Both the position numbers and the translations under genes were made by a program. The notes beneath the pieces were generated by a model, which worked only from the letters and a program-made list of their open reading frames with translations, ran no database searches and was not told the origin of the DNA. This document shows, one piece after another, positions 1 to 50,795 of a stretch of 50,795 nt of DNA (within the stretch, counting starts at the first letter, position 1; each line of letters begins with the position of its first letter). The DNA is from a virus. The stretch lies in the UHGV virus genome UHGV-0203461. One strand, 5' to 3'.

Positions 1-36
1 ATAGTTCAATATAAATTAAAAAGGTGGCTAAATAAC

Positions 37-402
37 ATGATTGGATATAGAATAAAGGAATTAAGAAAAGAAAAAGATATTACTCAAAAAGAACTTGCAA
101 CTTTTTTAGGTCTTACTCCTAAAATGATTTCTTTTTATGAGAAGGAAGAAAGATTTCCTCCACATGACATAATTTTAAAATTATCAGATTTTTTTAATGT
201 ATCTACAGATTATTTGCTTGGAAAGGTCAATGTAAAAAATATAGACAATCTTAGTGAGTTAGAGCTAATTGAAAATCTAAATTTCTCTGATGATATAAAA
301 GAAGCTTTAAAACTAATTAGCGAATTAAGTCCTTCTAGTCAAGAAAAAATGTTCAAAATAGCAAAAGTATTTCTTGAAGAAGAACTTAATGAGAAAAAAT
401 AA
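37..402 (+). CDS. XRE-family HTH transcriptional regulator, cI-like prophage repressor candidate
   Basis: N-terminal XRE helix-turn-helix (IKELRKEKDITQKELATFLGLTPKMISFYEKEE). RBS AAAGGTGG upstream. Divergent from the cro-like gene at the other end of the window. Confidence 0.8.
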   Translation: MIGYRIKELRKEKDITQKELATFLGLTPKMISFYEKEERFPPHDIILKLSDFFNVSTDYLLGKVNVKNIDNLSELELIENLNFSDDIKEALKLISELSPSSQEKMFKIAKVFLEEELNEKK

Positions 403-981
403 GAAAGAGAAGAAAACTATTCTCTTTCTTTTTTATTTTCTTGTTTATAATATTCTTTTAATAATTCTATGTACTTTTCTAACTTCTCACTATTATTTTC
501 TCTTAATTTGTTCAATGTATCCCCTGTGTCAATTAGTAGTTTTTTTGATTTTTCCACACGCCTTCCCCCTACTATCAGAACTTATGTTCTTATTTTTAGT
601 TAAAATTCCCAACAAATTTCAATAAAATATAACTATGTATTTTCATTTCTAAAAATATTTTTAGATTATTCAAAATTTTCTTGGATAATTATCTTACTTA
701 CATAATAATACTTTTGTTAAATATATGCAATAAAAAAAGGGGAATTGTAACAAAAAAATCGAATTTTGTAGAGTCTTGGTTATTTTTTCCATTCCTGTGT
801 ATTATTAATCGTCTTTTTAATTATAATTTTTTGTATTTTCTTGTTTATATAATATTTTTTATAATATATTGTAATTTAAAATTTACACAAAAATTTATAT
901 GTCGATTAAAAATATTATTATATAATATTATTTTTATTAATTTCACATTTAAATTTGTATCTTAATTTACTTTTTCTATTT

Positions 982-1007
982 ACACGTATATAAATACGTG
1001 TTATAAT
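982..1007 (+). promoter_or_regulatory. 8-bp inverted repeat ACACGTAT-N4-ATACGTGT overlapping the TATAAT -10 box upstream of hicA; putative HicB operator
   Basis: Dyad symmetry directly abutting TGTTATAAT, followed by RBS GGAGGG and the hicA ATG at 1027. Confidence 0.4.
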
Positions 1008-1026
1008 ATAATTGTAAGGAGGGAGT

Positions 1027-1224
1027 ATGAAATCTTATTCTTCAAGAGAAATTTTGAAAATACTTAATGCAGATGGATGGTATGAAGTAAATTGTGTTGG
1101 TGACCATCATCAATTTAAACATCCTATTAAAAAAGGTAAGGTCACAGTACCTCATCCAAAAAAGGATTTGCCGATTAGAACTGTGAAAAGTATTTTTAAA
1201 CAAGCAGGGATTAATATTAGTTAA
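1027..1224 (+). CDS. hicA: HicA-family mRNA interferase toxin (type II TA)
   Basis: 65 aa. YcfA/HicA-like sequence (ILNADGWYEV...GDHHQFKHP...KDLPIRTVKSIFKQAGI). Immediately followed by hicB. Confidence 0.75.
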   Translation: MKSYSSREILKILNADGWYEVNCVGDHHQFKHPIKKGKVTVPHPKKDLPIRTVKSIFKQAGINIS

Positions 1225-1264
1225 TCCCTCTCTCTCCTTACAAAAACTTTAAGGAGTTGATATA

Positions 1265-1666
1265 ATGAAAAAAGATATATATGTATATCCTGCTATACTA
1301 AGTTATGATGCAGATGGTATCTCTGTAGAATTTCCCGATTTACCAGGTTGTTACACATGTGGAGATACAACAGAAGAAGCCTTGAAAATGGCAAAAGAAG
1401 CCTTAGGATTACATCTGTATGGGATGGAAGATGATGATGACATAATTCCGGATGCAACTACTATAGATAACTTAAATTTAGAGAAAAATCAAATACCAAC
1501 TTTAATAGAGATATATATGCCAATTCACAGAAAAGCTATAGAAAATTACTCTGTTAAAAAGACTCTTACTATTCCCCAATGGCTTAATAGGGAAGCTGAG
1601 AAACATAAGGTTAATTTCTCTCAAATACTTCAAGAAGCTTTAAAAAATCACCTTAACATTCATTAA
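1265..1666 (+). CDS. hicB: HicB-family antitoxin
   Basis: 133 aa. N-terminal HicB/UPF0150 fold signature (YPAILSYDADGISVEFPDLPGCYTCGDTTEEALKMAKEAL) and a C-terminal DNA-binding tail. Downstream partner of hicA. Confidence 0.7.
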   Translation: MKKDIYVYPAILSYDADGISVEFPDLPGCYTCGDTTEEALKMAKEALGLHLYGMEDDDDIIPDATTIDNLNLEKNQIPTLIEIYMPIHRKAIENYSVKKTLTIPQWLNREAEKHKVNFSQILQEALKNHLNIH

Positions 1667-1724
1667 ATATTAGAGCAGTTCAACTGCTCTTTTATATAAA
1701 AACTTATAAAGGGAGTGTACATAT

Positions 1725-2843
1725 ATGAATATCAAATCAGCTTTTATAAGAAAAAGAGGGGAAAAATTTCATGTATATGTGGAGTACATAGAAGAAATGA
1801 CTGGCAAGATAAAACAGAAAAGTTATGGGAGCTATGAAAAGAAAAAGGATGCTGAAAAACATTTAATTGAAATAAAATCTACTATAAATAGTAATAAGTT
1901 TATTACTCCAAGTAAAACCACTCTTGTAGAGAGGTGTTATAAATACATAATGTCAAATGAAAAAAATTGGTCTCCTTATACAGTTATAAATAGGAAATCT
2001 TGGGTTAAGAATTATATAGAACCTTTTTTTAAAGATACAAAACTTATAGATATAAATCCTGTTTTAATTCAAACTTTTATAAATACAACTTTTAATAATT
2101 GTACTTTTAGTAGCTCAAAGATAAGGTATCGTTTTATAAGTTCTGTTCTGAAAGAAGCATATAGATTAAGAGAAATAAATGAAAATCCATGTGATTTTGT
2201 AAAACTTCCTCATAAAGAAAATTCTTCTAAGATTGAAATATATAATAGAGAAGAAGCTTTATTGTTGATAGAAAAACTAAATAATAGTAACATAGAAATA
2301 CCTATTTTACTAATGTTGACATTAGGTTTGCGACTAGGAGAAGCTACTGGACTTAGATGGACTGATGTTGATTTAAATATCGGCTCTGTAAGTGTAAGTC
2401 AAACACTTATATACGCTAATAATAAAATAGAATTTAAAGAACCTAAAACATCAAAATCAAGAAGAACATTGTCAGCTCCTGATGAACTAATAGAAAAACT
2501 TAAGATTGAAAAATTAAGACAAAATAAATTAAAATTACAAGGAATACTTAAAAATGAAAATAATTTAGTTTGTTTAAACAAAGATTATAATCCATTTTTA
2601 CCAGCTACATTAAGAAAGTCTTTTCATAGATTTATTAAAAAAAATAACTTAAAAAACATTAGGATGCATGATTTAAGACATACAAATGCAAGTTTGCTTT
2701 TATTAGGAGGTACTAACATGAAAGTTGTTTCAGAAAGGTTAGGTCATACAGATATACAAATAACTATGAACAGATACTCTCATGTTTTAGAAGAAATGGA
2801 TAAAAAAGCATCTGATAATTTAAGTAAAATATTATTCAAATAA
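1725..2843 (+). CDS. int: tyrosine-type site-specific integrase
   Basis: 372 aa. C-terminal catalytic motifs (HDLRHTNASLLLLGG...RLGHTDIQITMNRYSHV) typical of phage integrases. Confidence 0.9.
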   Translation: MNIKSAFIRKRGEKFHVYVEYIEEMTGKIKQKSYGSYEKKKDAEKHLIEIKSTINSNKFITPSKTTLVERCYKYIMSNEKNWSPYTVINRKSWVKNYIEPFFKDTKLIDINPVLIQTFINTTFNNCTFSSSKIRYRFISSVLKEAYRLREINENPCDFVKLPHKENSSKIEIYNREEALLLIEKLNNSNIEIPILLMLTLGLRLGEATGLRWTDVDLNIGSVSVSQTLIYANNKIEFKEPKTSKSRRTLSAPDELIEKLKIEKLRQNKLKLQGILKNENNLVCLNKDYNPFLPATLRKSFHRFIKKNNLKNIRMHDLRHTNASLLLLGGTNMKVVSERLGHTDIQITMNRYSHVLEEMDKKASDNLSKILFK

Positions 2844-2855
2844 ATGATTACTGGC

Positions 2856-3164
2856 TGTCAGTTAAATGTCAGTTGAACCTAAAAAAATAGGTTTTGTCAG
2901 TTAAATGTCAGTCAGTTAATTTATAATAATTTCTTTTAAATATCGCTAAAACTACACGTTTTAACATTTATTTATACTTATTTATAAGTATTTATTATTA
3001 TACTTTGGAATAGTTCCCAAACGACTTTTAGTGTTTAAAACCATTGATTTCACGGCATTTTCATTTTTTACTTCAATCTTTTTGTCAGTTAAATGTCAGC
3101 AAAACATTTTATCCACAATTTTTATATAACTTTTCCACAGTTTATCCCCAGCTTTATCCACAAA
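2856..3164 (+). repeat. attP-like repeat field downstream of int: 3 copies of TGTCAGTTAAATGTCAG (each holding two TGTCAG half-sites) plus 3 copies of TTTATCC(A/C)CA
   Basis: Exact 17-mers at 2856-2872, 2895-2911 and 3083-3099. TTTATCCACA-like repeats at 3109-3118, 3140-3149 and 3155-3164. Non-coding and AT-rich. Confidence 0.45.
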
Positions 3165-3194
3165 AAGGTAGCTACTATTGAGTGCTACCTTTTG
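3164..3194. terminator. bidirectional hairpin, 9-bp perfect stem AAAGGTAGC/GCTACCTTT
   Basis: Flanked by an A-run on one side and a T-run on the other. Lies between int and the convergent BlaI-like gene. Confidence 0.45.
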
Positions 3195-3202
3195 GCATAT
3201 TC

Positions 3203-3589
3203 TTATTCTTCATCTTCTTGCAAACTTCTTAACCATTTTTCAAGCGCATCTATTTTATCAATACTTACCTCTTCTTTATCATGTAATTTTGATATTAACT
3301 GTGATAAAGGATTATTATGTAAACCTCCAAATAGTTTTTTAGTTTCTGATTTTAAGTATTCTTTTTCTTTTATTAATATTGTATAATGTGTGTGTTTACC
3401 TATTTTTTGAGAAGCTAAAAAACCTCTTTTAGTTAACCTTAATAAAAGTGTTAGTGTTGTAGTTTGTTTCCATTTATATATTTTTTCCATTTCATCTGCC
3501 ACATCTTTTGATATTACAGTTTTATAACCAGTATTCCATATGTATTTCATAATCTTGAACTCTGAATCTGGTAATTTTTTATTTAGCAT
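3203..3589 (-). CDS. BlaI/MecI/CopY-family winged-helix transcriptional repressor (orphan, no BlaR1 sensor)
   Basis: 128 aa. It aligns over its full length to the penicillinase-repressor pattern (SEFKIMKYIW...TTLTLLLRLTKRGFL...YTIL...). Confidence 0.65.
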   Translation of the reverse strand: MLNKKLPDSEFKIMKYIWNTGYKTVISKDVADEMEKIYKWKQTTTLTLLLRLTKRGFLASQKIGKHTHYTILIKEKEYLKSETKKLFGGLHNNPLSQLISKLHDKEEVSIDKIDALEKWLRSLQEDEE

Positions 3590-3628
3590 AATATCCCCTT
3601 CTTTCTATTAACATATAAAAATATAAAA

Positions 3629-3910
3629 TTATTTTTTTCCTAGTTTCTGCATACTTTCTATAAATACTTTTATTTGTTTCTCTGTCTTTTCTTCTTTTTT
3701 ATGTATAGTTGTAAATACTTGTGTAAAAAAATTATCATATTTACTTACATCTTTTTCTTCTTTTATTACATCTAAATATTCTTTTTTAGTTACTAATACT
3801 TCATAGTTTAATTGAAAACCAACTCTCTTCTTTTTTAATATTCTCATTTTTACTAATCTTCCAAGTAAAATCTCTGTAGTGCTTTTTCTCCACTTATACT
3901 TTTCTTTCAT
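3629..3910 (-). CDS. second BlaI-like paralog, N-terminally truncated or degenerate
   Basis: 93 aa. It is homologous to the C-terminal two-thirds of the neighbouring BlaI-like protein (YKWRKSTTEILLGRLVKMRILKKKRVGFQLNYEVLVTKKEYL against YKWKQTTTLTLLLRLTKRGFL...YTILIKEKEYL). The upstream in-frame extension has no start codon. Confidence 0.4.
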   Translation of the reverse strand: MKEKYKWRKSTTEILLGRLVKMRILKKKRVGFQLNYEVLVTKKEYLDVIKEEKDVSKYDNFFTQVFTTIHKKEEKTEKQIKVFIESMQKLGKK

Positions 3911-4439
3911 TGCTACTTCTATTTCTTTTTTAGATAGAGTAGACTTTTCCCTTCACATGTACTCCATCAACATTAATTCGCCCCTGCGTAATTTACTTTC
4001 TACCTCTTGTCGCTCCATTTATGTCACTTCCTTAATTCGTCTAACTTAAATTAATAATAGGAGCTTTTTAGAACAAAAACTATAGGTAATTTTTACCAAA
4101 TATTCTACTGTTTTAGTTTGTTTTCTTAGAAGAAAAATAACTTTCATATCTATAAAATTATTCAACTTTCAAACTATCCTGTTGAATAATAACTAATTCT
4201 ATTGTATTATTTTAGTTGTAGAATAAAACTAAATCGGCAAAACTAGAGAAATTTAGTGGCATAAATATATATGAACTAAGAATTGTAAAATGAGTTATAA
4301 GTTATATCATCCAGTTATCAAAAACATATACTCTTTTTGTTTTTGTGAAAGTTTTTTAGGTGGCTAATAATATATATACTTAGAGATAAAATAAAATATA
4401 TTTCTAATATTCATAGTTTTATTTTTTCTCAAAATGCGA

Positions 4440-4595
4440 TATAATAAAGATGTAAATTCGTATCAAAAACAAAAAAAGAAACTACAATCTATTAGCCTAG
4501 AGTGAAGTTTCATTAACTAAATATTAATGTCGTTTTTTATTAAACTTGATTTTTACATCAAGCTCAAAGTCACTCCTGCCAGAGTGGCTTTTTAC
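4440..4595 (+). ncRNA. putative antisense antitoxin sRNA of type I TA locus 1 (boundaries approximate)
   Basis: TATAAT -10 box at 4440-4445. The transcript would run antisense into the 3' half of the toxin ORF and stop at the hairpin CACTCCTGCCAGAGTG plus T-run at 4572-4595. The architecture is mirrored at locus 2. Confidence 0.35.
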
Positions 4596-4667
4596 TTTTC
4601 TGGAAATAATATATGTAATAAAGCTAGCTGTTAAACTAGCTAACACTCCTAGTAAAAATTCGCTCAT
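4524..4667 (-). CDS. type I toxin, small membrane peptide, 47 aa (MSEFLLGVLASLTASFITYIISRKVKSHSGRSDFELDVKIKFNKKRH)
   Basis: Absent from the ORF track because it is under 60 aa. RBS GGAAGGAGGTGG. Hydrophobic N-terminal helix with a charged C-tail. Upstream promoter TTGATA-N15-TGTTATAAT at 4758-4784 on the - strand. Paralogous to the peptide at 21445-21606. Confidence 0.6.
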   Translation of the reverse strand: MSEFLLGVLASLTASFITYIISRKVKSHSGRSDFELDVKIKFNKKRH

Positions 4668-4926
4668 TTCTCCACCTCCTTCCTTTTAAGGGATGGAATG
4701 TAGAAAATGAAGCTCCACTCTTAGATTGTAGTTCCACAAGATTATTCTTGCATTTTAATTATAACATAATTTTACAATTATCAAATATCTATTCTTCATA
4801 TTTTTTATTTATACAATATATTCTATATTGCAATAAAAAACATTGTTTTAAATATATATATACATAGGTATATACTAAATATGTTAAACTTAATTATAGA
4901 AAATATAAAATGAAAGGAATAAAAAT

Positions 4927-5115
4927 ATGACTAAGACTATATTATGTGATTACTGTAATAAAGGAATAAACAAAGATGATAATAAGTATATTACTTTTCA
5001 TAAGAAAAGTCATATGAAAACTAACATTTGTATTAATTGTGCATTAAATTTGATAGATAAAGATAAATTAAATGAAAATATTATAAATAATCAACATGGT
5101 TATTCAAAGAAATGA
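4927..5115 (+). CDS. small zinc-ribbon protein (CxxC...CxxC)
   Basis: 62 aa with two Cys pairs. Followed by a hairpin plus T-run near 5310-5340. Confidence 0.3.
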   Translation: MTKTILCDYCNKGINKDDNKYITFHKKSHMKTNICINCALNLIDKDKLNENIINNQHGYSKK

Positions 5116-5709
5116 AAAAGCACTCTCCATAATGAAGAATGCTCTATATAATAATGTTTGACTTAGTAAAGATGTGTTGGGGTTACATATTTACTTTTTT
5201 ATTATATCATATAACTTTGTGTATGAAAAAGAATTTAAATCGATTTTAAGGTGTGTTGAGTAATATTCTTGATAGTTTATATGTTGATGAATTTCAAAAA
5301 AATAAGCACTCTTATAAAAAGAGTACTTTTGGTATATATTCAAGCATTTATCTAATACAATTATAGCATGTCTTATGTTTTAGTCTGATAATTTTCGTTC
5401 GTTTTATTATTACAGCTATAGACATAAAAACAAAAAGTATAAAAACTATTGCTATAGCTTTTATACTTTAAAATTCATAAAATTTTACTACTTAATTTGT
5501 TCTAACAAATACTTATAGTCACTATAAGAAATATACTTATTTGAGAAAGCTTGTTCTTCTAAATATTCTTTTTTTTGTTTTCTTTCTTTAAAAAATACAA
5601 TTATTTTTTTTATCATAAAACACACCCCCTAATTTTGTAGCTATAAATACAATTTAAAATATATTTTTATATAATTATGAACTTAATAGATTAAAATTAT
5701 ACTCAAATA

Positions 5710-6741
5710 TTAAAAAATAGTACATATATAAGTTGCCACAATTCCACAAATAACATTAATTAAAATCGTTAATGATAAGCTACTTTTTATTCCTTTTTCA
5801 TGTTTTTTGTTTTTGATATCTAACTTCTCTCGTTTTATTTTATCTCCATTCGTTATGTTGAATATGTGAGTGTCACCATACTCATAAATTTCTGTCAAAA
5901 ACTTATTTGATAAAAATTCTCCAATATTTTTTATTACTTTATAAATAAGACTAAAAAGCAATGTAAGCATGATTAATTTTTGTATATGACTTATGCTTAA
6001 CTGAACTAAAGTATCTATATTAAAATGCGACAAATTAAAATTAACTATACTTACCAAAACAATTAAGCCAAAAAGTGGTATGATATTTTCTATAACAGCA
6101 GAAATACCTTTTCTATATTTTCTAATAAATTTCATTGTTTTTCCTGATTCAGAAACTACTTTTTGTATTGATTTATCCCATTCTTCTATTATATTTATTA
6201 ATTCATCACCTAATAGATGATTAGTAAAATCAACTTTGCAAGTAACAGGAGATAAGCTTTTATCTATAGAATCTATTTCTTCTATTTGACCACTTACTAT
6301 GAGCTGTAATATCTGTTGAGGCTTCATTCCTGAAGATAGTCTTATTACTAATGTATGTCTCTGAGGAACCCCATATTCTTTAAAATCAACAAAAAAATCA
6401 TACTTTATAGTTATATTTTCTAAATAGTGGGAGCTAGACCAATTACAATTTTGAAATTCTATCCAATCAGAAAACTCTTTGAAAGTATTGTTATCAAACT
6501 TAACTGATATATTCACTATTAAAGCTGCTACTATATAATGTTGTAATTTTTCCTTTATTTTTTCATGTAAAGAATATAAATCTTTTATTTCTACATTTAC
6601 ATCTCTTGGAAAAATTCTAAGCATACTATCAGGTTTCCCGTTCATTAAATTGAATAGAGCCTTTAATTCTTCATGACTTATTCTTGATACATCAAGATTT
6701 TTTTCATCAATCTCACCATAAACTAATTCTTTATTCATCAT
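5710..6741 (-). CDS. membrane protein with a soluble N-terminal domain and 3-4 C-terminal TM helices; candidate abortive-infection or superinfection-exclusion factor in the conversion region
   Basis: 343 aa. The C-terminal third has strongly hydrophobic segments (IIPLFGLIVLVSIVNF, LIMLTLLFSLIY, LTILINVICGIVATYICTIF). No recognisable catalytic motif. Sits between the endolysin and the integrase. Confidence 0.45.
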   Translation of the reverse strand: MMNKELVYGEIDEKNLDVSRISHEELKALFNLMNGKPDSMLRIFPRDVNVEIKDLYSLHEKIKEKLQHYIVAALIVNISVKFDNNTFKEFSDWIEFQNCNWSSSHYLENITIKYDFFVDFKEYGVPQRHTLVIRLSSGMKPQQILQLIVSGQIEEIDSIDKSLSPVTCKVDFTNHLLGDELINIIEEWDKSIQKVVSESGKTMKFIRKYRKGISAVIENIIPLFGLIVLVSIVNFNLSHFNIDTLVQLSISHIQKLIMLTLLFSLIYKVIKNIGEFLSNKFLTEIYEYGDTHIFNITNGDKIKREKLDIKNKKHEKGIKSSLSLTILINVICGIVATYICTIF

Positions 6742-7150
6742 ATAACTCCTCTATTTTTAAAACATTATATTTATATAATAAAATTTCTAAAATATGACAA
6801 TAAATCATATTTATACCCTCTTATCTATTATAATAATATTGGTTTTATCTTTTTTCAACCAATTTTTTCCATATACTGTCTTTATAAATAGAGTAAGTTA
6901 TAAAAATATAGCATATCTTTATATTTTCATATAATAAATAATTCTGCATATGCAACCAATTTATTCAATCTAATTATTTTCTATTTTGTAGTATTTATAC
7001 TTACAATTAAATTTATAACTTATGTCCATCTTAGTTTTATTTTTGCAAGCAACTTATATATTTCTAATATATCATTTTTTGCTTATTATATAGTTAGCAA
7101 ACTGTAAATAAAATATAGATATAAAGTACAAGGTATTAATATCTATATTT

Positions 7151-7948
7151 CTATCTATCAATAAAATCTAATGCTTTATAAAGTGTATCAAATCTATCAC
7201 TGCCATTTATCATAGTATATTTTTCTTTAGTAATAGAACCTATCTTCTCACATGCTGCACCACCAATGACATAAAGATTTTGCGTCTGGCCAGGTACATA
7301 ATCTTTTATATCACATATCAGTATTTTCCCATCATTATAGCCCCAACCAACTACAGTTGCAGGGATTTTGTCAACTTCTCCATCATAAACTATTGTATGT
7401 TTGTACATCTGTTTAACTCCCTCATTATTTATATTTTTATTTAAAATACCTTCTGCTATTAATTTAGCAACTATGTCTTTATGTCTGATATAATAATCTG
7501 TATCTGCTTTACTATCTACGAAGCACACTTCAATTAATATTGCTGGTGCTTTTGTATGACTAAGCCAGTAAAGACCTCTTACGTCTGATTTTGCACCTCT
7601 ATTTTTAAATATTGTTGCTAGTTTTTTGTTGACTCTTTCAGCATATACCTTACCTTTGTTAGTTTTATATATTGTCTCTGTACCCATTGAGTTTAGTGTT
7701 GTTTTATTTGCGTTGAAATGGATTTGTACTGCTAGGTCTACATTCTGTTTATTGGCAATTTCACATTGTTCTGCTAAATAGTTATTAGATTTATCTACTT
7801 TTCCAGTATATACAGTAGCTCCACCTTGTTTCAACCATTTTACTATTAAATCAGTTAAAATTCTATTTTCTTTTCCTTCGTCTATATATCCAGTTGCTCC
7901 AGTTCCTTTTCCTGTTAAAGTATGCCCTGGTACTATTGCTATTTTCAT
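7151..7948 (-). CDS. N-acetylmuramoyl-L-alanine amidase endolysin (Amidase_3 N-terminal domain, CD27L-type C-terminal domain)
   Basis: 265 aa. The C-terminal ~90 aa (NKNINNEGVKQMYKHTIVYDGEVDK...RFDTLYKALDFI) matches the C. difficile phage endolysin CD27L C-domain as I recall it. Start overlaps the holin stop (ATGA). Confidence 0.9.
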   Translation of the reverse strand: MKIAIVPGHTLTGKGTGATGYIDEGKENRILTDLIVKWLKQGGATVYTGKVDKSNNYLAEQCEIANKQNVDLAVQIHFNANKTTLNSMGTETIYKTNKGKVYAERVNKKLATIFKNRGAKSDVRGLYWLSHTKAPAILIEVCFVDSKADTDYYIRHKDIVAKLIAEGILNKNINNEGVKQMYKHTIVYDGEVDKIPATVVGWGYNDGKILICDIKDYVPGQTQNLYVIGGAACEKIGSITKEKYTMINGSDRFDTLYKALDFIDR

Positions 7949-8205
7949 TGTTTATTTTCCTCCTTTAGTTGTTTGTAAGTTTGATTTATACCTATTGATA
8001 TTCCCCAACAAATTACACCTTGCAGTACTGCGTTAGGACTAAACCCTAGCATCCAAATAGAAAATCCGATTCCCAACACAAGTAATATAATTGGAATGTA
8101 TTTATTGTCTAATTGTTTATATTTTTTGCAACCTTTACCTATAATAGAGAGAGCAGCTACTAAAATTAGCAACTGCTCTGGTATAAAACTTATTAAATTA
8201 TCCAT
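7945..8205 (-). CDS. holin
   Basis: 86 aa, two TM helices and a charged C-terminus. Translationally coupled to the endolysin. Confidence 0.6.
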   Translation of the reverse strand: MDNLISFIPEQLLILVAALSIIGKGCKKYKQLDNKYIPIILLVLGIGFSIWMLGFSPNAVLQGVICWGISIGINQTYKQLKEENKQ

Positions 8206-8220
8206 CTCTTATCCTCCTAA

Positions 8221-8451
8221 TTAAAATATTCCTTTCTGAACTGCAAATATAAAGAACCCTACTAGTGTTGTAATCATAGTTCCAATTAGCCACTTTAACA
8301 TGCTGGTAAGGGAATTTAAGTTCTCACACAATGCTTTTAACTCTGCTTTAGACTCTATATTTGCTATTTTTAATTCGTCTATTTCATCACTATGTCTGTT
8401 TATTCTTATTTCATTTCGTTTTATTTTTTCTTTTATAACTTCCTCATTCAT
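8221..8451 (-). CDS. XhlA-like lysis-associated membrane protein
   Basis: 76 aa. N-terminal coiled coil plus a single C-terminal TM segment (WLIGTMITTLVGFFIFAV), as in PBSX XhlA. Confidence 0.45.
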   Translation of the reverse strand: MNEEVIKEKIKRNEIRINRHSDEIDELKIANIESKAELKALCENLNSLTSMLKWLIGTMITTLVGFFIFAVQKGIF

Positions 8452-8487
8452 GTAAGCCTCCTAATTAATTGAAATAAAAAAAAGAAC

Positions 8488-8670
8488 CTATTTTGTTGGT
8501 TCTGCTCCTTCTACTACTCCACTATGCTCTATAATATAATCCTCTACTGCTTTTCTGTACTCTGCATTAGTTACATCATCAAGTTGAAACTCTCTATTTT
8601 TTAAGGGATTTAATCCTTTATTCAAAATCCTCTCTGCTAATATTCTTACTACAACATTATTTATATTCAT
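8488..8670 (-). CDS. hypothetical protein (tail-fibre region)
   Basis: 60-aa ORF in the late operon with compact spacing. Confidence 0.3.
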   Translation of the reverse strand: MNINNVVVRILAERILNKGLNPLKNREFQLDDVTNAEYRKAVEDYIIEHSGVVEGAEPTK

Positions 8671-8963
8671 TATAAAATTCCTCCTACCTTTTCATTTTCT
8701 GCAATTAGTAATTGATTTTCTAACTCTTGTATTCTCTTTTCTTCATCTGAAATAAATGTTGGTATTTCCTCTAAAATTGGTTCTTTTGTTTCTATATTTA
8801 TACCTATAATCCTATTTCTTGTATAATCTATACTTCCATACGGGACATCAACACAATGTAACTGTGTTATTATATCATGTTCTAATATGTCTCCTGTTGC
8901 TTCTCCAGTTTGGAGTAATATTTTACCAGTTTGGTCGTAAATTATTCTATTTGCTCTATTCAC
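8670..8963 (-). CDS. hypothetical protein, possible tail-fibre assembly factor
   Basis: 97 aa, directly downstream of the fibre gene. Confidence 0.3.
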   Translation of the reverse strand: MNRANRIIYDQTGKILLQTGEATGDILEHDIITQLHCVDVPYGSIDYTRNRIIGINIETKEPILEEIPTFISDEEKRIQELENQLLIAENEKVGGIL

Positions 8964-8976
8964 TTTGTCACCTCTT

Positions 8977-10710
8977 TTATATAAATTTTATAGCATGCCA
9001 AGAATGTAGGTAACTAGAAACATTGGGACTACTTGCAGGAACATTAATACCTTTATTATTTATATATACATCACGCTCATTATTTGAATAAATAAGTCCA
9101 CTTCCACTAAAATCTTGATTAGAATTTTTTTCTTTAGTAAATACAATTCTAGCCGAAAAATCTTTTTTATCCCAAAACCACTTTATATTACAAGTAGCAA
9201 TAACAATATGTTTAAAAATATAATTATTAGAAGTAACATATTGACATTCAGCAACAAAAATATTAGGAATAAAACCTAAATTATCAATCTTAAGCCAAGT
9301 ACCAGGTTGTCTACCAAAGGACTCTCCATATAAATTAGCCATTAAAGAACTATTTTTAACAACATCAATAGTACCACTGGCATATTTATATTTAGAATTT
9401 AACTGACTTATAGTGTTATTAGCTTGTGTTAACTGGTTCATCAAATCCTGCACACTAGCGTCAGAACTGTCAAAACTTGTTTTTATTTTCTCTGATAATT
9501 CAACTAGCGTATTATTTAAACTTGCTTCTATATTCTTTAATGCTAAAGTGTTTATAATACTTGTTTTGCCACTTTTAAATGCATCTTTAATTTCTATCCA
9601 TTTACTTGTAACTTCATCTGTTGTAGAACCAGCAGGAAGAGGTGCAATTCCTTTGCTTATACTTACAACTTTTTCTGCTGTGGCATTAGCGCTGTCTGTG
9701 ACAACTATCTTAAGTGTGTGTAGTGTATTATCTTCTAATGTATAGTTAATTGTTTTTTCAAGAGTTAAATCTGTTGTTATAGTTTCTTTTAGTACATCAT
9801 CTATAAAGTATTCTATTTTAGTTAGTAGTGTAGGGTCTGTGTGGTCTGCTTTAAACGTTGCAGTAGTTGAGTTATATGATGATATATTTAAAAATGGTAA
9901 TGCTTGTAGTAATGTTATTTTAGCGTAGCCATCTGCTCTAGTAGTATTACCTCCAGTAGTCATAACTACATTTTCTAGCCAATATTCAGATGTTGGTATA
10001 TATCCAGGTGGCTTATAACTATCTTTAGTTAGTGCGTAACCACTTCCACCACCTCCACATTCATTAGAATAAGAACCAGCACCACCGTGCCAACCACCAC
10101 CTCCACCTATTCCTATTCCACCATAACCTCCTTTTCCTAACGAACCATGGTATTCTTCTGTATCGTAACTTGTTCCACCTTGGTATTGAGAACCACCACC
10201 ACAAAAATCTCTGCCACGACCAATTCCATTTTCACCTACATAACCACCACCATGACCAATAGAACGAGCAGAAGCAAAATTATTTTCCATACCTCCACCA
10301 CCACCTGCAACAAGTATACGCGAAAGCAAACTTTCAGTGTTATCCCAAGTTGCTCTAGGTTGATAAAGTCTTATATCAGTTGCTCCACCACCATATTTAG
10401 AATAAGCAAAGCTACCAGTAGTAATCTTGCCAGCAGTGCCTGCACCGTTAAAACCACTTCTAGTAAGGCTTGAACCTTCGGGAACTTTCTCATAACCAGA
10501 TTGACCGACACAAATTTGTAGATTAGTTCTCTTTTTAAATACAATTTCACCTTTTGAATAACCACCTTTTGCGCAATCAGTCCAATCGCTTGCATCGACA
10601 GCACTACCACAAGCACCCCAACATTCCAATTTATATTTACCAGGAAACAAAGAAACATTTTGTACATAATTAGCATAATTAAAATTCCATTCAGTTTGCA
10701 TTTTTATCAC
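8977..10710 (-). CDS. glycine-rich tail fibre / receptor-binding protein
   Basis: 577 aa with long GGGG/GxG tracts and C-terminal beta-rich repeats. Position after the baseplate genes. Confidence 0.6.
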   Translation of the reverse strand: MIKMQTEWNFNYANYVQNVSLFPGKYKLECWGACGSAVDASDWTDCAKGGYSKGEIVFKKRTNLQICVGQSGYEKVPEGSSLTRSGFNGAGTAGKITTGSFAYSKYGGGATDIRLYQPRATWDNTESLLSRILVAGGGGGMENNFASARSIGHGGGYVGENGIGRGRDFCGGGSQYQGGTSYDTEEYHGSLGKGGYGGIGIGGGGGWHGGAGSYSNECGGGGSGYALTKDSYKPPGYIPTSEYWLENVVMTTGGNTTRADGYAKITLLQALPFLNISSYNSTTATFKADHTDPTLLTKIEYFIDDVLKETITTDLTLEKTINYTLEDNTLHTLKIVVTDSANATAEKVVSISKGIAPLPAGSTTDEVTSKWIEIKDAFKSGKTSIINTLALKNIEASLNNTLVELSEKIKTSFDSSDASVQDLMNQLTQANNTISQLNSKYKYASGTIDVVKNSSLMANLYGESFGRQPGTWLKIDNLGFIPNIFVAECQYVTSNNYIFKHIVIATCNIKWFWDKKDFSARIVFTKEKNSNQDFSGSGLIYSNNERDVYINNKGINVPASSPNVSSYLHSWHAIKFI

Positions 10711-10719
10711 TCTCCTTTC

Positions 10720-11502
10720 TTAAATAGGTAACATGTCATTTTGTATAGATATATTAACCTCATTGAAATTTTCTATCTTTCTAACAACTTCATCAATCGC
10801 CCCTTGCACATTCGTAGCAGTAAGATTGCTTGTTGCATTATTATAACTTGTTTTCTCTGCTGTTGTTTCTATACTATCTACACTAGTTTTAACCTCATTT
10901 AATGCACCAACAAGACTAGTTTTATCCGTTGTTTCAAGTTGTGTTGTATCTCCTATTTTGTTGTTTAACTCTGTTTTAGCAGTTTCTATACTGTTTGTTA
11001 ATTCTGTTTTAGTTGTATCTATTTTAGAGTCTAGGTCCTGTATGTCTTTAAGTGTAGCAAAAATTATCGTAGGGTCAATTTTAAGTTCTATATTATTTAC
11101 ATTAGATACAATAAGCACAGTTTTAACCTTCATGTCTACCACTGCACCTTGTTCTATAGAAGGTTTATAACACTCTTTGTATTTAGAAATGGCAATTAAA
11201 TTATTTTCATCATCTAAATATCCTATTTCTCTTATCATAAACCCACCTACACTTGATGGTATTAAACTCTCTAATATTATACAATTTGGTGCAGTTTCAT
11301 CTGTAGTTGTATTTCCGATATTGCCTTCCCATACCACATTTTTGAGAGCTGTCTGACTCTCAGTAGGAGTATACTCACTCCCCCCTCCATCACCAAGTTG
11401 AATTTTTACAAATCCCACTTTATTACCTGTGACACTTGCATTTGCTATCTTTGCTTTTCCTACATCTGTAATTATAGTGTAATAACTTTTATCTATAGCC
11501 AA
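10720..11502 (-). CDS. tail fibre / XkdV-like protein
   Basis: 260 aa. N-terminal fibre-attachment-like region. Location. Confidence 0.45.
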   Translation of the reverse strand: MAIDKSYYTIITDVGKAKIANASVTGNKVGFVKIQLGDGGGSEYTPTESQTALKNVVWEGNIGNTTTDETAPNCIILESLIPSSVGGFMIREIGYLDDENNLIAISKYKECYKPSIEQGAVVDMKVKTVLIVSNVNNIELKIDPTIIFATLKDIQDLDSKIDTTKTELTNSIETAKTELNNKIGDTTQLETTDKTSLVGALNEVKTSVDSIETTAEKTSYNNATSNLTATNVQGAIDEVVRKIENFNEVNISIQNDMLPI

Positions 11503-11513
11503 TATATCACCTC

Positions 11514-12131
11514 CTAAAATATTGTTACCTCTTGGTATCCAACTCCATTGCCAGTTAATACATCAATTTCTCCATAAGTTTCTATATCTGGTGGACTCCA
11601 AGGGTATATAGTTATTTCTTGACCCATTAGGGTTGTTATACCAAAATTCATATAATTGTCTTTGCTTATAAGCACTCTAGTGTAATCTAGTGTCATGTTA
11701 CATGGCTTAATATTACTTACAAAAGAATGTACTTCCTCAAACCAATCTTGATTTCTAGCATCACTCTCAAGATGTATGTTATAAGTAGCATTATTAATAG
11801 TTAATTCATAATTACCTTCTCCAACTATACTATCTAGCCAATTCCTTAAAAATCTCTCTGAATAAGGTAATTTACTTATATATTTACTAAAAATCCTAAA
11901 CCTTCTATCTTCTAAACTCTCATTACTTTTAGGAGTTATAGACATTATCTTTTCCCATCTTTTTATACCACTTATAGTTAGGTCCTCTAAAAACTGGTCA
12001 TTTGATAGGTCCTTTAATTTATCATGTAGTGTTTTTATTTCTTTATTTTCTACATTAAATACTTTTATATATTCTTCTTTATCTTGTAGAATTTGTGGCA
12101 AGTAATTTATTAGATTAATCTCTTTATCCAA
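11514..12131 (-). CDS. XkdU-like (DUF2313-type) baseplate protein
   Basis: 205 aa. Synteny with the PBSX-like baseplate cluster. Confidence 0.45.
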   Translation of the reverse strand: MDKEINLINYLPQILQDKEEYIKVFNVENKEIKTLHDKLKDLSNDQFLEDLTISGIKRWEKIMSITPKSNESLEDRRFRIFSKYISKLPYSERFLRNWLDSIVGEGNYELTINNATYNIHLESDARNQDWFEEVHSFVSNIKPCNMTLDYTRVLISKDNYMNFGITTLMGQEITIYPWSPPDIETYGEIDVLTGNGVGYQEVTIF

Positions 12132-13173
12132 CTACCTCACCTCTCACTACTATACTGTTACTATCTATTGTTAGATTAGATTTAACATCATTTATCATTG
12201 TGTTTGCAATGTCTAATACTCCATCAATACTAAGTAATCTAGTTTCAATCTGAGATATACGGACTATTAAGTTTTCTTCATCTTCCCAACTCATATTAAG
12301 CTCATTTAAATAGTCATCAACTGCTTCCTCTGCAATTGATTTTATATTCTCCCAAGTGTAGCCACTCTTATATGTTATTCCTGCTGATATATTTATTGTC
12401 GTGCTGGTAACTCCTTCAACTGTGACTCTATGACCTATCGGCGCTAGACCTAAGCCTTGTCCTTGATGTCCAATTGGGTCAATTTCTTCTTGCACTAAAT
12501 TAACTAATTCTTCACTTGGTACTTTAAAGTTAGAATTAATTATTACTAGTTTTACAGTACCTCCACCATTCCAAACAGGATAAACTTTAACTCCTCCAAC
12601 ATCTTGTATTTTGTTAACTTCATCTTTATAGTTTTGAATATTACCCCCAAAAGATTGAGAATTTAAACTATCATAGTATCTTTGTCTTAAACTGTCCTCT
12701 GATTCTGCATCTTCTCCATTAATTAATATTTCAGTTAACTGAGCAGTTTCAAGCCCATCTATATATTCAATCGGAATCAACTGACCAAGTTCAAAAATAG
12801 GTCCAGTAGTTTCACATTTCATCTTATATATTCCTTCACTAATCCTTTCAGTTGCTGTATAATTATACTCTCCTAAATTAAAGCGTGAATCAAGAGGAAT
12901 ATCTATGTTAAAAACTCCTTTTGCAATTGTATTAGTGGCTTCAAGAGGTGTGATTCCTCGCTCTTTGCATCTTTTCTCTAAATAGTAATAACTAGCAGTA
13001 TCTACAAAGGTTTGGTCTAATAATTCATCCATGGCAATGTATGTTTCTGTAAGTTCTATAGCTACTGGTGCCAAGGCGTTATATATTATAGAACCTTCTC
13101 TTTTATCAAGAGTATCTGGTACACTATCTAACATTCTTTTAATTATATTTTCAAAAGTCATTAACTCAAACAA
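12124..13173 (-). CDS. baseplate J-like protein (XkdT-like)
   Basis: 349 aa. Size and position match Baseplate_J. Confidence 0.65.
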   Translation of the reverse strand: MFELMTFENIIKRMLDSVPDTLDKREGSIIYNALAPVAIELTETYIAMDELLDQTFVDTASYYYLEKRCKERGITPLEATNTIAKGVFNIDIPLDSRFNLGEYNYTATERISEGIYKMKCETTGPIFELGQLIPIEYIDGLETAQLTEILINGEDAESEDSLRQRYYDSLNSQSFGGNIQNYKDEVNKIQDVGGVKVYPVWNGGGTVKLVIINSNFKVPSEELVNLVQEEIDPIGHQGQGLGLAPIGHRVTVEGVTSTTINISAGITYKSGYTWENIKSIAEEAVDDYLNELNMSWEDEENLIVRISQIETRLLSIDGVLDIANTMINDVKSNLTIDSNSIVVRGEVVG

Positions 13174-13593
13174 TTATACACTCACCACCTTCTCTGCTTT
13201 GATATTTCCATATTTGGTATGGACCATAAATTTACAATGGACCTTTCCTTTTACATTTTGAAACTCAAAATTATCTACAGTTTCAATCCTATCATCTTGA
13301 ATTAGTGCTTCTTTGATTCGCCTTTCAATTTCAGGTATTACAAAGGAAATAGGTTCTCCAATTAAGTCATTTAACTCAACTCCATAGTTCCAAGAATAAA
13401 TAAGGTGCTCATACCTTTCAGTATTTAAAATTAAAAAGATGGTTTGTTTTAATGCTTCTACATCATCACAAATACCATCTACTCTGTTTTTTTCTATATG
13501 AAGTTTAAATGTCTTACTTGGTTCTTGCCTTACATCAAAGTTAATTATTGATACATCTTCAATGTCATAGTCAATGTTATCTGTTGGTAACAC
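13174..13593 (-). CDS. XkdS-like baseplate protein (DUF2634-type)
   Basis: 139 aa. Synteny. Confidence 0.4.
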   Translation of the reverse strand: MLPTDNIDYDIEDVSIINFDVRQEPSKTFKLHIEKNRVDGICDDVEALKQTIFLILNTERYEHLIYSWNYGVELNDLIGEPISFVIPEIERRIKEALIQDDRIETVDNFEFQNVKGKVHCKFMVHTKYGNIKAEKVVSV

Positions 13594-13597
13594 TTTA

Positions 13598-13858
13598 TCA
13601 CATCCTATCTAAAATCAAATATTGCTGTCCTCCTTGCATACGAATTAAAACCAATTTATCTCCTATTTTTTTATCTGTATATCTTTTAAATGTTTCTGTC
13701 TGTATTAAAAAGAATTCATCAAAAGATGCTTTTTGTTCTATATAAACTACTAATGGATTAAGACTTTCTATAGTTCCAAATGCAATCATCATTGGATTGC
13801 TTGTTTCTACTGCATCCATTGCAGCCTTTTTTATCACTTGTAATAAGTCTTGTGACAC
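13598..13858 (-). CDS. XkdR-like small baseplate protein (DUF2577-type)
   Basis: 86 aa. Synteny. Confidence 0.35.
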   Translation of the reverse strand: MSQDLLQVIKKAAMDAVETSNPMMIAFGTIESLNPLVVYIEQKASFDEFFLIQTETFKRYTDKKIGDKLVLIRMQGGQQYLILDRM

Positions 13859-13871
13859 TTTATCACCTCAC

Positions 13872-15824
13872 TTATATAAATCTTCTTACATGTGTGTACG
13901 CTTTTCCTTTTCGATATGAATCAACCGATTGTATTTTTACTACATCACCAGTCTGTGGCGAATGAATCATTTTACCATTCCCAATATACATCATGACATG
14001 ATTACTATTTCCTCCACCAACTCTACATAATAAGTCTCCTGCTTTCCATTTACTTCTATCTTTTAAATCTACAGCCTTACCTGCTTTACTCTGCGTTGCA
14101 ACAGTTCGAGGAATTTTTATACCTACTTGTTTATAGCACCACTGCGTAAATCCAGAACAATCAAAAGTATTTGGTCCTTCTGCCCCCCAAACATATTTAC
14201 AACCTAATTTACTTTTAGCTATACTAATTAATTTATCTGCTTTAGAATTATTTGCATTACTATTTTGATTATTACCTTGAACTTGATAAGTTATATCTTT
14301 TAAATTCTTTTCTGCTTCTTCATTACTTCCAACTCCTGTACCTGCACTATTAGAACTATATGCACTTCCTGTTATTTGTTTATAGAACTTTCCTACTCCT
14401 GGTACCCAATCTTTGTTAAGAGGACTATCATAAAGCGGAGCATATTTGTCTCTAATACTTTCTAATGTTTTTCTTCCTGTATGAATATAATTTCTTGATA
14501 AATTACTTATACCTCTTTTTATTCCTTCATCTACAGAACTAAAAGACATCCCTTTCATTCCAAAGAAATTATTTTTATTTTTGCAAAGTGAAGAACTACC
14601 ATTTCCTGTTTCATGTATAGAAATAGCAGCCATTAAAGCTGCATTGACCTTGTAAGCATTAGAATATTTAACAAATATACTTCCTGTATTTGATAATTTT
14701 CCTTTAAACACTTTATTTAATTTATTTATCATATCACTGTCTTCTTTATTTGTAGTACTTTGTGCAGGACCATTTTTCTTTTCATCTTTATTATTACTAT
14801 TTCCACTACTATATGAACTTGAAGAATAAGAAGCAAATTCGTCGCCATCAACAAGTGTTAAATCCATAAAATGACTGTTATTTTCAAAAGTATGTTTTAC
14901 TTTCTCAACTAGCATATAATTTTGAAGTTTAATATCTCCTAGATTTAAAAAAACAGGTACTAAACAACCTGCTCTCACTCTAATATCTCCAAGTACATTT
15001 TTTAAACTTAATGACTTAGTTTTCTTATTATATAGTTTTAGAAGTATATCACACTTTTGTTTTATCTCTGCTTCACTCATGTTTTTGTCTACTGTATCAA
15101 ACATTTGAAGTATTCCCCAACTCCTCATATGCGTTGAGTCTTGAGCAATATACACATCTCTTTTTCCTGTTTCTTCATTATCTCTCACAAGTTTAATCTT
15201 TGTGTAAGTATCACTATCTATTGATGAATTATAGTCAAAGTCTTCTATTACATCATTGTTCATAACAGTATCTAATTTCATTGATGCAACATTCTTTAAT
15301 GTTATTCTTCCAAAATCATCATATAACACATACATTTCTTTTTTCTCTCTTAGAGTATCATCTAGTGCAGTTAAGACCATATCAAAGAGTGTTTTATTTT
15401 CTTCAACTCTCGATATTTTATATTTTGTATCTTCTATGACATTGTATTTTAAATTAAAATCTTTAGCCAACATCTTTACAAGTTCACTTGCTGTTTTATT
15501 ACTATATACATAAGTATCTTTATTTTTAAAATATCTCAACTGGTCATAAGCAACTATTTTAATGTGATTTTCTTTATCTCTTTTCTTCTGAAATATATAT
15601 CCATAAAATATGCCAATTCCCTTATAATATATCCTTACAGAATTACCTTCGCAAAACTCTAATATATCATCCATTGCTATAGTAAACTCTAACTTTGAAG
15701 GTGAACCTCTTCTTTCTATCTCCCATGTGATACCATCAATGACAGCAGGTTCGTAGAAATCTTCCCAATGTGCAATAACTAGCCTTATATCTCTATCATT
15801 CGCCAGAACTAAATCATCAGACAA
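13872..15824 (-). CDS. XkdQ-like tail protein fused to two peptidoglycan hydrolase domains (glucosaminidase-like and NlpC/P60): tail-associated lysin
   Basis: 650 aa. Mid-region AAISIHETGNGSS (glucosaminidase/lysozyme-like). C-terminal NlpC/P60 with a conserved Cys (TFDCSGFTQWCY) and His (NHVMMYIGNGKMIH). Confidence 0.65.
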   Translation of the reverse strand: MSDDLVLANDRDIRLVIAHWEDFYEPAVIDGITWEIERRGSPSKLEFTIAMDDILEFCEGNSVRIYYKGIGIFYGYIFQKKRDKENHIKIVAYDQLRYFKNKDTYVYSNKTASELVKMLAKDFNLKYNVIEDTKYKISRVEENKTLFDMVLTALDDTLREKKEMYVLYDDFGRITLKNVASMKLDTVMNNDVIEDFDYNSSIDSDTYTKIKLVRDNEETGKRDVYIAQDSTHMRSWGILQMFDTVDKNMSEAEIKQKCDILLKLYNKKTKSLSLKNVLGDIRVRAGCLVPVFLNLGDIKLQNYMLVEKVKHTFENNSHFMDLTLVDGDEFASYSSSSYSSGNSNNKDEKKNGPAQSTTNKEDSDMINKLNKVFKGKLSNTGSIFVKYSNAYKVNAALMAAISIHETGNGSSSLCKNKNNFFGMKGMSFSSVDEGIKRGISNLSRNYIHTGRKTLESIRDKYAPLYDSPLNKDWVPGVGKFYKQITGSAYSSNSAGTGVGSNEEAEKNLKDITYQVQGNNQNSNANNSKADKLISIAKSKLGCKYVWGAEGPNTFDCSGFTQWCYKQVGIKIPRTVATQSKAGKAVDLKDRSKWKAGDLLCRVGGGNSNHVMMYIGNGKMIHSPQTGDVVKIQSVDSYRKGKAYTHVRRFI

Positions 15825-16506
15825 GCCTCAACACCTGCCCTTTATAGATGGTATATTTAGGTACTTTTTTACCCTTGTTAGCTTTATCCATCATTGTTTT
15901 ATTTAACTCATATACTTTCTTGTATAACGAACCATTACCAAGTTGCTTCTGACAAATTGACCAAAGGCTATCCCCTGCTTTTACTGTATATGTTTTAGTG
16001 TTTGTGGCATTGACTGAATCAACTCGTTTTGGCTCTATCTTTACATTAGGTCTACCAGTCTCATTTTTAGGAGGGGCAAGAACTAACTTTTTAGTTGAGT
16101 AATCTCTATATTGCTTTAACTTTATTGCAACTTTTGTATCTGAACCATTTTCTGCATCTTCTGAAATAGCATACTCTTCAAGAGATACTTTTATATTAGT
16201 GTTAAATAGTACTTTATTACCTAATTCCCTCGATACAATAAATTGAAATGGCTTACAATCAGTTTTTAATAGTTCCAGTTTACTTAAAAAGAATTGAACA
16301 TCTTTAAAAGCTCCACGATAAAAAGGTAGCTTATTGTGTGTAAATTCTGCTTCAAAACTTATTTCAGATAGCCCTTCTTTTTTTAATATGTTTACTTCTC
16401 CAGTATTTATCAAATCAACTGTCTTGTTTTTATTTGTAACTTTAATCTCTAACTTTGGCGGAGGTATTGGTAATTGTACTCCATCTAAATAAAAGTCATA
16501 AGCCAT
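15817..16506 (-). CDS. LysM-domain tail protein (XkdP-like)
   Basis: 229 aa. C-terminal LysM motif (YTVKAGDSLWSICQKQLGN...YTIYKGQVLRL). Confidence 0.65.
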   Translation of the reverse strand: MAYDFYLDGVQLPIPPPKLEIKVTNKNKTVDLINTGEVNILKKEGLSEISFEAEFTHNKLPFYRGAFKDVQFFLSKLELLKTDCKPFQFIVSRELGNKVLFNTNIKVSLEEYAISEDAENGSDTKVAIKLKQYRDYSTKKLVLAPPKNETGRPNVKIEPKRVDSVNATNTKTYTVKAGDSLWSICQKQLGNGSLYKKVYELNKTMMDKANKGKKVPKYTIYKGQVLRLV

Positions 16507-16521
16507 TTATATCCCTCCTCT

Positions 16522-18864
16522 CTAAACTATTCCCTCAGCAGATACAACCATGGCATCATTCAGTTTCTCAGTTAAGACATTTACTATGCCGTCGACATCT
16601 GCCTCACTATTTATGTTGTTTGTATTGTTCATATCAATTTTAATGTTGACTCCTGTAAATCGATTTATTACCTCCTGCTCTGCAATATCTCTAAGATATT
16701 TTAAATCTTCTTGACTTTTATCCATTGTTTTAGCCATTTTTGCAGTATTTCCTGCGGTGTCTTTTGCTCCTTTGGCTGCATCATTGAGAGGAGAATTTAA
16801 TCCTGCTGAGCCTATTCCTTCACCAAGTCCGTATTTTTTATCCCAAAGGTCATCTAATCCTAATTTTTTCTTTGCATCTTCTGCTATTTTACTGATATCA
16901 AAAGTATCTTTCAATTTGTTTTGTAATTGATGTCCTACGTCATATCCTTTTATAAATTCTGACTTTAAATTTTTGTACTCTACTAATTCTGGTTTCCATG
17001 CTTTAGGCTCAGGCGGTTTTTGAATGGGTTTAAATGTTGTTTTTGTACCAATTACAGTATTTACTTTTTGAAATTCTTTCATTTGTGGTAAATCAATTCC
17101 TGGAATTTTATTAATCTGTTGTACTAACCAATTCAATCCTTTTACAGCTATATTAACAGCTTTTATAATACCATTTGCTAGATTGGTAGCAAATTTATCA
17201 AAAGCTTTGTCTAAATTAACACCTGCCTTGAGTCCTGCGTTAGCCATATCAATAAAAAAACATTGTACTGCATATAAACCAGTTCTAAAAGCATTTGCTA
17301 TTCCAACTACACAAATATTTATCGCATTTACTATCCCTGAAATTACGTTATAAACGACTGCACATAACCAATACCAAGCTCCAACTGCAAGACTTATTAC
17401 ACTTATGCTTGTTCCTGCAAAATGATTATACACAGCTACCAATATAAATACAGCAGATATTACTGCAATTATACCTAAAACTACCCACGTTAGTGGACAT
17501 GCATATAATGCCGCATTTAAACCATATTGTGCTATAATTTGTCTCCATGTTGCTCCTGTGGCTAGGTCATGCATAATGGCTGTTTGAGCTAGTTGAAAAT
17601 CAAACCATTTTTGAGATAATAATGCAATGGAATTTGCAATTGCTAGTCCTAGTACTGCTGTTTTGTATAATGTTAATGCTCCTACAATCCCCAAAATTAC
17701 AGGAGATATTATACTCCAATTTTGTGCAAATATATTAGCAAGGTTTAATGCTTGTGTTATTATCCAGCCTAGTGCTTGTGAAATTAAACTTATCCCAACA
17801 ATCATTGTGTTTGAAAAACTTTGAAAAGCTGGGCTCCCTAATATACTTATAATTCCATTAAAAATGTTATAAGCAACATTTCCAAGTACATACAAAGAGT
17901 TTATAAAATTATCTATAAAGGTTCGAAATCCCTTACTAGACATAGACTGTTCAATTTTTTTCTGTATAACACCAAATATCATGATTGCATTATTTTTAAT
18001 TGAAGTCCAAATTTGAGAAAATGTGTAAGGCATTTTTTCAAACTCTGCATTGGTCTGCTCTGCTGCTGCAAGTAATGAGTTTTTTACAATATCTGCTGTT
18101 AACATTCCCTCTGATGCCATTCCTCTTATTTTTCCTATGTCCACGTCCAAATAATCTGCAATCGATTGGATGATGTTAGGTGCTGACTCAAACACAGCAT
18201 TCAGTTCCTCACCTCTTAATACGCCAGAACTCAACCCTTGGGTTAGCTGTAACAATGCCGAGTTCATTTCCTCAGTACTTGCGCCTGCTATTACAAATTT
18301 TTTGTTTAATTGCTCTGCAAAACCTACAATTTCTTTTGTACTGCTAAACGCCTTTCCTGCGTTCATGCCTATACGACTCACTATTTGTGCAGTATCTAAG
18401 TAAGATGCTCTTGACCTTTCAGCTGATTGAAATATCATTTTATTAAGTCCAGCATCTGATTGTTGCCCATCATTTATCATGCCAAGTCTCGCATTAGTAC
18501 TTGTCATCTGGTCGCTTAAATTTCCTAGACCTCCTAATGTTCTTATACCTAAATAAGTTGCTGCTAGCTTCTTTGCACTTCCAACTAATCTATCTGTAGA
18601 ACTTGCACCCTTATTTATATCCTCATTAAGTTTTCGCTGTTGATTATCTGATTCTCTTATTTGTCGTTCTAATCTATCAAATCCAGCTTCTGCTCTTGCT
18701 AGTTCTTCTCTAGCTGTTCTAATACTATTAGCATCTATAGCATTACTAGATGTTCTTTGTAATTGCTCGAATGAACTCAGTACTATATTCATAGCATTAG
18801 TCATATGCCGAAATGCAGGTGTCATTCCGTCGAAAATTCGGATAGATGTCTGTATCGTTGCCAT
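16522..18864 (-). CDS. tail tape measure protein
   Basis: 780 aa. Coiled-coil N-terminus, central hydrophobic TM-like block, Gly-rich C-terminus. Position after the tail chaperones. Confidence 0.85.
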
Positions 18865-18896
18865 TTTTTCACTCTCCTTCCTTATTTTAATACAAT

Positions 18897-18928
18897 AAAA
18901 GCACTCACTAATTTTTAGTAAGTGCTTT
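18897..18928. terminator. hairpin AAAGCACTCACT-loop-AGTAAGTGCTTT, first member of a recurring terminator family
   Basis: Near-perfect 12-bp stem flanked by A/T runs. Lies between the SHOCT gene and the tape measure gene. Confidence 0.45.
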
Positions 18929-18933
18929 CTGTA

Positions 18934-19704
18934 TTATAAATTTAGTAATTCTTTCTTCTTAGTATTAAATTCTTCATCTGTTATTGCTCCTAAGTCTAAC
19001 AATTCTTTTAATCCCTTTACTTGTTGTATTGCATCATTAGAATTATTTTGTATATTAACAGCTTCATTATCCTTTACAATTATTGCTAAAACAGATAATA
19101 TTTCTTGTGCAGAAGAATATGCCATTTTGTAAATTGAAGAATTACTTTTAGTTCTTAATTGTATCAGATTTACATAAACATTAGGATTACTTAAATTATT
19201 TAATGTTATTTTTATCTTAAGACTATCTATGAAAGCTTTTGTTGTTCTTTTAGCTGTTACTCCTCCAACAACAGCACCTACTCCTCCAAATAAAGCTCCC
19301 CCTGCTAAAGCTCTTCCTATCCCTCCTTTAGTCACAGTTTCGCCATTTTCTAGAAGTTCATATTCTATAACATCACTGTAATTATAAACATTTAAATTCA
19401 CTTTTTCTCTATTAAACCCATTTAAAACAATAAATTTCTTATTATTATCATCAAATTCCATAAATTTTAATATTTTTTTTGTAGGATTAAAATTTTTAAG
19501 CTCTTTTTCTTTATCATCTTTTGATTCAATAGCCTTCTCGACCTCTAATTTAGTTGGTAACCCACGATATAAAGTATTTCCTGGAGTAAAGGTGGCAACT
19601 GCATATTTCTTAAAACACTCTTTACACAACCATCCATCAGCTATTTTTTGTTTTCCTTTTTCTCCACAAATACAACAATTATCTTTACTTCCAAACAATC
19701 CCAT
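18934..19704 (-). CDS. zinc-ribbon (DUF4428-like) / glycine-zipper / SHOCT-domain protein; moron
   Basis: 256 aa. N-terminal CCICG...CKEC, a central GRALAGGALFGGVGAVVGGVTA glycine zipper, and a C-terminal SHOCT motif (LKELLDLGAITDEEFNTKKKELL). Confidence 0.5.
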   Translation of the reverse strand: MGLFGSKDNCCICGEKGKQKIADGWLCKECFKKYAVATFTPGNTLYRGLPTKLEVEKAIESKDDKEKELKNFNPTKKILKFMEFDDNNKKFIVLNGFNREKVNLNVYNYSDVIEYELLENGETVTKGGIGRALAGGALFGGVGAVVGGVTAKRTTKAFIDSLKIKITLNNLSNPNVYVNLIQLRTKSNSSIYKMAYSSAQEILSVLAIIVKDNEAVNIQNNSNDAIQQVKGLKELLDLGAITDEEFNTKKKELLNL

Positions 19705-19783
19705 AATATTACCCCCTACGCAATTTTATAAGATTATTATACTATATAAGTAAAATTTTTACATTATAATCACATCCTTTCAA

Positions 19784-19819
19784 TAAAAAAACACCTACTT
19801 TTTAAGTAAGTGTTTTTCA
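19784..19819. terminator. hairpin AAACACCTACTT-TTTTA-AAGTAAGTGTTT
   Basis: Same motif family as the hairpins at 18897, 21229 and 28486. Lies between the antirepressor and the SHOCT gene. Confidence 0.4.
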
Positions 19820-19982
19820 TTTATATAATTAATTTCTTATTTATACTTTGATTGTTTACAATATATATCTACTATTTGTTTGAAAACATAAAAGTTCTCT
19901 TTATCTTCTTGTATATTTTTTAGGCGAGAAATAAAACGTTCTTTTTCCTCACTACATACATCATTTAATAAGTTATTTTACA

Positions 19983-20804
19983 TTACATTGCCTGCTTATA
20001 TACAACATGATAATTTTTCTTCTCACCTTGTATCTTAGCAGGTCTATTATTTTCCTCTATCCAATTTCTTATTTTATCTATTACACTTTGTGAATACTTT
20101 GTTGTAGTACCATTCCAATTATCCTTATTTGCTAAAACTATAAGTTTTTCTTCTTCTTTAATATCTAATTTCTTAATAATCTCACAAACTGCCACAAAAG
20201 CAGGTTTATTAGTTTTAGAGTAAATATTTAACTTGGTTGCAATTTGTTTTGTATCAAAGAAATGTTCTTTTTCTTCAATCTCCAAAGGCAACTCTATTCC
20301 TGCCTTTTTATAGATAGTCTTTGCTGTAAGTAACTTTGCTTTTTCATCTATTCCAGCACCATTTAGAAATGGAGTCAAAATTTCTATTGTTTTATTAACT
20401 GTATCTAGACTTTCTATTTCATTTGCCTTGTCTCGTAGTACTTGAGGGTTAGCATTGTTAGTTATGTATGCACCAGTTTGTCGAATAGCTGGTAAAACTT
20501 CTTTTGTAACCCAATTCTTAAAATTTTTAGCTGTCTCTAACTTGCTTCCAAATATCAGAGAATAAAGTCCACTCTCATTTATTAATGCAGTTTGAGTTTT
20601 GACCATGTTCCCATTTTGGGAATGTGCTATCATTTCAAATATTTTATCATCATCATCAACATGACTTGAAACAGCTTTACTAGGGTTAGCATAACCTAAT
20701 GTCTCTGCTACATCCTTACCAACAAACCAAATTTCATTATCTATATCTATAGTTCTTATCTCTCCAAAATCTTCATTTTTAAATATTTGTAAGTTATTCA
20801 TCAT
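19983..20804 (-). CDS. phage antirepressor (Bro-N N-terminal domain, KilAC C-terminal domain)
   Basis: 273 aa. N-terminus NNLQIFKNEDFGEIRTIDIDNEIWFVGKDVAETLGY (Bro-N), KilAC-like C-terminus. Confidence 0.75.
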   Translation of the reverse strand: MMNNLQIFKNEDFGEIRTIDIDNEIWFVGKDVAETLGYANPSKAVSSHVDDDDKIFEMIAHSQNGNMVKTQTALINESGLYSLIFGSKLETAKNFKNWVTKEVLPAIRQTGAYITNNANPQVLRDKANEIESLDTVNKTIEILTPFLNGAGIDEKAKLLTAKTIYKKAGIELPLEIEEKEHFFDTKQIATKLNIYSKTNKPAFVAVCEIIKKLDIKEEEKLIVLANKDNWNGTTTKYSQSVIDKIRNWIEENNRPAKIQGEKKNYHVVYKQAM

Positions 20805-20890
20805 ACATACTCCTCCTAAATTTAATTTGAAAGAAGTTTCTCTATATGATAAAATATTTCATATAGAAGATTACTTCTTTGTTGGAAATA

Positions 20891-20928
20891 GAGCATTCAA
20901 ACTTTGGTCGGGGAGAATGCTCTATTTT
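20891..20928. terminator. 11-bp perfect inverted repeat ATAGAGCATTC-N16-GAATGCTCTAT followed by TTTTTGTTATTTTT on the + strand
   Basis: Perfect dyad between the RHH gene and the antirepressor. May be an attenuator/terminator or a protein-binding site. Confidence 0.35.
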
Positions 20929-20930
20929 TG

Positions 20931-21101
20931 TTATTTTTCTAAAAGTAAATGGATTCCCTGTCTTATAGCCTCTGCTTTTGTAAGGTTATTTTTTTTACAG
21001 TATTCATCTAATTTTTCATTAGTTTCATCATCTACTCTAACCTTAATATCATTAGTTTTAGGGCTTCCTACAACAGGTCTTCCTATTTTTTTAGGACTCA
21101 T
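20931..21101 (-). CDS. CopG/Arc-type ribbon-helix-helix protein, 56 aa (MSPKKIGRPVVGSPKTNDIKVRVDDETNEKLDEYCKKNNLTKAEAIRQGIHLLLEK)
   Basis: Absent from the ORF track because it is under 60 aa. RBS GAGGTG 6 nt upstream. Classic RHH beta-strand/helix pattern. Immediately upstream of the antirepressor. Confidence 0.55.
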   Translation of the reverse strand: MSPKKIGRPVVGSPKTNDIKVRVDDETNEKLDEYCKKNNLTKAEAIRQGIHLLLEK

Positions 21102-21112
21102 GTTATCACCTC

Positions 21113-21162
21113 ACTTTTGAGTTCCATAATTAAATTATATAGTTTTGGAACTCAAAAGTCAA
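21113..21162 (-). promoter_or_regulatory. consensus sigma-A promoter TTGACT-N17-TATAAT (- strand) overlapped by a 14-bp perfect inverted repeat ACTTTTGAGTTCCA-N19-TGGAACTCAAAAGT
   Basis: On the + strand, AGTCAA at 21157-21162 and ATTATA at 21134-21139 are spaced 17 bp apart. The palindrome arms are at 21113-21126 and 21146-21159, covering the -35 box and the transcription start. Confidence 0.5.
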
Positions 21163-21228
21163 TAACTTATTCCAATTTTTTCTAATTATTTTACTCAACC
21201 GACCATTTTGAGCAAATTTGAGCAAAAC

Positions 21229-21257
21229 AAAAGCACTTACATGTTGGTAAGTGCTTT
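21229..21257. terminator. hairpin AAAGCACTTAC-ATGTTG-GTAAGTGCTTT (11-bp perfect stem)
   Basis: Same motif family. Preceded by the direct repeat TTGAGCAAA x2. Confidence 0.45.
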
Positions 21258-21373
21258 CTTATTTACAATTAAATTTATTCATCTAGTTAGATTCATCATT
21301 ATTTTGTATAAAAAATTTCATCTTTTTATTGACTATAAAAAATATTATAGGCAATATTTTTTCTAATTTGTGG

Positions 21374-21525
21374 TATAATAAAAACAAGAAGAACTACAAT
21401 CTATTTAGCGGTAGAGTGAAGTTCATAATTTTAAAAAATATAAATTATTTAAATTTGCGGAACTTTATTTTAAAACCAAGTTCCCAGCCACTTTTACTCT
21501 TGCCACGAGTAGAGTGGCTTTTTAC
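21374..21525 (+). ncRNA. putative antisense antitoxin sRNA of type I TA locus 2 (boundaries approximate)
   Basis: Extended -10 box TGgTATAAT at 21371-21379. Conserved leader AACTACAATCTATTTAGCGGTAGAGTGAAGTT. Terminator hairpin plus T-run at 21487-21529 inside the toxin ORF. Confidence 0.35.
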
Positions 21526-21606
21526 GTTTTTGATACATCTACAAACGATATATCCAATTAAACTAGCTATCAAGCTAGCTAATATACTAAGTAAAAAATT
21601 GTCCAT
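21445..21606 (-). CDS. type I toxin, small membrane peptide, 53 aa (MDNFLLSILASLIASLIGYIVCRCIKNVKSHSTRGKSKSGWELGFKIKFRKFK)
   Basis: Absent from the ORF track. RBS GGAGGTGG. Paralog of the 47-aa peptide at 4524-4667 (shared xEFLL..LASL.AS.I.YI..R.VKSHS pattern). Extended -10 box TGTTATAAT on the - strand at 21696-21704. Confidence 0.6.
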   Translation of the reverse strand: MDNFLLSILASLIASLIGYIVCRCIKNVKSHSTRGKSKSGWELGFKIKFRKFK

Positions 21607-21926
21607 ACTTCCCACCTCCTTTCATTAGGAAGTAGGTTTTATCCCAGTATGAACTCCACTCTATAAATTGTAGATTACATCTTCTTGCTACAATTATTAT
21701 AACATATAATTCTTACATATTTTACCTATATTTTATCTTCTTCTACTTCTTCTAGCTTCTTTAGCAGTCTTTTTTTCTTCTTTTATTTCTTCTTCTACTT
21801 TAATATCTATAGAAGCAGCAACAAATGCCCTCTCGAAGTCTGGTAAATCTGTATATTCATGTGGTTTCCATTTGAATTTATGAAGGCAATAATGAGCTAC
21901 ACTAGCATCATAATCGCCTCCTTCAA

Positions 21927-22367
21927 TTAGTTTTTTGCTTCTTCTACTTTATCCTCAAAAGTCCTATCAAAACCATTCACCTCTCCTACCTCACTTGAAA
22001 GGTCTGTATATTCACCAGGAGTTAACATTGTTGTTAATAGCTCCTCTGCCCCCATTACACCATAACTATTTTGAAGTTCTGCATCATGTAAATCTGGAAA
22101 TACTACAGTTTCTACACACAGTTTCAAAGTATAAGTATTAAAATCTGTTTCACTAGTGTATTGCCCTGTTGCTTTCCCTTTTTTATTTAGTACAGGTACT
22201 CTTATAGTTGAATCTTTTCTTAATTGTCTATCTCTATCTGAATCTATTGCTTTAAGTTCCCATTCGATTGCTTTTCCATCTTCTCCTATAAACCTTTCAC
22301 TTGCCACATACTTTCTATTCTCTACTTTTATTGCATTTTGACTTAAAAAAGCGTTTAAATCTCCCAT
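21927..22367 (-). CDS. tail assembly chaperone, downstream member of an XkdN-like pair
   Basis: 146 aa, between the tube and tape measure genes. Confidence 0.4.
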   Translation of the reverse strand: MGDLNAFLSQNAIKVENRKYVASERFIGEDGKAIEWELKAIDSDRDRQLRKDSTIRVPVLNKKGKATGQYTSETDFNTYTLKLCVETVVFPDLHDAELQNSYGVMGAEELLTTMLTPGEYTDLSSEVGEVNGFDRTFEDKVEEAKN

Positions 22368-22371
22368 ATTC

Positions 22372-22629
22372 TTATTCTACCTCCATCACCAAATATTTTG
22401 TTTGTTTTTCTATTGTTGCAACACCAGCTTCATTTATTTCAAATTTTATGATTATTGGCTTTAATGACGAACCATCAATTGTATCTGTTGCTAACTTATC
22501 TGAAATATCTATAAGATATTTTCCTGCCTTTTTATACATCTCGCTGACACGTTCTTCCAAAGGTCTTTTATTGCTATAATCAAAAGAAATTGAATCTTTT
22601 ATCTCATATTTATCCTTAATTTTAATCAT
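22372..22629 (-). CDS. tail assembly chaperone, upstream member of an XkdN-like pair
   Basis: 85 aa, immediately after the tube gene. Confidence 0.4.
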   Translation of the reverse strand: MIKIKDKYEIKDSISFDYSNKRPLEERVSEMYKKAGKYLIDISDKLATDTIDGSSLKPIIIKFEINEAGVATIEKQTKYLVMEVE

Positions 22630-22681
22630 CTCCTATTCTTATAAATAAAAAATACACATACATAAATCATAAATGTGTATT

Positions 22682-23152
22682 TTACTCCATACCATTTGCT
22701 ATATTAAATTTCTCAACTAATTTCCAATTCTCAAAAGTAAAATCCATATCTTCATCTAAATACTCCCCATCAGCATCAAATTTAGCAATTATGCCTGAGT
22801 CCATATTGCAATCTTCCAGTATTATAGTTTGACGACCCACTGAACTTGTTGGGTCTTCATTGGTAATTTGTATATCGAAGTAAATATCCTCACCAGTTTC
22901 TTTATACTCATACAACAATTCTCTAAATATAGAGGTATTATAATAAAATGTTGCATTTCCTGAATATTTACTTCCTGTTGATTTATTTCCTTTTGTAGTA
23001 CTACCTAATATAGGTATCTCACTCTTATTCTTTTCCATTTTAGCTTCTAAGTTAATAGCTTGCATAAAATTATATCTTTTACCTTTTATAGTTACAAAAC
23101 ACTCTGCCTTAGATGCACTTATTGTATCTCTTGCTTTTATTTGTTGTGCCAT
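22682..23152 (-). CDS. tail tube protein (XkdM-like)
   Basis: 156 aa, directly downstream of the sheath gene. Confidence 0.7.
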   Translation of the reverse strand: MAQQIKARDTISASKAECFVTIKGKRYNFMQAINLEAKMEKNKSEIPILGSTTKGNKSTGSKYSGNATFYYNTSIFRELLYEYKETGEDIYFDIQITNEDPTSSVGRQTIILEDCNMDSGIIAKFDADGEYLDEDMDFTFENWKLVEKFNIANGME

Positions 23153-23173
23153 TATTATTCTCCTTTCTTATTG

Positions 23174-24484
23174 TTAACTAACTGAAACAGTCATATAAAG
23201 CTTACTCATAGCACTAATAACTTTTACAGCATCACTTACTACAACAGTCTTCTTGTCGCTTCCAGGTTCTACAGAAACATCATCAGCTTTGAAATCTTCT
23301 ATTGCTCTCATATTTTGCAGTTGTTCATGATGCTTAACTACATCATTCCAAAACGAGATACGACCAGATTTATCATTTGGTACTTCACCCAAGTACTTTG
23401 TATTAAATAAAGTCGCTATATCATTAGCAATCTGGTCAAGTACTCTAACAGATTGATTGCTTGAAAAATCATCATTTTTATCATCTGTAAATGATACAAA
23501 AGTATTTATATCCTCTAACACATGAAATTCATCTCCCACCTTGTGGAATATAAATTTACCAGTTTTTAAAGCTTCTTCAAGTTGTATTTGTGTATAATTA
23601 ACATCTACATCAAACTCACCATCATACTTTTTATTAGTATTAGATTTATTTATATCACATCCAGCTATAGCTCCAGTCGCCCAATAAATTAAACTAGATT
23701 CTACTAATCCAATATCTTTAATCTTATTCTCAATAGATACTACACCCTCGTAATCTGCATCATTCTTTTTATATAAAACAGTTTGAAACTTAGCTCCTAC
23801 CTTATCTCTCATTCTCTTTGTAAATTCTACAAACAAACTTTTAATTTCTGTTGTTGTAGCCAAACATCCTAAAGCATTAAAGCTATAGCTTTCTATTTTA
23901 TCCAAGAAAGCTTGGTACTCTGCTCCTGTCACAGCTTCGCCATTAGTTCCACCAGTAAATACAAGTCCTGCACTTGCTTCTAGTGTTGCATCCTTCTTCC
24001 AAGTGATATAGTCATTGTCTTGTAAGTCTGTAATAACCTTTGCTATTTGAGTATCTACCTTCTTATTATCTAAAAGTGTTACAACATCAAACTTAGCATT
24101 ATCATCTATATTTGTTGTAACTGTTACTTTTAAGTCATTTCCTCTGATACCACTATATTTTGCTGTGGCTATAGTACAACTGGCTTTAACGCCTTTATTT
24201 AATTTATAAAAATATCCCAACCTTATATTTTTGAATAAATCTCTCAAACCTTTCAGCTTCTCATGAGTATAATCATATCCAAAATACTTCACTGAATACT
24301 TCTCAAAATCATCACTGGTTACTTGAAATACGTCTTCATCTATGCCCCAATCTAACTCTAAAGGTATTGCAACAATACCTCTATCCGATAATGAACTGGT
24401 TGCCCTTGTAGCACTTACAAAATTTATATATGCACCAGGTAGGACCTTATTTTGTGTTACAAATGTTCCTCCACCTAAAGCCAT
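23174..24484 (-). CDS. contractile tail sheath protein
   Basis: 436 aa. N-terminal MALGGGTFVTQNKVLPGAYINF sheath signature. Confidence 0.85.
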   Translation of the reverse strand: MALGGGTFVTQNKVLPGAYINFVSATRATSSLSDRGIVAIPLELDWGIDEDVFQVTSDDFEKYSVKYFGYDYTHEKLKGLRDLFKNIRLGYFYKLNKGVKASCTIATAKYSGIRGNDLKVTVTTNIDDNAKFDVVTLLDNKKVDTQIAKVITDLQDNDYITWKKDATLEASAGLVFTGGTNGEAVTGAEYQAFLDKIESYSFNALGCLATTTEIKSLFVEFTKRMRDKVGAKFQTVLYKKNDADYEGVVSIENKIKDIGLVESSLIYWATGAIAGCDINKSNTNKKYDGEFDVDVNYTQIQLEEALKTGKFIFHKVGDEFHVLEDINTFVSFTDDKNDDFSSNQSVRVLDQIANDIATLFNTKYLGEVPNDKSGRISFWNDVVKHHEQLQNMRAIEDFKADDVSVEPGSDKKTVVVSDAVKVISAMSKLYMTVSVS

Positions 24485-24670
24485 CTAACTCACTCCTTTC
24501 ATAAATTTATTTATTCTATCCTCTACCTCTGAGAAGGAATATAAATCATTTTCTTTTAAAATTGCATTTAATAAATCTTTTCTATTTACATACTTCTTAG
24601 AGTTAACTATCTGCTCCTTAGTAAACTTGTAGTTATCTTCTTTGCTTAATGTTTTACTCAAAATTATCAC
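24485..24670 (-). CDS. hypothetical small protein
   Basis: 61 aa, tightly packed in the late operon. Confidence 0.3.
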   Translation of the reverse strand: MIILSKTLSKEDNYKFTKEQIVNSKKYVNRKDLLNAILKENDLYSFSEVEDRINKFMKGVS

Positions 24671-25094
24671 CTCTCTTCAAACCACCGAATAACTCTACTG
24701 TATCCATCTTATCTGTGTCATTACTTTTTATAGTAAAGTAGTTATAATCAACAAAGAAATGAAGAACATTATCTATAATTTCAAAGTTCATATTTGTACC
24801 TCTGACTAAGTCTCCATCAATTTCTATATACTCTAATTCCTCCAGTAACATCTCAGCTATCTCATTTATTTCAAATGATTTATCATTACTTTTAGGAAAA
24901 TAATGTACATCAAAAGAGTTCTTTTTTAATGTCCTGCCACTTAGATAGGATACTTTGCTTGGATTTAAAGGAACAATAAAAAAACAAGGTTCATTAATAC
25001 CTTGCTCTACATCCTCACTATAAATTGTATATTTTTCTCCAAATGATTTATCTAACTTTACTGATATTCCATCTATAATATTATTAAGCATCAA
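24654..25094 (-). CDS. tail completion / tail terminator-like protein
   Basis: 146 aa. Synteny between the gp10-like gene and the sheath gene. Confidence 0.4.
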   Translation of the reverse strand: MMLNNIIDGISVKLDKSFGEKYTIYSEDVEQGINEPCFFIVPLNPSKVSYLSGRTLKKNSFDVHYFPKSNDKSFEINEIAEMLLEELEYIEIDGDLVRGTNMNFEIIDNVLHFFVDYNYFTIKSNDTDKMDTVELFGGLKRGDNFE

Positions 25095-25509
25095 ACACTC
25101 CTTTAAGTAATATTAATAACTTTTTCTCTATAATCTTATCAACTTGGCTTTGTAGTTCCATCTCTGAAATTGTTAAGAAATGTTGTCCTTTAACCCAACC
25201 TTTTCCATCTTTAGTTCTATGCCCGAAATTTACATAACTTGCATATTCAGTCGGATTAACAACCTCTATAATATAATTATTTCCTTGTTTATACACAGGA
25301 AGCGACCTAGCATAAGCCACTCCACTCCATCCTTGTCGTAAGAATCCTGTATCAACTGGTGTACGTTTTATAGCTTTGCCAATTAATCTTGCTGCTAATT
25401 CTTTTGCTGCATCCTTGCAAAACTTATCTAAATCAATCTTTGTAAGCTTCTCCATCTTTTTACAAACTCTTTTAAACTCTCTAAAATCAACACTGCCCCA
25501 TCTAGCCAT
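25084..25509 (-). CDS. HK97 gp10-family head-tail joining protein
   Basis: 141 aa. Motif RTPVDTGFLRQGW. Confidence 0.55.
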   Translation of the reverse strand: MARWGSVDFREFKRVCKKMEKLTKIDLDKFCKDAAKELAARLIGKAIKRTPVDTGFLRQGWSGVAYARSLPVYKQGNNYIIEVVNPTEYASYVNFGHRTKDGKGWVKGQHFLTISEMELQSQVDKIIEKKLLILLKGVFDA

Positions 25510-25865
25510 TATGCTTTATCCTTAAATAGCTCAAGTATTATTTCTTGATGATTTGGATATATAGCAGATTCTCCACTTCTTACATACTCTTTATCATTTA
25601 TAATAAGTTTTGAACCTGCTTTAATTTCTATATCTGGAGATATAAAGAGTTTAATAGTTTGCTCTAGCTTAGCCACTTTTCCATCTGTAGCAGAAACTAT
25701 ATTCTTATATGAAAGCTTACAAGATTGATTTTCCAACACTACTATTTCTTTGTTATTAGTTCTCTTTGTTATAGGGTCTTTGATTGGCTGATACTCAACT
25801 ATAGTACATTTATCTCTATATAACATTTCTATTGCTTTTCTAGTCTTATCCATCATTATTTCCAC
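25509..25865 (-). CDS. head closure / head-tail adaptor protein
   Basis: 118 aa. Synteny. Confidence 0.45.
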   Translation of the reverse strand: MEIMMDKTRKAIEMLYRDKCTIVEYQPIKDPITKRTNNKEIVVLENQSCKLSYKNIVSATDGKVAKLEQTIKLFISPDIEIKAGSKLIINDKEYVRSGESAIYPNHQEIILELFKDKA

Positions 25866-26200
25866 CTAATTTTTCTGTATCTATTTAATTGTGACTTATA
25901 ATCTTTAAGTAAAGATTCTTTAAATTCACTAGCTGAACTTCTATAGGAGACTGATGTATCGCCCTCGCTTATAGAAGAAATAGAGCCTAGTGCAATATCT
26001 TCGCTTCCTAGACTCTCATTTTTATACATATCTATAGCCATTCTTAAAATAGTACTATTTAATTGTTCTGGTATAGTAGGTACATTACAATAGTTTTTGA
26101 CCATTTCTTCTACATCTTCTAGTATAAACTCTAGTATTGTATCTTTTGAATCATCTTCTCTACTAAACCCTAAAAGCTTTTTTAGTCTTTTAACTTCCAT
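25856..26200 (-). CDS. gp6-like head-tail connector protein
   Basis: 114 aa. Synteny after the capsid gene. Confidence 0.5.
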   Translation of the reverse strand: MEVKRLKKLLGFSREDDSKDTILEFILEDVEEMVKNYCNVPTIPEQLNSTILRMAIDMYKNESLGSEDIALGSISSISEGDTSVSYRSSASEFKESLLKDYKSQLNRYRKIRWK

Positions 26201-26210
26201 ATCAACACCT

Positions 26211-27230
26211 CTAATTTATTGTACCCATAAACACTTGGTCAGCATAAGGAAAACTAGGTAATGCTGTTGCAACTGCTTTTATCCACTTAGCAACTGGGTC
26301 AGCAGTAGAGTATTGTTCTACAATTATATTTCCAACTGAACTAATATCTATTGCTGGGTTTTTTCTAAGTTCTAATTCCTCTGCTGTTAGCCCAAAGAAA
26401 GTATCTCCCATCTTGCCGTCAGGCATAAGAATAAACTTATTTTCATCTAAGAATCTCTTTGTTGTGTACTTACCATCCTTGCCTTGTACTCTGTATCTTT
26501 CATCATAAGTAAAAATAGGAGGAAGAGATTGAGAAACTAAAAATGTATTTAATTCATTTAAAGTAAGTAGTTTATCACTATTTACACCAAATATAGCTTT
26601 TCTTAGTTTTTCATCTCTTAAGATTATATTTAAAATAGTTTTAGAAGTTAATGACCTTGTTGGAGTAAATCCAGTATCAACAACTATTTTATCAGTCATA
26701 TTATAAATATCTCCTAATATATCTGGTGTTCCACTAGACCAAGTTTTTGTTTCTTTATGATTTGTTGGAGTTCCATATTTTAAAGAAGCTTTAACTCCAT
26801 TTTCATTTATATTAAGTTCTCCAGTTGATAAAACTTCCATTCTCATTGCTTCTATTCTAGTATTTACACTTGATACAAGGTTATCAACATCATTAAATAT
26901 TTGATTTATCATTTGAGTTTCTTCTTGTGAGTTTCTTGGCTCTTCAAGTACAATTATATCTTTTTCATCTAGTTTAATTTTTCTTTTCACAAGTGCAAGT
27001 TCAGCAATACTTAAATTAGCACCTTCTCTTGATGCAATCTCTGCTTCTGTATCAAAAGCATGAACACTTGCTGATACTGGAAGATTAGATGCACCTTTTA
27101 TCATCTTTATTTCAAGTCCTTCTATCTTTTGAGTTGGAAATAATAAATCTCCCATTGTTTCTTTTAATTTTCTAGTCTTTGTATAGTTTATCAGCTCTTG
27201 AACTGACAATAATTCTTCTACTCTTGCCAT
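26211..27230 (-). CDS. major capsid protein
   Basis: 339 aa, follows the scaffold gene. Confidence 0.7.
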   Translation of the reverse strand: MARVEELLSVQELINYTKTRKLKETMGDLLFPTQKIEGLEIKMIKGASNLPVSASVHAFDTEAEIASREGANLSIAELALVKRKIKLDEKDIIVLEEPRNSQEETQMINQIFNDVDNLVSSVNTRIEAMRMEVLSTGELNINENGVKASLKYGTPTNHKETKTWSSGTPDILGDIYNMTDKIVVDTGFTPTRSLTSKTILNIILRDEKLRKAIFGVNSDKLLTLNELNTFLVSQSLPPIFTYDERYRVQGKDGKYTTKRFLDENKFILMPDGKMGDTFFGLTAEELELRKNPAIDISSVGNIIVEQYSTADPVAKWIKAVATALPSFPYADQVFMGTIN

Positions 27231-27241
27231 ATTTCATCCTC

Positions 27242-27622
27242 CTACATAAATTTAATATTTGGTAATTTTGTCTTTATAGTTTCTATAGCTTCTTTTACAT
27301 ACTCACCTTGCAATCTTTCAATTATTACATAGCCTTCCACCATTGATGCAACTGGTTGTGGTCCATAAGTAACATCTACAGTTGAAAAAACTATTCCTAC
27401 AGGGTCTTCTGATAATGTGTATGTATAACTACCCGAAGAACCTCCTCTAGTTATCTTTACCACTTTGCCACTCTCACCTAATAAACTACCTGCTAACACA
27501 TATTTCTTTCCATTTTCATCAGCCACTACATCTGTATCTAATGCTGTTTTTGAAAAGTTAATATAGTGTTGAGAAGCTAAAAACTCTGGTGTGTTATTAA
27601 AATTTACCTCTTTAAAATACAT
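27242..27622 (-). CDS. hypothetical structural protein between scaffold and capsid genes
   Basis: 126 aa. Confidence 0.3.
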   Translation of the reverse strand: MYFKEVNFNNTPEFLASQHYINFSKTALDTDVVADENGKKYVLAGSLLGESGKVVKITRGGSSGSYTYTLSEDPVGIVFSTVDVTYGPQPVASMVEGYVIIERLQGEYVKEAIETIKTKLPNIKFM

Positions 27623-27637
27623 ACTTTATCCTCCTTT

Positions 27638-28231
27638 TTATTTTATACTCCATGCGTCAGCATATGGATTTTTAGAACCTTCCTCATTCTTTTCTTTAGC
27701 AATATTTTCAGCTCTACTTAATGTATTTTTATTGCCATTATCGGGGCTGTAATTTATCTTAGTCTCTCCTGTTTTTATTAAGAAAGATTTTTGAGTTAAC
27801 CAAGTATCAGTCTGTTCCTTTAGTCCTGTAAAAGTACCATTTTCATATTTTATTTTTTCTAAATCAAGTTCTGCTTTTGCTGCTTTAGTGCTATGAACAT
27901 TAAGTTTAATAAGTTCATTTTCTAATGCCATATCAAACTCTTTTTGTTCTTTTTCCTTTAATTTATTTTGATATTCTTCATCTTTTGCAGTTAATTTAGT
28001 CTCATAGCCTTTTTTAAGCTCTTCAATCTGCTCTTTTGTCATTCCATCCTTAAAACCTTCAATTGCTTCTTTTGATGCTTTTAATTCTTCTTTTACCTTT
28101 TCATACTCAATTTTATTAATATAATTTTCTAATTCTTTTAATGATTCAGCTTCTACTTTCTTTGCATCTTCTTCACTAAGCCCTAATACAATTAATTCAC
28201 CTTTTTTCATTTTATTTAATTCTCCTTTCAT
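27638..28231 (-). CDS. scaffolding protein
   Basis: 197 aa. Highly charged E/K-rich coiled coil. Confidence 0.6.
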   Translation of the reverse strand: MKGELNKMKKGELIVLGLSEEDAKKVEAESLKELENYINKIEYEKVKEELKASKEAIEGFKDGMTKEQIEELKKGYETKLTAKDEEYQNKLKEKEQKEFDMALENELIKLNVHSTKAAKAELDLEKIKYENGTFTGLKEQTDTWLTQKSFLIKTGETKINYSPDNGNKNTLSRAENIAKEKNEEGSKNPYADAWSIK

Positions 28232-28254
28232 TTCTTACAAAATAAAAAAGTCTC

Positions 28255-28458
28255 TTAAAGACTTTCATCTAATGATTTATTTAATTCTTCCATTACTCTC
28301 TTTAAAATTTCATCAGAAACTTTATCTATATTAGCTTTATTTTCTTTTTTTAATTTATTACAAAGAATACCTACATTAACATTAGCAATACAATTAATAA
28401 CGATTTGTACTACACAAACTACAACTATAACTTGAGTTAATATACACATTAAAATCAC
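28255..28458 (-). CDS. small hydrophobic hypothetical protein
   Basis: 67 aa with an N-terminal TM-like segment. Confidence 0.3.
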   Translation of the reverse strand: MILMCILTQVIVVVCVVQIVINCIANVNVGILCNKLKKENKANIDKVSDEILKRVMEELNKSLDESL

Positions 28459-28485
28459 CTACCTTGTTTAAATTTTTACATAATA

Positions 28486-28521
28486 AAAGCACCTACTAAT
28501 TTATTATTTAGCAAGTGCTTT
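28486..28521. terminator. hairpin AAAGCAC...GTGCTTT, fourth member of the recurring family
   Basis: Same stem ends as the hairpins at 18897, 19789 and 21229. Confidence 0.35.
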
Positions 28522-28684
28522 TATATTACTTTTTTACCTTTTTCATAAGCCTCTTTAGCTTCTTTTAATGACATTTTATTTGGTCCTTTGTAATTAGTTT
28601 CTTTTGGTCCACTGTTTTGCCAATTACAATTATCACAAATATCAAATACATCTACATCTTTACCACATACTGGACAATTCATGT

Positions 28685-30046
28685 CTAAACCTCCTTATAT
28701 TCTTTTATTTGTTCTAGCCAGTAATTATAACCTTCTTTTGGTTTAAATAAGGTTGATATTTTACCATCAGCTCTTCCAACAGCAAAATCATTAGTACTCT
28801 TTCTATATTTAAATAAAAAGTTATCTTTACTTAAAAATCCTTCTACATCATTACTTAATTGCTCTGATAACAAATTTCTTGCAGTAGATAAATATTCTTC
28901 AGCAGTTATATTTCCATATTCATTTAAGTGTTTTTCTACATGCTTTTTAAATTTCTTTTCAGTTGGGAAATCTGCTTTTAACCAACTCTTATTACTTAGT
29001 ATATCATCTTTTTTATCAGTTATAAATGTCTTTTCATACCATTCTTTATATTTCATACCAGATGGCAAATAATATGTTTTCCCATTGTCATCTCTTGCTG
29101 CTCTATAGCCTTCTTCATCCTCGAACCAAGGAGCTGTTGTTGTCCTACAACGACAATGAAATGGTGGAGCTGTTATTCCAACTTGATAATCTTTCATATC
29201 AAATATTTTTCCATCCAGCTCTCTACATATATTTGAAGTTCTTAAATCTAATGTAGCAATAATCTCATATTTCTCTACATCTAAATCACTAAAACAATCT
29301 TTTCTACTTGCTGATGCAAAGAAAGCTGATTCAGTCATTATCAAATTCTTAGCTTGTGATTTAGATACATTAAATCTCTTAGCAAAGTCATTTACTAAAT
29401 TTTTTGGATTTTCACCTCTAATAATTGATTGAGTTAGCTTAGTATGTAGTTCATTTACTAAAATAGGTCTATACTTACCCCAAATTCTTTCACTAAAGTT
29501 TAATCCATCTGTTGCCCATGGTTTAGAGATAATTTTATTTATTCTATTAGTATCAAGACTCATTAAACTCCAACCAACGTTTACTCCTTGTTGAACATTA
29601 AAAGCTGTATGATAATATCCACTTGTATAAATATGTCTCATTAATTTATCAATACCATCAAGTTCATTTCCATAAAGCACTTCCACTTGTTGCTGTATTT
29701 GTAACTTTAAAGCTTCAAGCCTTGTTATATGAACTCTTGCACTAGCATTTTCTAACTCTTTCATCCACTTTTGATTTATAGCATTTTCTTTACCATATTT
29801 AATATATTCTTCTACACTCCACTTAAACTCTTCTAGCTCCCTTTTATTTAATAGTTTCTTAGCTTCTAATAAAGATATTCCTTCGTTTTTAGCAAATCTG
29901 TTGTACCATGCTAATATATCTTTTTCTATACTATTCATAGCTAGTTTATATTGTTTTTCTAATTCAAGATAATATTTTATGCTCTTATTATTTTGTGCTT
30001 CTTCTAATTGTTCAAATCTCTTCTTCCAATAATCTTTATGTTTCAT
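28685..30046 (-). CDS. MuF/SPP1 gp7-family head morphogenesis protein with a ~100-aa C-terminal extension
   Basis: 453 aa. MuF core (ICRELDGKIFDMKDY...PPFHCRCRTT). Extra C-terminal domain of unknown function. Confidence 0.7.
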   Translation of the reverse strand: MKHKDYWKKRFEQLEEAQNNKSIKYYLELEKQYKLAMNSIEKDILAWYNRFAKNEGISLLEAKKLLNKRELEEFKWSVEEYIKYGKENAINQKWMKELENASARVHITRLEALKLQIQQQVEVLYGNELDGIDKLMRHIYTSGYYHTAFNVQQGVNVGWSLMSLDTNRINKIISKPWATDGLNFSERIWGKYRPILVNELHTKLTQSIIRGENPKNLVNDFAKRFNVSKSQAKNLIMTESAFFASASRKDCFSDLDVEKYEIIATLDLRTSNICRELDGKIFDMKDYQVGITAPPFHCRCRTTTAPWFEDEEGYRAARDDNGKTYYLPSGMKYKEWYEKTFITDKKDDILSNKSWLKADFPTEKKFKKHVEKHLNEYGNITAEEYLSTARNLLSEQLSNDVEGFLSKDNFLFKYRKSTNDFAVGRADGKISTLFKPKEGYNYWLEQIKEYKEV

Positions 30047-31481
30047 CTATAACACCATCTTGATTGTTAGGAATTACATTATTGTATTCTTGATTGCTAT
30101 CTTCCTTTTCTTTTTTAATCTGTTTTTCTTCTTCCTCTGCATTATCTACAAGCGGATGATTTTTTAAATTAGTCTTTTCTGATATTATTCCAACACTCTT
30201 AGAGCATATCTCAGCTAGTTCTAAATCATTTTGAATCATATTCCTAGTCCAAGTTTGTAAAACTCTTTTAGGCGAATATCCTAAATGTCTGCATATCATT
30301 CTTACTAGTTTAGCAAACCCTAATCTAAACTCTGTTTCCATAAGTCCTGCTTTTAATTCTAACAAAGTGTACAAGAATTTGAGTGCTACACCACTTGTAT
30401 TGGCAAAATTTTCGGGTTTAGGGTCAACTCCTTGACCTTGTACATATATTTGCTTTTCAGTTGTTTTAAGAAGTGAATCTCGAGCTTCAATTGGAATATT
30501 TATTGTAATTGTACTTAACCCACTCTTATCATCTGCACCACTACTTTGTAAATCAATAGTTTTATATTCTTTAAGTCCTTTTAAGAACTCTGTTAAGTCT
30601 GCACCTCCATAGTTTGTAAGAACAAAAATAACTTCTTGTATATCTTCAATATCATTCACAAAACCGCTATAAACTTTGTCATATACATCAATGAGGTGTT
30701 TAACATTATCTAAATCTCTTACCTCTAAATCATTGTTTAGAAATTCGATAAATGGAACTTCCCCAAAATTGTGTCTATATACATTAGTTTGAGTTTCAAG
30801 TTTATTATCTAAATTTTTCTCTATAAATTTATTAAGTATCTCCAATCCATTGATATTACTATTTCCATCTTTATTTTGATAAGTATAACAACATTCATCT
30901 GTCCAATACTCATAAATTACATATTCTTTTCCTTTATCATCAGTCTTTTTATATTCTCTAAGTACTGCAAGAAGCTTTCTGTTTAAATCTGATGAATATA
31001 CTGCTCTTATTTGGCGAGGGTCTATATTAGTATATTGAAAGTCGTTGTTATCATCCTCCCAAACATGTAACCATGCTTTAGAGCATATACTAGCATTTTT
31101 GCCAAGTGTTTTAGCTTCTTTTGGGTATCTATCGCTTAAAATATCAGTTATTTTTGAATTTATACCATCATCTCCAACATCAAATGTAGGAGGATAAGTA
31201 AATAGATATGATATTTTTTGATTCACTAAAAATCCAAACCAATTAAATGGTATTCTATTATCTGCATTTCTTAGTGGATTATTGGCTGTATTTACTTTGC
31301 CAACATTATTAGGGCTTCTATCTCTTATAATGTCATTTTCATTTTTATAGTATTTTTCAGCTTCATCAGCTTTTTTAACAAAGTTACTATGTTTACTATT
31401 AGTTTGTTCAATTAACTTTTTTATTACATCTAGTTCCAATTTATCACCTTCTTCCATTTGGAGTAAGTATTCTAACCCCAT
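30036..31481 (-). CDS. portal protein (SPP1 gp6-like)
   Basis: 481 aa, immediately downstream of terL. Confidence 0.8.
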   Translation of the reverse strand: MGLEYLLQMEEGDKLELDVIKKLIEQTNSKHSNFVKKADEAEKYYKNENDIIRDRSPNNVGKVNTANNPLRNADNRIPFNWFGFLVNQKISYLFTYPPTFDVGDDGINSKITDILSDRYPKEAKTLGKNASICSKAWLHVWEDDNNDFQYTNIDPRQIRAVYSSDLNRKLLAVLREYKKTDDKGKEYVIYEYWTDECCYTYQNKDGNSNINGLEILNKFIEKNLDNKLETQTNVYRHNFGEVPFIEFLNNDLEVRDLDNVKHLIDVYDKVYSGFVNDIEDIQEVIFVLTNYGGADLTEFLKGLKEYKTIDLQSSGADDKSGLSTITINIPIEARDSLLKTTEKQIYVQGQGVDPKPENFANTSGVALKFLYTLLELKAGLMETEFRLGFAKLVRMICRHLGYSPKRVLQTWTRNMIQNDLELAEICSKSVGIISEKTNLKNHPLVDNAEEEEKQIKKEKEDSNQEYNNVIPNNQDGVIDET

Positions 31482-32712
31482 TATTTTTAAGCTTATTATC
31501 TATAGAATACCTAAGAGCTGCCATTGCATCATCCATAAACTCAACTGGTTCATCAAGATATAATCCAGTTCTTTCGTCTTGTTTCCATTTCCATTGTTGT
31601 ATTTCTTTTATGGTATTAGTGCAACTAGGATGTACATGTATTCTTAATTGTTTCAAATAATCTATTTGAGCTTTAACACTTCCTGGTCCTTTTTTAACTC
31701 CTTTAGCTTTATATCCTGCACTCTTCCACATCTTAATTCTATCTGGTTCAGCACTATCACAGTACATAAATAGATTCTTTTCTAAACCTCTACTATTTGC
31801 AATCTTTATGATTTCAGAGGTATCCATCTCATGTACATATATTTCATTACATATATATAACTCTCCATCCTTAAAGCCAATTCTAAGTACTACATTTGCA
31901 TGGTTAAATCCAAAGTCTTGTGATAACCTCATATTATCAAAGTATTCAAATTCTGTAGGAAATTCATGTATAACATAATTTTTAAGTATTGCTCCACCAG
32001 TTTCTCCCCATTCTCCAAGACCATAGACTTTGTACCCTTCTGGGTCTTGCTCTTTTCTCATTTGCATTCTTCTGTAGTAAGCCTCATCTATGAATCTATT
32101 TTGTAGATAAGTACTATGATGAGTAAATATATCATCATTTTTATAGTCAAAATACTTTCTTTTTATCCAATGAGTAGCTGAGACTGGATTAAATGTAAAT
32201 GTCATTTGATAGTATAGGTTAGGATTAGTTAAAATACCTCTTAAACGGTCATCTAGTATGTCTATGTCACTTTCCATAAGTTCTGTAGCTTCTTCACACC
32301 AAACCCATGTTAATTTTCCTTTCGAGAAGTTAATTGATTTTAATTTTTCTCTTTGTTTTGCATCATTAACTCCTCTGAAAATTATAGAGTTACCAGTAAC
32401 TTTACTCTTAATTTCTAAAGGATTTAAAGTAGTTTTCCAATACTTATCAGCTTGTTTACCATAAATACGATTTATAGCTCCTGTAAGCTCTGCATACGTT
32501 GAATACTTATGTGTAGCTTCTGACTTTCTAACTACTAATAGATTAGCTCCTTGATACTTCTTATCTCCTAACTTTAGTATATAGTCTTGTGCTACATTAA
32601 CAGATTTTCCACTCCCTGCTGAACCTTTCATTGCTCTGTATCTTTTTTTAGTAAAATTAGCTTCCTTGAAATCTGGATTAAAATTTACTCTAACTATCAT
32701 TTCTATCACCAT
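31444..32712 (-). CDS. terminase large subunit (PBSX XtmB-like)
   Basis: 422 aa. Walker A motif GSAGSGKS. Confidence 0.9.
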
Positions 32713-33373
32713 AATCTACACTTATTTTCAACTCATCATCTCCAATATCATCTTTACTTAGGTTATCAACTTCACATTTTAACTTCTCAACTCTAGTTTT
32801 TTGCTCCTCTGTAGCCAAATTCCAATCCTTATGAATCATTTCATCATACTGTTTAATTAAACTTCTAAGTTCACTCATAGCTCTACTCTGTGCATTAAGA
32901 AAAGATGCTTGCCTATCCCATGCAAATTGAAATTCATACTCTATCTTCTCACCATTTTCTGTGCTTTCATGTTTCTTTAATTCCTTAATCATTTCTTCTT
33001 TGTCTTTAACATACATTATCTTCTGTGCTCTTATTATTGCTGCATATTGAATTGTTATCTGTTCCCAAAGAATATCAAATTTATCTTTTATAGATATTTC
33101 TTGTATCAATTCCCTAGTTTCTTCAGGTAGATATTTTGAGAAGAAACCAAACTTTTCAGCATTCTTATTACCAGGTGGACCAGTAGCATTTTTATTACCT
33201 ATGGGTGCACCCCTTTTATTTTTAGGTGCACCCTTCTTTTTTTCACTAGCCCAGTTGTATCTTTTAATCCATGACTTTAAAGTGTTTAAACTAATGTCAT
33301 ACTTTGCTGATATTTCCTTTTGTTTCATACCTTTTAGGTAATCTTGTTTTACCTTTTCTTTGACATCTTGCAC
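32690..33373 (-). CDS. terminase small subunit
   Basis: 227 aa. N-terminal HTH, basic Gly-rich linker ([28 protein letters not shown]). Confidence 0.7.
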
Positions 33374-33406
33374 ATCACCACCTCGTTTGTTTGTCGTTTT
33401 GGGAAT

Positions 33407-33439
33407 AAAAAAAGACCTAGAAATTAATCTGAGTCTTTT
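33407..33439 (-). terminator. Rho-independent terminator, copy 1 (AAAGAC-loop-GTCTTT plus a 7-T run on the - strand)
   Basis: 33-nt element repeated at 33487-33518. Only 33 bp upstream of the terS start. Confidence 0.4.
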
Positions 33440-33486
33440 CTACTGTCGGAGTTACCGACATCTAAAATTTATTAAATTTTTGTATT

Positions 33487-33518
33487 AAAAAAGACCTAGA
33501 AATTAATCTAAGTCTTTA
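33487..33518 (-). terminator. Rho-independent terminator, copy 2
   Basis: Near-identical copy, overlapping the 3' end of the small gene 33503-33700. Confidence 0.4.
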
Positions 33519-33700
33519 TTTTCCATATTTACTATATAATTTGCCATAAGCACTACTCCCCTTATCAATAAATCTTCACTAATAGCACTTTTCCCTGTAA
33601 AACTCTCAACATATTCAACTCCATAATCTAAAAATTCATCATCTGCATCTATATTAAATTCATCTAATTCTTTTATTATCTTTCCTCTTAAATCATCCAT
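33503..33700 (-). CDS. small acidic hypothetical protein (65 aa, MDDLRGKIIKELDEF...)
   Basis: RBS AAGGAG 8 nt upstream. The longer 114-aa track ORF is probably an over-extension. A further terminator-like hairpin CTAAGC-loop-GCTTAG plus T-run lies just upstream. Confidence 0.4.
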   Translation of the reverse strand: MDDLRGKIIKELDEFNIDADDEFLDYGVEYVESFTGKSAISEDLLIRGVVLMANYIVNMENKDLD

Positions 33701-34167
33701 ATTTTTATTCTCCTTTTTTAAAAATAAAAGACTAAGCTTGCCCTTGCTTAGCCTTTTATAATAGGGAGGTACATATATTATGTTGCAAGTTCTAAGAATC
33801 GAACTTAGATTAAACACCAGCCCTTGCATGGTGAGTGAGGTTACCAAGCCCCACTCGATTTAGACACCTGAATTAAGATACAAAACTGTATGAATTTTAG
33901 TCTCAATTCATATACTATTTTTAGTGTATCCGTAGATTAATTTAAATAGAAAAAAACTTAAGGATTGAACATAGTTAGAATTGAACTAACAGCATCCTCA
34001 TGCCCTGCCTAGTCTGTTCATATAAGCTAGAGTAATCCCTTAACCCTAGCCTAATATATATTTAGTTTTGAGAGGGAAATCTTTATTTCCACGATATTAT
34101 TATCTCATGTTTTTACCAATAAAAAGTCTCACGATAGTCTCCAAAAAGTCTCAAAATAGTCTCATTT

Positions 34168-34650
34168 TTAAGCTTTCCATGAAAAAATGGGTAATTCAAA
34201 CTCTTTTATTTTTGGATATAACATATCCATAATCTTACAAACTATCCTTTTTCTTATTCTAAAGCAATGACTTCTATCTATGTGCATAGCATTAGACATA
34301 TAATCCATGTTGATTTTTTCATTATTCATATACATTTCATTGAAGAACTCTGTTTCAAAGCTATTTAGACTTGTCAATGCACATTCTATAGTTTCTTTTT
34401 CAATCTCTAATGTTTTCTTATCTTCTTTTAATCTATTTAAATCTTCTTCTCTTTTAATAACTTCATTTTCAACACTTGAATTTATATTATAAGTTTCTCC
34501 AGTTTTTTCTTCATAACTTTGAGCTTTGCATCCACAAAATTCGTTTTCTAATTTTTTAATATATATATCTTTTATTCTTATTTGACTTTCTAGTTTTTTA
34601 TAGTTATATAATCTACCTTCAACCTCTTGAAATAGTGTCTTTTTATTCAT
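34168..34650 (-). CDS. ArpU/RinA-like late-gene transcriptional regulator (putative)
   Basis: 160 aa. Position directly upstream of the packaging genes. The C-terminal sigma region-4-like stretch is weakly evident. Confidence 0.35.
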   Translation of the reverse strand: MNKKTLFQEVEGRLYNYKKLESQIRIKDIYIKKLENEFCGCKAQSYEEKTGETYNINSSVENEVIKREEDLNRLKEDKKTLEIEKETIECALTSLNSFETEFFNEMYMNNEKINMDYMSNAMHIDRSHCFRIRKRIVCKIMDMLYPKIKEFELPIFSWKA

Positions 34651-34753
34651 ACTTCCACACTCCCATCAATTTTTTATGTTATAATAATATTTGTATATAA
34701 AAGTTTTATATTTTTGACAAGTGGAGTGTGAAAGCACCCCTTTTTTCTTTTTA

Positions 34754-35494
34754 TTAACAGAAATTATCTTTTTCAAAGAAACTAATCTGTTTTGTCTTTC
34801 TTTCAGATTTTATAATTCTTATTGATTCATCTATAATATTTAGGGATTTTAATAACACATCTTTTGGTATGTCTTCCCACTTATCAGCTCCAAGAATTAA
34901 TAAAGTTCTCTTTTTAACTAAATCAAACTCCTCATTAGCTCTAGGAATATCTAATCTATCTTTTATGTAGCTTGAAATATCATACTTAGTTTTGCTTGTA
35001 GGTCTATAATATTGTGAGGATTCTTTTTTAAATTGTTCTAGCTGTGCATCATGCTTAGTTTGCATTTCACATAATGCGTTACTTACAATATCATTAATTT
35101 GATTTAACTGTGTTTTTGTAAGATTGTTTGATACTTTGTATTTTTCTTCTACTGCAATTAGATATTTTCTATAATTTTTAGAATTTCTTTTAAGTTCTTT
35201 ATTTGCTCTTGGACTTGCTCCTGCTACTAAACAAATTTCTTTTGCTATTTCTAAATTTAATATATATTCTATTGCAGGTCTTCCGCCTTGTTCAGAGGTT
35301 TTCCCCTTTAAAGTGGAAAAGTCTATTCCTTCCGCTGCATCTACATTTTCTAAGTTACTTTTAATCCAGTCAGAAAAGTCTTTTTCTACTTCTAACCCTT
35401 CCCAAAGTTCCCTACCATCTACAACCTTTATATCTTCATCTGTTGTATATACTTTTATAAGTCCTTCATTCTCGATTAATTTTAAATTATTCAT
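34754..35494 (-). CDS. antirepressor-like protein sharing a C-terminal domain with 46518-47156
   Basis: 246 aa. The C-terminus RTLLILGADKWEDI...IIKSERKTKQISFFEK parallels LFLILGVEKWEDI...VIKSERPYKQLSYFEN. Confidence 0.5.
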   Translation of the reverse strand: MNNLKLIENEGLIKVYTTDEDIKVVDGRELWEGLEVEKDFSDWIKSNLENVDAAEGIDFSTLKGKTSEQGGRPAIEYILNLEIAKEICLVAGASPRANKELKRNSKNYRKYLIAVEEKYKVSNNLTKTQLNQINDIVSNALCEMQTKHDAQLEQFKKESSQYYRPTSKTKYDISSYIKDRLDIPRANEEFDLVKKRTLLILGADKWEDIPKDVLLKSLNIIDESIRIIKSERKTKQISFFEKDNFC

Positions 35495-35556
35495 ACTTAT
35501 AATCCTCCTCCAAATTATTTTTATCTAATGATTTGATAAACGAATTTTTCCGTTGT

Positions 35557-35964
35557 TCAACTAATATCTTCTAATATAACCTCAACTCTTGGTTTATCAC
35601 TGTAATATTTACTAGCTACAACCTCAACAATCTGTGTATCATCTTTATAAGCTATCTCATTGAGTGAATCAGCTATAATCTTGACCACATTATCAATATC
35701 TGGTTTTTTATTGGGTCTTAACACATTATTTCTTTTCTGCTCTTTAATCTTTTTACTGTTACTTTTTGCTATAGAGTAATAACATCTTAAAGTCATTTTT
35801 ATGTATCCAGTAAAATAATGTCTAACTTTAGATTGATATAACCATTTTATTAATTCTTCATAGTCCTTAGTTTTCTGTGGTGTATAGGTCCTTTTAGTAG
35901 CCAAGTTAAATCTAGGTCTTTCTTTACCAACTGGTTCTCCATCTATTACAAGAAAAACTTTCAT
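35557..35964 (-). CDS. rusA: RusA-family Holliday junction resolvase
   Basis: 135 aa. GKERPRF...KPDIDNVVKIIADSLNEIAYKDDTQIV motifs. Confidence 0.75.
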   Translation of the reverse strand: MKVFLVIDGEPVGKERPRFNLATKRTYTPQKTKDYEELIKWLYQSKVRHYFTGYIKMTLRCYYSIAKSNSKKIKEQKRNNVLRPNKKPDIDNVVKIIADSLNEIAYKDDTQIVEVVASKYYSDKPRVEVILEDIS

Positions 35965-36089
35965 TTTTTCACCTTCTTAGCCTTCTTCCTACATTCTTTA
36001 CAACAATAAACATCCTTAGATTTTTCTTCAAGATAAAATAACTTACCACACCAACTGCATCTTCTTCGTTTCATAAGCTCACTTCCTAT

Positions 36090-36431
36090 TTAGCGTAAAT
36101 CTTCTAGCTCTAAGTGAGAGTTTATTTTTGTTAGTTCTTCTTCTAGAACTTCCAAACACTTATTTTTATTTTTTAAAATACTATTTGTAGAACGGCATTT
36201 TACTGTAATACCAGTTGGAATATGAGTAACTTCAACAGAATAATCTTTACTTTTCACCATTTTCAAATCTTTAGGATGTATAGTATATCCGTTTTCTAAT
36301 TTATATAGCTCATTTTTACCTTCAATGTAACTTTCACACACTTTCAGGTTATTAATTTCAATTCTTTCAAGCATACACATATCTTCAAAGTAGTTTTTAC
36401 AATTATAATTTTCACAATATATATTAGCCAT
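36090..36431 (-). CDS. hypothetical Cys-rich protein
   Basis: 113 aa. Confidence 0.3.
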   Translation of the reverse strand: MANIYCENYNCKNYFEDMCMLERIEINNLKVCESYIEGKNELYKLENGYTIHPKDLKMVKSKDYSVEVTHIPTGITVKCRSTNSILKNKNKCLEVLEEELTKINSHLELEDLR

Positions 36432-36524
36432 TTAACGCACTCCTTTTATAAGCCAAAGTAAGTCTATAACATTCTAGTTTCATTTATAAACTTCACTTTG
36501 ACTATTTAAATTATTTAAATCTTC

Positions 36525-36878
36525 TCAATAGAAATCTACACTTACTACATCTATCATATTGCAGTTTCTGCATCTAAATTCTATGATGTCATTTGCTACA
36601 TCAAACATTCCTATAGCTACATTTTTACTTCCGCATTCATTGCATGCTATATCAAATAACTTATCTTTATGTGTAATATTTTTAAGCAAATATAGATGTT
36701 CTCCCTCTAGCTCATATTTTTTTACAACATTGTTAATTTCATTTTTATTTAATTCTCTTTTACCTCTGTTAATTGCATATATATCCTCACAACTAATATT
36801 TAATCTTTTAGCCATATCAGATATGTATTCGCCTTCTTCTTCCCTTATTTCTCTAATAAGCTCTCCTAGTTCAGTCAA
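36525..36878 (-). CDS. HTH plus zinc-ribbon protein (putative DNA-binding)
   Basis: 117 aa. N-terminal HTH-like, C-terminal CNECG...CRNC. Confidence 0.35.
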   Translation of the reverse strand: MTELGELIREIREEEGEYISDMAKRLNISCEDIYAINRGKRELNKNEINNVVKKYELEGEHLYLLKNITHKDKLFDIACNECGSKNVAIGMFDVANDIIEFRCRNCNMIDVVSVDFY

Positions 36879-37061
36879 GATTTACACACCTTCTCTAGCC
36901 AATTTTTACATGCTTCACTACAATTTTTACTTTCACAATCTCCTTTATTACTTTTACAACTGCCACAAATCTCTTTTCCAAAACTTTTATATACTTCTCT
37001 TTCATCAAGATTATTTGACTTGCACATTTCTTTATTAGTCATATGAGCACCTTCTAACTTC

Positions 37062-37388
37062 TTAATTCTCTCCTGTAACTTTAATCAATGCTTTTTTAAC
37101 TTGAGCAATTTCATCCTTAAATCTATCAAAACTTATCTCAATTTCTTTTCTTAACCATTCGTTCATATTTCCATCTTTGAAAACTATTGGAATTTCAATT
37201 CCATCTTTTCTAATAATAAAAACTTTTACTTCTTCACATTCTTTTAGTTCTTTTAGATAACTCTTAATTTCTTTTTCATCTATTTCAACTTTTTTCATTA
37301 CTTTACTTGCTGGTCCAAGCTTATTTAATACAAAATTATCTTTATTTTCCATTGTAGCCCCCTTATTTTTCATTATAGAAATTAACAT
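37062..37388 (-). CDS. hypothetical protein
   Basis: 108 aa. Confidence 0.3.
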   Translation of the reverse strand: MLISIMKNKGATMENKDNFVLNKLGPASKVMKKVEIDEKEIKSYLKELKECEEVKVFIIRKDGIEIPIVFKDGNMNEWLRKEIEISFDRFKDEIAQVKKALIKVTGEN

Positions 37389-38367
37389 TCTTAATAATTA
37401 TATCTATAGACCCATTTTGATTTTGTCTTACTGTATATTTCATTGGGTCCTCAAAATCAGTTAAGTTACCTTTTATTTCAAAACCATTGTCAGTTTTTAT
37501 ATTTCTCTTTTTAAGCTTTTTTTCAACCCATTTTTTATCTATGCTAAAACTTTCATCAAGACCCTTTTCTTCCATATGTTCTTTAAAACTATTTTTTAAC
37601 TCATCATCTTTAATTGATTTATCAACAAAATCTTTTATATCAATTTCATGCTTTTCTTTCAAAGTATAATTTAATATACTTCTTATGTCCTCAGCTTGTT
37701 TTATATCATTTCCAAGAACATTAGTTATCCAATTTTCAACTGTATCTTTAAACTTTTTAGTCCTATACTTATCATCTTTCACTCTAGTAGCATTTAGAAA
37801 CTCTGTAACAAACTTAGAATTAGCTTCTTCCTTCTCTGCATCCTTATCCAATACTTTTAGATGATATTCGTCATTCATTCCACTCAATCCAACCAAAGCA
37901 GCAATTTTAACCGTCTTAGTCTCTTGTATATTAATTTCATTCTTAGACATTTGTATATTAAATTTATCATCTTCAAAGCTAATAGAATGAGTATACGAAT
38001 TATTGTAATCAAGCTTTAATATAGCAACTTTCTTTTCATCTTTTTGAGAGTATAAGCAAATTGCTAAGTCGCAAGATTCTAATATAGCATTCAATTTCAT
38101 AACATCAAATAAATAAGCTGCAATCTCTTTAGAGTTATTTAAAAATGAACTTTCATCATAAATAATTTGTTCACAACACTTCTTAATTAGATTGTTACTA
38201 TAGTCATTAAATACTGCTGTTCTGATGTCATTATCTCTTGATACTTTGCTTATTTTCTTTTGAAAGAAAGCTTCAATATCTTGACTAACCCTACCCTCAA
38301 AATCATTTAGTATTGGTGTATCGCTATTCTTATCTAAAACATGTATTATAAATTTGTGTATTATCAT
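37363..38367 (-). CDS. nucleoid-associated protein, NA37/YejK(NdpA)-like (tentative)
   Basis: 334 aa. N-terminus IIHKFIIHVLDK fits the NA37 family start. Length is typical. Confidence 0.35.
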   Translation of the reverse strand: MIIHKFIIHVLDKNSDTPILNDFEGRVSQDIEAFFQKKISKVSRDNDIRTAVFNDYSNNLIKKCCEQIIYDESSFLNNSKEIAAYLFDVMKLNAILESCDLAICLYSQKDEKKVAILKLDYNNSYTHSISFEDDKFNIQMSKNEINIQETKTVKIAALVGLSGMNDEYHLKVLDKDAEKEEANSKFVTEFLNATRVKDDKYRTKKFKDTVENWITNVLGNDIKQAEDIRSILNYTLKEKHEIDIKDFVDKSIKDDELKNSFKEHMEEKGLDESFSIDKKWVEKKLKKRNIKTDNGFEIKGNLTDFEDPMKYTVRQNQNGSIDIIIKNVNFYNEK

Positions 38368-38585
38368 ATTTCAATTCCTCCATCACAATAATATTCAGCC
38401 ATTTTTTGACTTCTAGTATCTTTTATAACTTCTTCAACTTTATCTATTGTTATAAATAATATCTTGTCATCTTTAGCTAATAATTCTGCTTTTTGTTTTA
38501 ACATTTCTTTACTACCATATGTGTAATGTATTCTTCTATTTTCTAACAACAATCCCATTTGCCATCTGAGTATATACTTTGACAT
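38364..38585 (-). CDS. hypothetical protein
   Basis: 73 aa, overlaps its neighbours. Confidence 0.3.
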   Translation of the reverse strand: MSKYILRWQMGLLLENRRIHYTYGSKEMLKQKAELLAKDDKILFITIDKVEEVIKDTRSQKMAEYYCDGGIEI

Positions 38586-38661
38586 TTATTCACCCCTTAT
38601 TTTCATTTGAGAGTTACAAAACACTTCAAAAATATTCATACTAAAAGACATTTTGCAACTT

Positions 38662-39735
38662 TTAGCCCATTCTTTTTGCTATTTCATATACAACATTTGC
38701 AGTAACAGCATTTCCTGCTTGCTTGTACAGTTGACTATCTGAGCATACACTTGCTGCTCTTTCGTAATATTTATCCGGAAATCCTTGCAACCTAAAGCAT
38801 TCCTTTGGTGTTAACCTTCTTATATCTCCATTTTTCAAAATTCCATGTTTATCTTGAGCTGTCAATGTGAACATTAGTTCTCCGCTTTCTTTAATTCTAC
38901 GACCATTTTGTCTTTTATTTACCCTATCGGGCGTTAAAACTGCATTAACTAAAACTCCACTATTATCACAATTTCTATTTGTCACACCTGCATTATATTT
39001 TGCTTTAAGGCATCTAGCATTTATTGTTACTTTAGAGTTTTTATTTAAGTCTATAAAGTATAGACCTGTTTTAGCACCTCCACCTCCTGCCTGACTTCTA
39101 ATACATCTAGCAACTCCAACTGCATCATAAATTCTATTTGTACTATGAGTTGGATTATTTAGTTGCTCAAGATTTTTTCCACTTTTTCTTTCGATAGGAA
39201 ATACTTTTCGTGTACTTCGTCCTCTAAAATGTCCAACAATGAATATTCGTTCTCTATTTTGGGGTACTCCGAAGTTTTTAGAATTAAGAACTTGCCACTC
39301 TGCATCATAGCCGATTTCATCCAGTTCAACGAGAACTTTGAGGAAATCAAATCCTCCATTAACACTAAGTAGATTTTTAACGTTTTCAATAAGTAAATAC
39401 TTGGGTCTATCTTCTTCTTTGAGTTCTCTAATAAGTTTTGTAACTGTAAAAAATAAACTTGAACGTTCTCCTCTGAATCCAAATTGTTTCCCTGCAACAG
39501 AAATGTCTTGACATGGGAATCCAAAACACCAGACATCTGCTCTTGGGATATTTTCTGTTCTAATTTCTCTAATATCTCTTTCAAACCATTCATCCTCCTT
39601 CGGTTTGTGCATGGCATTATAACTTAAATTTGCGAATTTATCATATTCGCAATGTCCCAAACATTTATGTCCTGCTTTTTCCATCCCTAGCCTAAAGCCA
39701 CCTATCCCTGCGAATAAATCTAAAAATGTAAGCAA
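38662..39735 (-). CDS. DNA (cytosine-5)-methyltransferase, orphan
   Basis: 357 aa. Motif I FAGIGG, motif IV GFPCQDIS, ENVKNL. No adjacent restriction endonuclease. Confidence 0.9.
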   Translation of the reverse strand: MLTFLDLFAGIGGFRLGMEKAGHKCLGHCEYDKFANLSYNAMHKPKEDEWFERDIREIRTENIPRADVWCFGFPCQDISVAGKQFGFRGERSSLFFTVTKLIRELKEEDRPKYLLIENVKNLLSVNGGFDFLKVLVELDEIGYDAEWQVLNSKNFGVPQNRERIFIVGHFRGRSTRKVFPIERKSGKNLEQLNNPTHSTNRIYDAVGVARCIRSQAGGGGAKTGLYFIDLNKNSKVTINARCLKAKYNAGVTNRNCDNSGVLVNAVLTPDRVNKRQNGRRIKESGELMFTLTAQDKHGILKNGDIRRLTPKECFRLQGFPDKYYERAASVCSDSQLYKQAGNAVTANVVYEIAKRMG

Positions 39736-39830
39736 TACAACGCCTCCTTTATTTCATTTTTGAGAGTCACAAAACACTTCAACAATAATTTATATTAAAA
39801 GACATTTTGCAACTCTCTAAACTGTTTTAA

Positions 39831-40106
39831 TTAGATATTTTCCATATCCATTTCATATTTAGATAAAATCTCTTTAAATGCTTTTGCTAACTCTGTTCTT
39901 ATAAAAATTGAATTTGAATCTTTAGCAGCTATATCAAGTTCTATATTTTTGTAATCCTCTTTGCTAGGAAATTTAAATCCTATTCTTATAGGGCAATCTA
40001 TATCCTCAAGATTTTCTATAACTCTCCCTGCAAACTCTGCACTACCTTGTAAATCCTCATAACTTTCTACTCTATTTTTTAAATCTTCATATTCTTTATA
40101 TTCCAT
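39831..40106 (-). CDS. hypothetical protein
   Basis: 91 aa. Confidence 0.3.
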   Translation of the reverse strand: MEYKEYEDLKNRVESYEDLQGSAEFAGRVIENLEDIDCPIRIGFKFPSKEDYKNIELDIAAKDSNSIFIRTELAKAFKEILSKYEMDMENI

Positions 40107-40418
40107 AATCTATTCCTCCTCTAAACTGTTTTAATTAGATATTTTATCATTTCAAAATTAGTCATTTTTAGCACCCTCTTCATTTCTCAATAATTCATGA
40201 GCTTTTTCTTCATCATAACTGCAAATATTTCTACCATCACAATAATGACAAAGCAATCTAGTATTTTTAGTAATGATAGGAAACATTTTTTTGCAAATCT
40301 CCAATCTATCATCCATTCTTATACCCCCCTTTTGTTATCACAATTTTCACACTCTTTTAGATTCAATCTATACTCATAAACTCTACCAGCTATAAAACTA
40401 ATTCCTATCAGTAGCACA

Positions 40419-40868
40419 CTAGCCAAGATGTTCATTTTCCAACATCTCCTTACGTTCTAAGAACTCTTTTTTAATTTCTTCCAAATTCTCGCATTCATTA
40501 CCAACTACTACATATTTTTTGCTATTCATTATAGTTGCTTTACTTGTAATTTCCTCCCATTTACCTTCAAATTGCTTTAAATAATGCCATTCAACATATA
40601 ATTCAAGAGCATAATTTTCTTGTCTTACAATTCCATATTCATATTTATTTTTAGTATTATAGGGTTCTTTCAATATATCTCCCTCATAAATTTCTTCATT
40701 ATTTCCAGACCAACATTTAGAGAATACTCCAACATTAGATACTTTTTGCCATTCGCAATTCTCTTTTAGCATAAATAAACAATCTACTGCATCACTCCAC
40801 TTTATTGTTTCAGAATAAATCCACTTCTCATTCTCAAAATCATAACCTCTGTACTTAATTAAACTCAT
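40419..40868 (-). CDS. YopX-like protein (paralog 2)
   Basis: 149 aa. IYEGDIL...VVGNECENLE resembles the YopX IYEGDIV...VIGNIYENPE pattern. Confidence 0.4.
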   Translation of the reverse strand: MSLIKYRGYDFENEKWIYSETIKWSDAVDCLFMLKENCEWQKVSNVGVFSKCWSGNNEEIYEGDILKEPYNTKNKYEYGIVRQENYALELYVEWHYLKQFEGKWEEITSKATIMNSKKYVVVGNECENLEEIKKEFLERKEMLENEHLG

Positions 40869-41040
40869 TTCTAATCATTCCCTCGCACTCATATTTACTT
40901 AATATTTTTATAGCTATATCAATAGCTTTATTAACAGAACACTTTTTCTTATTTAATATCTTTTCAGCTAACTTAATTACTTGTTCCACATTTGCTAATA
41001 CCATCTGCCACCTCTTGAATATATCTAACTTTCCAGCCAT
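40855..41040 (-). CDS. hypothetical protein
   Basis: 61 aa. Confidence 0.25.
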   Translation of the reverse strand: MAGKLDIFKRWQMVLANVEQVIKLAEKILNKKKCSVNKAIDIAIKILSKYECEGMIRNEFN

Positions 41041-41200
41041 TTTTAGTAGTCTTTCCTGTTCTTGCTAAATGAGCAATATAAACATCTGTAAAATATACGT
41101 ATTTACTTGCTTCAACAGCAGTATTAAATACTTTAGTTTCTCCAGTCACAATATTAAAACACTCTACTTTTTTTACCTTTTCTTCCTTGCCCCTCATCAT
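40973..41200 (-). CDS. hypothetical protein
   Basis: 75 aa. Confidence 0.25.
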   Translation of the reverse strand: MMRGKEEKVKKVECFNIVTGETKVFNTAVEASKYVYFTDVYIAHLARTGKTTKNGWKVRYIQEVADGISKCGTSN

Positions 41201-41345
41201 TTACACGCAAATCAATTACATTTGCTTTTTTATTTCTATCTCTTACTTTTCTTAGATTAAATTCAAACATATCTTCTATATCCTTAGTTCTTTCTAAAAA
41301 TGTTCCAGCATCTACCCAAACTTTAGCCATATTTAGTTCCCCCTT

Positions 41346-41597
41346 TTATTCAACTGGCATTTCAAATACTTTCTCTTGATTATGTCTAACTCTACAAGAA
41401 TCTATATAATCTGTTCTTACTCCATTTTCAATAAACTTCTGTATATCATTTAACACTTGCATAGCTCTTTCATTACTTTCATATACACCTATTCGTTTGA
41501 CATCATCTTCAAATATTACAAATACTTGTTTATCGTATATTTCAACTCTATTAACTCTCATTAAATCTAATCTATCTTGACTTCTAATTATTATCAT
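41346..41597 (-). CDS. hypothetical protein
   Basis: 83 aa. Confidence 0.3.
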   Translation of the reverse strand: MIIIRSQDRLDLMRVNRVEIYDKQVFVIFEDDVKRIGVYESNERAMQVLNDIQKFIENGVRTDYIDSCRVRHNQEKVFEMPVE

Positions 41598-41599
41598 TT

Positions 41600-41998
41600 C
41601 TAATCCTCCAATACTTTAGGCTTTCTTATCTTTTCTAACATCTCAGGATTTTCGTATATATTGCCAATAACTTTAACCACTGCAATTTCATGAAATAACC
41701 CAACGTTTTCTCCTAGCATTTCATTATCTATTACAAAGAAACCTTCTTCAAACTTTACCTCTCCTATAAATTCTTCAAATGATAAGATGTATGAAACAAT
41801 ATCACCCTCATAGATTTCTTTTCTAATACAATCCTTCAAACCTGTGTATATCATAACCTCAAAATTTTCATTGCTTGTTGGTAAATAAACACCACTATAA
41901 ACCCACTCTCTAAGCAAATTTTTAGAATAGCACATCATTTCATCATAACTATACATTTCTTTGCCATTTTTATTCCATTCTCTAAATTTTAACTCCAT
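41600..41998 (-). CDS. YopX-family protein
   Basis: 132 aa. MELKFREWNK...IYEGDIV...VIGNIYENPEMLE. Confidence 0.65.
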   Translation of the reverse strand: MELKFREWNKNGKEMYSYDEMMCYSKNLLREWVYSGVYLPTSNENFEVMIYTGLKDCIRKEIYEGDIVSYILSFEEFIGEVKFEEGFFVIDNEMLGENVGLFHEIAVVKVIGNIYENPEMLEKIRKPKVLED

Positions 41999-42072
41999 CT
42001 TTTATCCCTCCAATATTTTTTAACTTCTAGGAAGTTAATAGTTATATTAACTCCCTAATAATTTTTGTATTT

Positions 42073-42342
42073 TTAATCACAGAAAGTTCTACTGCAATGT
42101 GGGCATCCAGTTATAAGTTCTTTACCAGCTATATTAGCATATCCTTTTGAGATTCTAGCTTCTTTAAAAAACCTTATCTCATAGTTTTGATAAATATTTC
42201 TTCCACATCTACAGCAAATCCCATCCTTTGGCGCAAAATGAGGGTAATCTTTTTTCTTTGCAAATCCTTTTTGTAACTTTATACATTTTGCTATTTCTTT
42301 ATCCGTTATTTTTACTAATTCATTCATATTATTTACCTCCAA
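42073..42342 (-). CDS. zinc-ribbon hypothetical protein
   Basis: 89 aa. CCRCG...CPHC. Confidence 0.3.
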   Translation of the reverse strand: MEVNNMNELVKITDKEIAKCIKLQKGFAKKKDYPHFAPKDGICCRCGRNIYQNYEIRFFKEARISKGYANIAGKELITGCPHCSRTFCD

Positions 42343-42397
42343 TATTTTTTAACTTCTAGGAAGTAATATTGTATAATTACTCCCTAGAATACTTAAC

Positions 42398-43219
42398 TTA
42401 ACCGAATTTACTTTCTTCAAGTTGACCTCTATTAGCCATGTTTTTTAATTCTTCATCTGTATATTGTCCAAATGTCTCGTTAAAATTATGAAACTTAGTC
42501 TTATTTTTTCTACTTGGTATAGGTTTATAATTCTTTTCTAACGCCGTAATTAAATAGCCTGTAACACTTTTTACACTCTCCGTATTTTTGACCAACCTCA
42601 ATTTTTCCTCTAAATAGTCAATCCCCTTATTTGTATGTATGAATACATCAACAATTTTTTCAATGTCTTTAGATTCTAAATCAAAGTATTTTTTAATTTT
42701 ATCCACAACCACCGTAACCTTTTTGTTGTTATTGTTATTGTTATTGTTATTGTTATTCCCCTCGTCACGAGTTTCGTTACGTACACCGTTACGGAGTTCA
42801 TCAAAATATTCTTCAAATATCTGTTTGAATTTCTTATTTTCTATATGTTCATAAATTAGCATTAGTAATGACTTGTCTTTAATCTCTCTTAATTCTTTTC
42901 TAACACAATTCTCCATTGGTGTTCCTGCTCTATTGAGATTATATTTAGCCCAATTCTTGATTGCTATTTCTCTAGTTTCAGAATTATAGCTTATAAGTTG
43001 ATGGTGATTAATAAATCTGTCCATAACTGCATTTGTAGATTCTAAAGTCCAACCTATTTCAAAAGCTATTTGTTTTTTAGTTATTGTATATATTCCAATT
43101 TGAGTAGTATGAGGGTTAGTTAGTAAGTATATATAAAATAGTTTATCCTCTACTGAAAATTCTTCTTGTATCTTTGGGTCAGTCCAAAAATTTGTATATA
43201 TCTGTCTGAAAATTGGCAC
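42398..43219 (-). CDS. phage replisome organizer / replication initiator (N-terminal Phage_rep_org_N-like) with an internal poly-Asn linker
   Basis: 273 aa. N-terminus FRQIYTNFWTDPKIQEEFSVEDKLFYIYLLTNP. Confidence 0.55.
   Translation of the reverse strand: MPIFRQIYTNFWTDPKIQEEFSVEDKLFYIYLLTNPHTTQIGIYTITKKQIAFEIGWTLESTNAVMDRFINHHQLISYNSETREIAIKNWAKYNLNRAGTPMENCVRKELREIKDKSLLMLIYEHIENKKFKQIFEEYFDELRNGVRNETRDEGNNNNNNNNNNNKKVTVVVDKIKKYFDLESKDIEKIVDVFIHTNKGIDYLEEKLRLVKNTESVKSVTGYLITALEKNYKPIPSRKNKTKFHNFNETFGQYTDEELKNMANRGQLEESKFG
42725..42757. repeat. (GTT/ATT)n trinucleotide microsatellite encoding a 13-Asn run
   Basis: gttgttattgttattgttattgttattgttatt on the + strand. Lies within the replisome organizer CDS. 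Confidence 0.8.
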
Positions 43220-43231
43220 TCTATCACCTAC

Positions 43232-44134
43232 TTATTCAAAATTCATATTATCTTCCATACTTATTTGGCAATCTATATTTTCAGCTTCTTCTCTTACTTC
43301 AACTTCATCCTCTTTCACCTCTTCAAACTCAGCATCTATAAAATCATCTTTCGGTTCATACTCACTTAGTAATTCAATTAATTCATCTACTTCCTCAAAT
43401 TTTAGTTCTTTTAAATCAAATCCATTACTTTCACAAAATTCCTCTAGCTTTGACGTATCTTTTTTATTCTCATAATCATACAAACCTTTCATTGATGCTA
43501 ATTTAAGTATCCTTTGTTTTTGTGATGGACTTGCCTTACCTATTTCAATAGGCTTTTGAGGTAATTTATCGGGTACAGTCTTTATTTCTGCACTATCATA
43601 TAATCCTTGTAAATCTTCTGGGAATGCTTCTCTTAAAGCTGTAACAATAGCACATTTTCTTATCATTACACAAGGCATTTGCTTCCAAGTAGCTTGACTC
43701 TTTGAATACTCTTCTAAAGACACTACAGACTTTATAGGAAACTTCATTCCTCTAACTGATACTTCACACCATCCACCGATTAATTCTTCTTGTGGTAGCT
43801 TTAAACTACCCTCCCTTTCAAATATTTCTCCATTTTTATTTACAGTTACTATTCCTGCTTTCATACCCTCAAAGTTAGGATTTTTATTTGCTCTTTTTAC
43901 AAATACATCTTTACCAACTACTATATTTGCTGGTGAATTACCAAACTTTATTAAATATGCTTCTTTTATAAATGGATTTAATTTTTGAGCCTTACATAAT
44001 TCTATAAACATTAGCACTTCTTGGTCTGTTACATTTCCATTTCCACTTACTAAGTAATTCTTTACTGTCATGTAATCAAGTATTTGACCTGATTCTAAGG
44101 TGCATGTTGCTAATTCTAAAGCCTTGTTATTCAT
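43232..44134 (-). CDS. RecT-family single-strand annealing recombinase (putative)
   Basis: 300 aa. ...KQMPCVMIRKCAIVTALREAFPEDLQGLYDSAE. Confidence 0.5.
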   Translation of the reverse strand: MNNKALELATCTLESGQILDYMTVKNYLVSGNGNVTDQEVLMFIELCKAQKLNPFIKEAYLIKFGNSPANIVVGKDVFVKRANKNPNFEGMKAGIVTVNKNGEIFEREGSLKLPQEELIGGWCEVSVRGMKFPIKSVVSLEEYSKSQATWKQMPCVMIRKCAIVTALREAFPEDLQGLYDSAEIKTVPDKLPQKPIEIGKASPSQKQRILKLASMKGLYDYENKKDTSKLEEFCESNGFDLKELKFEEVDELIELLSEYEPKDDFIDAEFEEVKEDEVEVREEAENIDCQISMEDNMNFE

Positions 44135-44135
44135 A

Positions 44136-44651
44136 TTAATTCACCTCTTTTTTAGCTTTTGGAATTGTTAGTGTAGTTCCATATTCAATCCTGCAACCTT
44201 CAACCTCATGACCTTTTTTAATAAAGTCTTTAATGGTATTCTTATCTACTTTTACAACTTGCTCTACTGTTTTGTATATAGCAGGTATCTTTTCTTCATC
44301 TTCTATGACTAAGCTACCTGCTGACTTTCTTATACTTATATTTCCTAAAACTGTTTCTACTTTTTTAGTACCAAGTAATTCCATACAGTCTTTTATATTG
44401 CTTTTTAATCTATCAAGAGTATTCTTTTTGACCCTTTTTAACTCTTGCAATCTTTTAATCTCTGAATCTATAGAGTTTATATCACTGTCAATGTTTAATA
44501 TTACTGAAACTATCCTAGTGTTTTTATTTTGTATCTCTTGTTTTATTATTTCTTTTATTTCCTCTAGTTTTTCAGCTTCATTTCCTGTTGTTTCTGTTAA
44601 ACCTTCTTCTATTTCTAATAAATCTGTAGTTAATTCATATAAAGTACTCAT
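44136..44651 (-). CDS. siphovirus Gp157-like protein
   Basis: 171 aa. MSTLYELTTDLLEIEE... coiled-coil. Adjacent to the recombinase gene. Confidence 0.4.
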   Translation of the reverse strand: MSTLYELTTDLLEIEEGLTETTGNEAEKLEEIKEIIKQEIQNKNTRIVSVILNIDSDINSIDSEIKRLQELKRVKKNTLDRLKSNIKDCMELLGTKKVETVLGNISIRKSAGSLVIEDEEKIPAIYKTVEQVVKVDKNTIKDFIKKGHEVEGCRIEYGTTLTIPKAKKEVN

Positions 44652-44733
44652 AATTTCCCTCCGTTTATGCTATAATTAGCTTAATTAAATTTTTTAATAT
44701 TTATTTGAATTGAGCCATTGCTGTGGCTCTTTT

Positions 44734-44979
44734 CTACATTATTTGAACTGTTATGGGTCTATCTGTTTCAAATTCTTCTCTCATTAGCAGTTCTTCTGCT
44801 TCTTCTGTATCTCTTTCTATCCTTTTGTACTCTGCATATGCTTCATGCTTAATTCTGTCTTGTTCATCTGTTGTAAGACTTCTATCTGCCCATGCTCTTT
44901 GTACTATATCTAAATATATTAAGTATTGTGCTTTTCTGTATTTTTCTATATCTTTGATTAATTCTTGTCTACTCTTCAT
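44734..44979 (-). CDS. hypothetical protein
   Basis: 81 aa. Confidence 0.3.
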   Translation of the reverse strand: MKSRQELIKDIEKYRKAQYLIYLDIVQRAWADRSLTTDEQDRIKHEAYAEYKRIERDTEEAEELLMREEFETDRPITVQIM

Positions 44980-45157
44980 TTTCTAATCCCCCTATTGATT
45001 CAATTTCTGAATTTAACATAAGCAAAATATCCTCATATGCTCCTAATTCTTTTTCATCTGCTATACACTTATATCCAATTGTTTTTTTAAATTCTATCCT
45101 CTCACTTAGAGCCTGTATTTTGTATTCTAAAAATCTTTTGGTTACTTCCATATTCAA
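44969..45157 (-). CDS. hypothetical protein
   Basis: 62 aa. Confidence 0.25.
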   Translation of the reverse strand: MNMEVTKRFLEYKIQALSERIEFKKTIGYKCIADEKELGAYEDILLMLNSEIESIGGLENEE

Positions 45158-45283
45158 TCCCCCTTAAAGTTCAAGTCCTCTTTGCTTACATTCTTCCATA
45201 TAAGTTACACACTCTATGTAAAACTTTGGTGTAGGTACTTTCTTATGTCTTATACAAAATCTTAGAAACCATCTTAGATTCAA

Positions 45284-45613
45284 CTAAATCACCCCCTTTC
45301 TCTTTTTCATTACATCTCTATCTTTTAGTGCATTTTTCATTACATATTCTTCAAAAGAGATTAAATCTATCCTATATGAATTACCTATAGGAATTACAGT
45401 ATAATGGTTTTGTGCCATTGCTTCCCTTATCATGTTTCTCGCAGTTGCATCTGACACTTTTAAGTACTCACGAAATTCTTTTACTGTAACTAAATCCATC
45501 CTCTTTATTTTTTCTCTATCTAAAAACATCTTGATGATGTCTGTTGTATCATCTCTTTGCATTAATTCTTGTACTAAGTCTTTTGTGTCTATGAATTGTA
45601 ATGCTACACTCAC
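45284..45613 (-). CDS. HTH DNA-binding protein, excisionase/MerR-like (tentative)
   Basis: 109 aa. VTVKEFREYLKVSDATARNMIREA. Confidence 0.35.
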   Translation of the reverse strand: MSVALQFIDTKDLVQELMQRDDTTDIIKMFLDREKIKRMDLVTVKEFREYLKVSDATARNMIREAMAQNHYTVIPIGNSYRIDLISFEEYVMKNALKDRDVMKKRKGVI

Positions 45614-45629
45614 TTTTATCTCACCCTTT

Positions 45630-45827
45630 CTATCTTCCAGCTAGTTTATCTAATGTAACGTCTAAATAGTCAGCTATTTTTATTAATGTATCTATAGTTG
45701 GATTTTTATTTTCTCCTCTTAAAATCGCATATAAATTCCCTGAATCTACGCCTATTTCTTTTGCTAATTTCCATGCTTTTAAATCTCTATCTTTTAAAAT
45801 TTTATTTATGTTGTCATTAATTGCCAT
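45630..45827 (-). CDS. XRE-family HTH regulator
   Basis: 65 aa. LKAWKLAKEIGVDSGNLYAILRGENKNPTIDTLIKIADYLDVTLDKL. Confidence 0.7.
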   Translation of the reverse strand: MAINDNINKILKDRDLKAWKLAKEIGVDSGNLYAILRGENKNPTIDTLIKIADYLDVTLDKLAGR

Positions 45828-46264
45828 TATTTTCCTCCTTTGATATACTATATTTGTAGGATATATCCTATATCTTTTTATGAAAGTTGGTGATATTATG
45901 CAGTTCAGTAAAGATATATTACATACTCTTACTTTAGAAATTCTTAAGGAAAAATATGATTTTAAAAGTTCTTCTGAAGAAGAACTTTTAAAACATTACC
46001 ATGAAATCTTTTTGAAACTTTCAGAAGTCAATAATAGTTTTTCTAAAGGTGATGGTCTCAGTGTCTTTAAACAAATGTAGGTACTAAATTATATTTAAGA
46101 GCTTCTTTGCAAAAATCTAAAATATCTTTTGAGGAAAGGATACTTTGTTCATTTTCATTCAATGTATTAAGTATCCTTTTAGCTATTTGTAACTCTTCTT
46201 TTGATAATATTAATTCCGTTTCATTATTTACATTGTTCACTACACTTTCAAATGAAATTTTCAT

Positions 46265-46459
46265 TTAATTACACACTCCTTTAATTTCGGTATTTTCTGA
46301 ATCACTTTGTTGCTCCAGTTTTTCATACTCAACTTCTTTTGTACATATGCAACATATTTTAGGCTTCAATCCTTTTTTAACTTCTACCTCATTATCAAAC
46401 CCACAATATGGACACTTGCAAAAATATTTTACTCTTGAATCGCTTGTATTATTTTTCAT
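46265..46459 (-). CDS. zinc-ribbon small protein
   Basis: 64 aa. CKCPYCG...CCIC. RBS AGGAGG. Confidence 0.35.
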   Translation of the reverse strand: MKNNTSDSRVKYFCKCPYCGFDNEVEVKKGLKPKICCICTKEVEYEKLEQQSDSENTEIKGVCN

Positions 46460-46517
46460 GTATTTAACCTCCTAGTTAATAATTAATTAAAACAATATAT
46501 TTCAAAATATTCTGTAT

Positions 46518-47156
46518 TTAGTTCTCAAAATAACTCAACTGCTTGTATGGTCTTTCTGACTTTATAACCTTTATACAATCATCTATAATTTGTATTAAAT
46601 TATTAGATGTGTCAAAGTCTATATCTTCCCATTTCTCCACTCCGAGAATTAGGAATAGCCTTGCTTTCACTTGGTTGTATTCTTTATTAGCTTTGTCTAT
46701 ATCCAGTCTATTCTTTATGTATTTAGAATACTGTTGTTTCTTAGAGCATGTTATCTTACACAACTTTTTATATTCTTTTATTGTTCCTTTTAAATCTCCT
46801 ATAGTTCCTGTAAGTTCTGTTATTACATTTTGTTGTGCTTGATATTGACCAGTTTGTCGAATAGTTGGAAGCACTTCATCAAATACCCAACTCTCAAACT
46901 TTTCTGCGTTTGGAAGATTTGAACCTACTATTAATCTGTAAACATCACCCTCAGTTATCAAAGCAATCTTAATACCATTAATTTTAAACCCCTCGTGTTT
47001 CACTACCCCTTTGCAATGTCTTAAAATTGCATCATTGGTATTTTTATAACCTAATGACTTTGCAATATCTTTTCCTACAAAGTAAGGCTTATTATCAATC
47101 TCTGCCATTCTTATTTGTCCAAACTCCATCTTTTCAAATATTTGTAAGTTATTCAT
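46518..47156 (-). CDS. Bro-N-domain antirepressor (start revised to the second ATG, MNNLQIFEKM...)
   Basis: RBS AGGAGG 8 nt upstream of the internal ATG at 47156. Bro-N N-terminus. C-terminal domain shared with 34754-35494. Start overlaps the RHH gene stop. Confidence 0.65.
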   Translation of the reverse strand: MNNLQIFEKMEFGQIRMAEIDNKPYFVGKDIAKSLGYKNTNDAILRHCKGVVKHEGFKINGIKIALITEGDVYRLIVGSNLPNAEKFESWVFDEVLPTIRQTGQYQAQQNVITELTGTIGDLKGTIKEYKKLCKITCSKKQQYSKYIKNRLDIDKANKEYNQVKARLFLILGVEKWEDIDFDTSNNLIQIIDDCIKVIKSERPYKQLSYFEN

Positions 47157-47325
47157 ACTTATCAACCTCCTGTTCATCTTTTAAGTCCTGTAAATCCTCA
47201 AATTCTTTCCATAAGATATTTATTATAAAAGCATTTTTACTTAATCCTTTTCTTTGAGATTGTCTATGTAGCTCTTCATTTAATTCGTCTGGCATTCTAA
47301 CAGTTACTCTCTTCTTTGCCGTCAC
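47149..47325 (-). CDS. ribbon-helix-helix protein, 58 aa (VTAKKRVTVRMPDELNEELHRQSQRKGLSKNAFIINILWKEF...)
   Basis: Absent from the ORF track. GTG start with RBS GGAGGTGG 7 nt upstream. Translationally coupled to the downstream antirepressor. Confidence 0.5.
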   Translation of the reverse strand: MTAKKRVTVRMPDELNEELHRQSQRKGLSKNAFIINILWKEFEDLQDLKDEQEVDKYE

Positions 47326-47342
47326 TTTTGAACCACCTCCTT

Positions 47343-47410
47343 GTTTATTATATTATCATTGCGTCACCTTTGCGTCAACACTTTTTTTGAAATAATTTAC
47401 GTGGTATAAT
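47343..47410. promoter_or_regulatory. divergent promoter region: + strand TTGAAA-N17-TGgTATAAT, - strand TTGACG-N17-TAATAT, with TTGCGTCA direct repeats
   Basis: Direct repeats at 47359-47366 and 47370-47377, spaced 11 bp, overlap the - strand -35 box. Lies between two divergent RHH genes. Confidence 0.5.
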
Positions 47411-47447
47411 AGTGACATCATTTAGACTTAAGGAGGGTGCTATATTT

Positions 47448-47615
47448 ATGCCATCAAAATTACCGAGATACACACTTAGAATAGATAACAATCTACTTGA
47501 AAAAATCAAGTATATAGCTGAAAGTGAAGGTCGTTCTGCCAACAAAGAAATAGAACAATTAATTAAAAAACATGTTGAAAGTTATGAAAAAATAAATGGC
47601 AAAATTAATGTTTAA
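47448..47615 (+). CDS. Arc/CopG-type ribbon-helix-helix protein (55 aa from the ATG at 47448)
   Basis: RBS AGGAGGG 10 nt upstream. YTLRIDNNLLEKIKYIAESEGRSANKEIEQLI. Confidence 0.5.
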   Translation: MPSKLPRYTLRIDNNLLEKIKYIAESEGRSANKEIEQLIKKHVESYEKINGKINV

Positions 47616-47626
47616 GTTAATAAAAA

Positions 47627-47764
47627 TTAAATATTTTTTAAATTCTTGCTAATCACTAATAGTATGTACTCATTTACTGACATACCTTTTTGATTAGCTT
47701 TTTCTTTGCATTTATTATATAATTCTTCTGTAATACTCAAAGTATATTTCTTTTTATTACTCAT
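47627..47764 (-). CDS. ribbon-helix-helix protein, 45 aa (MSNKKKYTLSITEELYNKCKEKANQKGMSVNEYILLVISKNLKNI)
   Basis: Absent from the ORF track. RBS AAGGAAGTGA. Immediately downstream of repeated element B. Confidence 0.4.
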   Translation of the reverse strand: MSNKKKYTLSITEELYNKCKEKANQKGMSVNEYILLVISKNLKNI

Positions 47765-47820
47765 GTAATCACTTCCTTTTCAAAATATTCTGTATTTAGT
47801 TTTCAAAGTGCTATTAATCT

Positions 47821-48633
47821 TTAACCTAACATTGATATTTGATTGTTCTTTTTAAACTTATTAATAAAGTATATTTGTCCCTTACCAGTAATCTTAGGTG
47901 TTTTAGTAATACTTGTATGACCATCTGGATGTACTCTTGTACCTTCTTTTGTTTCTATAACTCCTAAATCTACACTTTTTTGAGTTGGTGTATTGTAATC
48001 CTCACCTTTACGTTTTATTAAGTAACCATTATTTCTTAACCAGTCAAATAATCTATTTTGTCCTGTATCAATTCCATTTTGTCTAAGCAATTTTGCTAAT
48101 TCTCCAACTAGGATTGAATTGTCAGAAGACGCTACCGAATCAGCAAACAGTACTTTTGGTTGTTGTAACTGGATTACCTTATCCTTTTCTTGATTTTCTA
48201 ATTGTAGTTGTTCTTTTTCCTCAACTTCTATTAATAACTGTTGCAATGCTTCTTTGTACGTAGTTGGTAATTTAGGTTGCTGTTCATTTTCTTTTACTCT
48301 AAAATAGTTATTAACCAATTCTCTTTGTACTGTCCAAGCTAAATCATCTGTTAGAGATTTTACTAACATTAGATAACCACTTTCAGTTATTAGAATCCCA
48401 TTTGGAGCAAATTTACTAAAACCATACAACTCCAAGCTTGGTACGATTTTCGTACTGACCTCAAAATAATCAATATTTTCTATAAAGTATTTTTTATTCT
48501 CAGTAAAATTTCTTTTTGCTGTTCCTTCTGCCCTTTCATGAATTAAGTCAATTTCTTTAAATGTTACAACTCTTTCACCTTTAAACTCTTTAACTTGTAA
48601 TTTTTTATCATTTATTAAAACTAAGTTATTCAT
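47821..48633 (-). CDS. antirepressor (ORF6N N-terminal domain, KilAC C-terminal domain)
   Basis: 270 aa. Confidence 0.7.
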   Translation of the reverse strand: MNNLVLINDKKLQVKEFKGERVVTFKEIDLIHERAEGTAKRNFTENKKYFIENIDYFEVSTKIVPSLELYGFSKFAPNGILITESGYLMLVKSLTDDLAWTVQRELVNNYFRVKENEQQPKLPTTYKEALQQLLIEVEEKEQLQLENQEKDKVIQLQQPKVLFADSVASSDNSILVGELAKLLRQNGIDTGQNRLFDWLRNNGYLIKRKGEDYNTPTQKSVDLGVIETKEGTRVHPDGHTSITKTPKITGKGQIYFINKFKKNNQISMLG

Positions 48634-48835
48634 ATATTCCTCCCTCTTGTATTATTTTTAATATATCTACATCCAAAGCCTGAGCTAATTTACATAATGT
48701 ATCTACTTTAGGCATATATTTATCCTTTTCCAAGTCACTAATTGTTGTTTGAGCTATACCTGTGATTTTACTCAGTTCTGATTGTGATAACATATTGTTT
48801 TTTCTATAATATTTAAGTTTATATCCTATTGACAT
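48626..48835 (-). CDS. XRE-family HTH regulator
   Basis: 69 aa. LSQSELSKITGIAQTTISDLEKDKYMPKVDTLCKLAQAL. Confidence 0.7.
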   Translation of the reverse strand: MSIGYKLKYYRKNNMLSQSELSKITGIAQTTISDLEKDKYMPKVDTLCKLAQALDVDILKIIQEGGIYE

Positions 48836-48985
48836 TAACTCACCTGCCTTTTACTAACTATATATCGTTAATTTAATTATATATGTATTTTTATCCCTCG
48901 TCAACGTTTTATCGTTAATTTTTTTCATAAAAATATGTTATTATTGATTTGAACGATTTAACGTTAAAACAAAGGAGGTATTAAA

Positions 48986-49222
48986 ATGGATTTATTAACA
49001 GCAATATCAAAACGTATATTAGATTTATGTAAAGAAAATGATATTACAGTAAACAAGCTTTGCACTTTAGCTGGTGTAACACAATCTACTGTAGATAGCA
49101 TTTTAAAAGGTAAAAGCAAGAATCCTGGTATATGCACTATAAAAAAACTTTGTGATACTTTAGAAATAACAATAATTGATTTTTTTGATAATCCTTTATT
49201 CAAAGATTTAGATATTGATTAA
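48986..49222 (+). CDS. XRE-family HTH regulator
   Basis: 78 aa. ITVNKLCTLAGVTQSTVDSILKGKSKNP. Followed by hairpin CGTCTGC-loop-GCAGGCG. Confidence 0.6.
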   Translation: MDLLTAISKRILDLCKENDITVNKLCTLAGVTQSTVDSILKGKSKNPGICTIKKLCDTLEITIIDFFDNPLFKDLDID

Positions 49223-49371
49223 TACAGAAATTAATATTCAACTTTCGTCTGCTTTTTGGCAGGCGTATTGTTGTTTGCTCTATTTCCATCTAATCACCTC
49301 TTTTGAATATTCTGTATCTATTTCTTAACACATTATCTCAGTACACCATGTTATAATTAACTTAAATTCTA

Positions 49372-49584
49372 ATGAAAGTTGGTGTTATCATGAAGTTTGT
49401 TTATGTTAAGATATTTAATAACTGGATTGATATAACTGATATTGGCTCTATAAATGGCTGTAATGCAATTGAATATATTAATGAAAACCTTGATAAAATG
49501 TACTCTAGTAATTATGTTTCTATAAATTACAAAGATAAAAACTATTGCATTCATCCATCATGTATTCAAATAGTTACAAAATAA
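49372..49584 (+). CDS. hypothetical protein
   Basis: 70 aa. Followed by a hairpin plus T-run at 49596-49630. Confidence 0.3.
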   Translation: MKVGVIMKFVYVKIFNNWIDITDIGSINGCNAIEYINENLDKMYSSNYVSINYKDKNYCIHPSCIQIVTK

Positions 49585-49666
49585 AGTGTTTATCTCTCTT
49601 TAAAAAACTTTTAAGGGAGATATTTTTATTTTATATTTAGTTTTCAAAGTGCTGTTGTGATTTAAC

Positions 49667-50458
49667 TTAATTTTTGCTTAAATCACTTGATATTCCATAT
49701 TTTAAAGCCATATCTTTTACAATAGCAACATACCCCTCTATTAGCTTCTTATCATCTTGTATTACATCTAGATTGTTAACTTTCTCTCTTTTAGATTCAG
49801 ATACACCTTCTTCTGCCATTTTTCTTCTTTTATTAATTAATCTTCTATGCAAATCAACTCCAAATCGCTTATTTAATAATTCATAACTTTCTGTTCTAAG
49901 CATATTTATATGTTCAAAACCACCTTGTTTTTTTGCTATTCTTGCAATTAGTTGATGTGTATTTGTTCTCCAACTATTTGAGTCTAATGAAACTACATCT
50001 TTTATTGTTTCAACCTCTGTCTTTGCTTCTAAAGCAATGCTATTTGCTTGATTAACTTGAAGTCTTAAATCTTTCATTTCTTTTAAACTTTCTATTAATA
50101 CATCTTCTATACAAGTTGGCTTATGTTGCTTAACTTTGAAATATGTTTCTTCTAAGTTATCAAACTGCTCCCAAGCTTTGTCAGTATCCAATATTTTGCA
50201 GTGTCTATTTGCTCCTCTTTCAGTCCAAAGATACATTTTTGAAGTAAATTTTAGGTTTTCATATTCTGTATGAATACCTTTAAAATTTTTTAAATCATCA
50301 CCTTGCAATAAAAAATAATGTTTACCTTCAATAAATCTATCTTTGTTATTGTTAAAATTGTTGCTTATATTTCTTGCATCTGTTTCATATACATCTGCTA
50401 GTTGCTGTGTAGTTAAAACTCTTTCGTTATTTCTTTCTATTACTTGTAAGTTATTCAT
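49667..50458 (-). CDS. ORF6N-domain antirepressor
   Basis: 263 aa. ERVLTTQQLADVYETDARNISNNFNNNKDRFIEGKHYFLL. Confidence 0.65.
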   Translation of the reverse strand: MNNLQVIERNNERVLTTQQLADVYETDARNISNNFNNNKDRFIEGKHYFLLQGDDLKNFKGIHTEYENLKFTSKMYLWTERGANRHCKILDTDKAWEQFDNLEETYFKVKQHKPTCIEDVLIESLKEMKDLRLQVNQANSIALEAKTEVETIKDVVSLDSNSWRTNTHQLIARIAKKQGGFEHINMLRTESYELLNKRFGVDLHRRLINKRRKMAEEGVSESKREKVNNLDVIQDDKKLIEGYVAIVKDMALKYGISSDLSKN

Positions 50459-50687
50459 ATTTTTCAGCTCCTTTTTCTTTAAATGTACTTTTAGTACAGT
50501 TGTTTTTCAAAAAAATATACTCTATTGAAGTATTGAAATAAGCTGCTATTTTTACAGCTGTATTTAGAGACGGTACTCTTTCGCCATTCTCTAAGAAAGC
50601 TATATACCTACTTGTAAGACCTAATTCAGCTCCTAACTGATTTCTACTTAGTCCTTTTTGTATTCTAAAATCTTTTAGTTTATTCAT
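50451..50687 (-). CDS. XRE-family HTH regulator, cro-like
   Basis: 78 aa. LSRNQLGAELGLTSRYIAFLENGERVPSLNTAVKIAAYF. Divergent from the cI-like gene at 37-402 across the window ends. Confidence 0.7.
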   Translation of the reverse strand: MNKLKDFRIQKGLSRNQLGAELGLTSRYIAFLENGERVPSLNTAVKIAAYFNTSIEYIFLKNNCTKSTFKEKGAEKYE

Positions 50688-50714
50688 TTTTTCACCTTCT
50701 TTTACTTTATCTTA

Positions 50715-50743
50715 TGTACTAATAGTACAGTACTATTAGTACA
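50715..50743. promoter_or_regulatory. two adjacent 15-bp near-palindromic operators TGTACTAATAGTACA / AGTACTATTAGTACA in the cro-cI intergenic region; third site TGTACTTTTAGTACA at 50485-50499
   Basis: TGTAC-N5-GTACA dyads seen directly. The third copy precedes the ORF6N antirepressor start. Confidence 0.45.
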
Positions 50744-50795
50744 TTGTCAATAGCTTTTTTAAAAAAAATGAGCTATAATTGATAATTAAGAACTA

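Follow-up and report, generated by a model that had tools for sequence, protein, structure and literature searches.

An orphan BlaI/MecI-family regulator gene and its nonsense-bearing paralog at the attachment-site end of a temperate C. difficile phage

Introduction

BlaR1-controlled repressors of the BlaI/MecI family have cognate M56 sensor proteases. In S. aureus, BlaI is cut at a scissile bond between Asn101 and Phe102, in helix 5 (PMC9834060). In C. difficile, non-canonical BlaIR systems control cell-envelope genes, and CenIR, which does so, is essential (PMC13492132); strain R20291 carries seven BlaIR-like pairs, of which one alone senses beta-lactams (Kurtz et al. 2026, PMC13492132).

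Prophages of C. difficile change toxin production, surface proteins and fitness, and the regulators that they import are mostly uncharacterised. Few accessory genes of C. difficile myophages are as constant as this BlaI-type gene. Hargreaves and Clokie described phiC2 Orf46 as a homolog of cdu1, a gene flanking the PaLoc, with a Penicillinase_R domain, and listed phiCD119 gp42, CDHM1 gp39/gp40 and phiMMP02 gp39/gp40 as further cdu1 homologs with functions ‘not known’ (PMC4009436). RefSeq annotates these phage genes as BlaI/MecI/CopY-family regulators, and Rashid et al. labelled the BlaI-type phage genes ‘repR’ (PMC5127024), which is a misnomer. The gene pair is thus already annotated and in print; a search of the literature, including by locus tag, found no relevant data on its expression in lysogens.

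Here we analyse this gene pair in UHGV virus genome UHGV-0203461, a stretch of 50,795 nucleotides that we refer to as the window. We show that one gene is intact and under purifying selection, that its paralog carries an inherited nonsense codon, and that neither has a sensor partner in the phage, and we propose that the pair forms a self-repressing accessory operon of the prophage.

The regulator genes lie between attP and the lysis genes

The window represents a temperate, phiCD119/CDMH1-like C. difficile myophage. In nucleotide comparisons, bases 1-7470 matched CDMH1 with 97% identity over 61% of that length; other stretches match phiCD119, phiCDHM19, phiMMP02 and phiC2, and all matches were to C. 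difficile phages. The features surrounding the regulator genes, in gene order, are:

37-402: cI-like HTH_3 repressor, on the other side of int from genes A and B
1027-1666: HicA/HicB
1725-2843, plus strand: tyrosine integrase, int, reading toward attP from the side opposite gene A (Pfam Phage_integrase, Phage_int_SAM_3 and Arm-DNA-bind_4)
3589..3203, minus strand: gene A, intact BlaI/MecI-family winged-helix repressor of 128 aa (PF03965, phmmer, AF2/Foldseek)
4018..3629, minus strand: gene B, BlaI-family paralog of 129 codons (390 nt), about 30% identical to A (in-frame translation)
4524-4667: small type-I-toxin-like ORF
between the toxin-like ORF and the lysis genes: unknown ORFs
7151-8205: endolysin and holin
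last in gene order, minus strand: structural genes

The first-pass annotation of this DNA had placed the two regulators next to attP, and they are indeed flanked by int (1725-2843) and the attP core (2995-3017) on one side and by the toxin-like ORF (4524-4667) on the other. They sit in an accessory region that has the lysis genes at one side and attP at the other, and their common promoter stands back to back with the region holding the toxin-like ORF. Both the anti-repressor genes and the HTH_3 repressor at 37-402 are found across int from them. PADLOC defence models gave zero matches to A, B, a 343-aa ORF or the small ORFs, and an Rfam scan of 2500-7200, aimed at a c-di-GMP riboswitch such as the one beside CD0977.1-RCd11, returned no match at E values up to 0.1.

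Gene A encodes an intact BlaI/MecI-family protein

Both ORFs called at the outset were recovered on the minus strand, at 3203-3589 (128 aa) and 3629-3910 (93 aa). Gene A matches the Penicillinase_R profile PF03965 with 81 bits (E=1e-22), in an alignment that spans positions 3-114 of the 115 in the profile, and both it and the 93-aa ORF exceed the Pfam gathering cutoff of 22.6 bits. In PHROGs, the two fall into phrog_1077, ‘transcriptional regulator’, with E=1e-48 and 1e-27, respectively. NCBIfam gave sub-threshold matches alone for A (CopY/TcrY, BlaI and MecI), and phmmer searches of PDB sequences matched A to MecI (1sd6/1okr, E about 2e-9), to BlaI and to the BlaI DNA-binding domain.

An AlphaFold (AF2) model of A, built from 30 homologs, has pLDDT above 90 over residues 11-70, which form a confident winged helix (a1 8-20, a2 27-38, recognition helix a3 42-54, and a wing at 58-71 with strands 58-63 and 66-71). 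Three C-terminal helices follow (75-87, 94-103 and 110-126), a domain of low confidence when modelled as a monomer. The model thus has the winged helix-turn-helix and C-terminal helical dimerisation domain of the family, and its best 14 Foldseek matches in the PDB are all MecI, BlaI or M. tuberculosis Rv1846c. Because profile, PHROGs, PDB-sequence and fold matches agree, the family assignment is secure, and within the BlaI/MecI/CopY grouping first suggested the profile, PDB-sequence and fold searches converge on BlaI/MecI. A keeps all family-invariant residues, and the identical protein is recorded on 153 contigs.

The phage encodes no sensor protease or copper partner

BlaR1-controlled repressors share an operon or element with a cognate M56 gene, and we found none in the phage, as the first-pass annotation had noted. 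No stop-to-stop ORF of at least 60 aa in the six frames of the window contains HExxH, and the window therefore encodes no M56, M78 or other HExxH zinc protease in an ORF of that size. Peptidase_M56 was likewise missing from the 25/57 matched families listed in a Pfam scan of 60 ORFs. There is also no CopZ (HMA) protein in the window, where the sole MxCxxC ORF (28524-28694) is a Cys_rich_CPCC zinc-ribbon protein. Neither A nor B contains a cysteine, which makes a CopY-type metal site impossible.

At the position of the BlaR1 scissile bond, Asn101-Phe102, A has Lys101-Leu102. The C. difficile paralogs that are coupled to M56 genes (see below) have Ala/Ser-Leu at this position, so the Asn-Phe motif may simply differ in this clade.

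Gene B is a full-length gene with an inherited nonsense codon

The 93-aa ORF had been taken for a truncated paralog. Reading upstream in frame reveals instead a full-length gene of 129 codons in which Trp22 has changed from TGG to TGA, and not the product of a deletion:

3955..3953, minus strand: in-frame TGA in place of the Trp22 TGG (alignment to intact paralogs)
3629-3910, minus strand: 93-aa ORF, called for B by gene callers (27 bits to PF03965)

From its ATG at 4018, B reads MERQEVESKLRRGELMLMEYM*REKSTLSKKEIEVAMKEKYKW..., with *REKST at and after the stop, and it aligns end to end with the intact gp39 of CDMH1 and of phiMMP02, both of 390 bp and with TGG at the stop position. Tryptophan is invariant there in 11/11 phage paralogs of the A and B types and falls, in the model of A, in helix 1 of the winged helix. 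The match of the 93-aa ORF to PF03965 (E=6e-6) begins at profile position 28; with helix boundaries transferred by alignment to the model of A, its product would begin within a2, without a1 and the larger part of a2. The ribosome-binding site ahead of this ORF is weak, judged by its sequence.

The TGA allele is present in phiCD119 (ORF41, 282 bp), six independent lysogen genomes and 12 IMG/VR contigs; all 19 copies retrieved of this 41-bp background have TGA, and none has TGG. That phiCD119, lysogens and IMG/VR contigs share the stop speaks against a sequencing error: the stop is real, common and inherited. The exact 93-aa product (Q24LF7_BPPCD) occurs on at least 1000 contigs, compared with 42 for the intact, CDMH1-type B. 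Downstream of the stop, the reading frame has no further damage. With about six SNPs over 19 contexts, the nonsense allele varies too little for relaxed selection to be tested by dN/dS; comparison with intact B genes gives a dN/dS of 0.19-0.43, and the B lineage, at 0.19-0.45, is under purifying selection. Low-level decoding of UGA as tryptophan is known in Bacillus subtilis; in an unlikely reading taken up in the Discussion, trace amounts of wild-type B made in this way could explain why a single nonsense allele is so widespread without further decay.

The attP-side repeats follow the integrase and not the regulators

We mapped attP by comparing the window with both ends of one prophage in CP016318 (attL, L066; attR, L009). 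Identity to attL reaches 3017 and identity to attR (L009, and likewise L008 and L013) reaches down to 2995, which delimits the core. Integration splits a host gene, leaving one fragment of an aldo-keto-reductase and another with a ferredoxin domain.

2995-3017: attP core TTATTATACTTTGGAATAGTTCC (limits of attL/attR identity)
3083..3162, plus strand: attP arm repeats on the gene-A side of the core, one TGTCAGTTAAATGTCAG and four TTATCCACA-like boxes
3083-3099: the TGTCAGTTAAATGTCAG repeat on this side; two more copies lie on the int side
3109, 3131, 3142 and 3154: the four TTATCCACA-like boxes, spaced by 22, 11 and 12 bp
3162..3189, minus strand: intrinsic terminator after A, hairpin GGUAGCACU-CAAU-AGUAGCUACC followed by UUUUU (minimum free energy, MFE)

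With the core at 2995-3017, gene A becomes the terminal, outward-reading gene of the prophage, and it is the last prophage gene, reading outward, in 6/6 lysogens examined. The 52-nt segment with the terminator (3155-3206) folds with an MFE of -15.7 kcal/mol (z = -3.3), and 0/200 shuffled sequences fold as well.

The TTTATCCACA repeats at 3109-3164 had been pointed out as possible operators of the regulators. These direct repeats, at intervals of about 11 bp, lie beyond the terminator, between it and the attP core, in the attP arm. Both types of arm repeat are present in CDMH1, phiCD119 and phiCDHM19, which share the integrase and attP type of the window, and neither type occurs in phiMMP02, phiC2 or phiCD505, where the BlaI pair is combined with other integrases. 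The integrase of the window contains a domain for binding arm DNA (Arm-DNA-bind_4). Since the repeats track the integrase type and not the BlaI genes, we rejected them as BlaI operators and read them as attP arm sites, candidates for binding by Int or an excisionase. These repeats also match the DnaA-box consensus.

A conserved palindrome adjoins the predicted -10 box of the operon

Upstream of B, the minus strand carries a candidate promoter and a palindrome:

4107..4102, minus strand: TAGAAT, candidate -10 box for the transcription of B and A, kept in 14 phage/prophage loci
4085-4097: palindrome GGTAA-N3-TTACC, candidate autoregulatory operator directly downstream of the -10 box

At the 14 loci, TAGAAT is followed after 4 nt by GGTAA-N3-TTACC, and, of the loci fetched, 16 from C. 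difficile phages or prophages have the palindrome at the same place ahead of their one or two BlaI genes. Among these 16 are A-only loci from which B has been precisely deleted. The half-sites of the palindrome are constant among loci and its spacer and flanks vary; because the promoter region as a whole is more than 90% conserved among these phages, this conservation is weak independent evidence, and suggestive. The palindrome occurs once in the 50.8-kb window, a count to be read against the 20/100 shuffled sequences that also gave at least one match. That single site is at the operon’s own promoter, with none at the early lytic promoters. A dyad over the predicted transcription start would fit an operator for negative autoregulation by A.

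The GGTAA/TTACC dyad does not resemble the TACA/TGTA boxes known for BlaI, MecI and CopY. A search for such boxes, proposed earlier as a check, gave no TACAnnTGTA (cop/bla box) between 4019 and 4200, where the operon promoter lies, even with one mismatch allowed, and we discarded this motif as the operator of A. Window-wide, 69 matches were observed at the same tolerance against 41.5 expected.

The cassette is conserved and recurrently damaged

By tblastn, 35 phage records carry an A-type gene, and C. difficile phages account for 29 of these records. The order promoter-B-A-attP recurs next to at least four types of integrase, and the state of the two genes differs among phages:

CDMH1, phiCD505 and phiC2: B intact, A intact
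this window: B nonsense, A intact
phiCD119: B nonsense, A without its C-terminal third
phiMMP02: B intact, A frameshifted
phiCDHM19 and the locus L014: B precisely deleted, its ribosome-binding site fused to that of A; A intact

CDMH1 gp40 is 99% identical to A, and CDMH1 gp39 is the intact form of B; the window thus combines the phiCD119-type nonsense B with the CDMH1-type full-length A. Homologs of A have dN/dS values of 0.04-0.57, and A is under purifying selection. A or B is often damaged in phages that remain viable, which could also point to weak selection on the cassette. Among prophages with an identical nonsense-B-A cassette, the conversion cargo differs completely (M78/PycTM, SecB-like, DUF6650, AP2 or agr).

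Host relatives of A are coupled to M56 sensor proteins

BlaR1-like sensors, which the first-pass annotation had suggested looking for in host genomes, are indeed present there. In a scan of representative genomes, C. difficile carried 6-10 paralogs per genome. Those at seven loci (L022-L025, L036, L040 and L042), 40-52% identical to A, are followed by an M56-type gene with overlapping stop and start codons, that is, in translational coupling to a Peptidase_M56 protein. The coupled proteins are about 345-382 aa long and have their HExxH close to residue 185, and the seven full-length ones tested with Pfam (375-382 aa) consist of Peptidase_M56 and a C-terminal PG_binding_5 domain. After the M56 gene comes a gene for a secreted protein with two peptidoglycan-binding domains. 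By architecture alone, these loci correspond to the uncharacterised cdr_2276-2280 cluster (PMC13492132). One of the complete regulator-M56 pairs, at L042, belongs to an integrase-adjacent element.

In its recognition-helix segment, A (WKQTTTLTLLLRLTK) agrees at 13/15 positions with the M56-coupled host regulators and chromosomal orphans (WKQTTTLTLLSRLVK); that of B is different (WRKSTTEILLKRLVK). The helix-5 segment is LISKLH in A and LISALH in the host-paired regulators, and the A-type protein of phiC2 has the host motif. Chromosomal orphan regulators also follow a two-component system at three loci (L026, L062 and L063), those at L026 and L063 being 51% identical to A; these orphans are candidates for cdu1. 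The one contig that comes from a possibly toxigenic strain ends 659 bp past the orphan gene.

The promoters of the host paralogs share TTGACT-N17-TAG(T/A)AT, with dyads specific to each locus, and motif comparison of these promoters yielded no common operator. GGTAA/TTACC is absent from the promoters of host paralogs that have A’s recognition helix, which counts against one of two proposals, that this dyad is the operator or that targets are shared, and the sharing of targets between A and the host regulators accordingly stays at the level of a suggestion.

Discussion

The cassette is a real, ordinary and annotated accessory regulator, and most likely A is dispensable and is not an immunity repressor. 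More specifically, we favour a prophage accessory operon with a self-repressing A that is no part of the lysis-lysogeny switch, and give this reading a probability of about one half. One promoter, with its -10 box TAGAAT at 4107..4102, would drive B and then A, and transcription would end at the hairpin terminator just short of the attP arm; with the terminator placed before the arm, A is the last gene of the integrated prophage, pointing outward to the host junction. By analogy with BlaI and MecI, A is probably a transcriptional repressor that binds DNA in the form of a homodimer, and its most likely target in the phage would be its own promoter, through GGTAA-N3-TTACC, in a negative autoregulatory loop that we infer to operate in lysogens. 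B is knocked out, or reduced to trace levels, by the Trp22-to-UGA change fixed in this allele. Given that the phage has no sensor and that A has neither the Asn-Phe site nor the CopY cysteine motif, any signal would have to come through a host BlaR-like M56 protease; and given that its recognition helix is near-identical to those of M56-coupled host regulators, any further targets of A are probably host operators of that paralog family.

Dependence on such a protease could go further than this. A might be a substrate of a host BlaR-like M56 enzyme, so that envelope stress leads to cleavage and derepression, or a decoy that titrates the protease. The host does couple same-family regulators, 40-52% identical to A, translationally to proteins with Peptidase_M56 and a peptidoglycan-binding domain; LISKLH in A is close to the host LISALH, to which phiC2 conforms fully; and the integrase-adjacent L042 still has the full regulator-M56 pair. 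The phage itself encodes no protease, however, and A has Lys101-Leu102 where S. aureus has Asn101-Phe102 (PMC9834060), and we regard this alternative as rather unlikely. Doubtful to a greater degree is the idea that the cassette taps the host’s envelope BlaIR-like circuits, with A, a signal-blind or differently gated copy of the M56-controlled host repressors, occupying the operators of the latter and B ‘leaky’ through UGA read as tryptophan. If true, such an A would alter the regulation of peptidoglycan-related genes in lysogens. Binding of A to host operators of the paralog family would, more generally, mean that lysogeny rewires envelope homeostasis or lysis control.

The readings that give A a purely phage-centred role, or none, fare no better. 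That it is a second lysogeny-maintenance repressor, as the first-pass annotation had entertained, or a superinfection-immunity repressor, seems very improbable, even though it belongs to a repressor family, adjoins int and attP, is conserved in many C. difficile temperate phages and was once named ‘repR’ (PMC5127024). A CI-type repressor sits in the switch and is indispensable for lysogeny; the BlaI-type genes lie in an accessory region from the lysis genes to attP, and the candidate operator is at their own promoter only. The window encodes a separate HTH_3 repressor at 37-402, and the real RepR of phiCD119 is ORF45. Moreover, both phiCD119, which forms lysogens, and phiMMP02 were isolated as temperate phages (PMC4009436); because the former has B nonsense and A truncated and the latter A frameshifted, the cassette is dispensable for lysogeny. 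Local control of conversion genes (the type-I-toxin-like ORF, the 343-aa membrane protein, or agr in CDMH1) would suit the physical adjacency and the back-to-back arrangement of the B-A promoter with the toxin-like ORF region, but the complete turnover of cargo beside an identical cassette and the single palindrome in the window make it improbable. It is similarly hard to see the cassette as a decaying, functionless remnant of a former BlaI-M56 module. Disruptions do recur (the Trp22 stop in B, the A frameshift in phiMMP02, the A truncation in phiCD119, and the B deletion in phiCDHM19 and L014), yet A evolves under purifying selection (dN/dS 0.04-0.57) and keeps the family-invariant residues and its position with at least four integrase types.

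Among the known systems, BlaI and MecI of S. aureus and BlaI of B. licheniformis (1sd4, 1xsd, 1okr, 2d45 and 1p6r) share PF03965 with A, which resembles them in its length (they have about 125 aa) and in its winged-helix and three-helix dimerisation fold and finds in them its best sequence and structure matches. Unlike them, A is phage-borne, at the attachment-site end, has no adjacent BlaR1/MecR1 or resistance gene, has Lys-Leu in place of the scissile Asn-Phe, and stands under a promoter without a TACA/TGTA operator. CopY/TcrY (TIGR02698) belongs to the same superfamily and is A’s best NCBIfam match, at 71.6 bits against a cutoff of 121.95; unlike CopY/TcrY, A has no cysteine (and so no CxCx4CxC), CopZ, cop operon or cop box. 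CenIR, cdr_2276/2277, and cdr_2279/2280 with CDR_2278 (PMC13492132) come from the same host and the same regulator family as A, and differ from the phage pair in having the M56 partner that A and B lack.

Closer to hand, the RepR of phiCD119, which down-regulates tcdR, is a phage-encoded C. difficile regulator, as A and B are, but of a different family and at a different locus: it is ORF45, on the far side of int, whereas the BlaI-type genes of that phage are ORF41 and ORF42. Its reported homolog in CDMH1 is gp43 (PMC4009436), and the counterpart of gp43 in the window is the HTH_3 protein at 37-402. phiC2 Orf46, phiCD119 gp42, CDHM1 gp39/gp40 and phiMMP02 gp39/gp40 are the same genes as A and B or their orthologs. 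To what was in print about them, our analysis adds the attP core, the reading of the attP-side repeats as arm sites, the candidate operator and the M56-coupled paralogs in the host.

Organization of the attP region

In lysogens, a host gene is interrupted by the prophage, leaving an aldo-keto-reductase fragment (217 aa) on one side and a 4Fe-4S ferredoxin-domain fragment (183 aa) on the other; as predicted by gene callers, both run on into phage DNA. The attP core, derived from attL and attR of lysogens, lies between the tyrosine integrase gene (int) and gene A, the intact BlaI/MecI-type repressor gene, and is accompanied by two sets of repeats:

2995-3017, attP core, TTATTATACTTTGGAATAGTTCC
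2856-2872, 2895-2911 and 3083-3099, three copies of TGTCAGTTAAATGTCAG flanking the core
3109-3162, four DnaA-box-like boxes on the same strand, consensus TTATCCACA, which two of them match exactly and the other two with a single mismatch

Two copies of TGTCAGTTAAATGTCAG are on the int side of the core and one is on the gene-A side, as is usual for arm-type integrase sites; an Arm-DNA-bind_4 domain is present in the integrase itself. The DnaA-box-like boxes are spaced by 22, 11 and 12 bp, and such matches to the consensus number just 17 in the whole window. Because their distribution tracks integrase type and they are located in the attP arm, these boxes are probably Int or excisionase sites.

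Rearrangement of the cassette in other prophages

Two prophages carry gene A without its upstream paralog, gene B, which is interrupted by an in-frame TGA in the window (psiB). In both phiCDHM19 (locus L005, 2480-2503) and L014, a second fetched locus (5980-6003), the gene B ORF has been precisely excised, such that the ribosome-binding site and start of B (GTGACATAAATTG) are joined directly to the ribosome-binding site of A; the promoter and dyad upstream of B are retained. An identical psiB-A cassette is found in a prophage of C. difficile FUMV01000001 (locus L010, 8390-8510), the integration site of which, unlike that described above, adjoins a sodium:dicarboxylate symporter (SDF family) gene. 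Its similarity to the attP arm stops at approximately window position 3082, coming from the cassette side. Given the other insertion site and the limit of the shared arm, we conclude that recombination has joined the cassette and arm to another core and another integrase.

Integrase-adjacent elements in C. difficile CD160 (L042) and OX244046 (L061) still pair a BlaI-type regulator with an M56 protease, complete in the former and truncated in the latter. These elements possibly represent ancestral states of the phage orphans, which are BlaI-type genes that have no M56 partner.

Neighbouring ORFs and comparison with known phages

Three further ORFs lie nearby:

4524-4667 (-), 47-aa ORF, hydrophobic N terminus and Lys-rich tail
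4927-5115 (+), 62-aa Cys-rich ORF, weak LIM-like zinc-finger match (E=0.03)
5710-6741 (-), 343-aa ORF, predicted C-terminal membrane segments

The 62-aa ORF is conserved beside the cassette in many C. difficile phages; its CDMH1 annotation as a 'putative sigma factor' is unsupported by its sequence. The 343-aa ORF, which had no match in Pfam or PADLOC, occupies the slot that holds the agr genes in CDMH1. Convergent terminator-like hairpins on both strands flank the 47-aa ORF, and an Rfam scan of positions 2500-7200 detected no c-di-GMP riboswitch near it. In its equal length and similar style, this ORF resembles CD0977.1, a type I toxin encoded by phiCD630-1 (PMC7699646).

Follow-up and report, generated by a model that had tools for sequence, protein, structure and literature searches.

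Type I toxin-antitoxin modules of Clostridioides difficile strain 630 include two closely related prophage loci, CD0977.1-RCd11 in phiCD630-1 and CD2889-RCd12 in phiCD630-2. For CD0977.1, toxicity and membrane location (the HA-tagged protein was detected in membranes) were demonstrated and the RNA ends were mapped; its toxicity is neutralized by RCd11 and also, in trans, by RCd12 (PMC7699646). The toxin transcript is 282 nt long, and the antitoxin is made as a long form of 385 nt and a short form of 151 nt (Suppl. Table 1, PMC7699646), the latter from P2, which is the stronger and essential antitoxin promoter in that strain (Peltier et al. 2020, PMC7699646). The half-life of the CD0977.1 mRNA in strain 630 is 89 min, versus 8 min for RCd11, and the module contributes to phiCD630-1 maintenance (PMC7699646). 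The evidence for post-segregational killing comes from the joint deletion of four phiCD630-1 toxin genes and not from a single module (PMC7699646). [quoted passage not shown] 2020, PMC7699646).

The sequence analyzed here (the window; 50,795 nucleotides of virus genome UHGV-0203461) is that of a C. difficile temperate phage and is 100% identical between positions 4300 and 4900 to phiC2, phiMMP02, phiCD508, and phiCDHM19. From its sequence, the locus at 4435-4790 very probably belongs to the family of type I toxin-antitoxin modules carried by C. difficile prophages and is the CD2889-RCd12 allele, a sister of CD0977.1-RCd11. It lies in the accessory region, with the lysis genes on one side and the integrase on the other. 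A preliminary description, drawn from the letters of the sequence, had proposed such a module; the call was correct, but the CD2889-RCd12/CD0977.1-RCd11 system is already known and published, and the locus is no discovery. The published CD0977.1-RCd11 primers (PMC7699646) were mapped onto the window by blastn-short, so that RNA ends are given by homology (Table 1).

Table 1. Features of the toxin-antitoxin locus, in window coordinates
Feature	Position	Strand	Basis or detail
Upstream antitoxin promoter P1, TTGAAT-N17-TATTAT, and long-form start	4182..4218	+	Promoter scan
Degenerate c-di-GMP-I (GEMM-I) aptamer, long antitoxin leader	4226..4311	+	RF01051; alignments A1 and A3
Antitoxin promoter P2, -10 box TATAAT	4440..4445	+	Sequence
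Short antitoxin RNA, RCd12 type, 151 nt	4452..4602	+	Published primer matches; start G4452
Toxin mRNA terminator, hairpin 4511-4478 then T-run	4460..4511	-	Read from sequence
Toxin mRNA, ~279 nt (282 nt in strain 630)	4473..4751	-	Ends placed by homology
Toxin gene, 47-aa peptide	4524..4667	-	ATG start; ORF listing; NCBIfam, PHROG, and UniRef matches
Antitoxin intrinsic terminator	4566..4603	+	Inside toxin CDS; terminator scan and fold
5′ UTR hairpin, predicted to mask the Shine-Dalgarno sequence (AGGAGG 4680-4675)	4668..4707	-	MFE structure
RBS AGGAGG	4680-4675	-	7 nt (TGGAGAA), then ATG at 4667
5′ UTR segment GGAACUACAAUCUAAGAGUGG	4715..4735	-	Predicted pairing with mRNA 3′ end (4478-4493) and CDS 4581-4587
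Toxin promoter	4758..4784	-	-35 TTGATA 4784-4779, 15-nt spacer, -10 TATAAT 4763-4758; read from sequence

The 47-aa ORF is present with the sequence previously given, and its ribosome binding site, described as strong, is indeed the consensus AGGAGG, whose placement 7 to 8 nt 5′ of the ATG is expected for the family (PMC7699646). The peptide matched the NCBIfam equivalog model NF047374 ("CD_typeI_toxin") with 82.2 bits against a cutoff of 60 (E = 2.5e-23), the match spanning residues 1 to 46 and profile positions 1 to 51 of 51, which bears out its proposed relation to the C. difficile type I toxins. It also matched phrog_738 (E = 2e-20) and is the exact sequence of UniRef Q183X5_CLOD6, a strain 630 protein that we assign to CD2889 and that is present on at least 992 contigs. 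Compared with CD0977.1 (P0006), 45/47 residues are identical, the differences being L42F and Q46R. The peptide had been called hydrophobic and charged, and both properties were recovered: the Kyte-Doolittle 19-residue maximum is 1.93 (residues 4 to 22), and residues 23 to 47 contain 9 K/R versus 3 D/E. This profile predicts an N-terminal transmembrane helix followed by a basic C-terminal tail, and the peptide has the traits of the family, i.e., fewer than 60 aa, a hydrophobic transmembrane stretch at the N terminus, and a C terminus that is rich in lysine and positively charged. Among Pfam-A families, none was matched at E values up to 10, including Hok, Fst, Ldr, and the other type I toxin families.

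AT-rich DNA contains many small ORFs (41 of at least 20 aa within 3.5 kb here), and the toxin ORF could in principle be a chance one in noncoding DNA. The evidence for the family refutes this reading: the profile match is strong, and paralogs with 52 to 59% identity, one of which lies in the window, have kept the architecture. The ribosome binding site of the ORF is a consensus one. Together with the detection of the HA-tagged homolog in membranes (PMC7699646), this leaves a chance ORF with virtually no credibility.

The toxin promoter had been given as TTGATA-N15-TGTTATAAT; both hexamers are present, whereas that notation overcounts the spacing by 3, the correct form being N12-TGT-TATAAT. The spacer ends in TGT, yielding an extended -10 element (TGnTATAAT), and the promoter was missing from our consensus scan because the scan requires a spacer of 16 to 18 nt. 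From the -35 element through the transcript start, the promoter is identical to that of the CD0977.1-type allele in L035, where primer T7CD0977.1 matches exactly and which aligns with the window there except for 3 nt of indels. At the other end of the mRNA, primer "CD0977.1 term" is matched in full (30/30) at 4473-4502, and the 3′ end mapped for CD0977.1 corresponds to position 4473, within the T-run.

The toxin mRNA is predicted to fold with -89.5 kcal/mol (z = -7.66 versus shuffled sequence). Its Shine-Dalgarno bases have an unpaired probability of 0 to 0.21, consistent with the ribosome binding site sequestration stated for the toxin family (PMC5961336). The GGAACUACAAUCUAAGAGUGG segment would pair through the inverted repeats I4 (12/12) and I2, and these pairings also appear in the MFE and centroid structures; in sense, the segment agrees with the arms of the 5′ hairpin of the antitoxin. 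This 5′ UTR motif is kept in 17 distinct family loci, among which essentially no covariation could be counted for the 5′-3′ closure of the mRNA, the motifs being almost invariant. Class-level replacement of the anti-Shine-Dalgarno sequence was seen only in the sequestering hairpin.

On the opposite strand, the TATAAT of the proposed convergent promoter was confirmed. P2 has neither a good -35 element nor a TG extension, so its strength is taken from the reporter assays in strain 630. Primers JP730 and JP732, which delimit the published P2::phoZ fragment, have exact matches at 4359-4385 and 4436-4460. The boundaries of the short antitoxin are likewise marked by primers "T7RCd11 short" (34/34 at 4452-4485) and "RCd11 term" (24/24 at 4602-4579). 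The antisense RNA had been predicted to end at a hairpin and T-run inside the toxin coding region, and such a terminator exists: a hairpin at 4566-4591 with 10 pairs, 4 of them G-C, followed by TTTTTACTTTTCT, at about codons 22 to 34 of the toxin's 47. The antitoxin and the toxin mRNA overlap at 4473-4602, i.e., by 130 nt, as in strain 630. The antitoxin region departs from the RCd11-type allele by exactly 3 nt, located at the 3 positions that constitute the published difference between RCd11 and RCd12 (PMC7699646), and the RNA folds with -28.8 kcal/mol (z = -3.45 versus shuffled sequence). At the sequence level, the antisense gene has its own promoter, an intrinsic terminator, and a 3′ overlap with the toxin mRNA; the suggested type I layout of C. 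difficile prophages is upheld, since these elements correspond to those mapped for CD0977.1-RCd11 and CD2889-RCd12 (PMC7699646). Farther upstream, the long antitoxin starts 234 nt before the P2 start, the same spacing as in strain 630, primer "T7RCd11 long" matches partially at 4225-4246, and the P1 region is invariant in alignment A1.

Two + strand ORFs, at 4434-4505 (23 aa) and 4546-4689 (47 aa), were considered as genes and treated as noncoding, as they lack a ribosome binding site. The former begins upstream of the P2 transcription start and, being the one of the two that was scanned, had no NCBIfam match.

Promoter-like hexamers occur at about the frequency expected by chance in this AT-rich DNA (13 found by the consensus scan versus 11.7 expected) and are therefore no evidence by themselves, whereas terminator-like sites exceed it (4 versus 0.2 expected in the terminator scan). 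The terminator enrichment, the HMM E-value, the RNA fold z-scores, and the exact matches of published primers are all well beyond chance. The hexamer frequency would suit a reading in which the peptide is a small phage membrane protein of another function, such as a holin-like protein or a lysis regulator, and the promoter and terminator on the antisense strand arose by chance; holin and endolysin genes are located a few kilobases away in phiMMP02. We regard this as highly improbable, considering that the peptide has no Pfam holin match and that the sequence of P2, the antitoxin, and the terminator is invariant among phages with diverging flanks. In addition, the antisense RNA was mapped by RACE and Northern blotting at the sequence-identical strain 630 site, and it neutralizes the toxin (PMC7699646).

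A search of the whole window against Rfam matched no family at the gathering thresholds. With relaxed thresholds, only subthreshold noise was obtained, except for a weak c-di-GMP-I match; no Rfam match was found for the RCd antitoxin region. The c-di-GMP-I match (RF01051) scored 18 bits with relaxed filters, below the gathering score of 35, while the homologous site scored 69 to 77 bits in phiCD27, phiCD119, CDMH1, phiCD505, and IMG/VR prophage contigs. The window aptamer keeps 14/21 consensus pairs, compared with 19 to 21 in 6 of the 7 other aligned aptamer alleles and 16 in the 3′-truncated phiCD418 allele, and 11 otherwise invariant core positions are altered. The cmscan alignment suggested that the structure was kept through compensatory GC-to-AU changes; this proved to be a register shift in the homology-based alignment, where 7/21 pairs are broken. 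Diversification of the aptamer patch of the DGR type was ruled out because the substitutions are not adenine specific.

A functional c-di-GMP-I riboswitch between P1 and P2, such as controls the long antitoxin form in strain 630 (Cdi1_4/Cdi1_5), was thus not found in the window. The upstream riboswitch of this copy would no longer sense c-di-GMP, leaving control to P2 alone, and, given the degenerate aptamer, the long antitoxin form may be regulated differently than in strain 630. The mutated element recurs without change in at least phiC2, phiMMP01, phiMMP02, phiMMP03, phiCDHM19, and phiCD508. It keeps the P2 hairpin and the equivalents of G20 and A47, with U replacing, by homology, the equivalent of C92. 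On these grounds, it might be a retuned leader that, within this lineage of phages, couples antitoxin supply to another signal, e.g., another cyclic dinucleotide, which is a long shot. More modestly, it can be read as a natural loss-of-riboswitch allele whose toxin-antitoxin module would run on P2 alone. The apparent loss of the riboswitch beside an invariant core agrees with the published dispensability of the riboswitch-driven antitoxin transcript, and this combination may be unreported.

The allele induced in the published toxicity assays was CD0977.1, not the CD2889 allele (F42, R46) of the window (PMC7699646); by analogy with the 96%-identical CD0977.1-RCd11, the window copy would be expected to behave in the same way. 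The - strand would then give a stable, tightly folded mRNA of ~279 nt encoding the 47-aa membrane peptide, whose production would arrest growth, and on the + strand the constitutive promoter P2 would drive a separate, labile antisense RNA of ~151 nt. Over the final 130 nt of the toxin mRNA, which comprise the 3′ half of the CDS and the 3′ UTR, the two RNAs are fully complementary; their duplex would prevent synthesis of the toxin and make both RNAs accessible to RNases. Upon loss of the phage genome, the short-lived antitoxin would decay first and the long-lived mRNA would yield toxin, such that cells losing the (pro)phage would be penalized by post-segregational killing.

The same module might instead serve mainly in defense (abortive infection or phage exclusion) or in stress or biofilm physiology rather than in maintenance. 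Abortive infection and persistence are named among the proposed toxin-antitoxin roles (Peltier et al., PMC7699646), co-regulation with CRISPR-Cas by Sigma B has been described (Maikova et al., PMC5961336), and the CD0977.1 mRNA increases ~20-fold in biofilm, with a c-di-GMP link via the riboswitch (PMC7699646); the accessory-region location described above would also fit such roles. However, stabilization of the prophage, seen with the four phiCD630-1 toxin genes deleted, is the only tested phenotype, and the c-di-GMP link would be broken in the window. Defense and prophage maintenance are not mutually exclusive, and as the main role we consider the former group of functions unlikely.

Copies of the same toxin peptide occur in 22 phage records and in 4 phage-plasmids, most phiCD119-like phages carry it, and relatives were found in 16 further C. 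difficile phage records. When the strain 630 allele was sought in IMG/VR with primer OS452, 18 prophage contigs bearing a riboswitch were recovered, but the CD0977.1-specific primers matched none of them; L035, which came from a protein-based search, carries these primer sites. The toxin ORF has been annotated in phiMMP02 (gp38) and phiCD508, as a hypothetical protein. The records of phiC2, phiCD119, CDMH1, phiCDHM19, and CD1801 have no feature at the locus, and none annotates the antitoxin RNA. The description of the locus as undetected therefore holds only with respect to a 60-aa ORF cutoff, since the ORF is annotated in two phages, has an NCBIfam model, and is published. The case is a true positive, indicating that type I toxin-antitoxin loci are readable from raw sequence. 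It adds little to the biology, as publications of 2018 to 2020 already cover the module with its RNAs and toxicity and the part it plays in prophage retention, and an NCBI naming model exists for the family; the practical value lies in the annotation of deposited phage genomes. A small new point is that a widespread allele has apparently lost the c-di-GMP riboswitch next to an invariant toxin-antitoxin core.

Beyond C. difficile, BsrG/SR4 and TxpA/RatA of B. subtilis are type I systems of Bacillota with 3′-overlapping antisense RNAs (cited in PMC5961336). The window locus resembles them in its small hydrophobic toxin, the convergent antisense pairing with the mRNA 3′ end, the ribosome binding site sequestered in a structured mRNA, and the prophage location, although the toxins have no sequence homology. 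The same was concluded for the C. difficile toxins relative to other type I toxins (PMC7699646).

Within C. difficile, CD0956.2-RCd10, CD2907.1-RCd9, and CD2517.1-RCd8 (Maikova et al. 2018, PMC5961336) belong to the same NCBIfam family and are likewise convergent, the two RNAs overlapping by ~130 nt at the 3′ end; their 5′ UTRs are 83 to 88 nt long, with a sequestered ribosome binding site. The CUACAAU...AGAGUGGAG motif of the 5′ UTR and the 3′ UTR hairpin are also shared. These modules differ in that their toxins are 53 aa long and only 59% identical to the window peptide and in that they adjoin CRISPR arrays in strain 630, whereas no CRISPR array was found in the window; moreover, RCd10 fails to neutralize CD0977.1 (PMC7699646). 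A second toxin-antitoxin locus of the same phage, at 21445-21606, is a member of this subgroup.

The closest systems are CD2889-RCd12 and CD0977.1-RCd11 themselves, with which the window locus shares the promoters, the ribosome binding site, both terminators, the transcript lengths (151 and ~280 nt), the 130-nt 3′ overlap, and the tandem P1/P2 arrangement with its 234-nt spacing. Relative to CD0977.1, the 5′ UTR is 3 nt shorter, and one substitution makes the 5′-3′ helix perfect. Compared with the strain 630 loci, the aptamer between P1 and P2 is mutated in the window, whereas the toxin-antitoxin core is unchanged.

The preliminary description placed a type I toxin-antitoxin locus at 4435-4790, and this reading is supported, the family being described and experimentally characterized. 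The encoded 47-aa peptide matched the model for C. difficile type I toxins (NCBIfam NF047374, 'CD_typeI_toxin', an equivalog for 'type I toxin-antitoxin system toxin') with 82.2 bits (E = 2.5e-23; curated cut-off, 60 bits) and PHROG 738 at 2e-20; a Pfam search with the peptide returned no match. A hydrophobic segment spans residues 4-22 (Kyte-Doolittle 1.93), and the tail holds 9 K/R versus 3 D/E. The ribosome binding site, the convergent promoter, and the terminator within the toxin coding sequence that had been described were all found. The toxin promoter hexamers were also located, separated by 15 nt, the final three being TGT (an extended -10), so that the earlier rendering, N15-TGTTATAAT, counts three nucleotides too many. 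In the AT-rich stretch around the locus, promoter-like hexamers occur at chance level (13 versus 11.7 expected) and terminator-like sites above it (4 versus 0.2 expected).

Features of the toxin-antitoxin loci in the window
Feature	Position	Strand	Detail
Toxin ORF	4524..4667	-	ATG start; MSEFLLGVLASLTASFITYIISRKVKSHSGRSDFELDVKIKFNKKRH
Toxin ribosome binding site	4680-4675	-	AGGAGG; ATG 7 nt downstream
Toxin -35 / -10	4784-4779 / 4763-4758	-	TTGATA / TATAAT
Antitoxin promoter P1	4182-4210	+	TTGAAT-N17-TATTAT
Riboswitch site	4226-4311		
Antisense promoter -10	4440-4445	+	TATAAT
Antisense terminator hairpin	4566-4591	+	followed by TTTTTACTTTTCT
'T7RCd11 short'	4452-4485		34/34; sets antitoxin start G4452, 6 nt past -10
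'RCd11 term'	4602-4579		24/24; sets antitoxin 3' end
'CD0977.1 term'	4473-4502		30/30; sets toxin mRNA 3' end
JP730, JP732 (P2 reporter bounds)	4359-4385, 4436-4460		exact; P2 fragment
OS578, OS579, OS657, OS660 (Northern, RACE primers)			exact; same locus
Antitoxin, predicted by homology	4452-4602	+	151 nt
Toxin mRNA, predicted by homology	about 4751-4473	-	about 279 nt
Antitoxin/toxin mRNA overlap, predicted by homology	4473-4602		130 nt
Paralogous module	21370-21690		
Paralogous toxin	21445-21606	-	53 aa; MDNFLLSILASL...
Paralogous antisense -10 box	near 21370-21378	+	TGGTATAAT
Paralogous antisense terminator	near 21485-21535	+	

The identical 47-aa sequence is present on at least 992 contigs of the protein collection, and its UniRef representative, Q183X5_CLOD6, is a strain 630 protein. 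The cluster also contains P0006, likewise from strain 630, whose terminal residues ...KIKLNKKQH agree with the C-terminus that primer JP326, used for HA tagging, encodes. Although JP326 and JP363 are labelled 'CD2517.1' in the primer table, both match the CD0977.1/CD2889-type locus: JP363 aligns at 31/31 in the window, and both are exact in the CD0977.1-type allele L035, an IMG/VR locus. By elimination, the window peptide would be CD2889, the phiCD630-2 copy; L42F and Q46R distinguish it from CD0977.1.

The RNA ends were mapped by aligning the primer table of Peltier et al. (2020; PMC7699646) to the window with blastn-short. Every CD0977.1-specific primer is exact in L035, whose alignment to the window spans the toxin -35 to beyond P2. 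The two alleles differ in the antitoxin by three substitutions (GTG to GTA, CTT to TTT, and CAA to CGA), the same number as between the published RCd11 and RCd12; these give both amino-acid changes and one silent change. In the toxin 5′UTR they differ by indels totalling 3 nt and by two substitutions (one, C to U, inside the AACUACAAUC motif and the other, A to G, immediately 5′ of it). Because the published primers and the L035 alignment match, the RNA ends and the overlap can be predicted for the window.

In strain 630, a c-di-GMP-I riboswitch lies within the P1 leader (PMC7699646). The homologous site in the window scored 18 bits against RF01051 (gathering score, 35), versus 69-77 bits in phiCD27, phiCD119, CDMH1, phiCD505, and 17 IMG/VR prophage contigs. 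In alignments of the leader and locus (A1, A3), the aptamer is unchanged over its initial 33 nt, which include the GAAA-capped hairpin; approximately 20 substitutions are concentrated in the following ∼75 nt, and the P2 region, antitoxin, coding sequence, and toxin promoter are nearly without changes. Eleven core positions invariant in all intact alleles are altered (GACGCAAAGC to GGCATAAATA, GGGAC to TGAAC, CAGCC to CATCC, and GTTGCC to GTTATC). When the Rfam consensus structure was threaded by homology, the window kept 14 of 21 pairs, compared to 16 in the 3′-truncated phiCD418 allele and 19-21 in the remaining six alleles aligned, and the aptamer fold is no longer formed in the predicted window leader. 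The degenerate allele is identical (86/86) in phiC2, phiMMP01, phiMMP02, phiMMP03, phiCDHM19, and phiCD508. Because its boundaries are sharp, the mutated patch points to recombination rather than gradual decay. Within the degenerate leader (4182-4362), P1 is kept intact, and its distance from P2 is unchanged at 234 nt. The degeneracy fits the published dispensability of the riboswitch-driven transcript (PMC7699646); no mention of the degenerate allele was found in a literature search. phiCD418 shows a third riboswitch state (L028, 636-725), scoring 37.2 bits, which slightly exceeds the gathering score: two thirds of the element, counted from the 5′ end, are preserved, a recombination breakpoint has put other sequence in place of the 3′ end, and a CD2889-type toxin-antitoxin module is absent downstream.

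For the antitoxin, the predicted fold (-28.8 kcal/mol, z = -3.45) comprises a 5′ hairpin at 4478-4511, a further two small ones, and the terminator. In the predicted toxin mRNA fold (-89.5 kcal/mol, z = -7.66), the Shine-Dalgarno (SD) sequence is paired within a hairpin at 4707-4668, and the 5′UTR segment 4735-4715 pairs with the mRNA 3′ end, including a perfect 12-bp match (4733-4722 with 4491-4480). Across 17 distinct family loci (the window and IMG/VR loci), 14-35 base pairs link the 45 nt at the 5′ end to the 45 nt at the 3′ end in all predicted mRNAs. Among the 13 distinct mRNAs folded for this comparison, SD bases were mostly paired, except in L005. Each of three toxin classes has its own anti-SD sequence; sequestration of the ribosome binding site is already described for this toxin family (PMC5961336). 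The near-invariant 5′UTR motif CUACAAU(C/U)UA...AGAGUGGAG is complementary to the toxin 3′UTR terminator (4715-4735 versus 4478-4493). Since the motif and the antitoxin 5′ hairpin arms are of the same sense, the 5′UTR and the antitoxin would compete for one 3′UTR segment. Such competition may be related to the published remark that, in vitro, antitoxin is bound by no more than part of the CD0977.1 mRNA owing to its tight folding (PMC7699646). The 5′-3′ closure is beyond a covariation test because the motifs are nearly invariant across the 17 loci, leaving essentially no signal to count.

The window overall is a mosaic myovirus without its own record in the phage collection; its best match, CDMH1, shows 93% identity across 75% of the first 25 kb. 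Positions 4300-4900 are 100% identical to the C. difficile phages phiC2, phiMMP02, phiCD508, and phiCDHM19; some ten further phages match there with 96-99% identity. The toxin ORF is annotated 'hypothetical protein' in phiMMP02 (gp38) and phiCD508 and lacks annotation in phiC2, phiCD119, CDMH1, and phiCDHM19. It is flanked by two BlaI/CopY-like repressor genes and the integrase on one side and by the lysis module on the other. The adjacent repressor genes ('Penicillinase_R' type; 3203-3589 and 3629-3910, - strand) include one, 3629-3910, that matches the profile over positions 28-113 alone and seems to lack its N-terminal part. Past about 4900, the window diverges from phiMMP02 and phiCD508, beyond a common 62-aa gene (4927-5115); a 343-aa ORF at 5710-6741 (- strand), hydrophobic in its C-terminal part, had no Pfam match.

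The identical peptide occurs in 22 phage records and four C. difficile phage-plasmids, and relatives with 52-57% identity occur in 16 more C. difficile phage records and six more plasmid records (four C. difficile and two other Clostridioides isolates); all phage and plasmid matches come from Clostridioides. L022 (phiMMP01), L003-L006, L011, L012, L017, and L020 carry DNA-unrelated toxin coding cores within a common frame, consisting of the P1-riboswitch-P2 leader, the toxin promoter and 5′UTR motif, and ∼60 nt at the start of the antitoxin. The module resembles a cassette in which the frame is kept and the toxin variant swapped. A second type I module is present in the window, with a paralogous toxin (NF047374, 78.8 bits) and a convergent antisense gene that resembles the published RCd10 sequence and is RCd9/RCd10-like. 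CRISPR arrays adjoin that subgroup in strain 630; Rfam found no CRISPR repeat in the window.

To a known system, the window adds two minor points: the degenerate riboswitch allele and, as a prediction, self-closure of the toxin mRNA. CD2889-RCd12 is a duplicate of CD0977.1-RCd11, both toxins being 47 aa; inducing CD0977.1 stops growth, and its tagged product is recovered with the membrane fraction (PMC7699646). RCd11 is driven by two tandem promoters: P1, with the riboswitch, yields 385-nt read-through and 143-nt terminated forms, and P2, which is stronger and sufficient, yields a 151-nt form, P1 being dispensable (PMC7699646). The toxin mRNA is 282 nt long and has a half-life of 89 min, versus 8 min for the antitoxin (PMC7699646). 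CD0977.1 is neutralized by RCd12, despite three positions that differ from RCd11, and not by RCd10 (PMC7699646). Deleting four phiCD630-1 toxin genes reduced prophage retention after excision, and a rescan of all available C. difficile phage genomes found toxin homologues in each (PMC7699646). The locus in the window is an allele for which strain 630 already provides a name.

Follow-up and report, generated by a model that had tools for sequence, protein, structure and literature searches.

Two toxin-antitoxin loci in a Clostridioides difficile prophage

The window, that is, the whole stretch of 50,795 nucleotides analysed here, is a phiCD119-like Clostridioides difficile prophage with 92-99% identity to CDMH1, phiCD119, phiMMP02 and phiC2 over positions 3500-5400. 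It carries two loci in which a small toxin gene on the minus strand faces an antisense RNA gene on the plus strand and which, judged by sequence, belong to the published CD0956.2/CD0977.1-type type I toxin-antitoxin family of C. difficile. Modules of the RCd11 and RCd10 type, including CD2907.1/RCd9 and CD2889/RCd12, have been described previously (Maikova 2018, PMC5961336; Peltier 2020, PMC7699646). The features of the two loci are as follows.

~4440-4765, toxin on minus, antisense RNA on plus: locus 1, CD0977.1/RCd11-like
4440..4445, plus: -10 box TATAAT of the RCd11-like antitoxin promoter (equivalent of P2), read from the sequence; the RCd11 start lies 7 nt downstream
4452..4600, plus: RCd11-like antitoxin RNA, short form, ~149 nt; matches RCd11 in Supplementary Fig. 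9 of Peltier 2020 and overlaps the 3' part of the toxin mRNA
4473..4754, minus: predicted CD0977.1-like toxin mRNA, ~279-282 nt; coordinates carried over from strain 630 RACE (282 nt), start near 4751-4754
4480-4513, plus: antitoxin-side motif copy, AACTACAATCTATTAGCCTAGAGTGAAGTTTCAT; putative antitoxin 5' stem-loop and, on the minus strand, putative 3'-terminal hairpin of the toxin mRNA and 3' arm of its predicted closing helix
4524..4667, minus: CD0977.1-like toxin gene, 47 aa, MSEFLLGVLASLTASFITYIISRKVKSHSGRSDFELDVKIKFNKKRH; from the ORF list and tblastn, with Shine-Dalgarno sequence GGAGG upstream
4707-4733, minus (reverse complement): toxin-side motif copy, AACTACAATCTAAGAGTGGAGCTTCAT; both arms, no loop; 5' arm of the predicted closing helix
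4763-4758, minus: -10 box TATAAT of the toxin promoter, read from the sequence
~21370-21705, toxin on minus, antisense RNA on plus: locus 2, CD0956.2/RCd10-like
21374..21379, plus: extended -10 box, TGTGGTATAAT, of the RCd10-like antitoxin promoter, read from the sequence; conserved in ~50 loci
21384..21425, plus: antitoxin-side repeat arm, consisting of ACAAGAAGA, CTACAATCTA, loop TTTAGCGG and TAGAGTGAAGTTCAT; putative antitoxin 5' stem-loop and, on the minus strand, putative toxin terminator hairpin and helix 3' arm
21386..21531, plus: RCd10-like antitoxin RNA, short form; start placed by analogy with RCd10
21392-21425, plus: antitoxin-side motif copy, AACTACAATCTATTTAGCGGTAGAGTGAAGTTCAT
21445..21606, minus: CD0956.2-like toxin gene, 53 aa, MDNFLLSILASLIASLIGYIVCRCIKNVKSHSTRGKSKSGWELGFKIKFRKFK; tblastn match 21606-21448, followed by a stop codon
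21649-21677, minus (reverse complement): toxin-side motif copy, TAATCTACAATTTATAGAGTGGAGTTCAT; first half degenerate
21649..21689, minus: toxin-side repeat arm, AGCAAGAAGA TGTAAT CTACAATTTA T AGAGTGGAGTTCAT; begins at the predicted start site
21701-21696, minus: -10 box of the toxin promoter, read from the sequence

Both toxin ORFs (47 and 53 aa) come after a GGAGG sequence and align with the family at 48-66% identity. They have the family's typical size of about 35-55 aa, its hydrophobic N-terminal helix, its lysine-rich tail and its strong Shine-Dalgarno sequence, and at both loci a convergent antisense RNA with its own promoter and terminator-like site (4566-4591 followed by a T run at locus 1; 21502-21518 plus a T run at locus 2) overlaps the toxin mRNA in its 3' part. 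The resemblance to CD0956.2/RCd10 and CD0977.1/RCd11 extends to the convergent layout, the transcript lengths (282 and 298 nt) and the location in a prophage, and the antitoxins are nearly identical to the printed RCd11 and RCd10 sequences. The window prophage differs in having neither a c-di-GMP riboswitch upstream of its RCd11-like gene nor a CRISPR array beside its RCd10-like locus, where a search for such an array found none. Growth arrest by the toxin and neutralisation by the antitoxin RNA have been established experimentally for the strain 630 homologues only. Rfam gave no match at the gathering threshold over the whole window and, at E<=1 over positions 3800-5000, a chance microRNA match only, so that locus 1 contains neither a described RNA family nor a c-di-GMP riboswitch. 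No third toxin-antitoxin locus emerged when the window was searched by tblastn with every toxin class; weak matches at 13258-13374 and 32924-33040 lie within large phage genes and were dismissed as chance.

A sequence-only reading of this DNA had pointed to a motif occurring once on each strand at both loci, downstream of a -10 box in every case, and had suggested that both convergent transcripts of a locus would therefore share a 5' leader. The arrangement is as described, with coordinates shifted by 0-6 nt: the motif starts 34, 24, 12 and ~18-22 nt downstream of the -10 boxes at 4440-4445, 4763-4758, 21374-21379 and 21701-21696, respectively, all within the 12-35 nt originally given. Transcription starting downstream of the motif would have spoken against a common leader, and published RACE and start-site mapping in strain 630 put the starts upstream of it. 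The RCd11 start, GTAAATTCG (Peltier 2020, PMC7699646), corresponds to window position 4452, 28 nt ahead of the motif, and the published RCd10 start is AAGAAGAACTAC, with the motif beginning at about +7. On the toxin side, the mapped strain 630 mRNAs start ~17-21 nt (CD0977.1) and ~12-16 nt (CD0956.2) ahead of the motif; a start at 21689 would give the locus 2 toxin an 83-nt 5' UTR, the length published for CD0956.2. A further 5' end has been mapped in strain 630 at 1142158, the first base of the toxin-side motif.

The published 3' ends are equally informative. The strain 630 CD0956.2 mRNA (298 nt) has a 3' end coordinate identical to the RCd10 start site, the CD0977.1 mRNA (282 nt) ends 21 nt inside RCd11, corresponding to ~4473 in the window, and long RCd10 transcripts, which are rare, stop at or close to where the toxin mRNA starts. 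Northern blots displayed one major toxin mRNA species of ~300 nt and no truncated form. The toxin mRNA has a published half-life of 89 min, as against 8 min for the antitoxin, and half-lives of these RNAs shift on depletion of Hfq, RNase Y, RNase J or RNase III. RCd11 binds only a fraction of the CD0977.1 mRNA in vitro, the mRNA being termed "tightly folded" by the authors; RCd10 does not neutralise CD0977.1, though it shares the motif; and overexpression constructs in which the toxin-side motif is intact and the sequence beyond the gene is retained are still toxic.

An inverted repeat that begins at or near both start sites

Alignment of many loci indicated that the inverted repeat extends further than the motif as first described. 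Most loci share a repeat unit of ~40 nt, GCAAGAAGA..CTACAATYTA..AGAGTGRAGTTCAT, which begins at or near both start sites. The multi-locus consensus reads TATAAT-N6-A GCAAGAAGA TGTAAT CTACAATTTA T AGAGTGGAG TTCAT on the toxin side and TGTGGTATAAT AAAA GCAAGAAGA A CTACAATCTA TTTNNNNG TAGAGTGRAG TTCAT on the antitoxin side; -10 boxes across loci were called by exact match to TATAAT, one mismatch being enough to pick up TACAAT inside the motif. A miniature transposable element with terminal inverted repeats was considered and rejected, both promoters sitting outside the repeats.

The two copies are unlike in structure. The antitoxin copy forms a predicted, interrupted 12-bp hairpin with a variable loop of 6-8 nt (~-10 kcal/mol), exemplified at locus 1 by a stem at 4478-4511 with loop UUAGCC, whereas the arms of the toxin copy are 0-1 nt apart and its local fold is weak (~-4.7 kcal/mol). 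The suggestion of a shared structured 5' element thus stands as regards the position of the motif near both 5' ends and falls as regards structure: with a looped hairpin in one copy and a loopless, poorly folding sequence in the other, the motif does not amount to a single structured module common to both RNAs. On the toxin strand, the antitoxin-side copy reads as an A+U-rich stem with two internal mismatches followed by a U-rich tract (at locus 1 the minus strand runs on into a T run at 4465-4479); a scan with a consensus terminator gives no call there, and the published toxin 3' ends map to it.

The motif was found to be kept at homologous loci. Homologues were retrieved by protein similarity, a search in which the motif played no part, and every complete toxin homologue so recovered has the motif pair, giving ~64 distinct loci that include plasmids and Paraclostridium. 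An exact-pattern scan of IMG/VR returned 118 stretches with 103 convergent pairs 220-260 bp apart, flanking ~35 different toxins, and a scan of a genome collection returned C. difficile-complex genomes only, with plasmids supplying the diversity. Within the window itself, a 12-mer search allowing at most one mismatch gave three matches against 0.76 expected, and 4 of 100 shuffles reached three; this significance is modest, and it is the recurrence of the pair across loci that excludes chance. Single motif matches in viral contigs from outside C. difficile came without a toxin and without a partner copy and were set aside as chance. Among 50 main-class loci, nucleotide diversity was 0.00-0.11 in the arms, 0.23 in the rest of the 5' UTR, 0.28 in the coding sequence and 0.36 in the hairpin loop, the conservation of the arms appearing inflated because the majority of loci were gathered with a motif-derived pattern.

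Predicted pairing of the toxin mRNA ends

The minimum-energy folds of both window toxin mRNAs (-89.6 and -100.6 kcal/mol; z-scores -7.2 for locus 1 and -10.4) contain a 5'-3' closing helix, predicted at 25-36 bp and ~-39 kcal/mol, so that the extreme 5' and 3' ends are complementary and paired in the favoured fold. The toxin-side copy of locus 1 pairs with the 3' end at a probability of 0.99, and the toxin-side arm of locus 2 pairs with 21386-21425 at a probability of 0.92. In the minimum-energy fold of locus 1, the right arm (AGAGUGG) pairs by preference with a CCACUCU lying within the coding region. In the set of 61 unique phage loci, the duplex between the two ends has a mean energy of -39 kcal/mol, as compared with -4.7 and -8.7 kcal/mol for the local hairpins, together -13. 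In a set of 16 representatives the helix forms with a pair probability of 0.66-0.99, and 15 of them lose 8-23 kcal/mol if long-range pairs are forbidden. The exception, L138, is a chimera with the 5' end of one class and the 3' end of another; its ends pair at -25 kcal/mol, and long-range pairs gain only -1.9 kcal/mol over a fold without them. This chimera indicates that recombination occurs at the repeat flanks and that strong end-pairing is not universal. We think it probable that the inverted repeat enables the toxin mRNA to pair its own 5' and 3' ends in a closing helix.

Structure prediction and covariation analysis had been proposed as a check on the shared leader; the copies do co-vary, in a manner that fits 5'-3' pairing better than a shared module. 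In divergent classes (from C. difficile plasmids, other Clostridioides species and Paraclostridium bifermentans) the motif differs and both copies are altered in step. The P. bifermentans copies, for example, are GGAATTGAAATCTA-T-AGAGTGGTGTTCCA and GGAATTGAAGTCTA-TTCGCAGT-AGAGTGATATTCCA, and a further divergent class with co-changed copies has "GCAAGGAA...GAGTGGTGTTTCCA". Ends from the same locus pair at -35 to -45 kcal/mol, as against -15 to -27 kcal/mol when ends are mixed between divergent classes. Co-variation was computed on a trimmed alignment (A4) of 35 sequences and a helix of 36 pairs, in which 90.1% of cells are paired compared with 40-48% when the partners are slid. Both sides change in 18 of the pairs, and the 66 compensatory cells compare with a shuffle mean of 22, a value of 66 being reached in 0 of 500 shuffles. 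Compensatory changes of the kind expected from 5'-3' pairing are therefore present, and concerted evolution of DNA repeats would give the same pattern. A G.U pair on the toxin strand is an A.C mismatch on the other strand, a distinction that could separate constraint at the RNA level from constraint at the DNA level; on the toxin strand, G.U was counted in 83 cells and A.C in 30, but in terms of column pairs the counts are only 14 and 8 (p=0.14), which is no more than a trend. The duplex energy is -39.0 kcal/mol on the toxin strand and -36.8 kcal/mol on the antitoxin strand, in a set of loci that are not independent.

The likeliest of the rival explanations is a repeat maintained at the DNA level with no role in RNA: an inverted duplication of promoter plus leader, its copies kept alike by gene conversion or retained as homology arms for the exchange of toxin cassettes between phages and plasmids. 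The repeats do start at the start sites, the two promoters resemble each other (TATAAT and then GCAAGAAGA), near-identical flanks surround very different toxins, and the L138 chimera attests to recombination between classes; gene conversion would moreover yield co-variation indistinguishable from that produced by RNA pairing, and the surplus of G.U relative to A.C falls short of significance. However, the repeats lie inside the promoters and not at the outer edge of the unit, and the combination of arms far more conserved than promoter spacers, UTRs and coding sequence with a loop that varies is the pattern of a paired RNA. The wobble trend on the toxin strand (83 vs 30 cells) leans in the same direction, and the published compact folding and extreme stability of the toxin mRNA suit an RNA structure. 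We consider the DNA-level repeat unlikely.

Less likely again is the possibility raised by the sequence-only reading, namely that a structured 5' module common to both RNAs is recognised by one trans-acting factor (an RNase, Hfq, or another protein or RNA) for processing, stability or binding. Its attractions are the presence of the motif in the 5' region of both transcripts, the near invariance of the arms in ~50 phage loci, exceeding that of the coding sequence, the altered RNA half-lives on depletion of Hfq, RNase Y, RNase J and RNase III, and the mapped 5' end (1142158) at the first base of the toxin-side motif. A common processing or stability determinant or binding site is nevertheless hard to reconcile with copies that differ in loop (6-8 vs 0-1 nt) and energy (~-10 vs -4.7 kcal/mol), or with RCd10, which has the motif and no action on CD0977.1. 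The sequence also varies by class and genus, yet the copies co-vary within each locus, which fits pairing of one copy with the other better than it fits a fixed trans factor. We give least weight of all to an element acting in transcription, either as face-to-face hairpin terminators, each for the opposing transcript, or through the -10-like hexamer TACAAT (TATAAT in some variants) as a sigma-dependent promoter-proximal pause or second promoter. The toxin mRNA 3' end falling at the antitoxin-side copy, the rare long antitoxin transcripts stopping at or near the toxin start site, and the occurrence of TACAAT in the motif, with TATAAT in its place in L087, L063, L128 and L136, could all be read in this way. 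Approached from the antitoxin direction, however, the toxin-side copy has neither a loop nor a T run and is for that reason a poor terminator, and most antitoxin transcripts end at a separate canonical terminator upstream. A promoter at TACAAT matches no mapped start site, and the co-variation of the copies would be left unexplained, so that such an element appears very improbable.

Known systems and a possible route of antitoxin action

Pairing of toxin mRNA ends has a well-known precedent in hok/Sok of plasmid R1, where the fbi element pairs the 3' and 5' ends of the full-length hok mRNA, locking translation and blocking the binding of Sok; 3' trimming frees the mRNA, and Sok targets its 5' region. 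The C. difficile loci resemble hok/Sok in having a stable toxin mRNA with predicted end-pairing and a compact, poorly reactive form, an unstable antisense RNA and a role in the maintenance of mobile elements. They differ in the region that the antitoxin overlaps, which here is the helix 3' arm itself, and in the masking of the Shine-Dalgarno sequence: in both predicted folds it is sequestered in a local hairpin by an anti-SD stretch of the 5' UTR, and not by the 3' end. Since a local hairpin hides the Shine-Dalgarno sequence and the motif-retaining constructs remain toxic, the closing helix is not a translational lock of the hok kind. We know of no report of a processed active species of the C. 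difficile toxin mRNAs. Among Gram-positive systems, par (fst RNA I/RNA II of Enterococcus faecalis pAD1) and txpA/RatA and bsrG/SR4 of Bacillus subtilis are likewise convergent, with 3' overlap or a shared terminator, and 5' structures stabilise the toxin mRNA. In par, the 5'-end repeats of the two RNAs run in opposite directions, making the RNAs complementary there; the 5' ends of the C. difficile RNAs, unlike those of par, share one sense and find their complement in the toxin mRNA's own 3' end.

The aapA1/IsoA1 system of Helicobacter pylori is a second precedent, in which the full-length mRNA is folded via its ends, 3' processing is needed to expose the Shine-Dalgarno sequence and IsoA1 has its complement in the 5' UTR (Arnion 2017, PMC5416894). 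The C. difficile toxin mRNA is similarly folded, by prediction, through its ends, but neither unmasking by 3' processing nor an antitoxin directed at the 5' UTR applies to the C. difficile loci. Of the properties that go with end-pairing in hok and aapA1, occlusion of the ribosome-binding site or of a translational activator is thus absent from the predicted folds, and the antitoxin lies opposite the 3' portion of the toxin mRNA, helix 3' arm included, instead of targeting the 5' region. T1TAdb lists the 5'-3' long-distance interaction as a descriptor, recurrent in type I toxin mRNAs (PMC8594479). No new principle is therefore involved, end-pairing in these mRNAs being already accepted. As far as their text could be searched, the reports on the C. 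difficile loci describe conserved promoters, terminator inverted repeats and Shine-Dalgarno sequestration (PMC5961336, PMC7699646), and the searchable text on these loci mentions neither a leader shared by toxin and antitoxin nor 5'-3' end-pairing; to this extent the impression that the common leader had gone unremarked was correct. The closing helix may already be displayed in the Mfold structure of the CD0977.1 mRNA in Supplementary Fig. 10 of Peltier 2020 (PMC7699646). We accordingly regard the novelty as modest, end-pairing being known for hok and aapA1 and not spelled out for the C. difficile family in the texts that could be searched.

Our working model starts from a locus bounded by an inverted repeat whose copies begin at or near the two convergent start sites. 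The toxin mRNA spans the distance from its own start site to approximately that of the antitoxin; the repeat thus enters it twice, as one copy at the 5' end and as the complement of the second copy at the 3' end, and the two ends could join as a long closing helix, or panhandle. The shared 5' sequence would need no further cause: because the 3' end of the toxin mRNA is both the antisense target of the antitoxin and the partner of the toxin leader, leader and antitoxin must be alike, and this alone suffices. The antitoxin-side copy, being self-complementary with a variable loop, would as DNA encode both a hairpin at the end of the toxin transcript and the 5' stem-loop of the antitoxin. With both ends buried, and in vivo presumably shielded by the helix from RNase J and 3' exonucleases, the toxin mRNA would be long-lived, compact and only partly accessible to the antitoxin. 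Such a helix would account for the 89-min half-life, for the toxin mRNA ending where the antitoxin starts and for the partial binding of antitoxin in vitro.

The manner in which the antitoxin might overcome this structure is more speculative. The antitoxin 5' domain and the toxin leader may compete for one 3' sequence, and full pairing of the antitoxin would then break up the panhandle, leaving the mRNA open to attack by RNase III and other RNases. The loop sequence often begins UUUA, UUUG or UUAG. Under the U-turn rule the sequence is YUNR, which these loop starts fit. Speculatively, the variable loop is a plausible determinant of specificity through loop-loop contact with the putative toxin terminator hairpin, a role that would fit the absence of cross-protection by RCd10. 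Taken together, these steps form a possible, though rather doubtful, scheme in which the toxin leader mimics the antitoxin 5' domain and the mRNA is stored as a nuclease- and antitoxin-resistant panhandle, until the antitoxin enters via the variable loop or downstream hairpins, displaces the leader and commits the mRNA to decay. A leader acting as such a mimic would, if confirmed, represent a regulatory logic unlike that of hok and aapA1, applicable to type I systems with 3'-overlapping transcripts. C. difficile prophages and plasmids are stabilised by modules of this family, one of which serves as a counter-selection marker. The arms of the repeat, which can be broken and restored independently, offer a precise target for mutagenesis, and a convergent inverted repeat that begins at the two start sites and carries a loop in just one of its copies provides a search signature for further loci.

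Alternative partners of the leader and a mapped 5' end

The AGAGTGG of the inverted-repeat leader has a third occurrence on the antitoxin strand, where it falls within the terminator of the antitoxin itself, in the 3' arm (..AGAGTGGCTTTTT); read on the toxin strand, this copy is AAAAGCCACTCT and codes for the toxin's conserved K-S-H-S.

4582-4590 and 21510-21518 (+): third AGAGTGG copy, in the antitoxin terminator 3' arm
4707-4721 (-): AGAGTGG part of the leader, toxin side of locus 1 (CD0977.1/RCd11-like)

In the minimum-energy fold of locus 1, the leader AGAGUGG is paired with the internal CCACUCU, the 3' end not being its partner, which gives the leader two predicted alternative pairing partners, namely the internal CCACUCU or the toxin mRNA 3' end.

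For CD0977.1 of strain 630, RACE puts the start site at 1142137, and a 5' end from start-site mapping is listed 21 nt further downstream, at 1142158 (Peltier 2020, Supplementary Table 1, PMC7699646). Carried over to the window, the listed end falls on 4733 (-), where the toxin-side motif begins, and lies no more than 2 nt from the base of the closing helix predicted between the mRNA's 5' copy and its own 3' end. It could represent a typographical error, a processed end, or exonuclease trimming halted by the predicted helix. The motif itself contains TACAAT, a -10-like hexamer, and at this position some homologous loci (L087, L063, L128 and L136) have a perfect TATAAT. None of the mapped start sites is consistent with a promoter at the motif's TACAAT.

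4482-4487 (+), 4726-4731 (-), 21394-21399 (+) and 21667-21672 (-): TACAAT hexamer within the motif copies

Variant loci

L047 1710-1973 and L110 2820-3085: short-toxin loci in viral contigs
L060 13562-13588 and L074 3070-3096: lone antitoxin-side copies of the RCd11 type, in phage contigs of C. difficile

The L047 and L110 toxins, of 35 aa (MVI[DN]FLLSILAGVISAFMYEKIKNHSKANKSGLKK), are probably CD0904.1/CD0956.3-like, and their inverted repeat has its own sequence (GCAAGGAAA...AAGAGTGGTTATTTCCA vs ...AAGAGTAGCTATTTCCA), with two differences between copies that both become G.U on the toxin strand. In four viral-contig loci (L002, L026, L035 and L077) the toxin ORF starts with GTG, not ATG (VDNFLQGVLASLV...), and the full inverted pair is kept (for example, L026 796-1089); their toxins may be attenuated. 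The solitary copies in L060 and L074, for which neither a partner copy nor a toxin was detected nearby, may be remnants of deleted loci. The locus at 300-587 of the C. difficile plasmid pB12_1 (NZ_CP132142.1; L138) is a chimera and looks like the product of recombination between two locus classes: its toxin-side end is of the GCAAGGAA...TTTCCA class and its antitoxin-side end of the GCAAGAGAA...AGAGTAGAG class, and its end-pairing is weak (-25 kcal/mol).

Surroundings of the window loci

The window prophage differs from phiCD630-1 on two counts: no c-di-GMP-I riboswitch was found upstream of the RCd11-like gene (4200-4440) and no CRISPR array beside the RCd10-like locus (21000-22500). Shortly before the RCd10-like promoter lies an inverted repeat that probably terminates transcription of the gene ahead of it; L125 has this element at the same position.

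21230-21257: perfect 11-bp inverted repeat (AAAGCACTTAC/GTAAGTGCTTT) around a loop of 6 nt; the short stretch after it, CTTATTT, is rich in T

Follow-up and report, generated by a model that had tools for sequence, protein, structure and literature searches.

A probable lineage-wide accessory-gene hotspot between the tail chaperone and tape-measure genes of phiC2/CDMH1-like Clostridioides difficile myoviruses

Introduction

The moron concept, which was reportedly developed for lambdoid phages by Juhala, Hendrix and colleagues, describes promoter–gene–terminator units that lie between late genes. Sie2009 and Ltp are superinfection-exclusion genes in prophages of lactic-acid bacteria. In C. difficile, prophage CRISPR arrays and Bro-N/ORF6N genes have already been placed between xkdN and the tape-measure gene, in the variable region of phiC2-like phages (Hargreaves 2014, PMC4173771), and type I toxin–antitoxin (TA) pairs such as CD0956.2/RCd10 and CD2907.1/RCd9 have been described and their function demonstrated (Maikova 2018, PMC5961336; Peltier 2020, PMC7699646). 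Further points of comparison are the AriS-like regulators of Listeria, in which a Bro-N, AntA or pRha domain is joined to an ANT(KilAC) domain (PMC9043618), and SNIPE, a membrane-localised injection-stage defence (bioRxiv 10.1101/2025.11.03.685801).

Herein we compare with these systems a 2.87-kb stretch within the 50,795-nt window (the whole stretch of DNA that was analysed), the minus strand of which carries the late operon. Probably, C. difficile myoviruses of the phiC2/CDMH1 type share, across their lineage, an accessory-gene (“moron”) hotspot, of which this stretch is one version with three independent cassettes in the conserved slot order.

Results

Layout of the junction and its relatives

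The chaperone gene that forms the upstream border is 97–100% identical to its CDMH1 and phiC2 counterparts. The reading frame that overlaps its end was read as a −1 frameshift product, because it begins at a canonical slippery heptamer (A AAA AAC, 21936-21930) and follows the known G/GT-type chaperone pattern; it stops at 21733-21735, and tblastn found it in all related loci. Between this extension and the tape-measure gene lie 2868 nt (18865-21732), which are filled by three minus-strand cassettes, each closed by a hairpin of one family (Table 1). The ~2.8-kb interruption originally predicted at 18890-21705 is therefore real, with slightly refined borders. Its cassettes are, as had been proposed, promoter–gene–terminator units and not tail components, given that distant XkdN-type elements (Bacillus, Hungatella, Tissierella) have a chaperone–tape measure gap of only 138–290 nt and that start sites of homologous promoters have been mapped in uninduced strain 630.

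Table 1 Features of the chaperone–tape measure junction, in the order of minus-strand transcription.
Feature	Position	Strand	Basis
XkdN-like tail assembly chaperone, upstream hotspot border	21927..22367	-	Pfam PF08890 Phage_TAC_5, E 1.2e-44
Predicted −1 frameshift extension of chaperone	21733..21936	-	three-frame translations
Promoter of toxin gene with extended −10 element TGTTATAAT (21705-21697); transcription predicted to start at A 21690	21690..21705	-	read from sequence
Type I toxin gene, 53 aa	21445..21606	-	NCBIfam NF047374 CD_typeI_toxin, PHROG 738
Predicted toxin mRNA, ~299 nt, 5′–3′ end pairing, ribosome-binding site sequestered	21392..21690	-	folding
Predicted antitoxin RNA, ~137 nt	21371..21525	+	terminator scan, fold, geometry
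Bidirectional terminator hairpin closing TA cassette, family GCACTTAC...GTAAGTGC	21229..21258	.	both-strand scan
Linker B, conserved 60-nt segment after hairpin	21170..21228	-	precedes unrelated regulator genes in relatives
Cassette promoter TTGACT (21162-21157)-17-TATAAT (21139-21134) with inverted arms	21113..21162	-	promoter and repeat scan
56-aa ribbon-helix-helix (RHH; CopG/Arc-type) regulator	20931..21101	-	PF01402, PHROG 876
Hairpin between RHH and Bro genes	20886..20927	-	13-bp stem, 16-nt loop, no U-run
273-aa Bro-N protein, C-terminal domain Clostridioides-specific	19983..20804	-	PF02498, PHROG 2011
Decayed small ORF after Bro	19837..19983	-	ATG then TAA, then 46 open codons (translation)
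Terminator hairpin, same family, closing RHH–Bro cassette	19786..19818	-	pattern match, then U-run
Linker A, promoter-like TAATGTAAAAATTTTACTTATATAGTATAAT (19766-19736, palindrome 19750-19762) and GGGGG ribosome-binding site	19705..19785	-	conserved upstream element
256-aa DUF4428 zinc ribbon / PH with glycine-zipper loop / long helix / SHOCT protein	18934..19704	-	Pfam
Terminator hairpin of 15 pairs, 33 nt ahead of tape-measure start codon	18897..18929	-	terminator scan
Tape-measure protein gene, downstream hotspot border	16522..18864	-	Pfam TMP_3, E 1.6e-44

The comparison covered 41 distinct related hotspots, which are related loci and so not independent samples; the junction measured from 624 to 7815 nt and was empty in none of them (0/41), chaperone and tape measure being adjacent only in distant relatives outside C. 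difficile. The slot order was fixed, with the toxin first (26/41, always inside the first 400 nt), then optional CRISPR arrays and regulator–Bro cassettes, and a membrane-type gene last, the SHOCT gene always taking this final place where present (24/41). The closest match, CDMH1 (gp18-gp21), shares the junction, the flanking genes, the toxin, the SHOCT gene and the C-terminal half of Bro at ~93% DNA identity, and departs from the window in a swapped 650-bp block (20523-21173), in which the window has an RHH regulator in place of the gp19 type, and Bro has another N-terminal domain. phiC2 retains the TA locus with otherwise different cargo, and the cargo at the junction of phiMMP01/03 and phiCDKH02 also differs. 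Unlike the array-carrying variable regions of phiC2-like prophages (PMC4173771), the window contains neither CRISPR arrays nor repeat remnants.

A rival reading, in line with the original prediction of a self-contained island at an unusual position, is a recent insertion specific to this prophage. Such an origin would suit the GC content of the insert (26–31%, slightly under the 31–39% of the flanking late genes) and the empty junction of distant PBSX-like elements, yet it is extremely unlikely, since the published phage CDMH1 has nearly the same island (92% of an 8.5-kb query covered at 93.6% identity), all 41 distinct relatives are occupied with a shared slot order, and the site has been described (PMC4173771). 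Related C. difficile phages thus carry homologous genes at the same junction, although they form a variable cargo that does not belong to the tail.

The hotspot reading also places the locus beside the lambdoid morons, which likewise have their own promoter and terminator, sit between genes that other relatives have side by side, and oblige late transcription to cross terminators (three before the tape measure here, because every cassette is closed by a terminator hairpin). The window differs from them in the stacking of several cassettes, whose slot order is fixed, and in the two conserved linkers and one hairpin family that these cassettes share.

The type I toxin–antitoxin cassette

The toxin in the first slot scores above the cut-off of the C. 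difficile type I toxin family (NF047374, 78.8 vs 60 bits), which bears out the TA locus that had been proposed; it also matches PHROG 738 (E 1.4e-28) and is 100% identical to CDMH1 gp18. Its start is most likely the ATG at 21606, which gives 53 aa instead of 56, with a hydrophobic N-terminus, a lysine-rich tail and AGGAGG 8 nt upstream of the gene. Two TGN-10 promoters mapped in strain 630, those of CD2299.1 and of CD0956.2 (5′UTR 83 nt), have almost the same sequence as the toxin promoter (PMC7438776 supplement). The predicted mRNA, whose 3′ end was placed by analogy with the 298-nt CD0956.2 mRNA (PMC5961336), has a minimum free energy of −94 kcal/mol (z = −7.8) and a long-range inverted repeat (21412-21438 / 21637-21663). 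For the predicted antitoxin RNA (fold z = −4.5), we located a promoter TGgTATAAT (21371-21379), a start at ~21387 and, by terminator scan, a terminator at 21502-21518 followed by a U-run, a geometry that agrees with the 134-nt RCd9/RCd10 (PMC5961336).

The locus resembles CD0956.2/RCd10 and CD2907.1/RCd9 in toxin family and 53-aa size, TGN-10 promoter, ~84-nt leader, sequestered ribosome-binding site and convergent antisense RNA (predicted at ~137 nt here vs 134 nt), and differs from them in having no neighbouring CRISPR array and in its toxin, which is the CDMH1/phiC2 sequence variant. By analogy, a stable, highly folded toxin mRNA would be checked by the short antisense RNA, and loss of the prophage would leave the cell poisoned and so favour prophage maintenance, an outcome shown for the homologues that may extend to the pair in the window.

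The RHH–Bro cassette

The 56-aa CopG/RHH gene of the original prediction was recovered above the PF01402 cut-off (28.3 vs 20.5 bits), with a further match to PHROG 876 “transcriptional repressor” (E 4.8e-17), as was its own near-consensus promoter (11/12 consensus matches). The “14-bp perfect palindrome” said to overlie that promoter is instead an interrupted inverted repeat, with perfect 13-nt arms (21147-21159 and 21113-21125) that are 21 nt apart and bracket the −10 box. These arms are likely to be the RHH operator, and the same layout recurs in 6–7 regulator variants with differing arm sequences. In uninduced 630, the start site of a homologous cassette promoter has been mapped, and its leader of 329 nt extends to the Bro-type gene (PMC7438776 supplement). 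The middle slot would accordingly be a two-gene operon, in which a near-consensus sigma-A promoter flanked by inverted arms drives the Bro-N DNA-binding protein, while the RHH protein most likely binds the arms and represses its own operon. The hairpin between the two genes has a folding energy of −16 kcal/mol (z = −7.3).

The Bro protein had been called a Bro-N/KilAC protein, of which the Bro-N part holds (PF02498, E 3.5e-29) and the KilAC part does not: the KilAC/ANT profile PF03374 gave no match at E ≤ 1 in nine family members, and in a profile comparison with a genuine Bro-N+ANT protein only residues 3–124 aligned. The N-terminal domain, which in this family may be either Bro-N or ORF6N, is similar to the Mbp1 APSES fold, whereas the predicted model of the C-terminal half is poor. 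The decayed ORF that follows is related to a 44–67-aa ORF found 3′ of Bro in relatives (ORF clusters C2/C36). Names for the family disagree among sources (“phage repressor”, “antirepressor”, “toxin”).

A further reading, taken up from the idea of cross-talk in the original prediction, makes Bro an antirepressor that would act on co-resident prophages by induction or cross-talk. The protein matches PHROG 2011, annotated “anti-repressor Ant”, across its full length, and it shares with the AriS-like regulators (PMC9043618) the plan of an interchangeable N-terminal DNA-binding domain fused to a conserved C-terminal domain. However, AriS acts through its ANT/KilAC domain, in place of which the Bro protein has a domain whose homologues are confined to Clostridioides; the gene lies in the late region, preceded by an RHH regulator of its own, a position unlike that of AriS-like and other known antirepressors; and the PHROG name is a family annotation. 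We consider this role unlikely, and “antirepressor” is for this protein an annotation label only.

Similarly improbable is a type II TA-like or abortive-infection module, with RHH as antitoxin and Bro as toxin. The predicted autoregulated two-gene operon fits that pattern, “toxin Bro” is the NCBI name of many family members, and RHH proteins are often antitoxins (a weak RelB_antitoxin match, E 0.008, fell below the cut-off), but the genes are separated by 126 nt and a hairpin and are neither overlapping nor coupled, Bro has no PADLOC or TA family match, Bro-N is a DNA-binding fold, and the source names are inconsistent.

A role in regulating prophage CRISPR arrays, its usual companions, with the cassette orphaned in the window after array loss, is doubtful but deserves some weight. 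The idea was raised earlier (PMC4173771), and arrays occur in 14/18 hotspots with a Bro/ORF6N gene vs 1/23 without, although the loci are related and the association may be mere co-inheritance in larger hotspots; moreover, in the window, in CDMH1 and in two further loci the cassette stands with no array or repeat remnant.

The DUF4428/PH/SHOCT gene

In the last slot, DUF4428 and SHOCT both exceed their Pfam cut-offs, and the central domain is a PH fold that bears the glycine zipper as a loop, in agreement with the DUF4428/glycine-zipper/SHOCT architecture that had been described. Because homologues in Bacillales prophages (Lysinibacillus, Sporosarcina) sit between repressor and integrase, the gene context suggests a lysogen-expressed exclusion or defence factor.

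Alternatively, the gene could be conserved for tail assembly or another late function. No other gene stands between it and the tape measure in 24/41 hotspots, a C. sporogenes prophage has a homologue in the equivalent position between chaperone and tape measure, and the strain 630 start-site table holds no start site with the linker-A motif, so that the gene may lack independent transcription in lysogens. In the minimal hotspots it is the sole gene, directly after the chaperone with no terminator between, and would therefore also be on the late transcript there. Against this, 17/41 hotspots have an unrelated gene instead (a zinc-ribbon protein, membrane protein or lipoprotein), the Bacillales homologues belong to a lysogeny module far from tail genes, and a terminator separates the SHOCT gene from the tape measure, all of which makes a late function very unlikely.

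With exclusion or defence as the preferred reading, the gene resembles Sie2009/Ltp and SNIPE in being a small prophage gene with membrane-type features, and its homologues beside repressor and integrase add to the likeness. It has no sequence relation to Sie2009/Ltp; SNIPE homologues that lack a membrane helix have N-terminal modules that include DUF4428 and PH, as here, whereas the SHOCT protein has no nuclease domain. PADLOC matched no island protein to a known defence model, and we treat the likeness to exclusion and injection-stage defence genes as a lead only. The protein, preceded by a conserved promoter-like linker, would most likely be made in the lysogen and take part, at the membrane, in excluding superinfecting phages or in defence.

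Shared hairpins and linkers

The hairpin motif AAAGCACTTAC occurs eight times in the window (≤1 mismatch) vs 1.45 expected, and the density of the family is 0.73 per kb within hotspots vs 0.022 per kb outside. The three hairpins that close the cassettes are related, as had been claimed, and have folding energies of −15 and −14.3 kcal/mol (z ~ −4.6) at 21229-21258, −14.7 kcal/mol (z = −5.1) at 19786-19818 and −21.9 kcal/mol (z = −7.5) at 18897-18929; an equivalent of the last, mostly with a T-run, lies just upstream of the tape measure in 22/24 distinct sequences from that region.

Two conserved linkers accompany the hairpins. Linker B unites the upstream regions of four unrelated gene clusters in one 28-member group and, in strain 630, also lies ahead of a start site that has been mapped (PMC7438776 supplement). 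Linker A, a putative promoter judged by its promoter-like motif, recurs ahead of genes from four unrelated families (44 members); it is present once in the window and elsewhere was found only in the phiC2-like phage hotspot.

Discussion

Genuine and orderly as it is, the stretch is for the most part typical of phiC2/CDMH1-like phages. Three points are modestly new: the operator arms change along with the regulator variant, the Bacillales prophage homologues of the SHOCT gene are placed between repressor and integrase, and two conserved hairpin-plus-promoter linkers stand ahead of unrelated genes. The shared linkers are likely joints at which cassettes may be swapped between phages.

Occupancy of the chaperone-tape measure junction

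The late operon, which lies on the minus strand, is interrupted by 2868 nt (18865-21732) between the tail-chaperone unit and the tape-measure gene, in line with the ~2.8 kb of the original prediction, and within it lie four genes on the minus strand and, on the plus strand, one candidate RNA. Since the −1 frame behind the slippery heptamer of the chaperone gene stays open up to its stop codon, the chaperone unit was taken to end at 21733; the records of the related phages CDMH1 and phiC2 leave this putative frameshift product unannotated. The GC content of the island is only slightly below that of the flanking late genes and was set aside as evidence. The elements named in the original prediction, namely a 56-aa CopG/RHH gene with its own consensus promoter, a protein with a Bro-N domain, a DUF4428-like zinc-ribbon/glycine-zipper/SHOCT protein and a type I toxin-antitoxin (TA) locus, were all located (see table), with the RHH gene passing its Pfam threshold, the Bro-N domain well above its own, and the SHOCT protein showing its three domains in the expected order.

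Features of the island, its borders and related elements in the window
Feature	Position	Strand	Evidence
XkdN-type tail assembly chaperone	21927-22367	minus	Pfam Phage_TAC_5, E 1.2e-44
Slippery heptamer A AAA AAC in the last chaperone codons	21936-21930	minus	canonical −1 site
−1 extension of the chaperone, 66 codons	21733-21926	minus	open up to stop 21733-21735 (translations)
Toxin promoter box TGTTATAAT with flanks	21697-21725	minus	near-identity to strain 630 start-site records
Toxin ORF	21445-21615	minus	NCBIfam NF047374 CD_typeI_toxin
Predicted antisense RNA, ~137 nt	promoter TGgTATAAT 21371-21379, terminator 21502-21518	plus	fold z = −4.5
Linker B	21170-21228		conserved in relatives
Cassette promoter TTGACT-17-TATAAT	21162..21134	minus	promoter scan
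RHH protein, 56 aa	20931-21101	minus	PF01402, 28.3 bits (cut-off 20.5)
Hairpin between RHH and Bro genes	20886-20927	minus	z = −7.3
Bro protein, 273 aa	19983-20804	minus	PF02498 Bro-N, E 3.5e-29, 101.7 bits (cut-off 25.6)
Decayed small ORF	19837-19983	minus	46 open codons
Linker A	19705-19785		near-invariant core TAATGTAAAAATTTTACTnATATAGTATAAT
Palindrome GTAAAAATTTTAC	19750-19762		conserved in 42 related sequences
SHOCT gene	18934-19704	minus	DUF4428, PH_gly_zipper, SHOCT
Tape-measure gene	16522-18864	minus	Pfam TMP_3
Second type I toxin copy	4536-4667	minus	55% identity to island toxin
Fourth hairpin of the GCACTTAC/GTAAGTGC family	28486-28521		−20.2 kcal/mol, z = −5.9

The insertion had been considered unusual at this position, a view that did not survive the comparison with relatives. 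Eighty viral contigs encoding the chaperone were fetched, and 64 stretches (the window, three phage-database records and 60 contigs) had both borders, the distance being measured from the stop of the frameshift ORF to the start of the tape measure. These comprised 41 distinct hotspot sequences, the shortest 624 nt and the longest 7815 nt with a median of 2037, and an empty chaperone-tape measure junction was found in none of the 41. CDMH1 carries a similar island (megablast of query 16000-24500: 92% coverage, 93.6% identity), homologous throughout except for block 20523-21173, which takes in the promoter and regulator together with the N-terminal domain of Bro, whereas in phiC2, phiMMP01/03 and phiCDKH02 only the flanks match the same query. 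phiC2 has kept the TA locus (from 21354 onwards, 95.5% identity) as well as the hairpin ahead of the tape measure, with three other genes in between. The site itself is published: Hargreaves et al. (2014, PMC4173771) located prophage CRISPR arrays between xkdN and the tape measure protein gene, with ORF6N and Bro-N genes adjoining the arrays. Judged by these comparisons, the stretch is a new mosaic version of a published family-wide hotspot and not a one-off insertion.

The order of slots is fixed across the 41 distinct hotspots, running from the toxin (26 of 41, always within the first 400 nt) through optional CRISPR arrays (15 of 41), optional regulator-Bro cassettes (one to three, in 18 of 41) and an optional DUF4352 lipoprotein to a last gene, which codes for a SHOCT protein (24 cases), a zinc-ribbon/glycine-zipper protein (10), a membrane protein (four) or a lipoprotein (two). 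In XkdN-type elements of Bacillus, Hungatella and Tissierella the gap between chaperone and tape measure is only 138-290 nt, which marks the hotspot as an accretion site of the C. difficile phage lineage and places the island between two genes that are next to each other there. We considered whether the last-slot gene is tied to the tape-measure allele and rejected this, as phiC2 and the window differ in that gene despite a 94.6% identical tape-measure N-terminal region. A link to the AcrIB2 anti-CRISPR locus was likewise rejected: this locus is unrelated and maps to a different part of the phage genome.

Two further kinds of content were seen in relatives. The hotspots of loci L076 (about 3800-6700) and L079 encode a 464-aa TnpB/Cas12f1-like protein (OrfB_IS605 and TNB domain, E 8e-26) flanked by repeat arrays, whose repeat (…GAAGAATAACATGAGATG…) is unlike the type I-B repeat. 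The alternative last-slot protein of phiC2 (p19, 4326-4886 of locus L002) and its ORF cluster C7 has an N-terminal zinc ribbon and also a second pair of CxxC motifs with a glycine-zipper segment in between, a design that parallels the SHOCT protein without sequence similarity.

The type I toxin-antitoxin cassette

The island toxin scored 78.8 bits against the equivalog model NF047374 (cut-off 60, E 2.8e-22) and has the hydrophobic N-terminus and lysine-rich tail that the family demands. Its start is most likely the ATG at 21606, which would give a protein of 53 aa with AGGAGG 8 nt upstream. The promoter box and its flanks are near-identical to the start-site records of CD0956.2 and CD2299.1 in strain 630, where both start sites were mapped in uninduced cells (PMC7438776), the former with a TGN-10 element and a leader of 83 nt, the latter with a leader of 88 nt; from this near-identity we predict a start site at 21690 and a leader of 84 nt for the toxin. 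The modelled toxin mRNA (299 nt) folds at −94 kcal/mol (z = −7.8), with its 5′ and 3′ ends paired and the ribosome-binding site within a hairpin. At the level of sequence, the antisense candidate is a convergent RNA with its own promoter and terminator that overlaps the 3′ part of this mRNA, and its length compares with 134 nt for the known RCd9/RCd10 (PMC5961336). No Rfam family matched anywhere in the window at gathering thresholds, and the RCd antitoxins are thus evidently absent from Rfam.

Maikova et al. (2018, PMC5961336) and Peltier et al. (2020, PMC7699646) reported that homologous toxins are toxic and neutralised by the antisense RNA, that type I TA has a role in prophage maintenance and that toxin homologues occur in all C. 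difficile phages. By analogy with these homologues, for which both effects have been demonstrated, the island toxin would arrest growth and its antisense RNA would neutralise it. The second toxin copy in the window, which has the integrase (about 1725-2843) on one side and the lysis genes on the other, is presumably the “TA locus 1” of the original prediction.

The RHH regulator and its putative operator

A 14-bp perfect palindrome had been proposed at the promoter of the regulator cassette; the symmetry is real, in the form of 13-nt perfect inverted arms that bracket the −10 box, but it is not contiguous. Seven regulator variants share one layout (−35 TTGAxx, left arm, −10 box, right arm, GAGGTG), and although the arm sequences vary with the regulator variant, the symmetry of an inverted repeat bracketing the −10 box is kept in six of the seven (as paired palindromic sites in the CDMH1 gp19 type), the locus L010 having only a weak repeat. 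Arms that differ by variant and yet stay symmetric follow the pattern of regulator-operator pairs, and since the right arm alone would be transcribed, a DNA operator is the natural reading. We therefore predict that the arms form the operator of an RHH autorepressor, overlapping its own promoter. In strain 630 (PMC7438776) a start site was mapped at a homologous promoter, which has linker B and the inverted repeat, and a leader of 329 nt extends from it to a “phage-related regulatory protein”; promoter activity in uninduced cells and joint transcription of the regulator and the Bro-type gene are thereby supported.

The hairpin between the RHH and Bro genes has a 13-bp stem, a 16-nt loop and no U-run, and could be a processing or attenuation element. 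In CDMH1, the start codon annotated for the 80-aa regulator gp19 (6489-6731 of locus L001) is a TTG that coincides with the −35 hexamer of the cassette promoter, and its equivalents in loci L003, L005, L018 and L060 have the same TTG start; translation of this regulator type probably begins instead at an ATT or ATA located 7-8 nt behind GAGGTG, for a protein of about 59 aa.

The Bro protein

The KilAC (ANT) domain that had been assigned to the Bro protein is absent: PF03374 gave no match at E ≤ 1 among nine family members, hhalign against a true Bro-N+ANT protein confined the alignment to residues 3-124, and precomputed Pfam annotations of 120 Bro homologues recorded only Bro-N or ORF6N. Within the family the N-terminal domains are interchangeable (Bro-N in 7/9, ORF6N in 2/9) while the C-terminal domain is conserved and has homologues in Clostridioides only. 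This parallels the plan of AriS-like regulators (PMC9043618), where a swappable N-terminal domain likewise joins a conserved C-terminal domain, although the latter differs here. A PDB sequence search with the Bro protein returned no match, the C-terminal half of its AlphaFold model is poor (pLDDT 40-80), and Foldseek of the model against PDB gave nothing below E 0.06 except an APSES-like match of the N-terminal domain. Database names for the family range inconsistently from “toxin Bro” to “phage repressor”.

CRISPR arrays were present in 14 of the 18 distinct hotspots with a Bro/ORF6N cassette against 1 of the 23 without, in loci that are not independent of one another; this co-occurrence may reflect function or simple co-inheritance. 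CRISPR repeats or repeat remnants were sought in the window and none were found. The decayed ORF behind the Bro gene has an ATG followed at once by TAA and ends …FYVFKQIVDIYCKQSKYK, at a position where relatives have an ORF of 44-67 aa (clusters C2/C36).

The SHOCT gene, linkers and hairpins

The protein of the last cassette has the DUF4428, PH_gly_zipper and SHOCT order of the PHROG 888 family, which is widespread in Firmicutes. Prophages of Lysinibacillus and Sporosarcina carry the gene in the lysogeny module, between a CI-type repressor (or ImmA) and the integrase, whereas the C. sporogenes homologue lies between chaperone and tape measure and the window copy is likewise in the late operon; occurrence at two kinds of site argues for cargo and not a tail part. 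Exclusion genes are typically found at the repressor-integrase site. A PDB sequence search with the SHOCT protein returned only zinc-ribbon ribosomal proteins (E > 0.1), and PADLOC gave nothing better than E 0.005 and nothing meaningful for the four island proteins, so that no known defence family was matched. As a lead only, membrane-helix-less homologues of the injection-stage defence protein SNIPE (bioRxiv 10.1101/2025.11.03.685801) carry DUF4428 and PH as N-terminal modules.

Linker A, ahead of the SHOCT gene, combines the palindrome-bearing core with a GGGGG ribosome-binding site and is common to four unrelated gene families; it is unique in the window, as is its palindrome, and in phiC2-like phages it is confined to this hotspot. 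Linker A is a promoter-like candidate; its palindrome precedes the start site expected for SHOCT-type cassettes by about 27 nt. The strain 630 table lists no start site with linker A, a weak negative as none of the compared loci is identical to phiCD630-1. Linker B is a conserved segment of 60 nt behind a bidirectional hairpin and precedes unrelated regulator genes in relatives.

Terminator scans and folds located three hairpins of one sequence family, one closing each cassette, which bears out the proposal that the cassettes are bracketed by a common terminator hairpin. The density of this hairpin family is 0.73 per kb within 40 distinct hotspots and 0.022 per kb in their flanks, and in 22 of 24 distinct sequences upstream of the tape measure a terminator-like hairpin, mostly with a T-run, lies roughly 30-50 nt ahead of its start. 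Late transcription must consequently pass one to several terminators, from which we infer that it is termination-resistant or that the hairpins are leaky. With predicted promoters and terminators of their own, and start sites mapped in strain 630 for homologous TA and regulator cassettes, the island genes can reasonably be read as morons. The fourth hairpin in the window lies outside the island, between late genes 27638-28231 and 28685-30046.

Implications for C. difficile phages

A more far-reaching model, which we put forward as speculative and rather unlikely, is that the hotspot would be a cassette-exchange platform, in which the two linker modules, each made up of a conserved terminator hairpin and a promoter element, would direct expression and at the same time act as joints for recombination. 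The slot immediately upstream of the tape measure would be reserved for a membrane-type protein (PH-glycine-zipper/SHOCT, zinc-ribbon/glycine-zipper, membrane protein or lipoprotein), possibly a new family of injection-stage superinfection-exclusion factors acting on tape-measure-mediated DNA entry. As SHOCT family members of other genera neighbour the repressor and integrase, an exclusion or defence role expressed in lysogens is directly testable.

Earlier papers have described the hotspot site, the Bro genes and the TA, and our findings leave current understanding unchanged; what is new is modest and concerns the linkers, the operators and the movement of the SHOCT gene between sites. The slot order and shared linkers help annotation, which routinely overlooks the frameshift product of the chaperone gene as well as the small toxin and its antisense RNA, and in which at least one regulator family apparently has a false start codon. 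The hotspot is a store of genes for maintenance and inter-phage competition in C. difficile temperate phages (TA, CRISPR, regulators, membrane proteins), and it supplies candidates for genes that might stand in the way of phage therapy or engineering in this species.

Follow-up and report, generated by a model that had tools for sequence, protein, structure and literature searches.

What binds the perfect inverted repeat that lies across a minus-strand promoter in a Clostridioides difficile phage, and what does it control? The window, i.e., the whole stretch of 50,795 nucleotides analysed, is a circular C. difficile myovirus genome of the phiC2/CDMH1 type, and the repeat belongs to a cassette inserted between the tail assembly chaperone gene and the tape-measure gene. 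The cassette is an accessory insert ('moron') with its own promoter, and its first gene encodes a 56-aa ribbon-helix-helix (RHH) protein. Our analyses suggest that the inverted repeat is very probably a pair of RHH binding sites for repression of the protein's own promoter. Moreover, this autorepression may act together with an antisense countertranscript (ctRNA) that lowers antirepressor expression; we assign a probability of about 0.8 to such a two-layer circuit. The protein-coding and promoter elements concerned are as follows.

21229–21258, both strands: bidirectional intrinsic terminator (12-bp stem, T-run on either strand)
21134–21162, minus strand: sigma-A type promoter of the RHH-antirepressor operon (best promoter match, 45-locus conservation)
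21146–21159, minus strand: predicted operator site 1, the upstream arm (minus-strand reading ACTTTTGAGTTCCA; 45-locus comparison)
21113–21126, minus strand: predicted operator site 2, the downstream arm (minus-strand reading TGGAACTCAAAAGT)
20931–21101, minus strand: 56-aa RHH protein, proposed repressor (Pfam, PHROG, AlphaFold2)
19983–20804, minus strand: 273-aa Bro-N domain protein, proposed regulated cargo (Pfam, PHROG)

On the plus strand, ACTTTTGAGTTCCA at 21113–21126 is followed, after a 19-nt spacer, by its exact reverse complement TGGAACTCAAAAGT at 21146–21159; the perfect 14-bp inverted repeat over a promoter that an earlier note had described is exact in both coordinates and sequence. 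This repeat is also the longest inverted one of the window (I1; 23-nt arms, 87% complementary, centred at 21136). Perfect 14-nt inverted repeats with spacers of up to 40 nt number three in the window vs. 0.025 per dinucleotide shuffle, which makes them roughly 100-fold rarer in shuffled sequence. The two arms flank the -10 box of the minus-strand promoter (TTGACT at 21162–21157, N17, TATAAT at 21139–21134). Site 1 covers the final 3 nt of the -35 box and the initial 11 nt of the spacer, its specific core being GAGTTCC (TGAGTTCCA), while site 2 begins 7 nt past the -10 box, adjoins the ribosome-binding site and would cover the 5' end (about +1 to +14) of a transcript that is predicted to start at about 21126–21127.

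The promoter is an 11/12 match, the best one of the 19.5–22.5 kb region in our promoter scan. In this 29% GC genome, however, 11/12 matches are not enriched (5 observed vs. 4.4 in shuffles), and a lenient scan was likewise at chance (14 vs. 15.8 expected); since shuffled sequence is equally rich in such matches, we dropped the consensus match alone as support, and the promoter call relies on position and on conservation across genera, both hexamers being nearly invariant across 45 loci. The terminator at 21229–21258 shields the cassette promoter from upstream transcription and probably ends the mRNA of the adjacent type I toxin-like gene. PADLOC defence models gave nothing meaningful for the RHH protein, the Bro-N protein, the DUF4428/SHOCT protein or the small toxin-like ORF.

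The strongest evidence comes from comparison with homologous loci. Approximately 45 of these, from C. difficile, Lachnospiraceae, Oscillospiraceae, Ruminococcus, C. perfringens plasmids, and Streptococcus phages and satellites, keep the same order of elements (-35, site 1, -10, site 2, ribosome-binding site, ATG) on a shared scaffold composed of TTGACT, a T-tract with site 1, TATAAT, 0–9 nt, site 2, AAAAGTGAGGTG and ATG. The RHH homologues encoded behind this scaffold are 35–100% identical, and the DNA 5' of the -35 box is unrelated between loci. Site 2 is the best-conserved element (TGGAACTCAAAAG), and the site 1 position is filled in the ~45 homologous promoters, with the core flipped in some of them. 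This comparison backs the auto-repressed operator geometry proposed earlier from the single sequence, with sites that flank the -10 box and touch the -35 box. The palindrome itself fared differently: its arms are exact here, but beside 16 distinct promoters with inverted cores there are 7 (representing 16 loci) whose upstream core is directly oriented, the core-to-core spacing ranges from 19 to 28 bp, and two loci with near-identical RHH proteins (L052 and L053) carry the core in opposite orientations. Because the 5–7 bp core is flipped in some loci, palindromy is not conserved, and the conserved unit, as judged from the aligned promoters, is two sites of ~9–15 bp rather than a 47-bp palindrome. 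Such variable spacing and orientation flips are unusual, since RHH repressors normally bind adjacent sites cooperatively.

These observations also bear on the idea that the repeat works as a nucleic-acid structure, either an RNA hairpin in read-through late transcripts or a DNA cruciform. The late operon must pass through this region to the tape-measure gene, and transcripts arriving from upstream could fold into a perfect 14-bp stem. We nevertheless regard a structural role as highly improbable, since the direct-repeat cores of 7 distinct promoters make a hairpin impossible and the sites are kept there, the spacer is 9 nt shorter in L014 and L025, and transcripts from the cassette's promoter do not include the upstream arm. 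Furthermore, no U-run follows the stem, the terminator scan did not call the repeat, and weak matches to microRNA-precursor models merely reflect the stem; on these last three grounds, with the microRNA-hairpin matches taken as spurious, the repeat was rejected as a terminator or RNA element.

Binding by a dedicated protein, as proposed for the RHH, is further suggested by how the two parts of the 14-mer behave. The outer ACTTTT/AAAAGT is common to all specificity classes and belongs to the constant scaffold (the -35 end with the T-tract, and the A-tract ahead of the ribosome-binding site), whereas the GC-containing core GAGTTCC is the repeated part, kept across genera and swapped pairwise between classes. 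We observed at least six protein/site classes (seven in the list below), in which the repeated sequence differs with the RHH beta-strand.

NDIKVRVD beta-strand: repeated site GGAACTC
DIRFSIRID beta-strand: repeated site ATGCGTGACAT, two copies
GSVNIRLD beta-strand: repeated site TTCGCGACACA / TGTGGCGCAA
NESIKVRFD beta-strand: repeated site TTGGAGTGCA / TGTACTCCAA
NVDVKVRFD beta-strand: repeated site TGGAACGCA / TGGAACACA
CDMH1-type protein: repeated site TCGCGATACA, two copies
S. pyogenes KLTVRIN beta-strand: repeated site ATGTCGACA / ATGTCGGCA

The adjacent 56-aa RHH protein had been named as the candidate ligand, and the site changes that track its beta-strand lend this proposal comparative support; we infer from them that the RHH binds both sites and represses the promoter. 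It might be argued that nothing binds and that the symmetry arose incidentally from the constraints which a promoter and a ribosome-binding site impose on AT-rich DNA, as promoter-like matches are common in the genome and the outer hexamers of the repeat are part of the scaffold of all classes. We find this barely credible, since the core is exactly the repeated, cross-genus conserved and pairwise-swapped part, and only 0.025 perfect 14-nt repeats are expected per genome.

A protein other than the RHH would be a further candidate. The window encodes CI-like (37–402) and Cro-like (50451–50687) helix-turn-helix proteins, and in phage P22 it is a second repressor rather than Arc that shuts off ant in the lysogen (PMC2629481); hence, the repeat could be the operator of a CI-like or Cro-like repressor, or of a host factor, that silences the antirepressor in the lysogen. 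The distribution of the site makes this very unlikely. The site moves with the RHH gene among unrelated elements (phages, plasmids, satellites) whose immunity regions differ, and its sequence switches along with the RHH beta-strand. Moreover, a copy search of the window (at most one mismatch) found no further copy of the 14-mer anywhere in the genome, the ctRNA promoter and the CI/Cro intergenic region included, and the latter region has a different palindrome of its own (50714–50744). Within the 50.8-kb window, the core 9-mer is likewise confined to the two operator sites, and therefore the regulator is presumably local and dedicated. Upstream of the cassette promoter we found no Mnt-like second repressor; the terminator and the type I toxin-like ORF are located there.

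The RHH gene lies directly downstream of site 2 (ribosome-binding site GAGGTG at 21112–21107, ATG at 21101–21099). Its product has an N-terminal arm, in which a G-R-P motif is invariant, followed by the beta-strand DIKVRVD and two helices. It matches Pfam RHH_1 (28.3 bits vs. a cut-off of 20.5) and phrog_876 'transcriptional repressor' (4.8e-17), and weakly the 'Arc-like repressor' phrog_582 (2.7e-4); the match to Pfam RepB-RCR_reg (PF10723) is weak for this protein (18.8 bits vs. a cut-off of 21), and the same family is precomputed for most of its homologues. In the AlphaFold2 model (pLDDT 83), an extended segment (17–23) precedes helices 24–36 and 41–54, and the closest solved structure, a marginal one (E 0.006), is SvtR, an RHH protein (2kel). 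By the fold topology of this model, the 56-aa protein can be placed among the ribbon-helix-helix (MetJ/Arc/CopG) repressors.

The second gene encodes the Bro-N protein (Pfam Bro-N 3.5e-29; phrog_2011 'anti-repressor Ant' 2.7e-127), for which the name antirepressor is an annotation; three further antirepressor-like genes are present in the phage. A gene of an antirepressor-type family lies downstream in 15 of 20 homologous loci, and the cargo behind the RHH and its sites may be Bro-N, Rha, AntA, ORF6N or KilAC, or sometimes none, often with a small ORF intervening before it. Since the cargo families differ among loci, the constant partner of the site is the RHH, not the cargo. The small plasmids of C. 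perfringens carry the RHH and two sites, and our own ctRNA model found no match in them; they were considered as the ancestral 'rep' context and rejected, as their downstream 440-aa protein is no recognisable Rep.

This variety of cargo is also relevant to the possibility that the RHH represses solely in complex with the Bro-N protein as co-repressor or toxin, as in type II toxin-antitoxin systems with conditional cooperativity. RHH antitoxins commonly autoregulate in complex with their partner. Furthermore, Bro/Ant proteins and their small DNA-binding partners have been likened to toxin-antitoxin pairs, and toxicity is on record for certain Ant-domain proteins (PMC2701414). Against such a requirement, the 56-aa protein is an arm and RHH domain alone, with no C-terminal partner-binding tail, unrelated cargo families or none at all stand behind the same RHH and site, frequently separated by the small ORF, and type II systems have no antisense RNA layer; obligate co-repression therefore seems quite unlikely.

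Such an RNA layer, which the earlier note did not contain, is predicted for the RHH-antirepressor intergenic region, where two further elements are located.

20849–20940, plus strand: predicted antisense countertranscript (ctRNA) gene (Rfam match span, promoter, terminator, covariation)
20805–20930, minus strand: sense-mRNA leader of the antirepressor gene (folding, comparison with relatives)

The ctRNA gene, placed between the RHH and antirepressor genes, matches Rfam RF00242 (ctRNA_pT181) over its full length (model positions 1–94) with 50.5 bits vs. a gathering score of 56 (E 1.3e-5 to 2.2e-6); no Rfam family reached its gathering score in the window. A promoter that begins upstream of the Rfam span (TTGAAA at 20827–20832, 17 nt, TGnTAAAAT at 20847–20855; 10/12 plus the TG extension in the promoter scan) would start an RNA of ~75–80 nt at about 20862, with its end expected at about 20935–20940, and a terminator hairpin (20886–20927) with the loop AAACUUUGGUCGGGGA is followed by a U-run. 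The 16-nt loop CAAACUUUGGUCGGGGAG is nearly identical to the RF00242 consensus CAAACUUUGGUCaGGGaG. Our own covariance model gave 28 matches in 25 loci, in unchanged position and orientation; across these 25 loci, the stem is 96% paired, with compensatory changes in 13 of 14 pairs, and the G-U pairs are valid on the antisense strand only.

In the leader of the antirepressor gene (fold z-score -4.7), the target hairpin A (20927–20886) is followed by hairpin B (~20880–20830), and an anti-ribosome-binding-site stretch, ACUUCUUU, is able to pair with AGGAGGAG (20817–20810). The pairing of CUUCUUUCAA with UUGAAAGGAG is conserved; in four relatives (L013, L016, L024 and L051) it is followed by U5-7 and then ATG, while in the window the pairing is present and the U-run absent, which makes translational control likelier here than transcriptional control. 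The ctRNA does not directly overlap the antirepressor ribosome-binding site. When the ctRNA-complementary stretch was forced to be unpaired, the predicted accessibility of the ribosome-binding site fell in 10 of 14 loci; in the window the fall was modest (0.34 to 0.18), the site being mostly paired even without the ctRNA. A consensus fold of 12 leaders recovered only the outer stem of hairpin B, with little covariation, as indels spoiled the alignment at the ribosome-binding-site hairpin; given this failure, the attenuator/anti-ribosome-binding-site model relies on inspection and on single-sequence folds.

Taken together, we propose the following circuit. Each arm of the repeat would be a binding site for RHH dimers, one between -35 and -10 and the other over +1 to +14, and occupation of either could exclude RNA polymerase or block open complex formation or promoter escape. 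By this negative autoregulation, the RHH, encoded first in the cassette, would set a low transcription ceiling for itself and for the Bro-N gene. The beta-strand DIKVRVD would read the 5–7 bp core (GGAACTC), in which specificity would reside, and the constant T/A tracts are perhaps contacted by the invariant N-terminal G-R-P arm. We also infer the expression and mode of action of the second component, as well as the role of Bro-N: a constitutive pT181-family ctRNA from the intergenic region would pair with the antirepressor leader and specifically lower antirepressor expression, in the window probably by favouring the hairpin that hides the ribosome-binding site, and in many relatives probably by inducing a terminator just ahead of the start codon. 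Upon entry into a cell that contains neither repressor nor RNA, an antirepressor burst followed by shut-off would be expected, and in the lysogen a tight, dosage-compensated silence. For a prophage, an antirepressor under mere autoregulation in the lysogen seems risky.

As an operator the repeat is unremarkable; the interest lies in the module around it. The literature searched, which omits most subscription journals, gave no description of a module of RHH, antisense RNA and antirepressor in Gram-positive phages. On comparative grounds, the portable cassette of repressor, antisense RNA and antirepressor gene appears to be widespread in phages of Clostridia and streptococci. We regard it as an even bet that a plasmid-style two-tier unit has been captured as a portable controller for antirepressor-type genes, with operator specificities that define secondary immunity groups, as a Gram-positive counterpart of immI. 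If true, temperate phages, phage-plasmids and satellites of Clostridia and streptococci would carry an RHH autorepressor of the Cop type, its operator specificity interchangeable, together with a pT181-family countertranscript; the many operator specificities, at least seven in this comparison, would determine which elements, whether resident together or incoming, are able to fire their antirepressors, and the near-invariant ctRNA loop would predict RNA-level cross-talk between modules. Such a counterpart of P22 immI would have arisen independently, from plasmid copy-control parts, and would link the evolution of plasmid copy-control modules to that of phage immunity modules. Antirepressors decide prophage silence, and C. 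difficile prophages affect toxin production and gene transfer; a dosage-compensating cassette would explain how a phage safely carries an antirepressor and how incoming phages or satellites could wake resident prophages or resist them. In addition, the family offers a natural series of matched RHH/operator pairs, with seven specificities, each in either orientation, on an identical promoter scaffold, which could be used to study the RHH recognition code and as orthogonal repressor/promoter parts for Clostridia and streptococci.

Each component has relatives among known systems. The omega repressor of pSM19035 is an RHH protein that recognises short asymmetric heptad sites in direct or inverted orientation, and it binds contiguous heptad arrays cooperatively. 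As with omega, the core is found here in either orientation (16 inverted and 7 direct promoters); unlike the omega arrays, there are only two sites, 19–28 bp apart. The arc operator of P22 is a single 21-bp operator bound by a tetramer, and the CopG operator is one pseudo-symmetric element at -35, whereas the cassette has two separated sites, 28 bp apart, that flank the -10 box.

In overall organization, the cassette resembles the 'ant moron' (immI) of P22, an accessory insert with the arc-ant operon (Pant/Oarc), the sar antisense RNA and mnt (PMC2629481). Similarly to immI, it is inserted inside a late/tail operon (PMC2629481), with the small RHH autoregulator first, the antirepressor gene next and the operator over the core promoter, where repression is presumed; a small antisense RNA from the repressor-antirepressor intergenic region, here predicted in silico, and a burst on entry followed by shut-off, also predicted, complete the likeness. 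Unlike immI, the cassette resides in a phage of a Gram-positive host and encodes a Bro-N type antirepressor, it has no divergent Mnt-like second repressor, and its ctRNA is not directly over the antirepressor ribosome-binding site. Homology to the P22 parts was not detected: a search down to E 1 gave no Rfam sar match, and the Arc-like PHROG is matched weakly.

The copy control of pMV158 by CopG and RNAII (PMC4485353, PMC5717011) and attenuation by the pT181 countertranscript (PMC5703833) are both documented. As in pMV158/pE194, a small RHH stands first in the operon and represses its own strong promoter (here as a prediction), an intergenic countertranscript would act against the second gene, the unrepressed promoter would give a burst in the naive cell (PMC4485353, PMC5717011), and RepB-RCR_reg (PF10723) matches are found among the RHH homologues; unlike those plasmids, the cargo is a phage antirepressor-type gene rather than a replication initiator, and the RNA is of the pT181 type, not RNAII. 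The RNA shares with pT181 RNAI (RF00242) the full-length match, the terminator hairpin and the near-identical 16-nt loop, and in many relatives a hairpin and U-run stand directly before the start codon, as in stem-loop IV of pT181 repC (PMC5703833). It differs in that its RF00242 score is under the gathering cut-off and the ribosome-binding-site hairpin of the window has no U-run; moreover, a Cop protein, which pT181 does not have, is present here, and the target is not a rep gene. Hence, with the ctRNA as a predicted second layer on RHH autorepression, the proposed circuit follows the logic both of P22 arc-sar-ant and of pMV158 CopG/RNAII.

All bases of the 14-bp palindrome reported in the earlier note were confirmed when the window was re-read: ACTTTTGAGTTCCA lies at 21113-21126 and its exact reverse complement at 21146-21159, with a 19-nt gap. 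The minus-strand promoter comprises TTGACT (21162-21157), 17 nt and TATAAT (21139-21134); the second arm starts 7 nt past the -10 box and is abutted by GAGGTG (21112-21107), followed by the ATG (21101-21099) of the 56-codon ORF for the ribbon-helix-helix (RHH) protein. Among the inverted repeats detected in the window this one is the longest, no other copy of the 14-mer occurs in these 50.8 kb at up to one mismatch, and perfect 14-nt inverted repeats with spacers of up to 40 nt number three, compared with 0.025 per dinucleotide-preserving shuffle. The promoter had been described as a consensus one, and it is indeed the best match (11/12) between 19.5 and 22.5 kb; however, 11/12 matches are no commoner in the genome than in shuffles (5 vs. 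4.4), owing to its GC content of 29%, hence the promoter call must rest on context and conservation.

The window is the circular genome of a temperate Clostridioides difficile myovirus, kin of phiC2, phiMMP01 and CDMH1, and its divergent CI-like/Cro-like control region runs across the window ends. The main features are:

37-402, plus strand, CI-like helix-turn-helix gene
50451-50687, minus strand, Cro-like gene
21229-21258, both strands, bidirectional terminator directly upstream of the RHH promoter
20931-21101, minus strand, 56-aa RHH protein (Pfam RHH_1 above cut-off; phrog_876 'transcriptional repressor', 4.8e-17)
20886-20927, plus strand, 13-bp hairpin, then T-run, of the predicted antisense countertranscript (ctRNA)
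20827-20855, plus strand, ctRNA promoter (TTGAAA, 17 nt, TGnTAAAAT)
19983-20804, minus strand, Bro-N protein (PHROG 'anti-repressor Ant', 2.7e-127)

The terminator insulates the RHH promoter. Between the two lies a mini-hairpin (CTCAACCGACCATTTTGAG, 21194-21212) whose loop, CCGACCA, is that of the ctRNA's sense target and, on the opposite strand, imitates the UGGUCGG loop of the ctRNA. This mini-hairpin is kept in CDMH1, phiCDKH02 and the homologous loci L027 and L029 irrespective of the RHH type downstream; it may be a decoy or mimic, or a scar left by recombination.

The RHH/Bro-N pair, here called the cassette, lies in the gap from the tape-measure gene (16522-18864) to an XkdN-like gene for a tail assembly chaperone (21927-22367), and this gap (18900-21930 in the window; likewise in loci L001, L002 and L003) is a variable accessory-gene ('moron') hotspot. 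In phiC2 it holds three unrelated genes, while in CDMH1 and phiCDKH02 a Bro-N gene stands behind a different small protein (RHH-like in CDMH1); CRISPR arrays (Rfam CRISPR-DR14) additionally adjoin the cassette in phiCDKH02 and L027. A 256-aa DUF4428 (zinc-ribbon-like) and SHOCT protein (phrog_888; 18934-19704, minus strand), 278 bp after the Bro-N gene, is kept in CDMH1 and phiCDKH02. On the other side, a 56-aa ORF (21445-21615, minus strand; phrog_738), probably 53 aa if read from an ATG inside it, combines a hydrophobic N-terminal part with a tail rich in lysine, contains a plus-strand terminator (21502-21518) and has the bidirectional terminator at 21229-21258 downstream; it looks like the type I toxin-antitoxin modules of C. 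difficile prophages (CD0956.2/RCd10 type; PMC5961336), and no Rfam family matched. Three more antirepressor-type genes lie on the minus strand of the early region (46518-47177, Bro-N; 47821-48633, ORF6N and KilAC; 49667-50458, ORF6N). The phage thus has four such genes, and calling the one in the cassette an 'antirepressor' is annotation only. Elsewhere in the genome, a HicB-like antitoxin domain protein (1265-1666, plus strand) adjoins the integrase gene (1725-2843), and the genome's two other perfect inverted repeats lie at 50714-50744 and 45960-45993 (15-nt and 16-nt arms); the former, between the Cro-like and CI-like genes across the circular junction, is probably the main immunity operator.

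A first search for homologues of the RHH protein returned 48 clusters and a profile search 1394 (50% identity, E up to 1e-3); the comparison covered 43 loci taken from collections of genomes and viruses, together with others that came from records of plasmids and phages. Essentially all of them carry the same scaffold 5' of the RHH gene: TTGACT, a T-tract with site 1, TATAAT, 0-9 nt, site 2, AAAAGTGAGGTG, about 5-10 nt and ATG. Sequence beyond the -35 is unrelated from genus to genus, and the downstream cargo families include Bro-N, Rha, AntA, ORF6N, KilAC and ORF6C (15 of 20 downstream genes are of antirepressor type and 5 are something else). Tandem duplicated modules (RHH or ctRNA plus antirepressor, twice) were seen in L018 (1866-3587), L020 (about 1290-4414) and L016 (3144-4993), the two copies in L018 having two different operator specificities. 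In a Streptococcus pyogenes M1 prophage (L057, Javan489, 1390-2780) an RHH gene with the two-site scaffold and a weak ctRNA-model match stands 5' of a 'putative antirepressor', and a pneumococcal satellite (L058, Javan736) has the same scaffold with a weak match; the RHH genes of these streptococcal elements are all annotated hypothetical.

Across the loci, proteins that differ in their beta-strand also differ in the sequence repeated at precisely these two places in the scaffold.

Beta-strand or protein, repeated site, and loci
NDIKVRVD-type (the window's type): GGAACTC; many loci
DIRFSIRID: ATGCGTGACAT, twice; L018, L044
GSVNIRLD: TTCGCGACACA / TGTGGCGCAA; second module of L018
NESIKVRFD: TTGGAGTGCA / TGTACTCCAA; C. 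perfringens plasmid
NVDVKVRFD: TGGAACGCA / TGGAACACA; C. difficile 132-kb plasmid
Unrelated small protein: TCGCGATACA, twice; CDMH1, phiCDKH02
KLTVRIN: ATGTCGACA / ATGTCGGCA; S. pyogenes prophage
Pneumococcal satellites: GACGACA / TGTCGTC

This switching is the strongest argument that the sites would serve as an operator and, along with the RHH gene being their sole constant partner, it favors the adjacent RHH protein as the candidate ligand, as had been proposed. A CI-like or Cro-like ligand is unlikely: the phage genome has the core 9-mer TGGAACTCA at the two operator sites and nowhere else, which suggests an autoregulator dedicated to this locus and not a global one, and the CI-like/Cro-like region bears a different palindrome of its own. 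We estimate the probability of RHH autorepression at roughly 0.8.

The palindrome as a unit, perfect as it is in the window, did not stand up to the comparison, as its symmetry is not kept across loci: the cores are inverted in 16 distinct promoters and direct in 7. Moreover, L052 and L053, which encode near-identical proteins, differ by a core flipped in place (GAGTTCC to GGAACTC) between identical flanks, which narrows the specific core to 5-7 bp inside a 9-mer with symmetric outer TG...CA. The direct-repeat promoters and this flip rule out that selection acts on a hairpin or cruciform. The outer bases of the 14-mer, ACTTTT/AAAAGT, are found in every specificity class and correspond to the end of the -35 box with the T-tract, and to the A-tract before the ribosome-binding site; thus, the perfect 14-bp symmetry in the window consists of a core plus constant flanks. 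These tracts turn each site into a pseudo-palindrome of about 15 bp (TTTTG-GAACT-CAAAA), whose AT-rich flanks may be contacted by the N-terminal arm with the family's invariant G-R-P motif, a low-confidence part of the predicted structure. Core-to-core spacing varies from 19 to 28 bp, so a fixed helical phase between two dimers is unlikely to be required; such unphased spacing is unusual among RHH repressors.

In the stretch that separates the RHH and antirepressor reading frames, the plus strand holds a good promoter, a hairpin and a T-run. Rfam RF00242 (pT181 plasmid countertranscript) matches full length at 20849-20940 (50.5 bits, E 1.3e-5; just short of the gathering score of 56), the 16-nt loop being nearly identical to its consensus, and five related loci, among them the ones whose small protein is of the CDMH1 type, give a match to this family at the equivalent place, likewise antisense. 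A covariance model built from six copies found 28 copies in 25 loci, all on the antisense strand and most directly past the RHH stop codon, with weaker copies in Streptococcus and plasmid loci. The stem is 96% paired, with compensatory changes in 13 of 14 pairs and a covariation score of 0.83, vs. 0.21 after shuffling and 0.10-0.22 in slid controls; G-U pairs that would be C-A on the opposite strand indicate that structure is selected on the antisense RNA. Its promoter is conserved as well (sense-strand CTTCTTTCAA, the complement of TTGAAAGAAG). A real and inhibitory antisense RNA appears likely.

The leader of the sense mRNA folds far below shuffled controls (z = -4.7). In its predicted fold the target hairpin is accompanied by another, whose 5' arm complements the ctRNA's 5' portion and whose 3' arm (CUUCUUU) can pair instead with the antirepressor ribosome-binding site. 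In relatives this alternative hairpin, CUUCUUUCAA...UUGAAAGGAG, comes before U5-7 and then directly ATG, which is the pT181 attenuator layout (PMC5703833); since the window has no U-run, a translational block is likelier there. When the antisense-complementary stretch was forced unpaired in refolds, predicted accessibility of the ribosome-binding site fell in 10 of 14 loci (0.34 to 0.18 in the window), a modest effect, and a consensus leader fold across loci was uninformative. These models suggest how the ctRNA may act on the leader.

Going beyond sequence anatomy and covariation, we infer that RHH dimers would occupy one site within the -35/-10 spacer and another at +1 to +14, blocking RNA polymerase and so autoregulating the RHH-antirepressor operon, while the ctRNA would selectively lower antirepressor expression. 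In a cell with neither repressor nor RNA, the strong promoter would fire and give an antirepressor pulse; as both build up, the cassette would fall silent and gene dosage would be compensated.

RHH operators that serve autoregulation are commonplace, and the use of short asymmetric sites in two orientations recalls the omega repressor, which uses its sites likewise. In the literature searched, with most subscription journals outside it, three things appear undescribed: a portable module that joins an RHH repressor to a pT181-type countertranscript and an antirepressor gene, its breadth (Clostridia and Streptococcus phages, phage-plasmids, satellites) and its series of matched protein/site specificities on one scaffold. 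The control logic itself has been demonstrated experimentally in P22 immI, likewise located within the late operon as an 'ant moron' (PMC2629481), and in pMV158 CopG/RNAII, where establishment in new hosts depends on unrepressed promoter activity (PMC5717011, PMC4485353). In operation the cassette would resemble P22 arc-sar-ant, yet it falls outside that family: it is without a Mnt-like gene, has no Rfam sar match and matches the Arc-like PHROG only marginally. With Cop/ctRNA plasmid copy control it shares the architecture, although its regulated gene is not a replication initiator, and a weak RepB-RCR_reg Pfam signal along with the pT181-type loop suggests that the two probably share ancestry.
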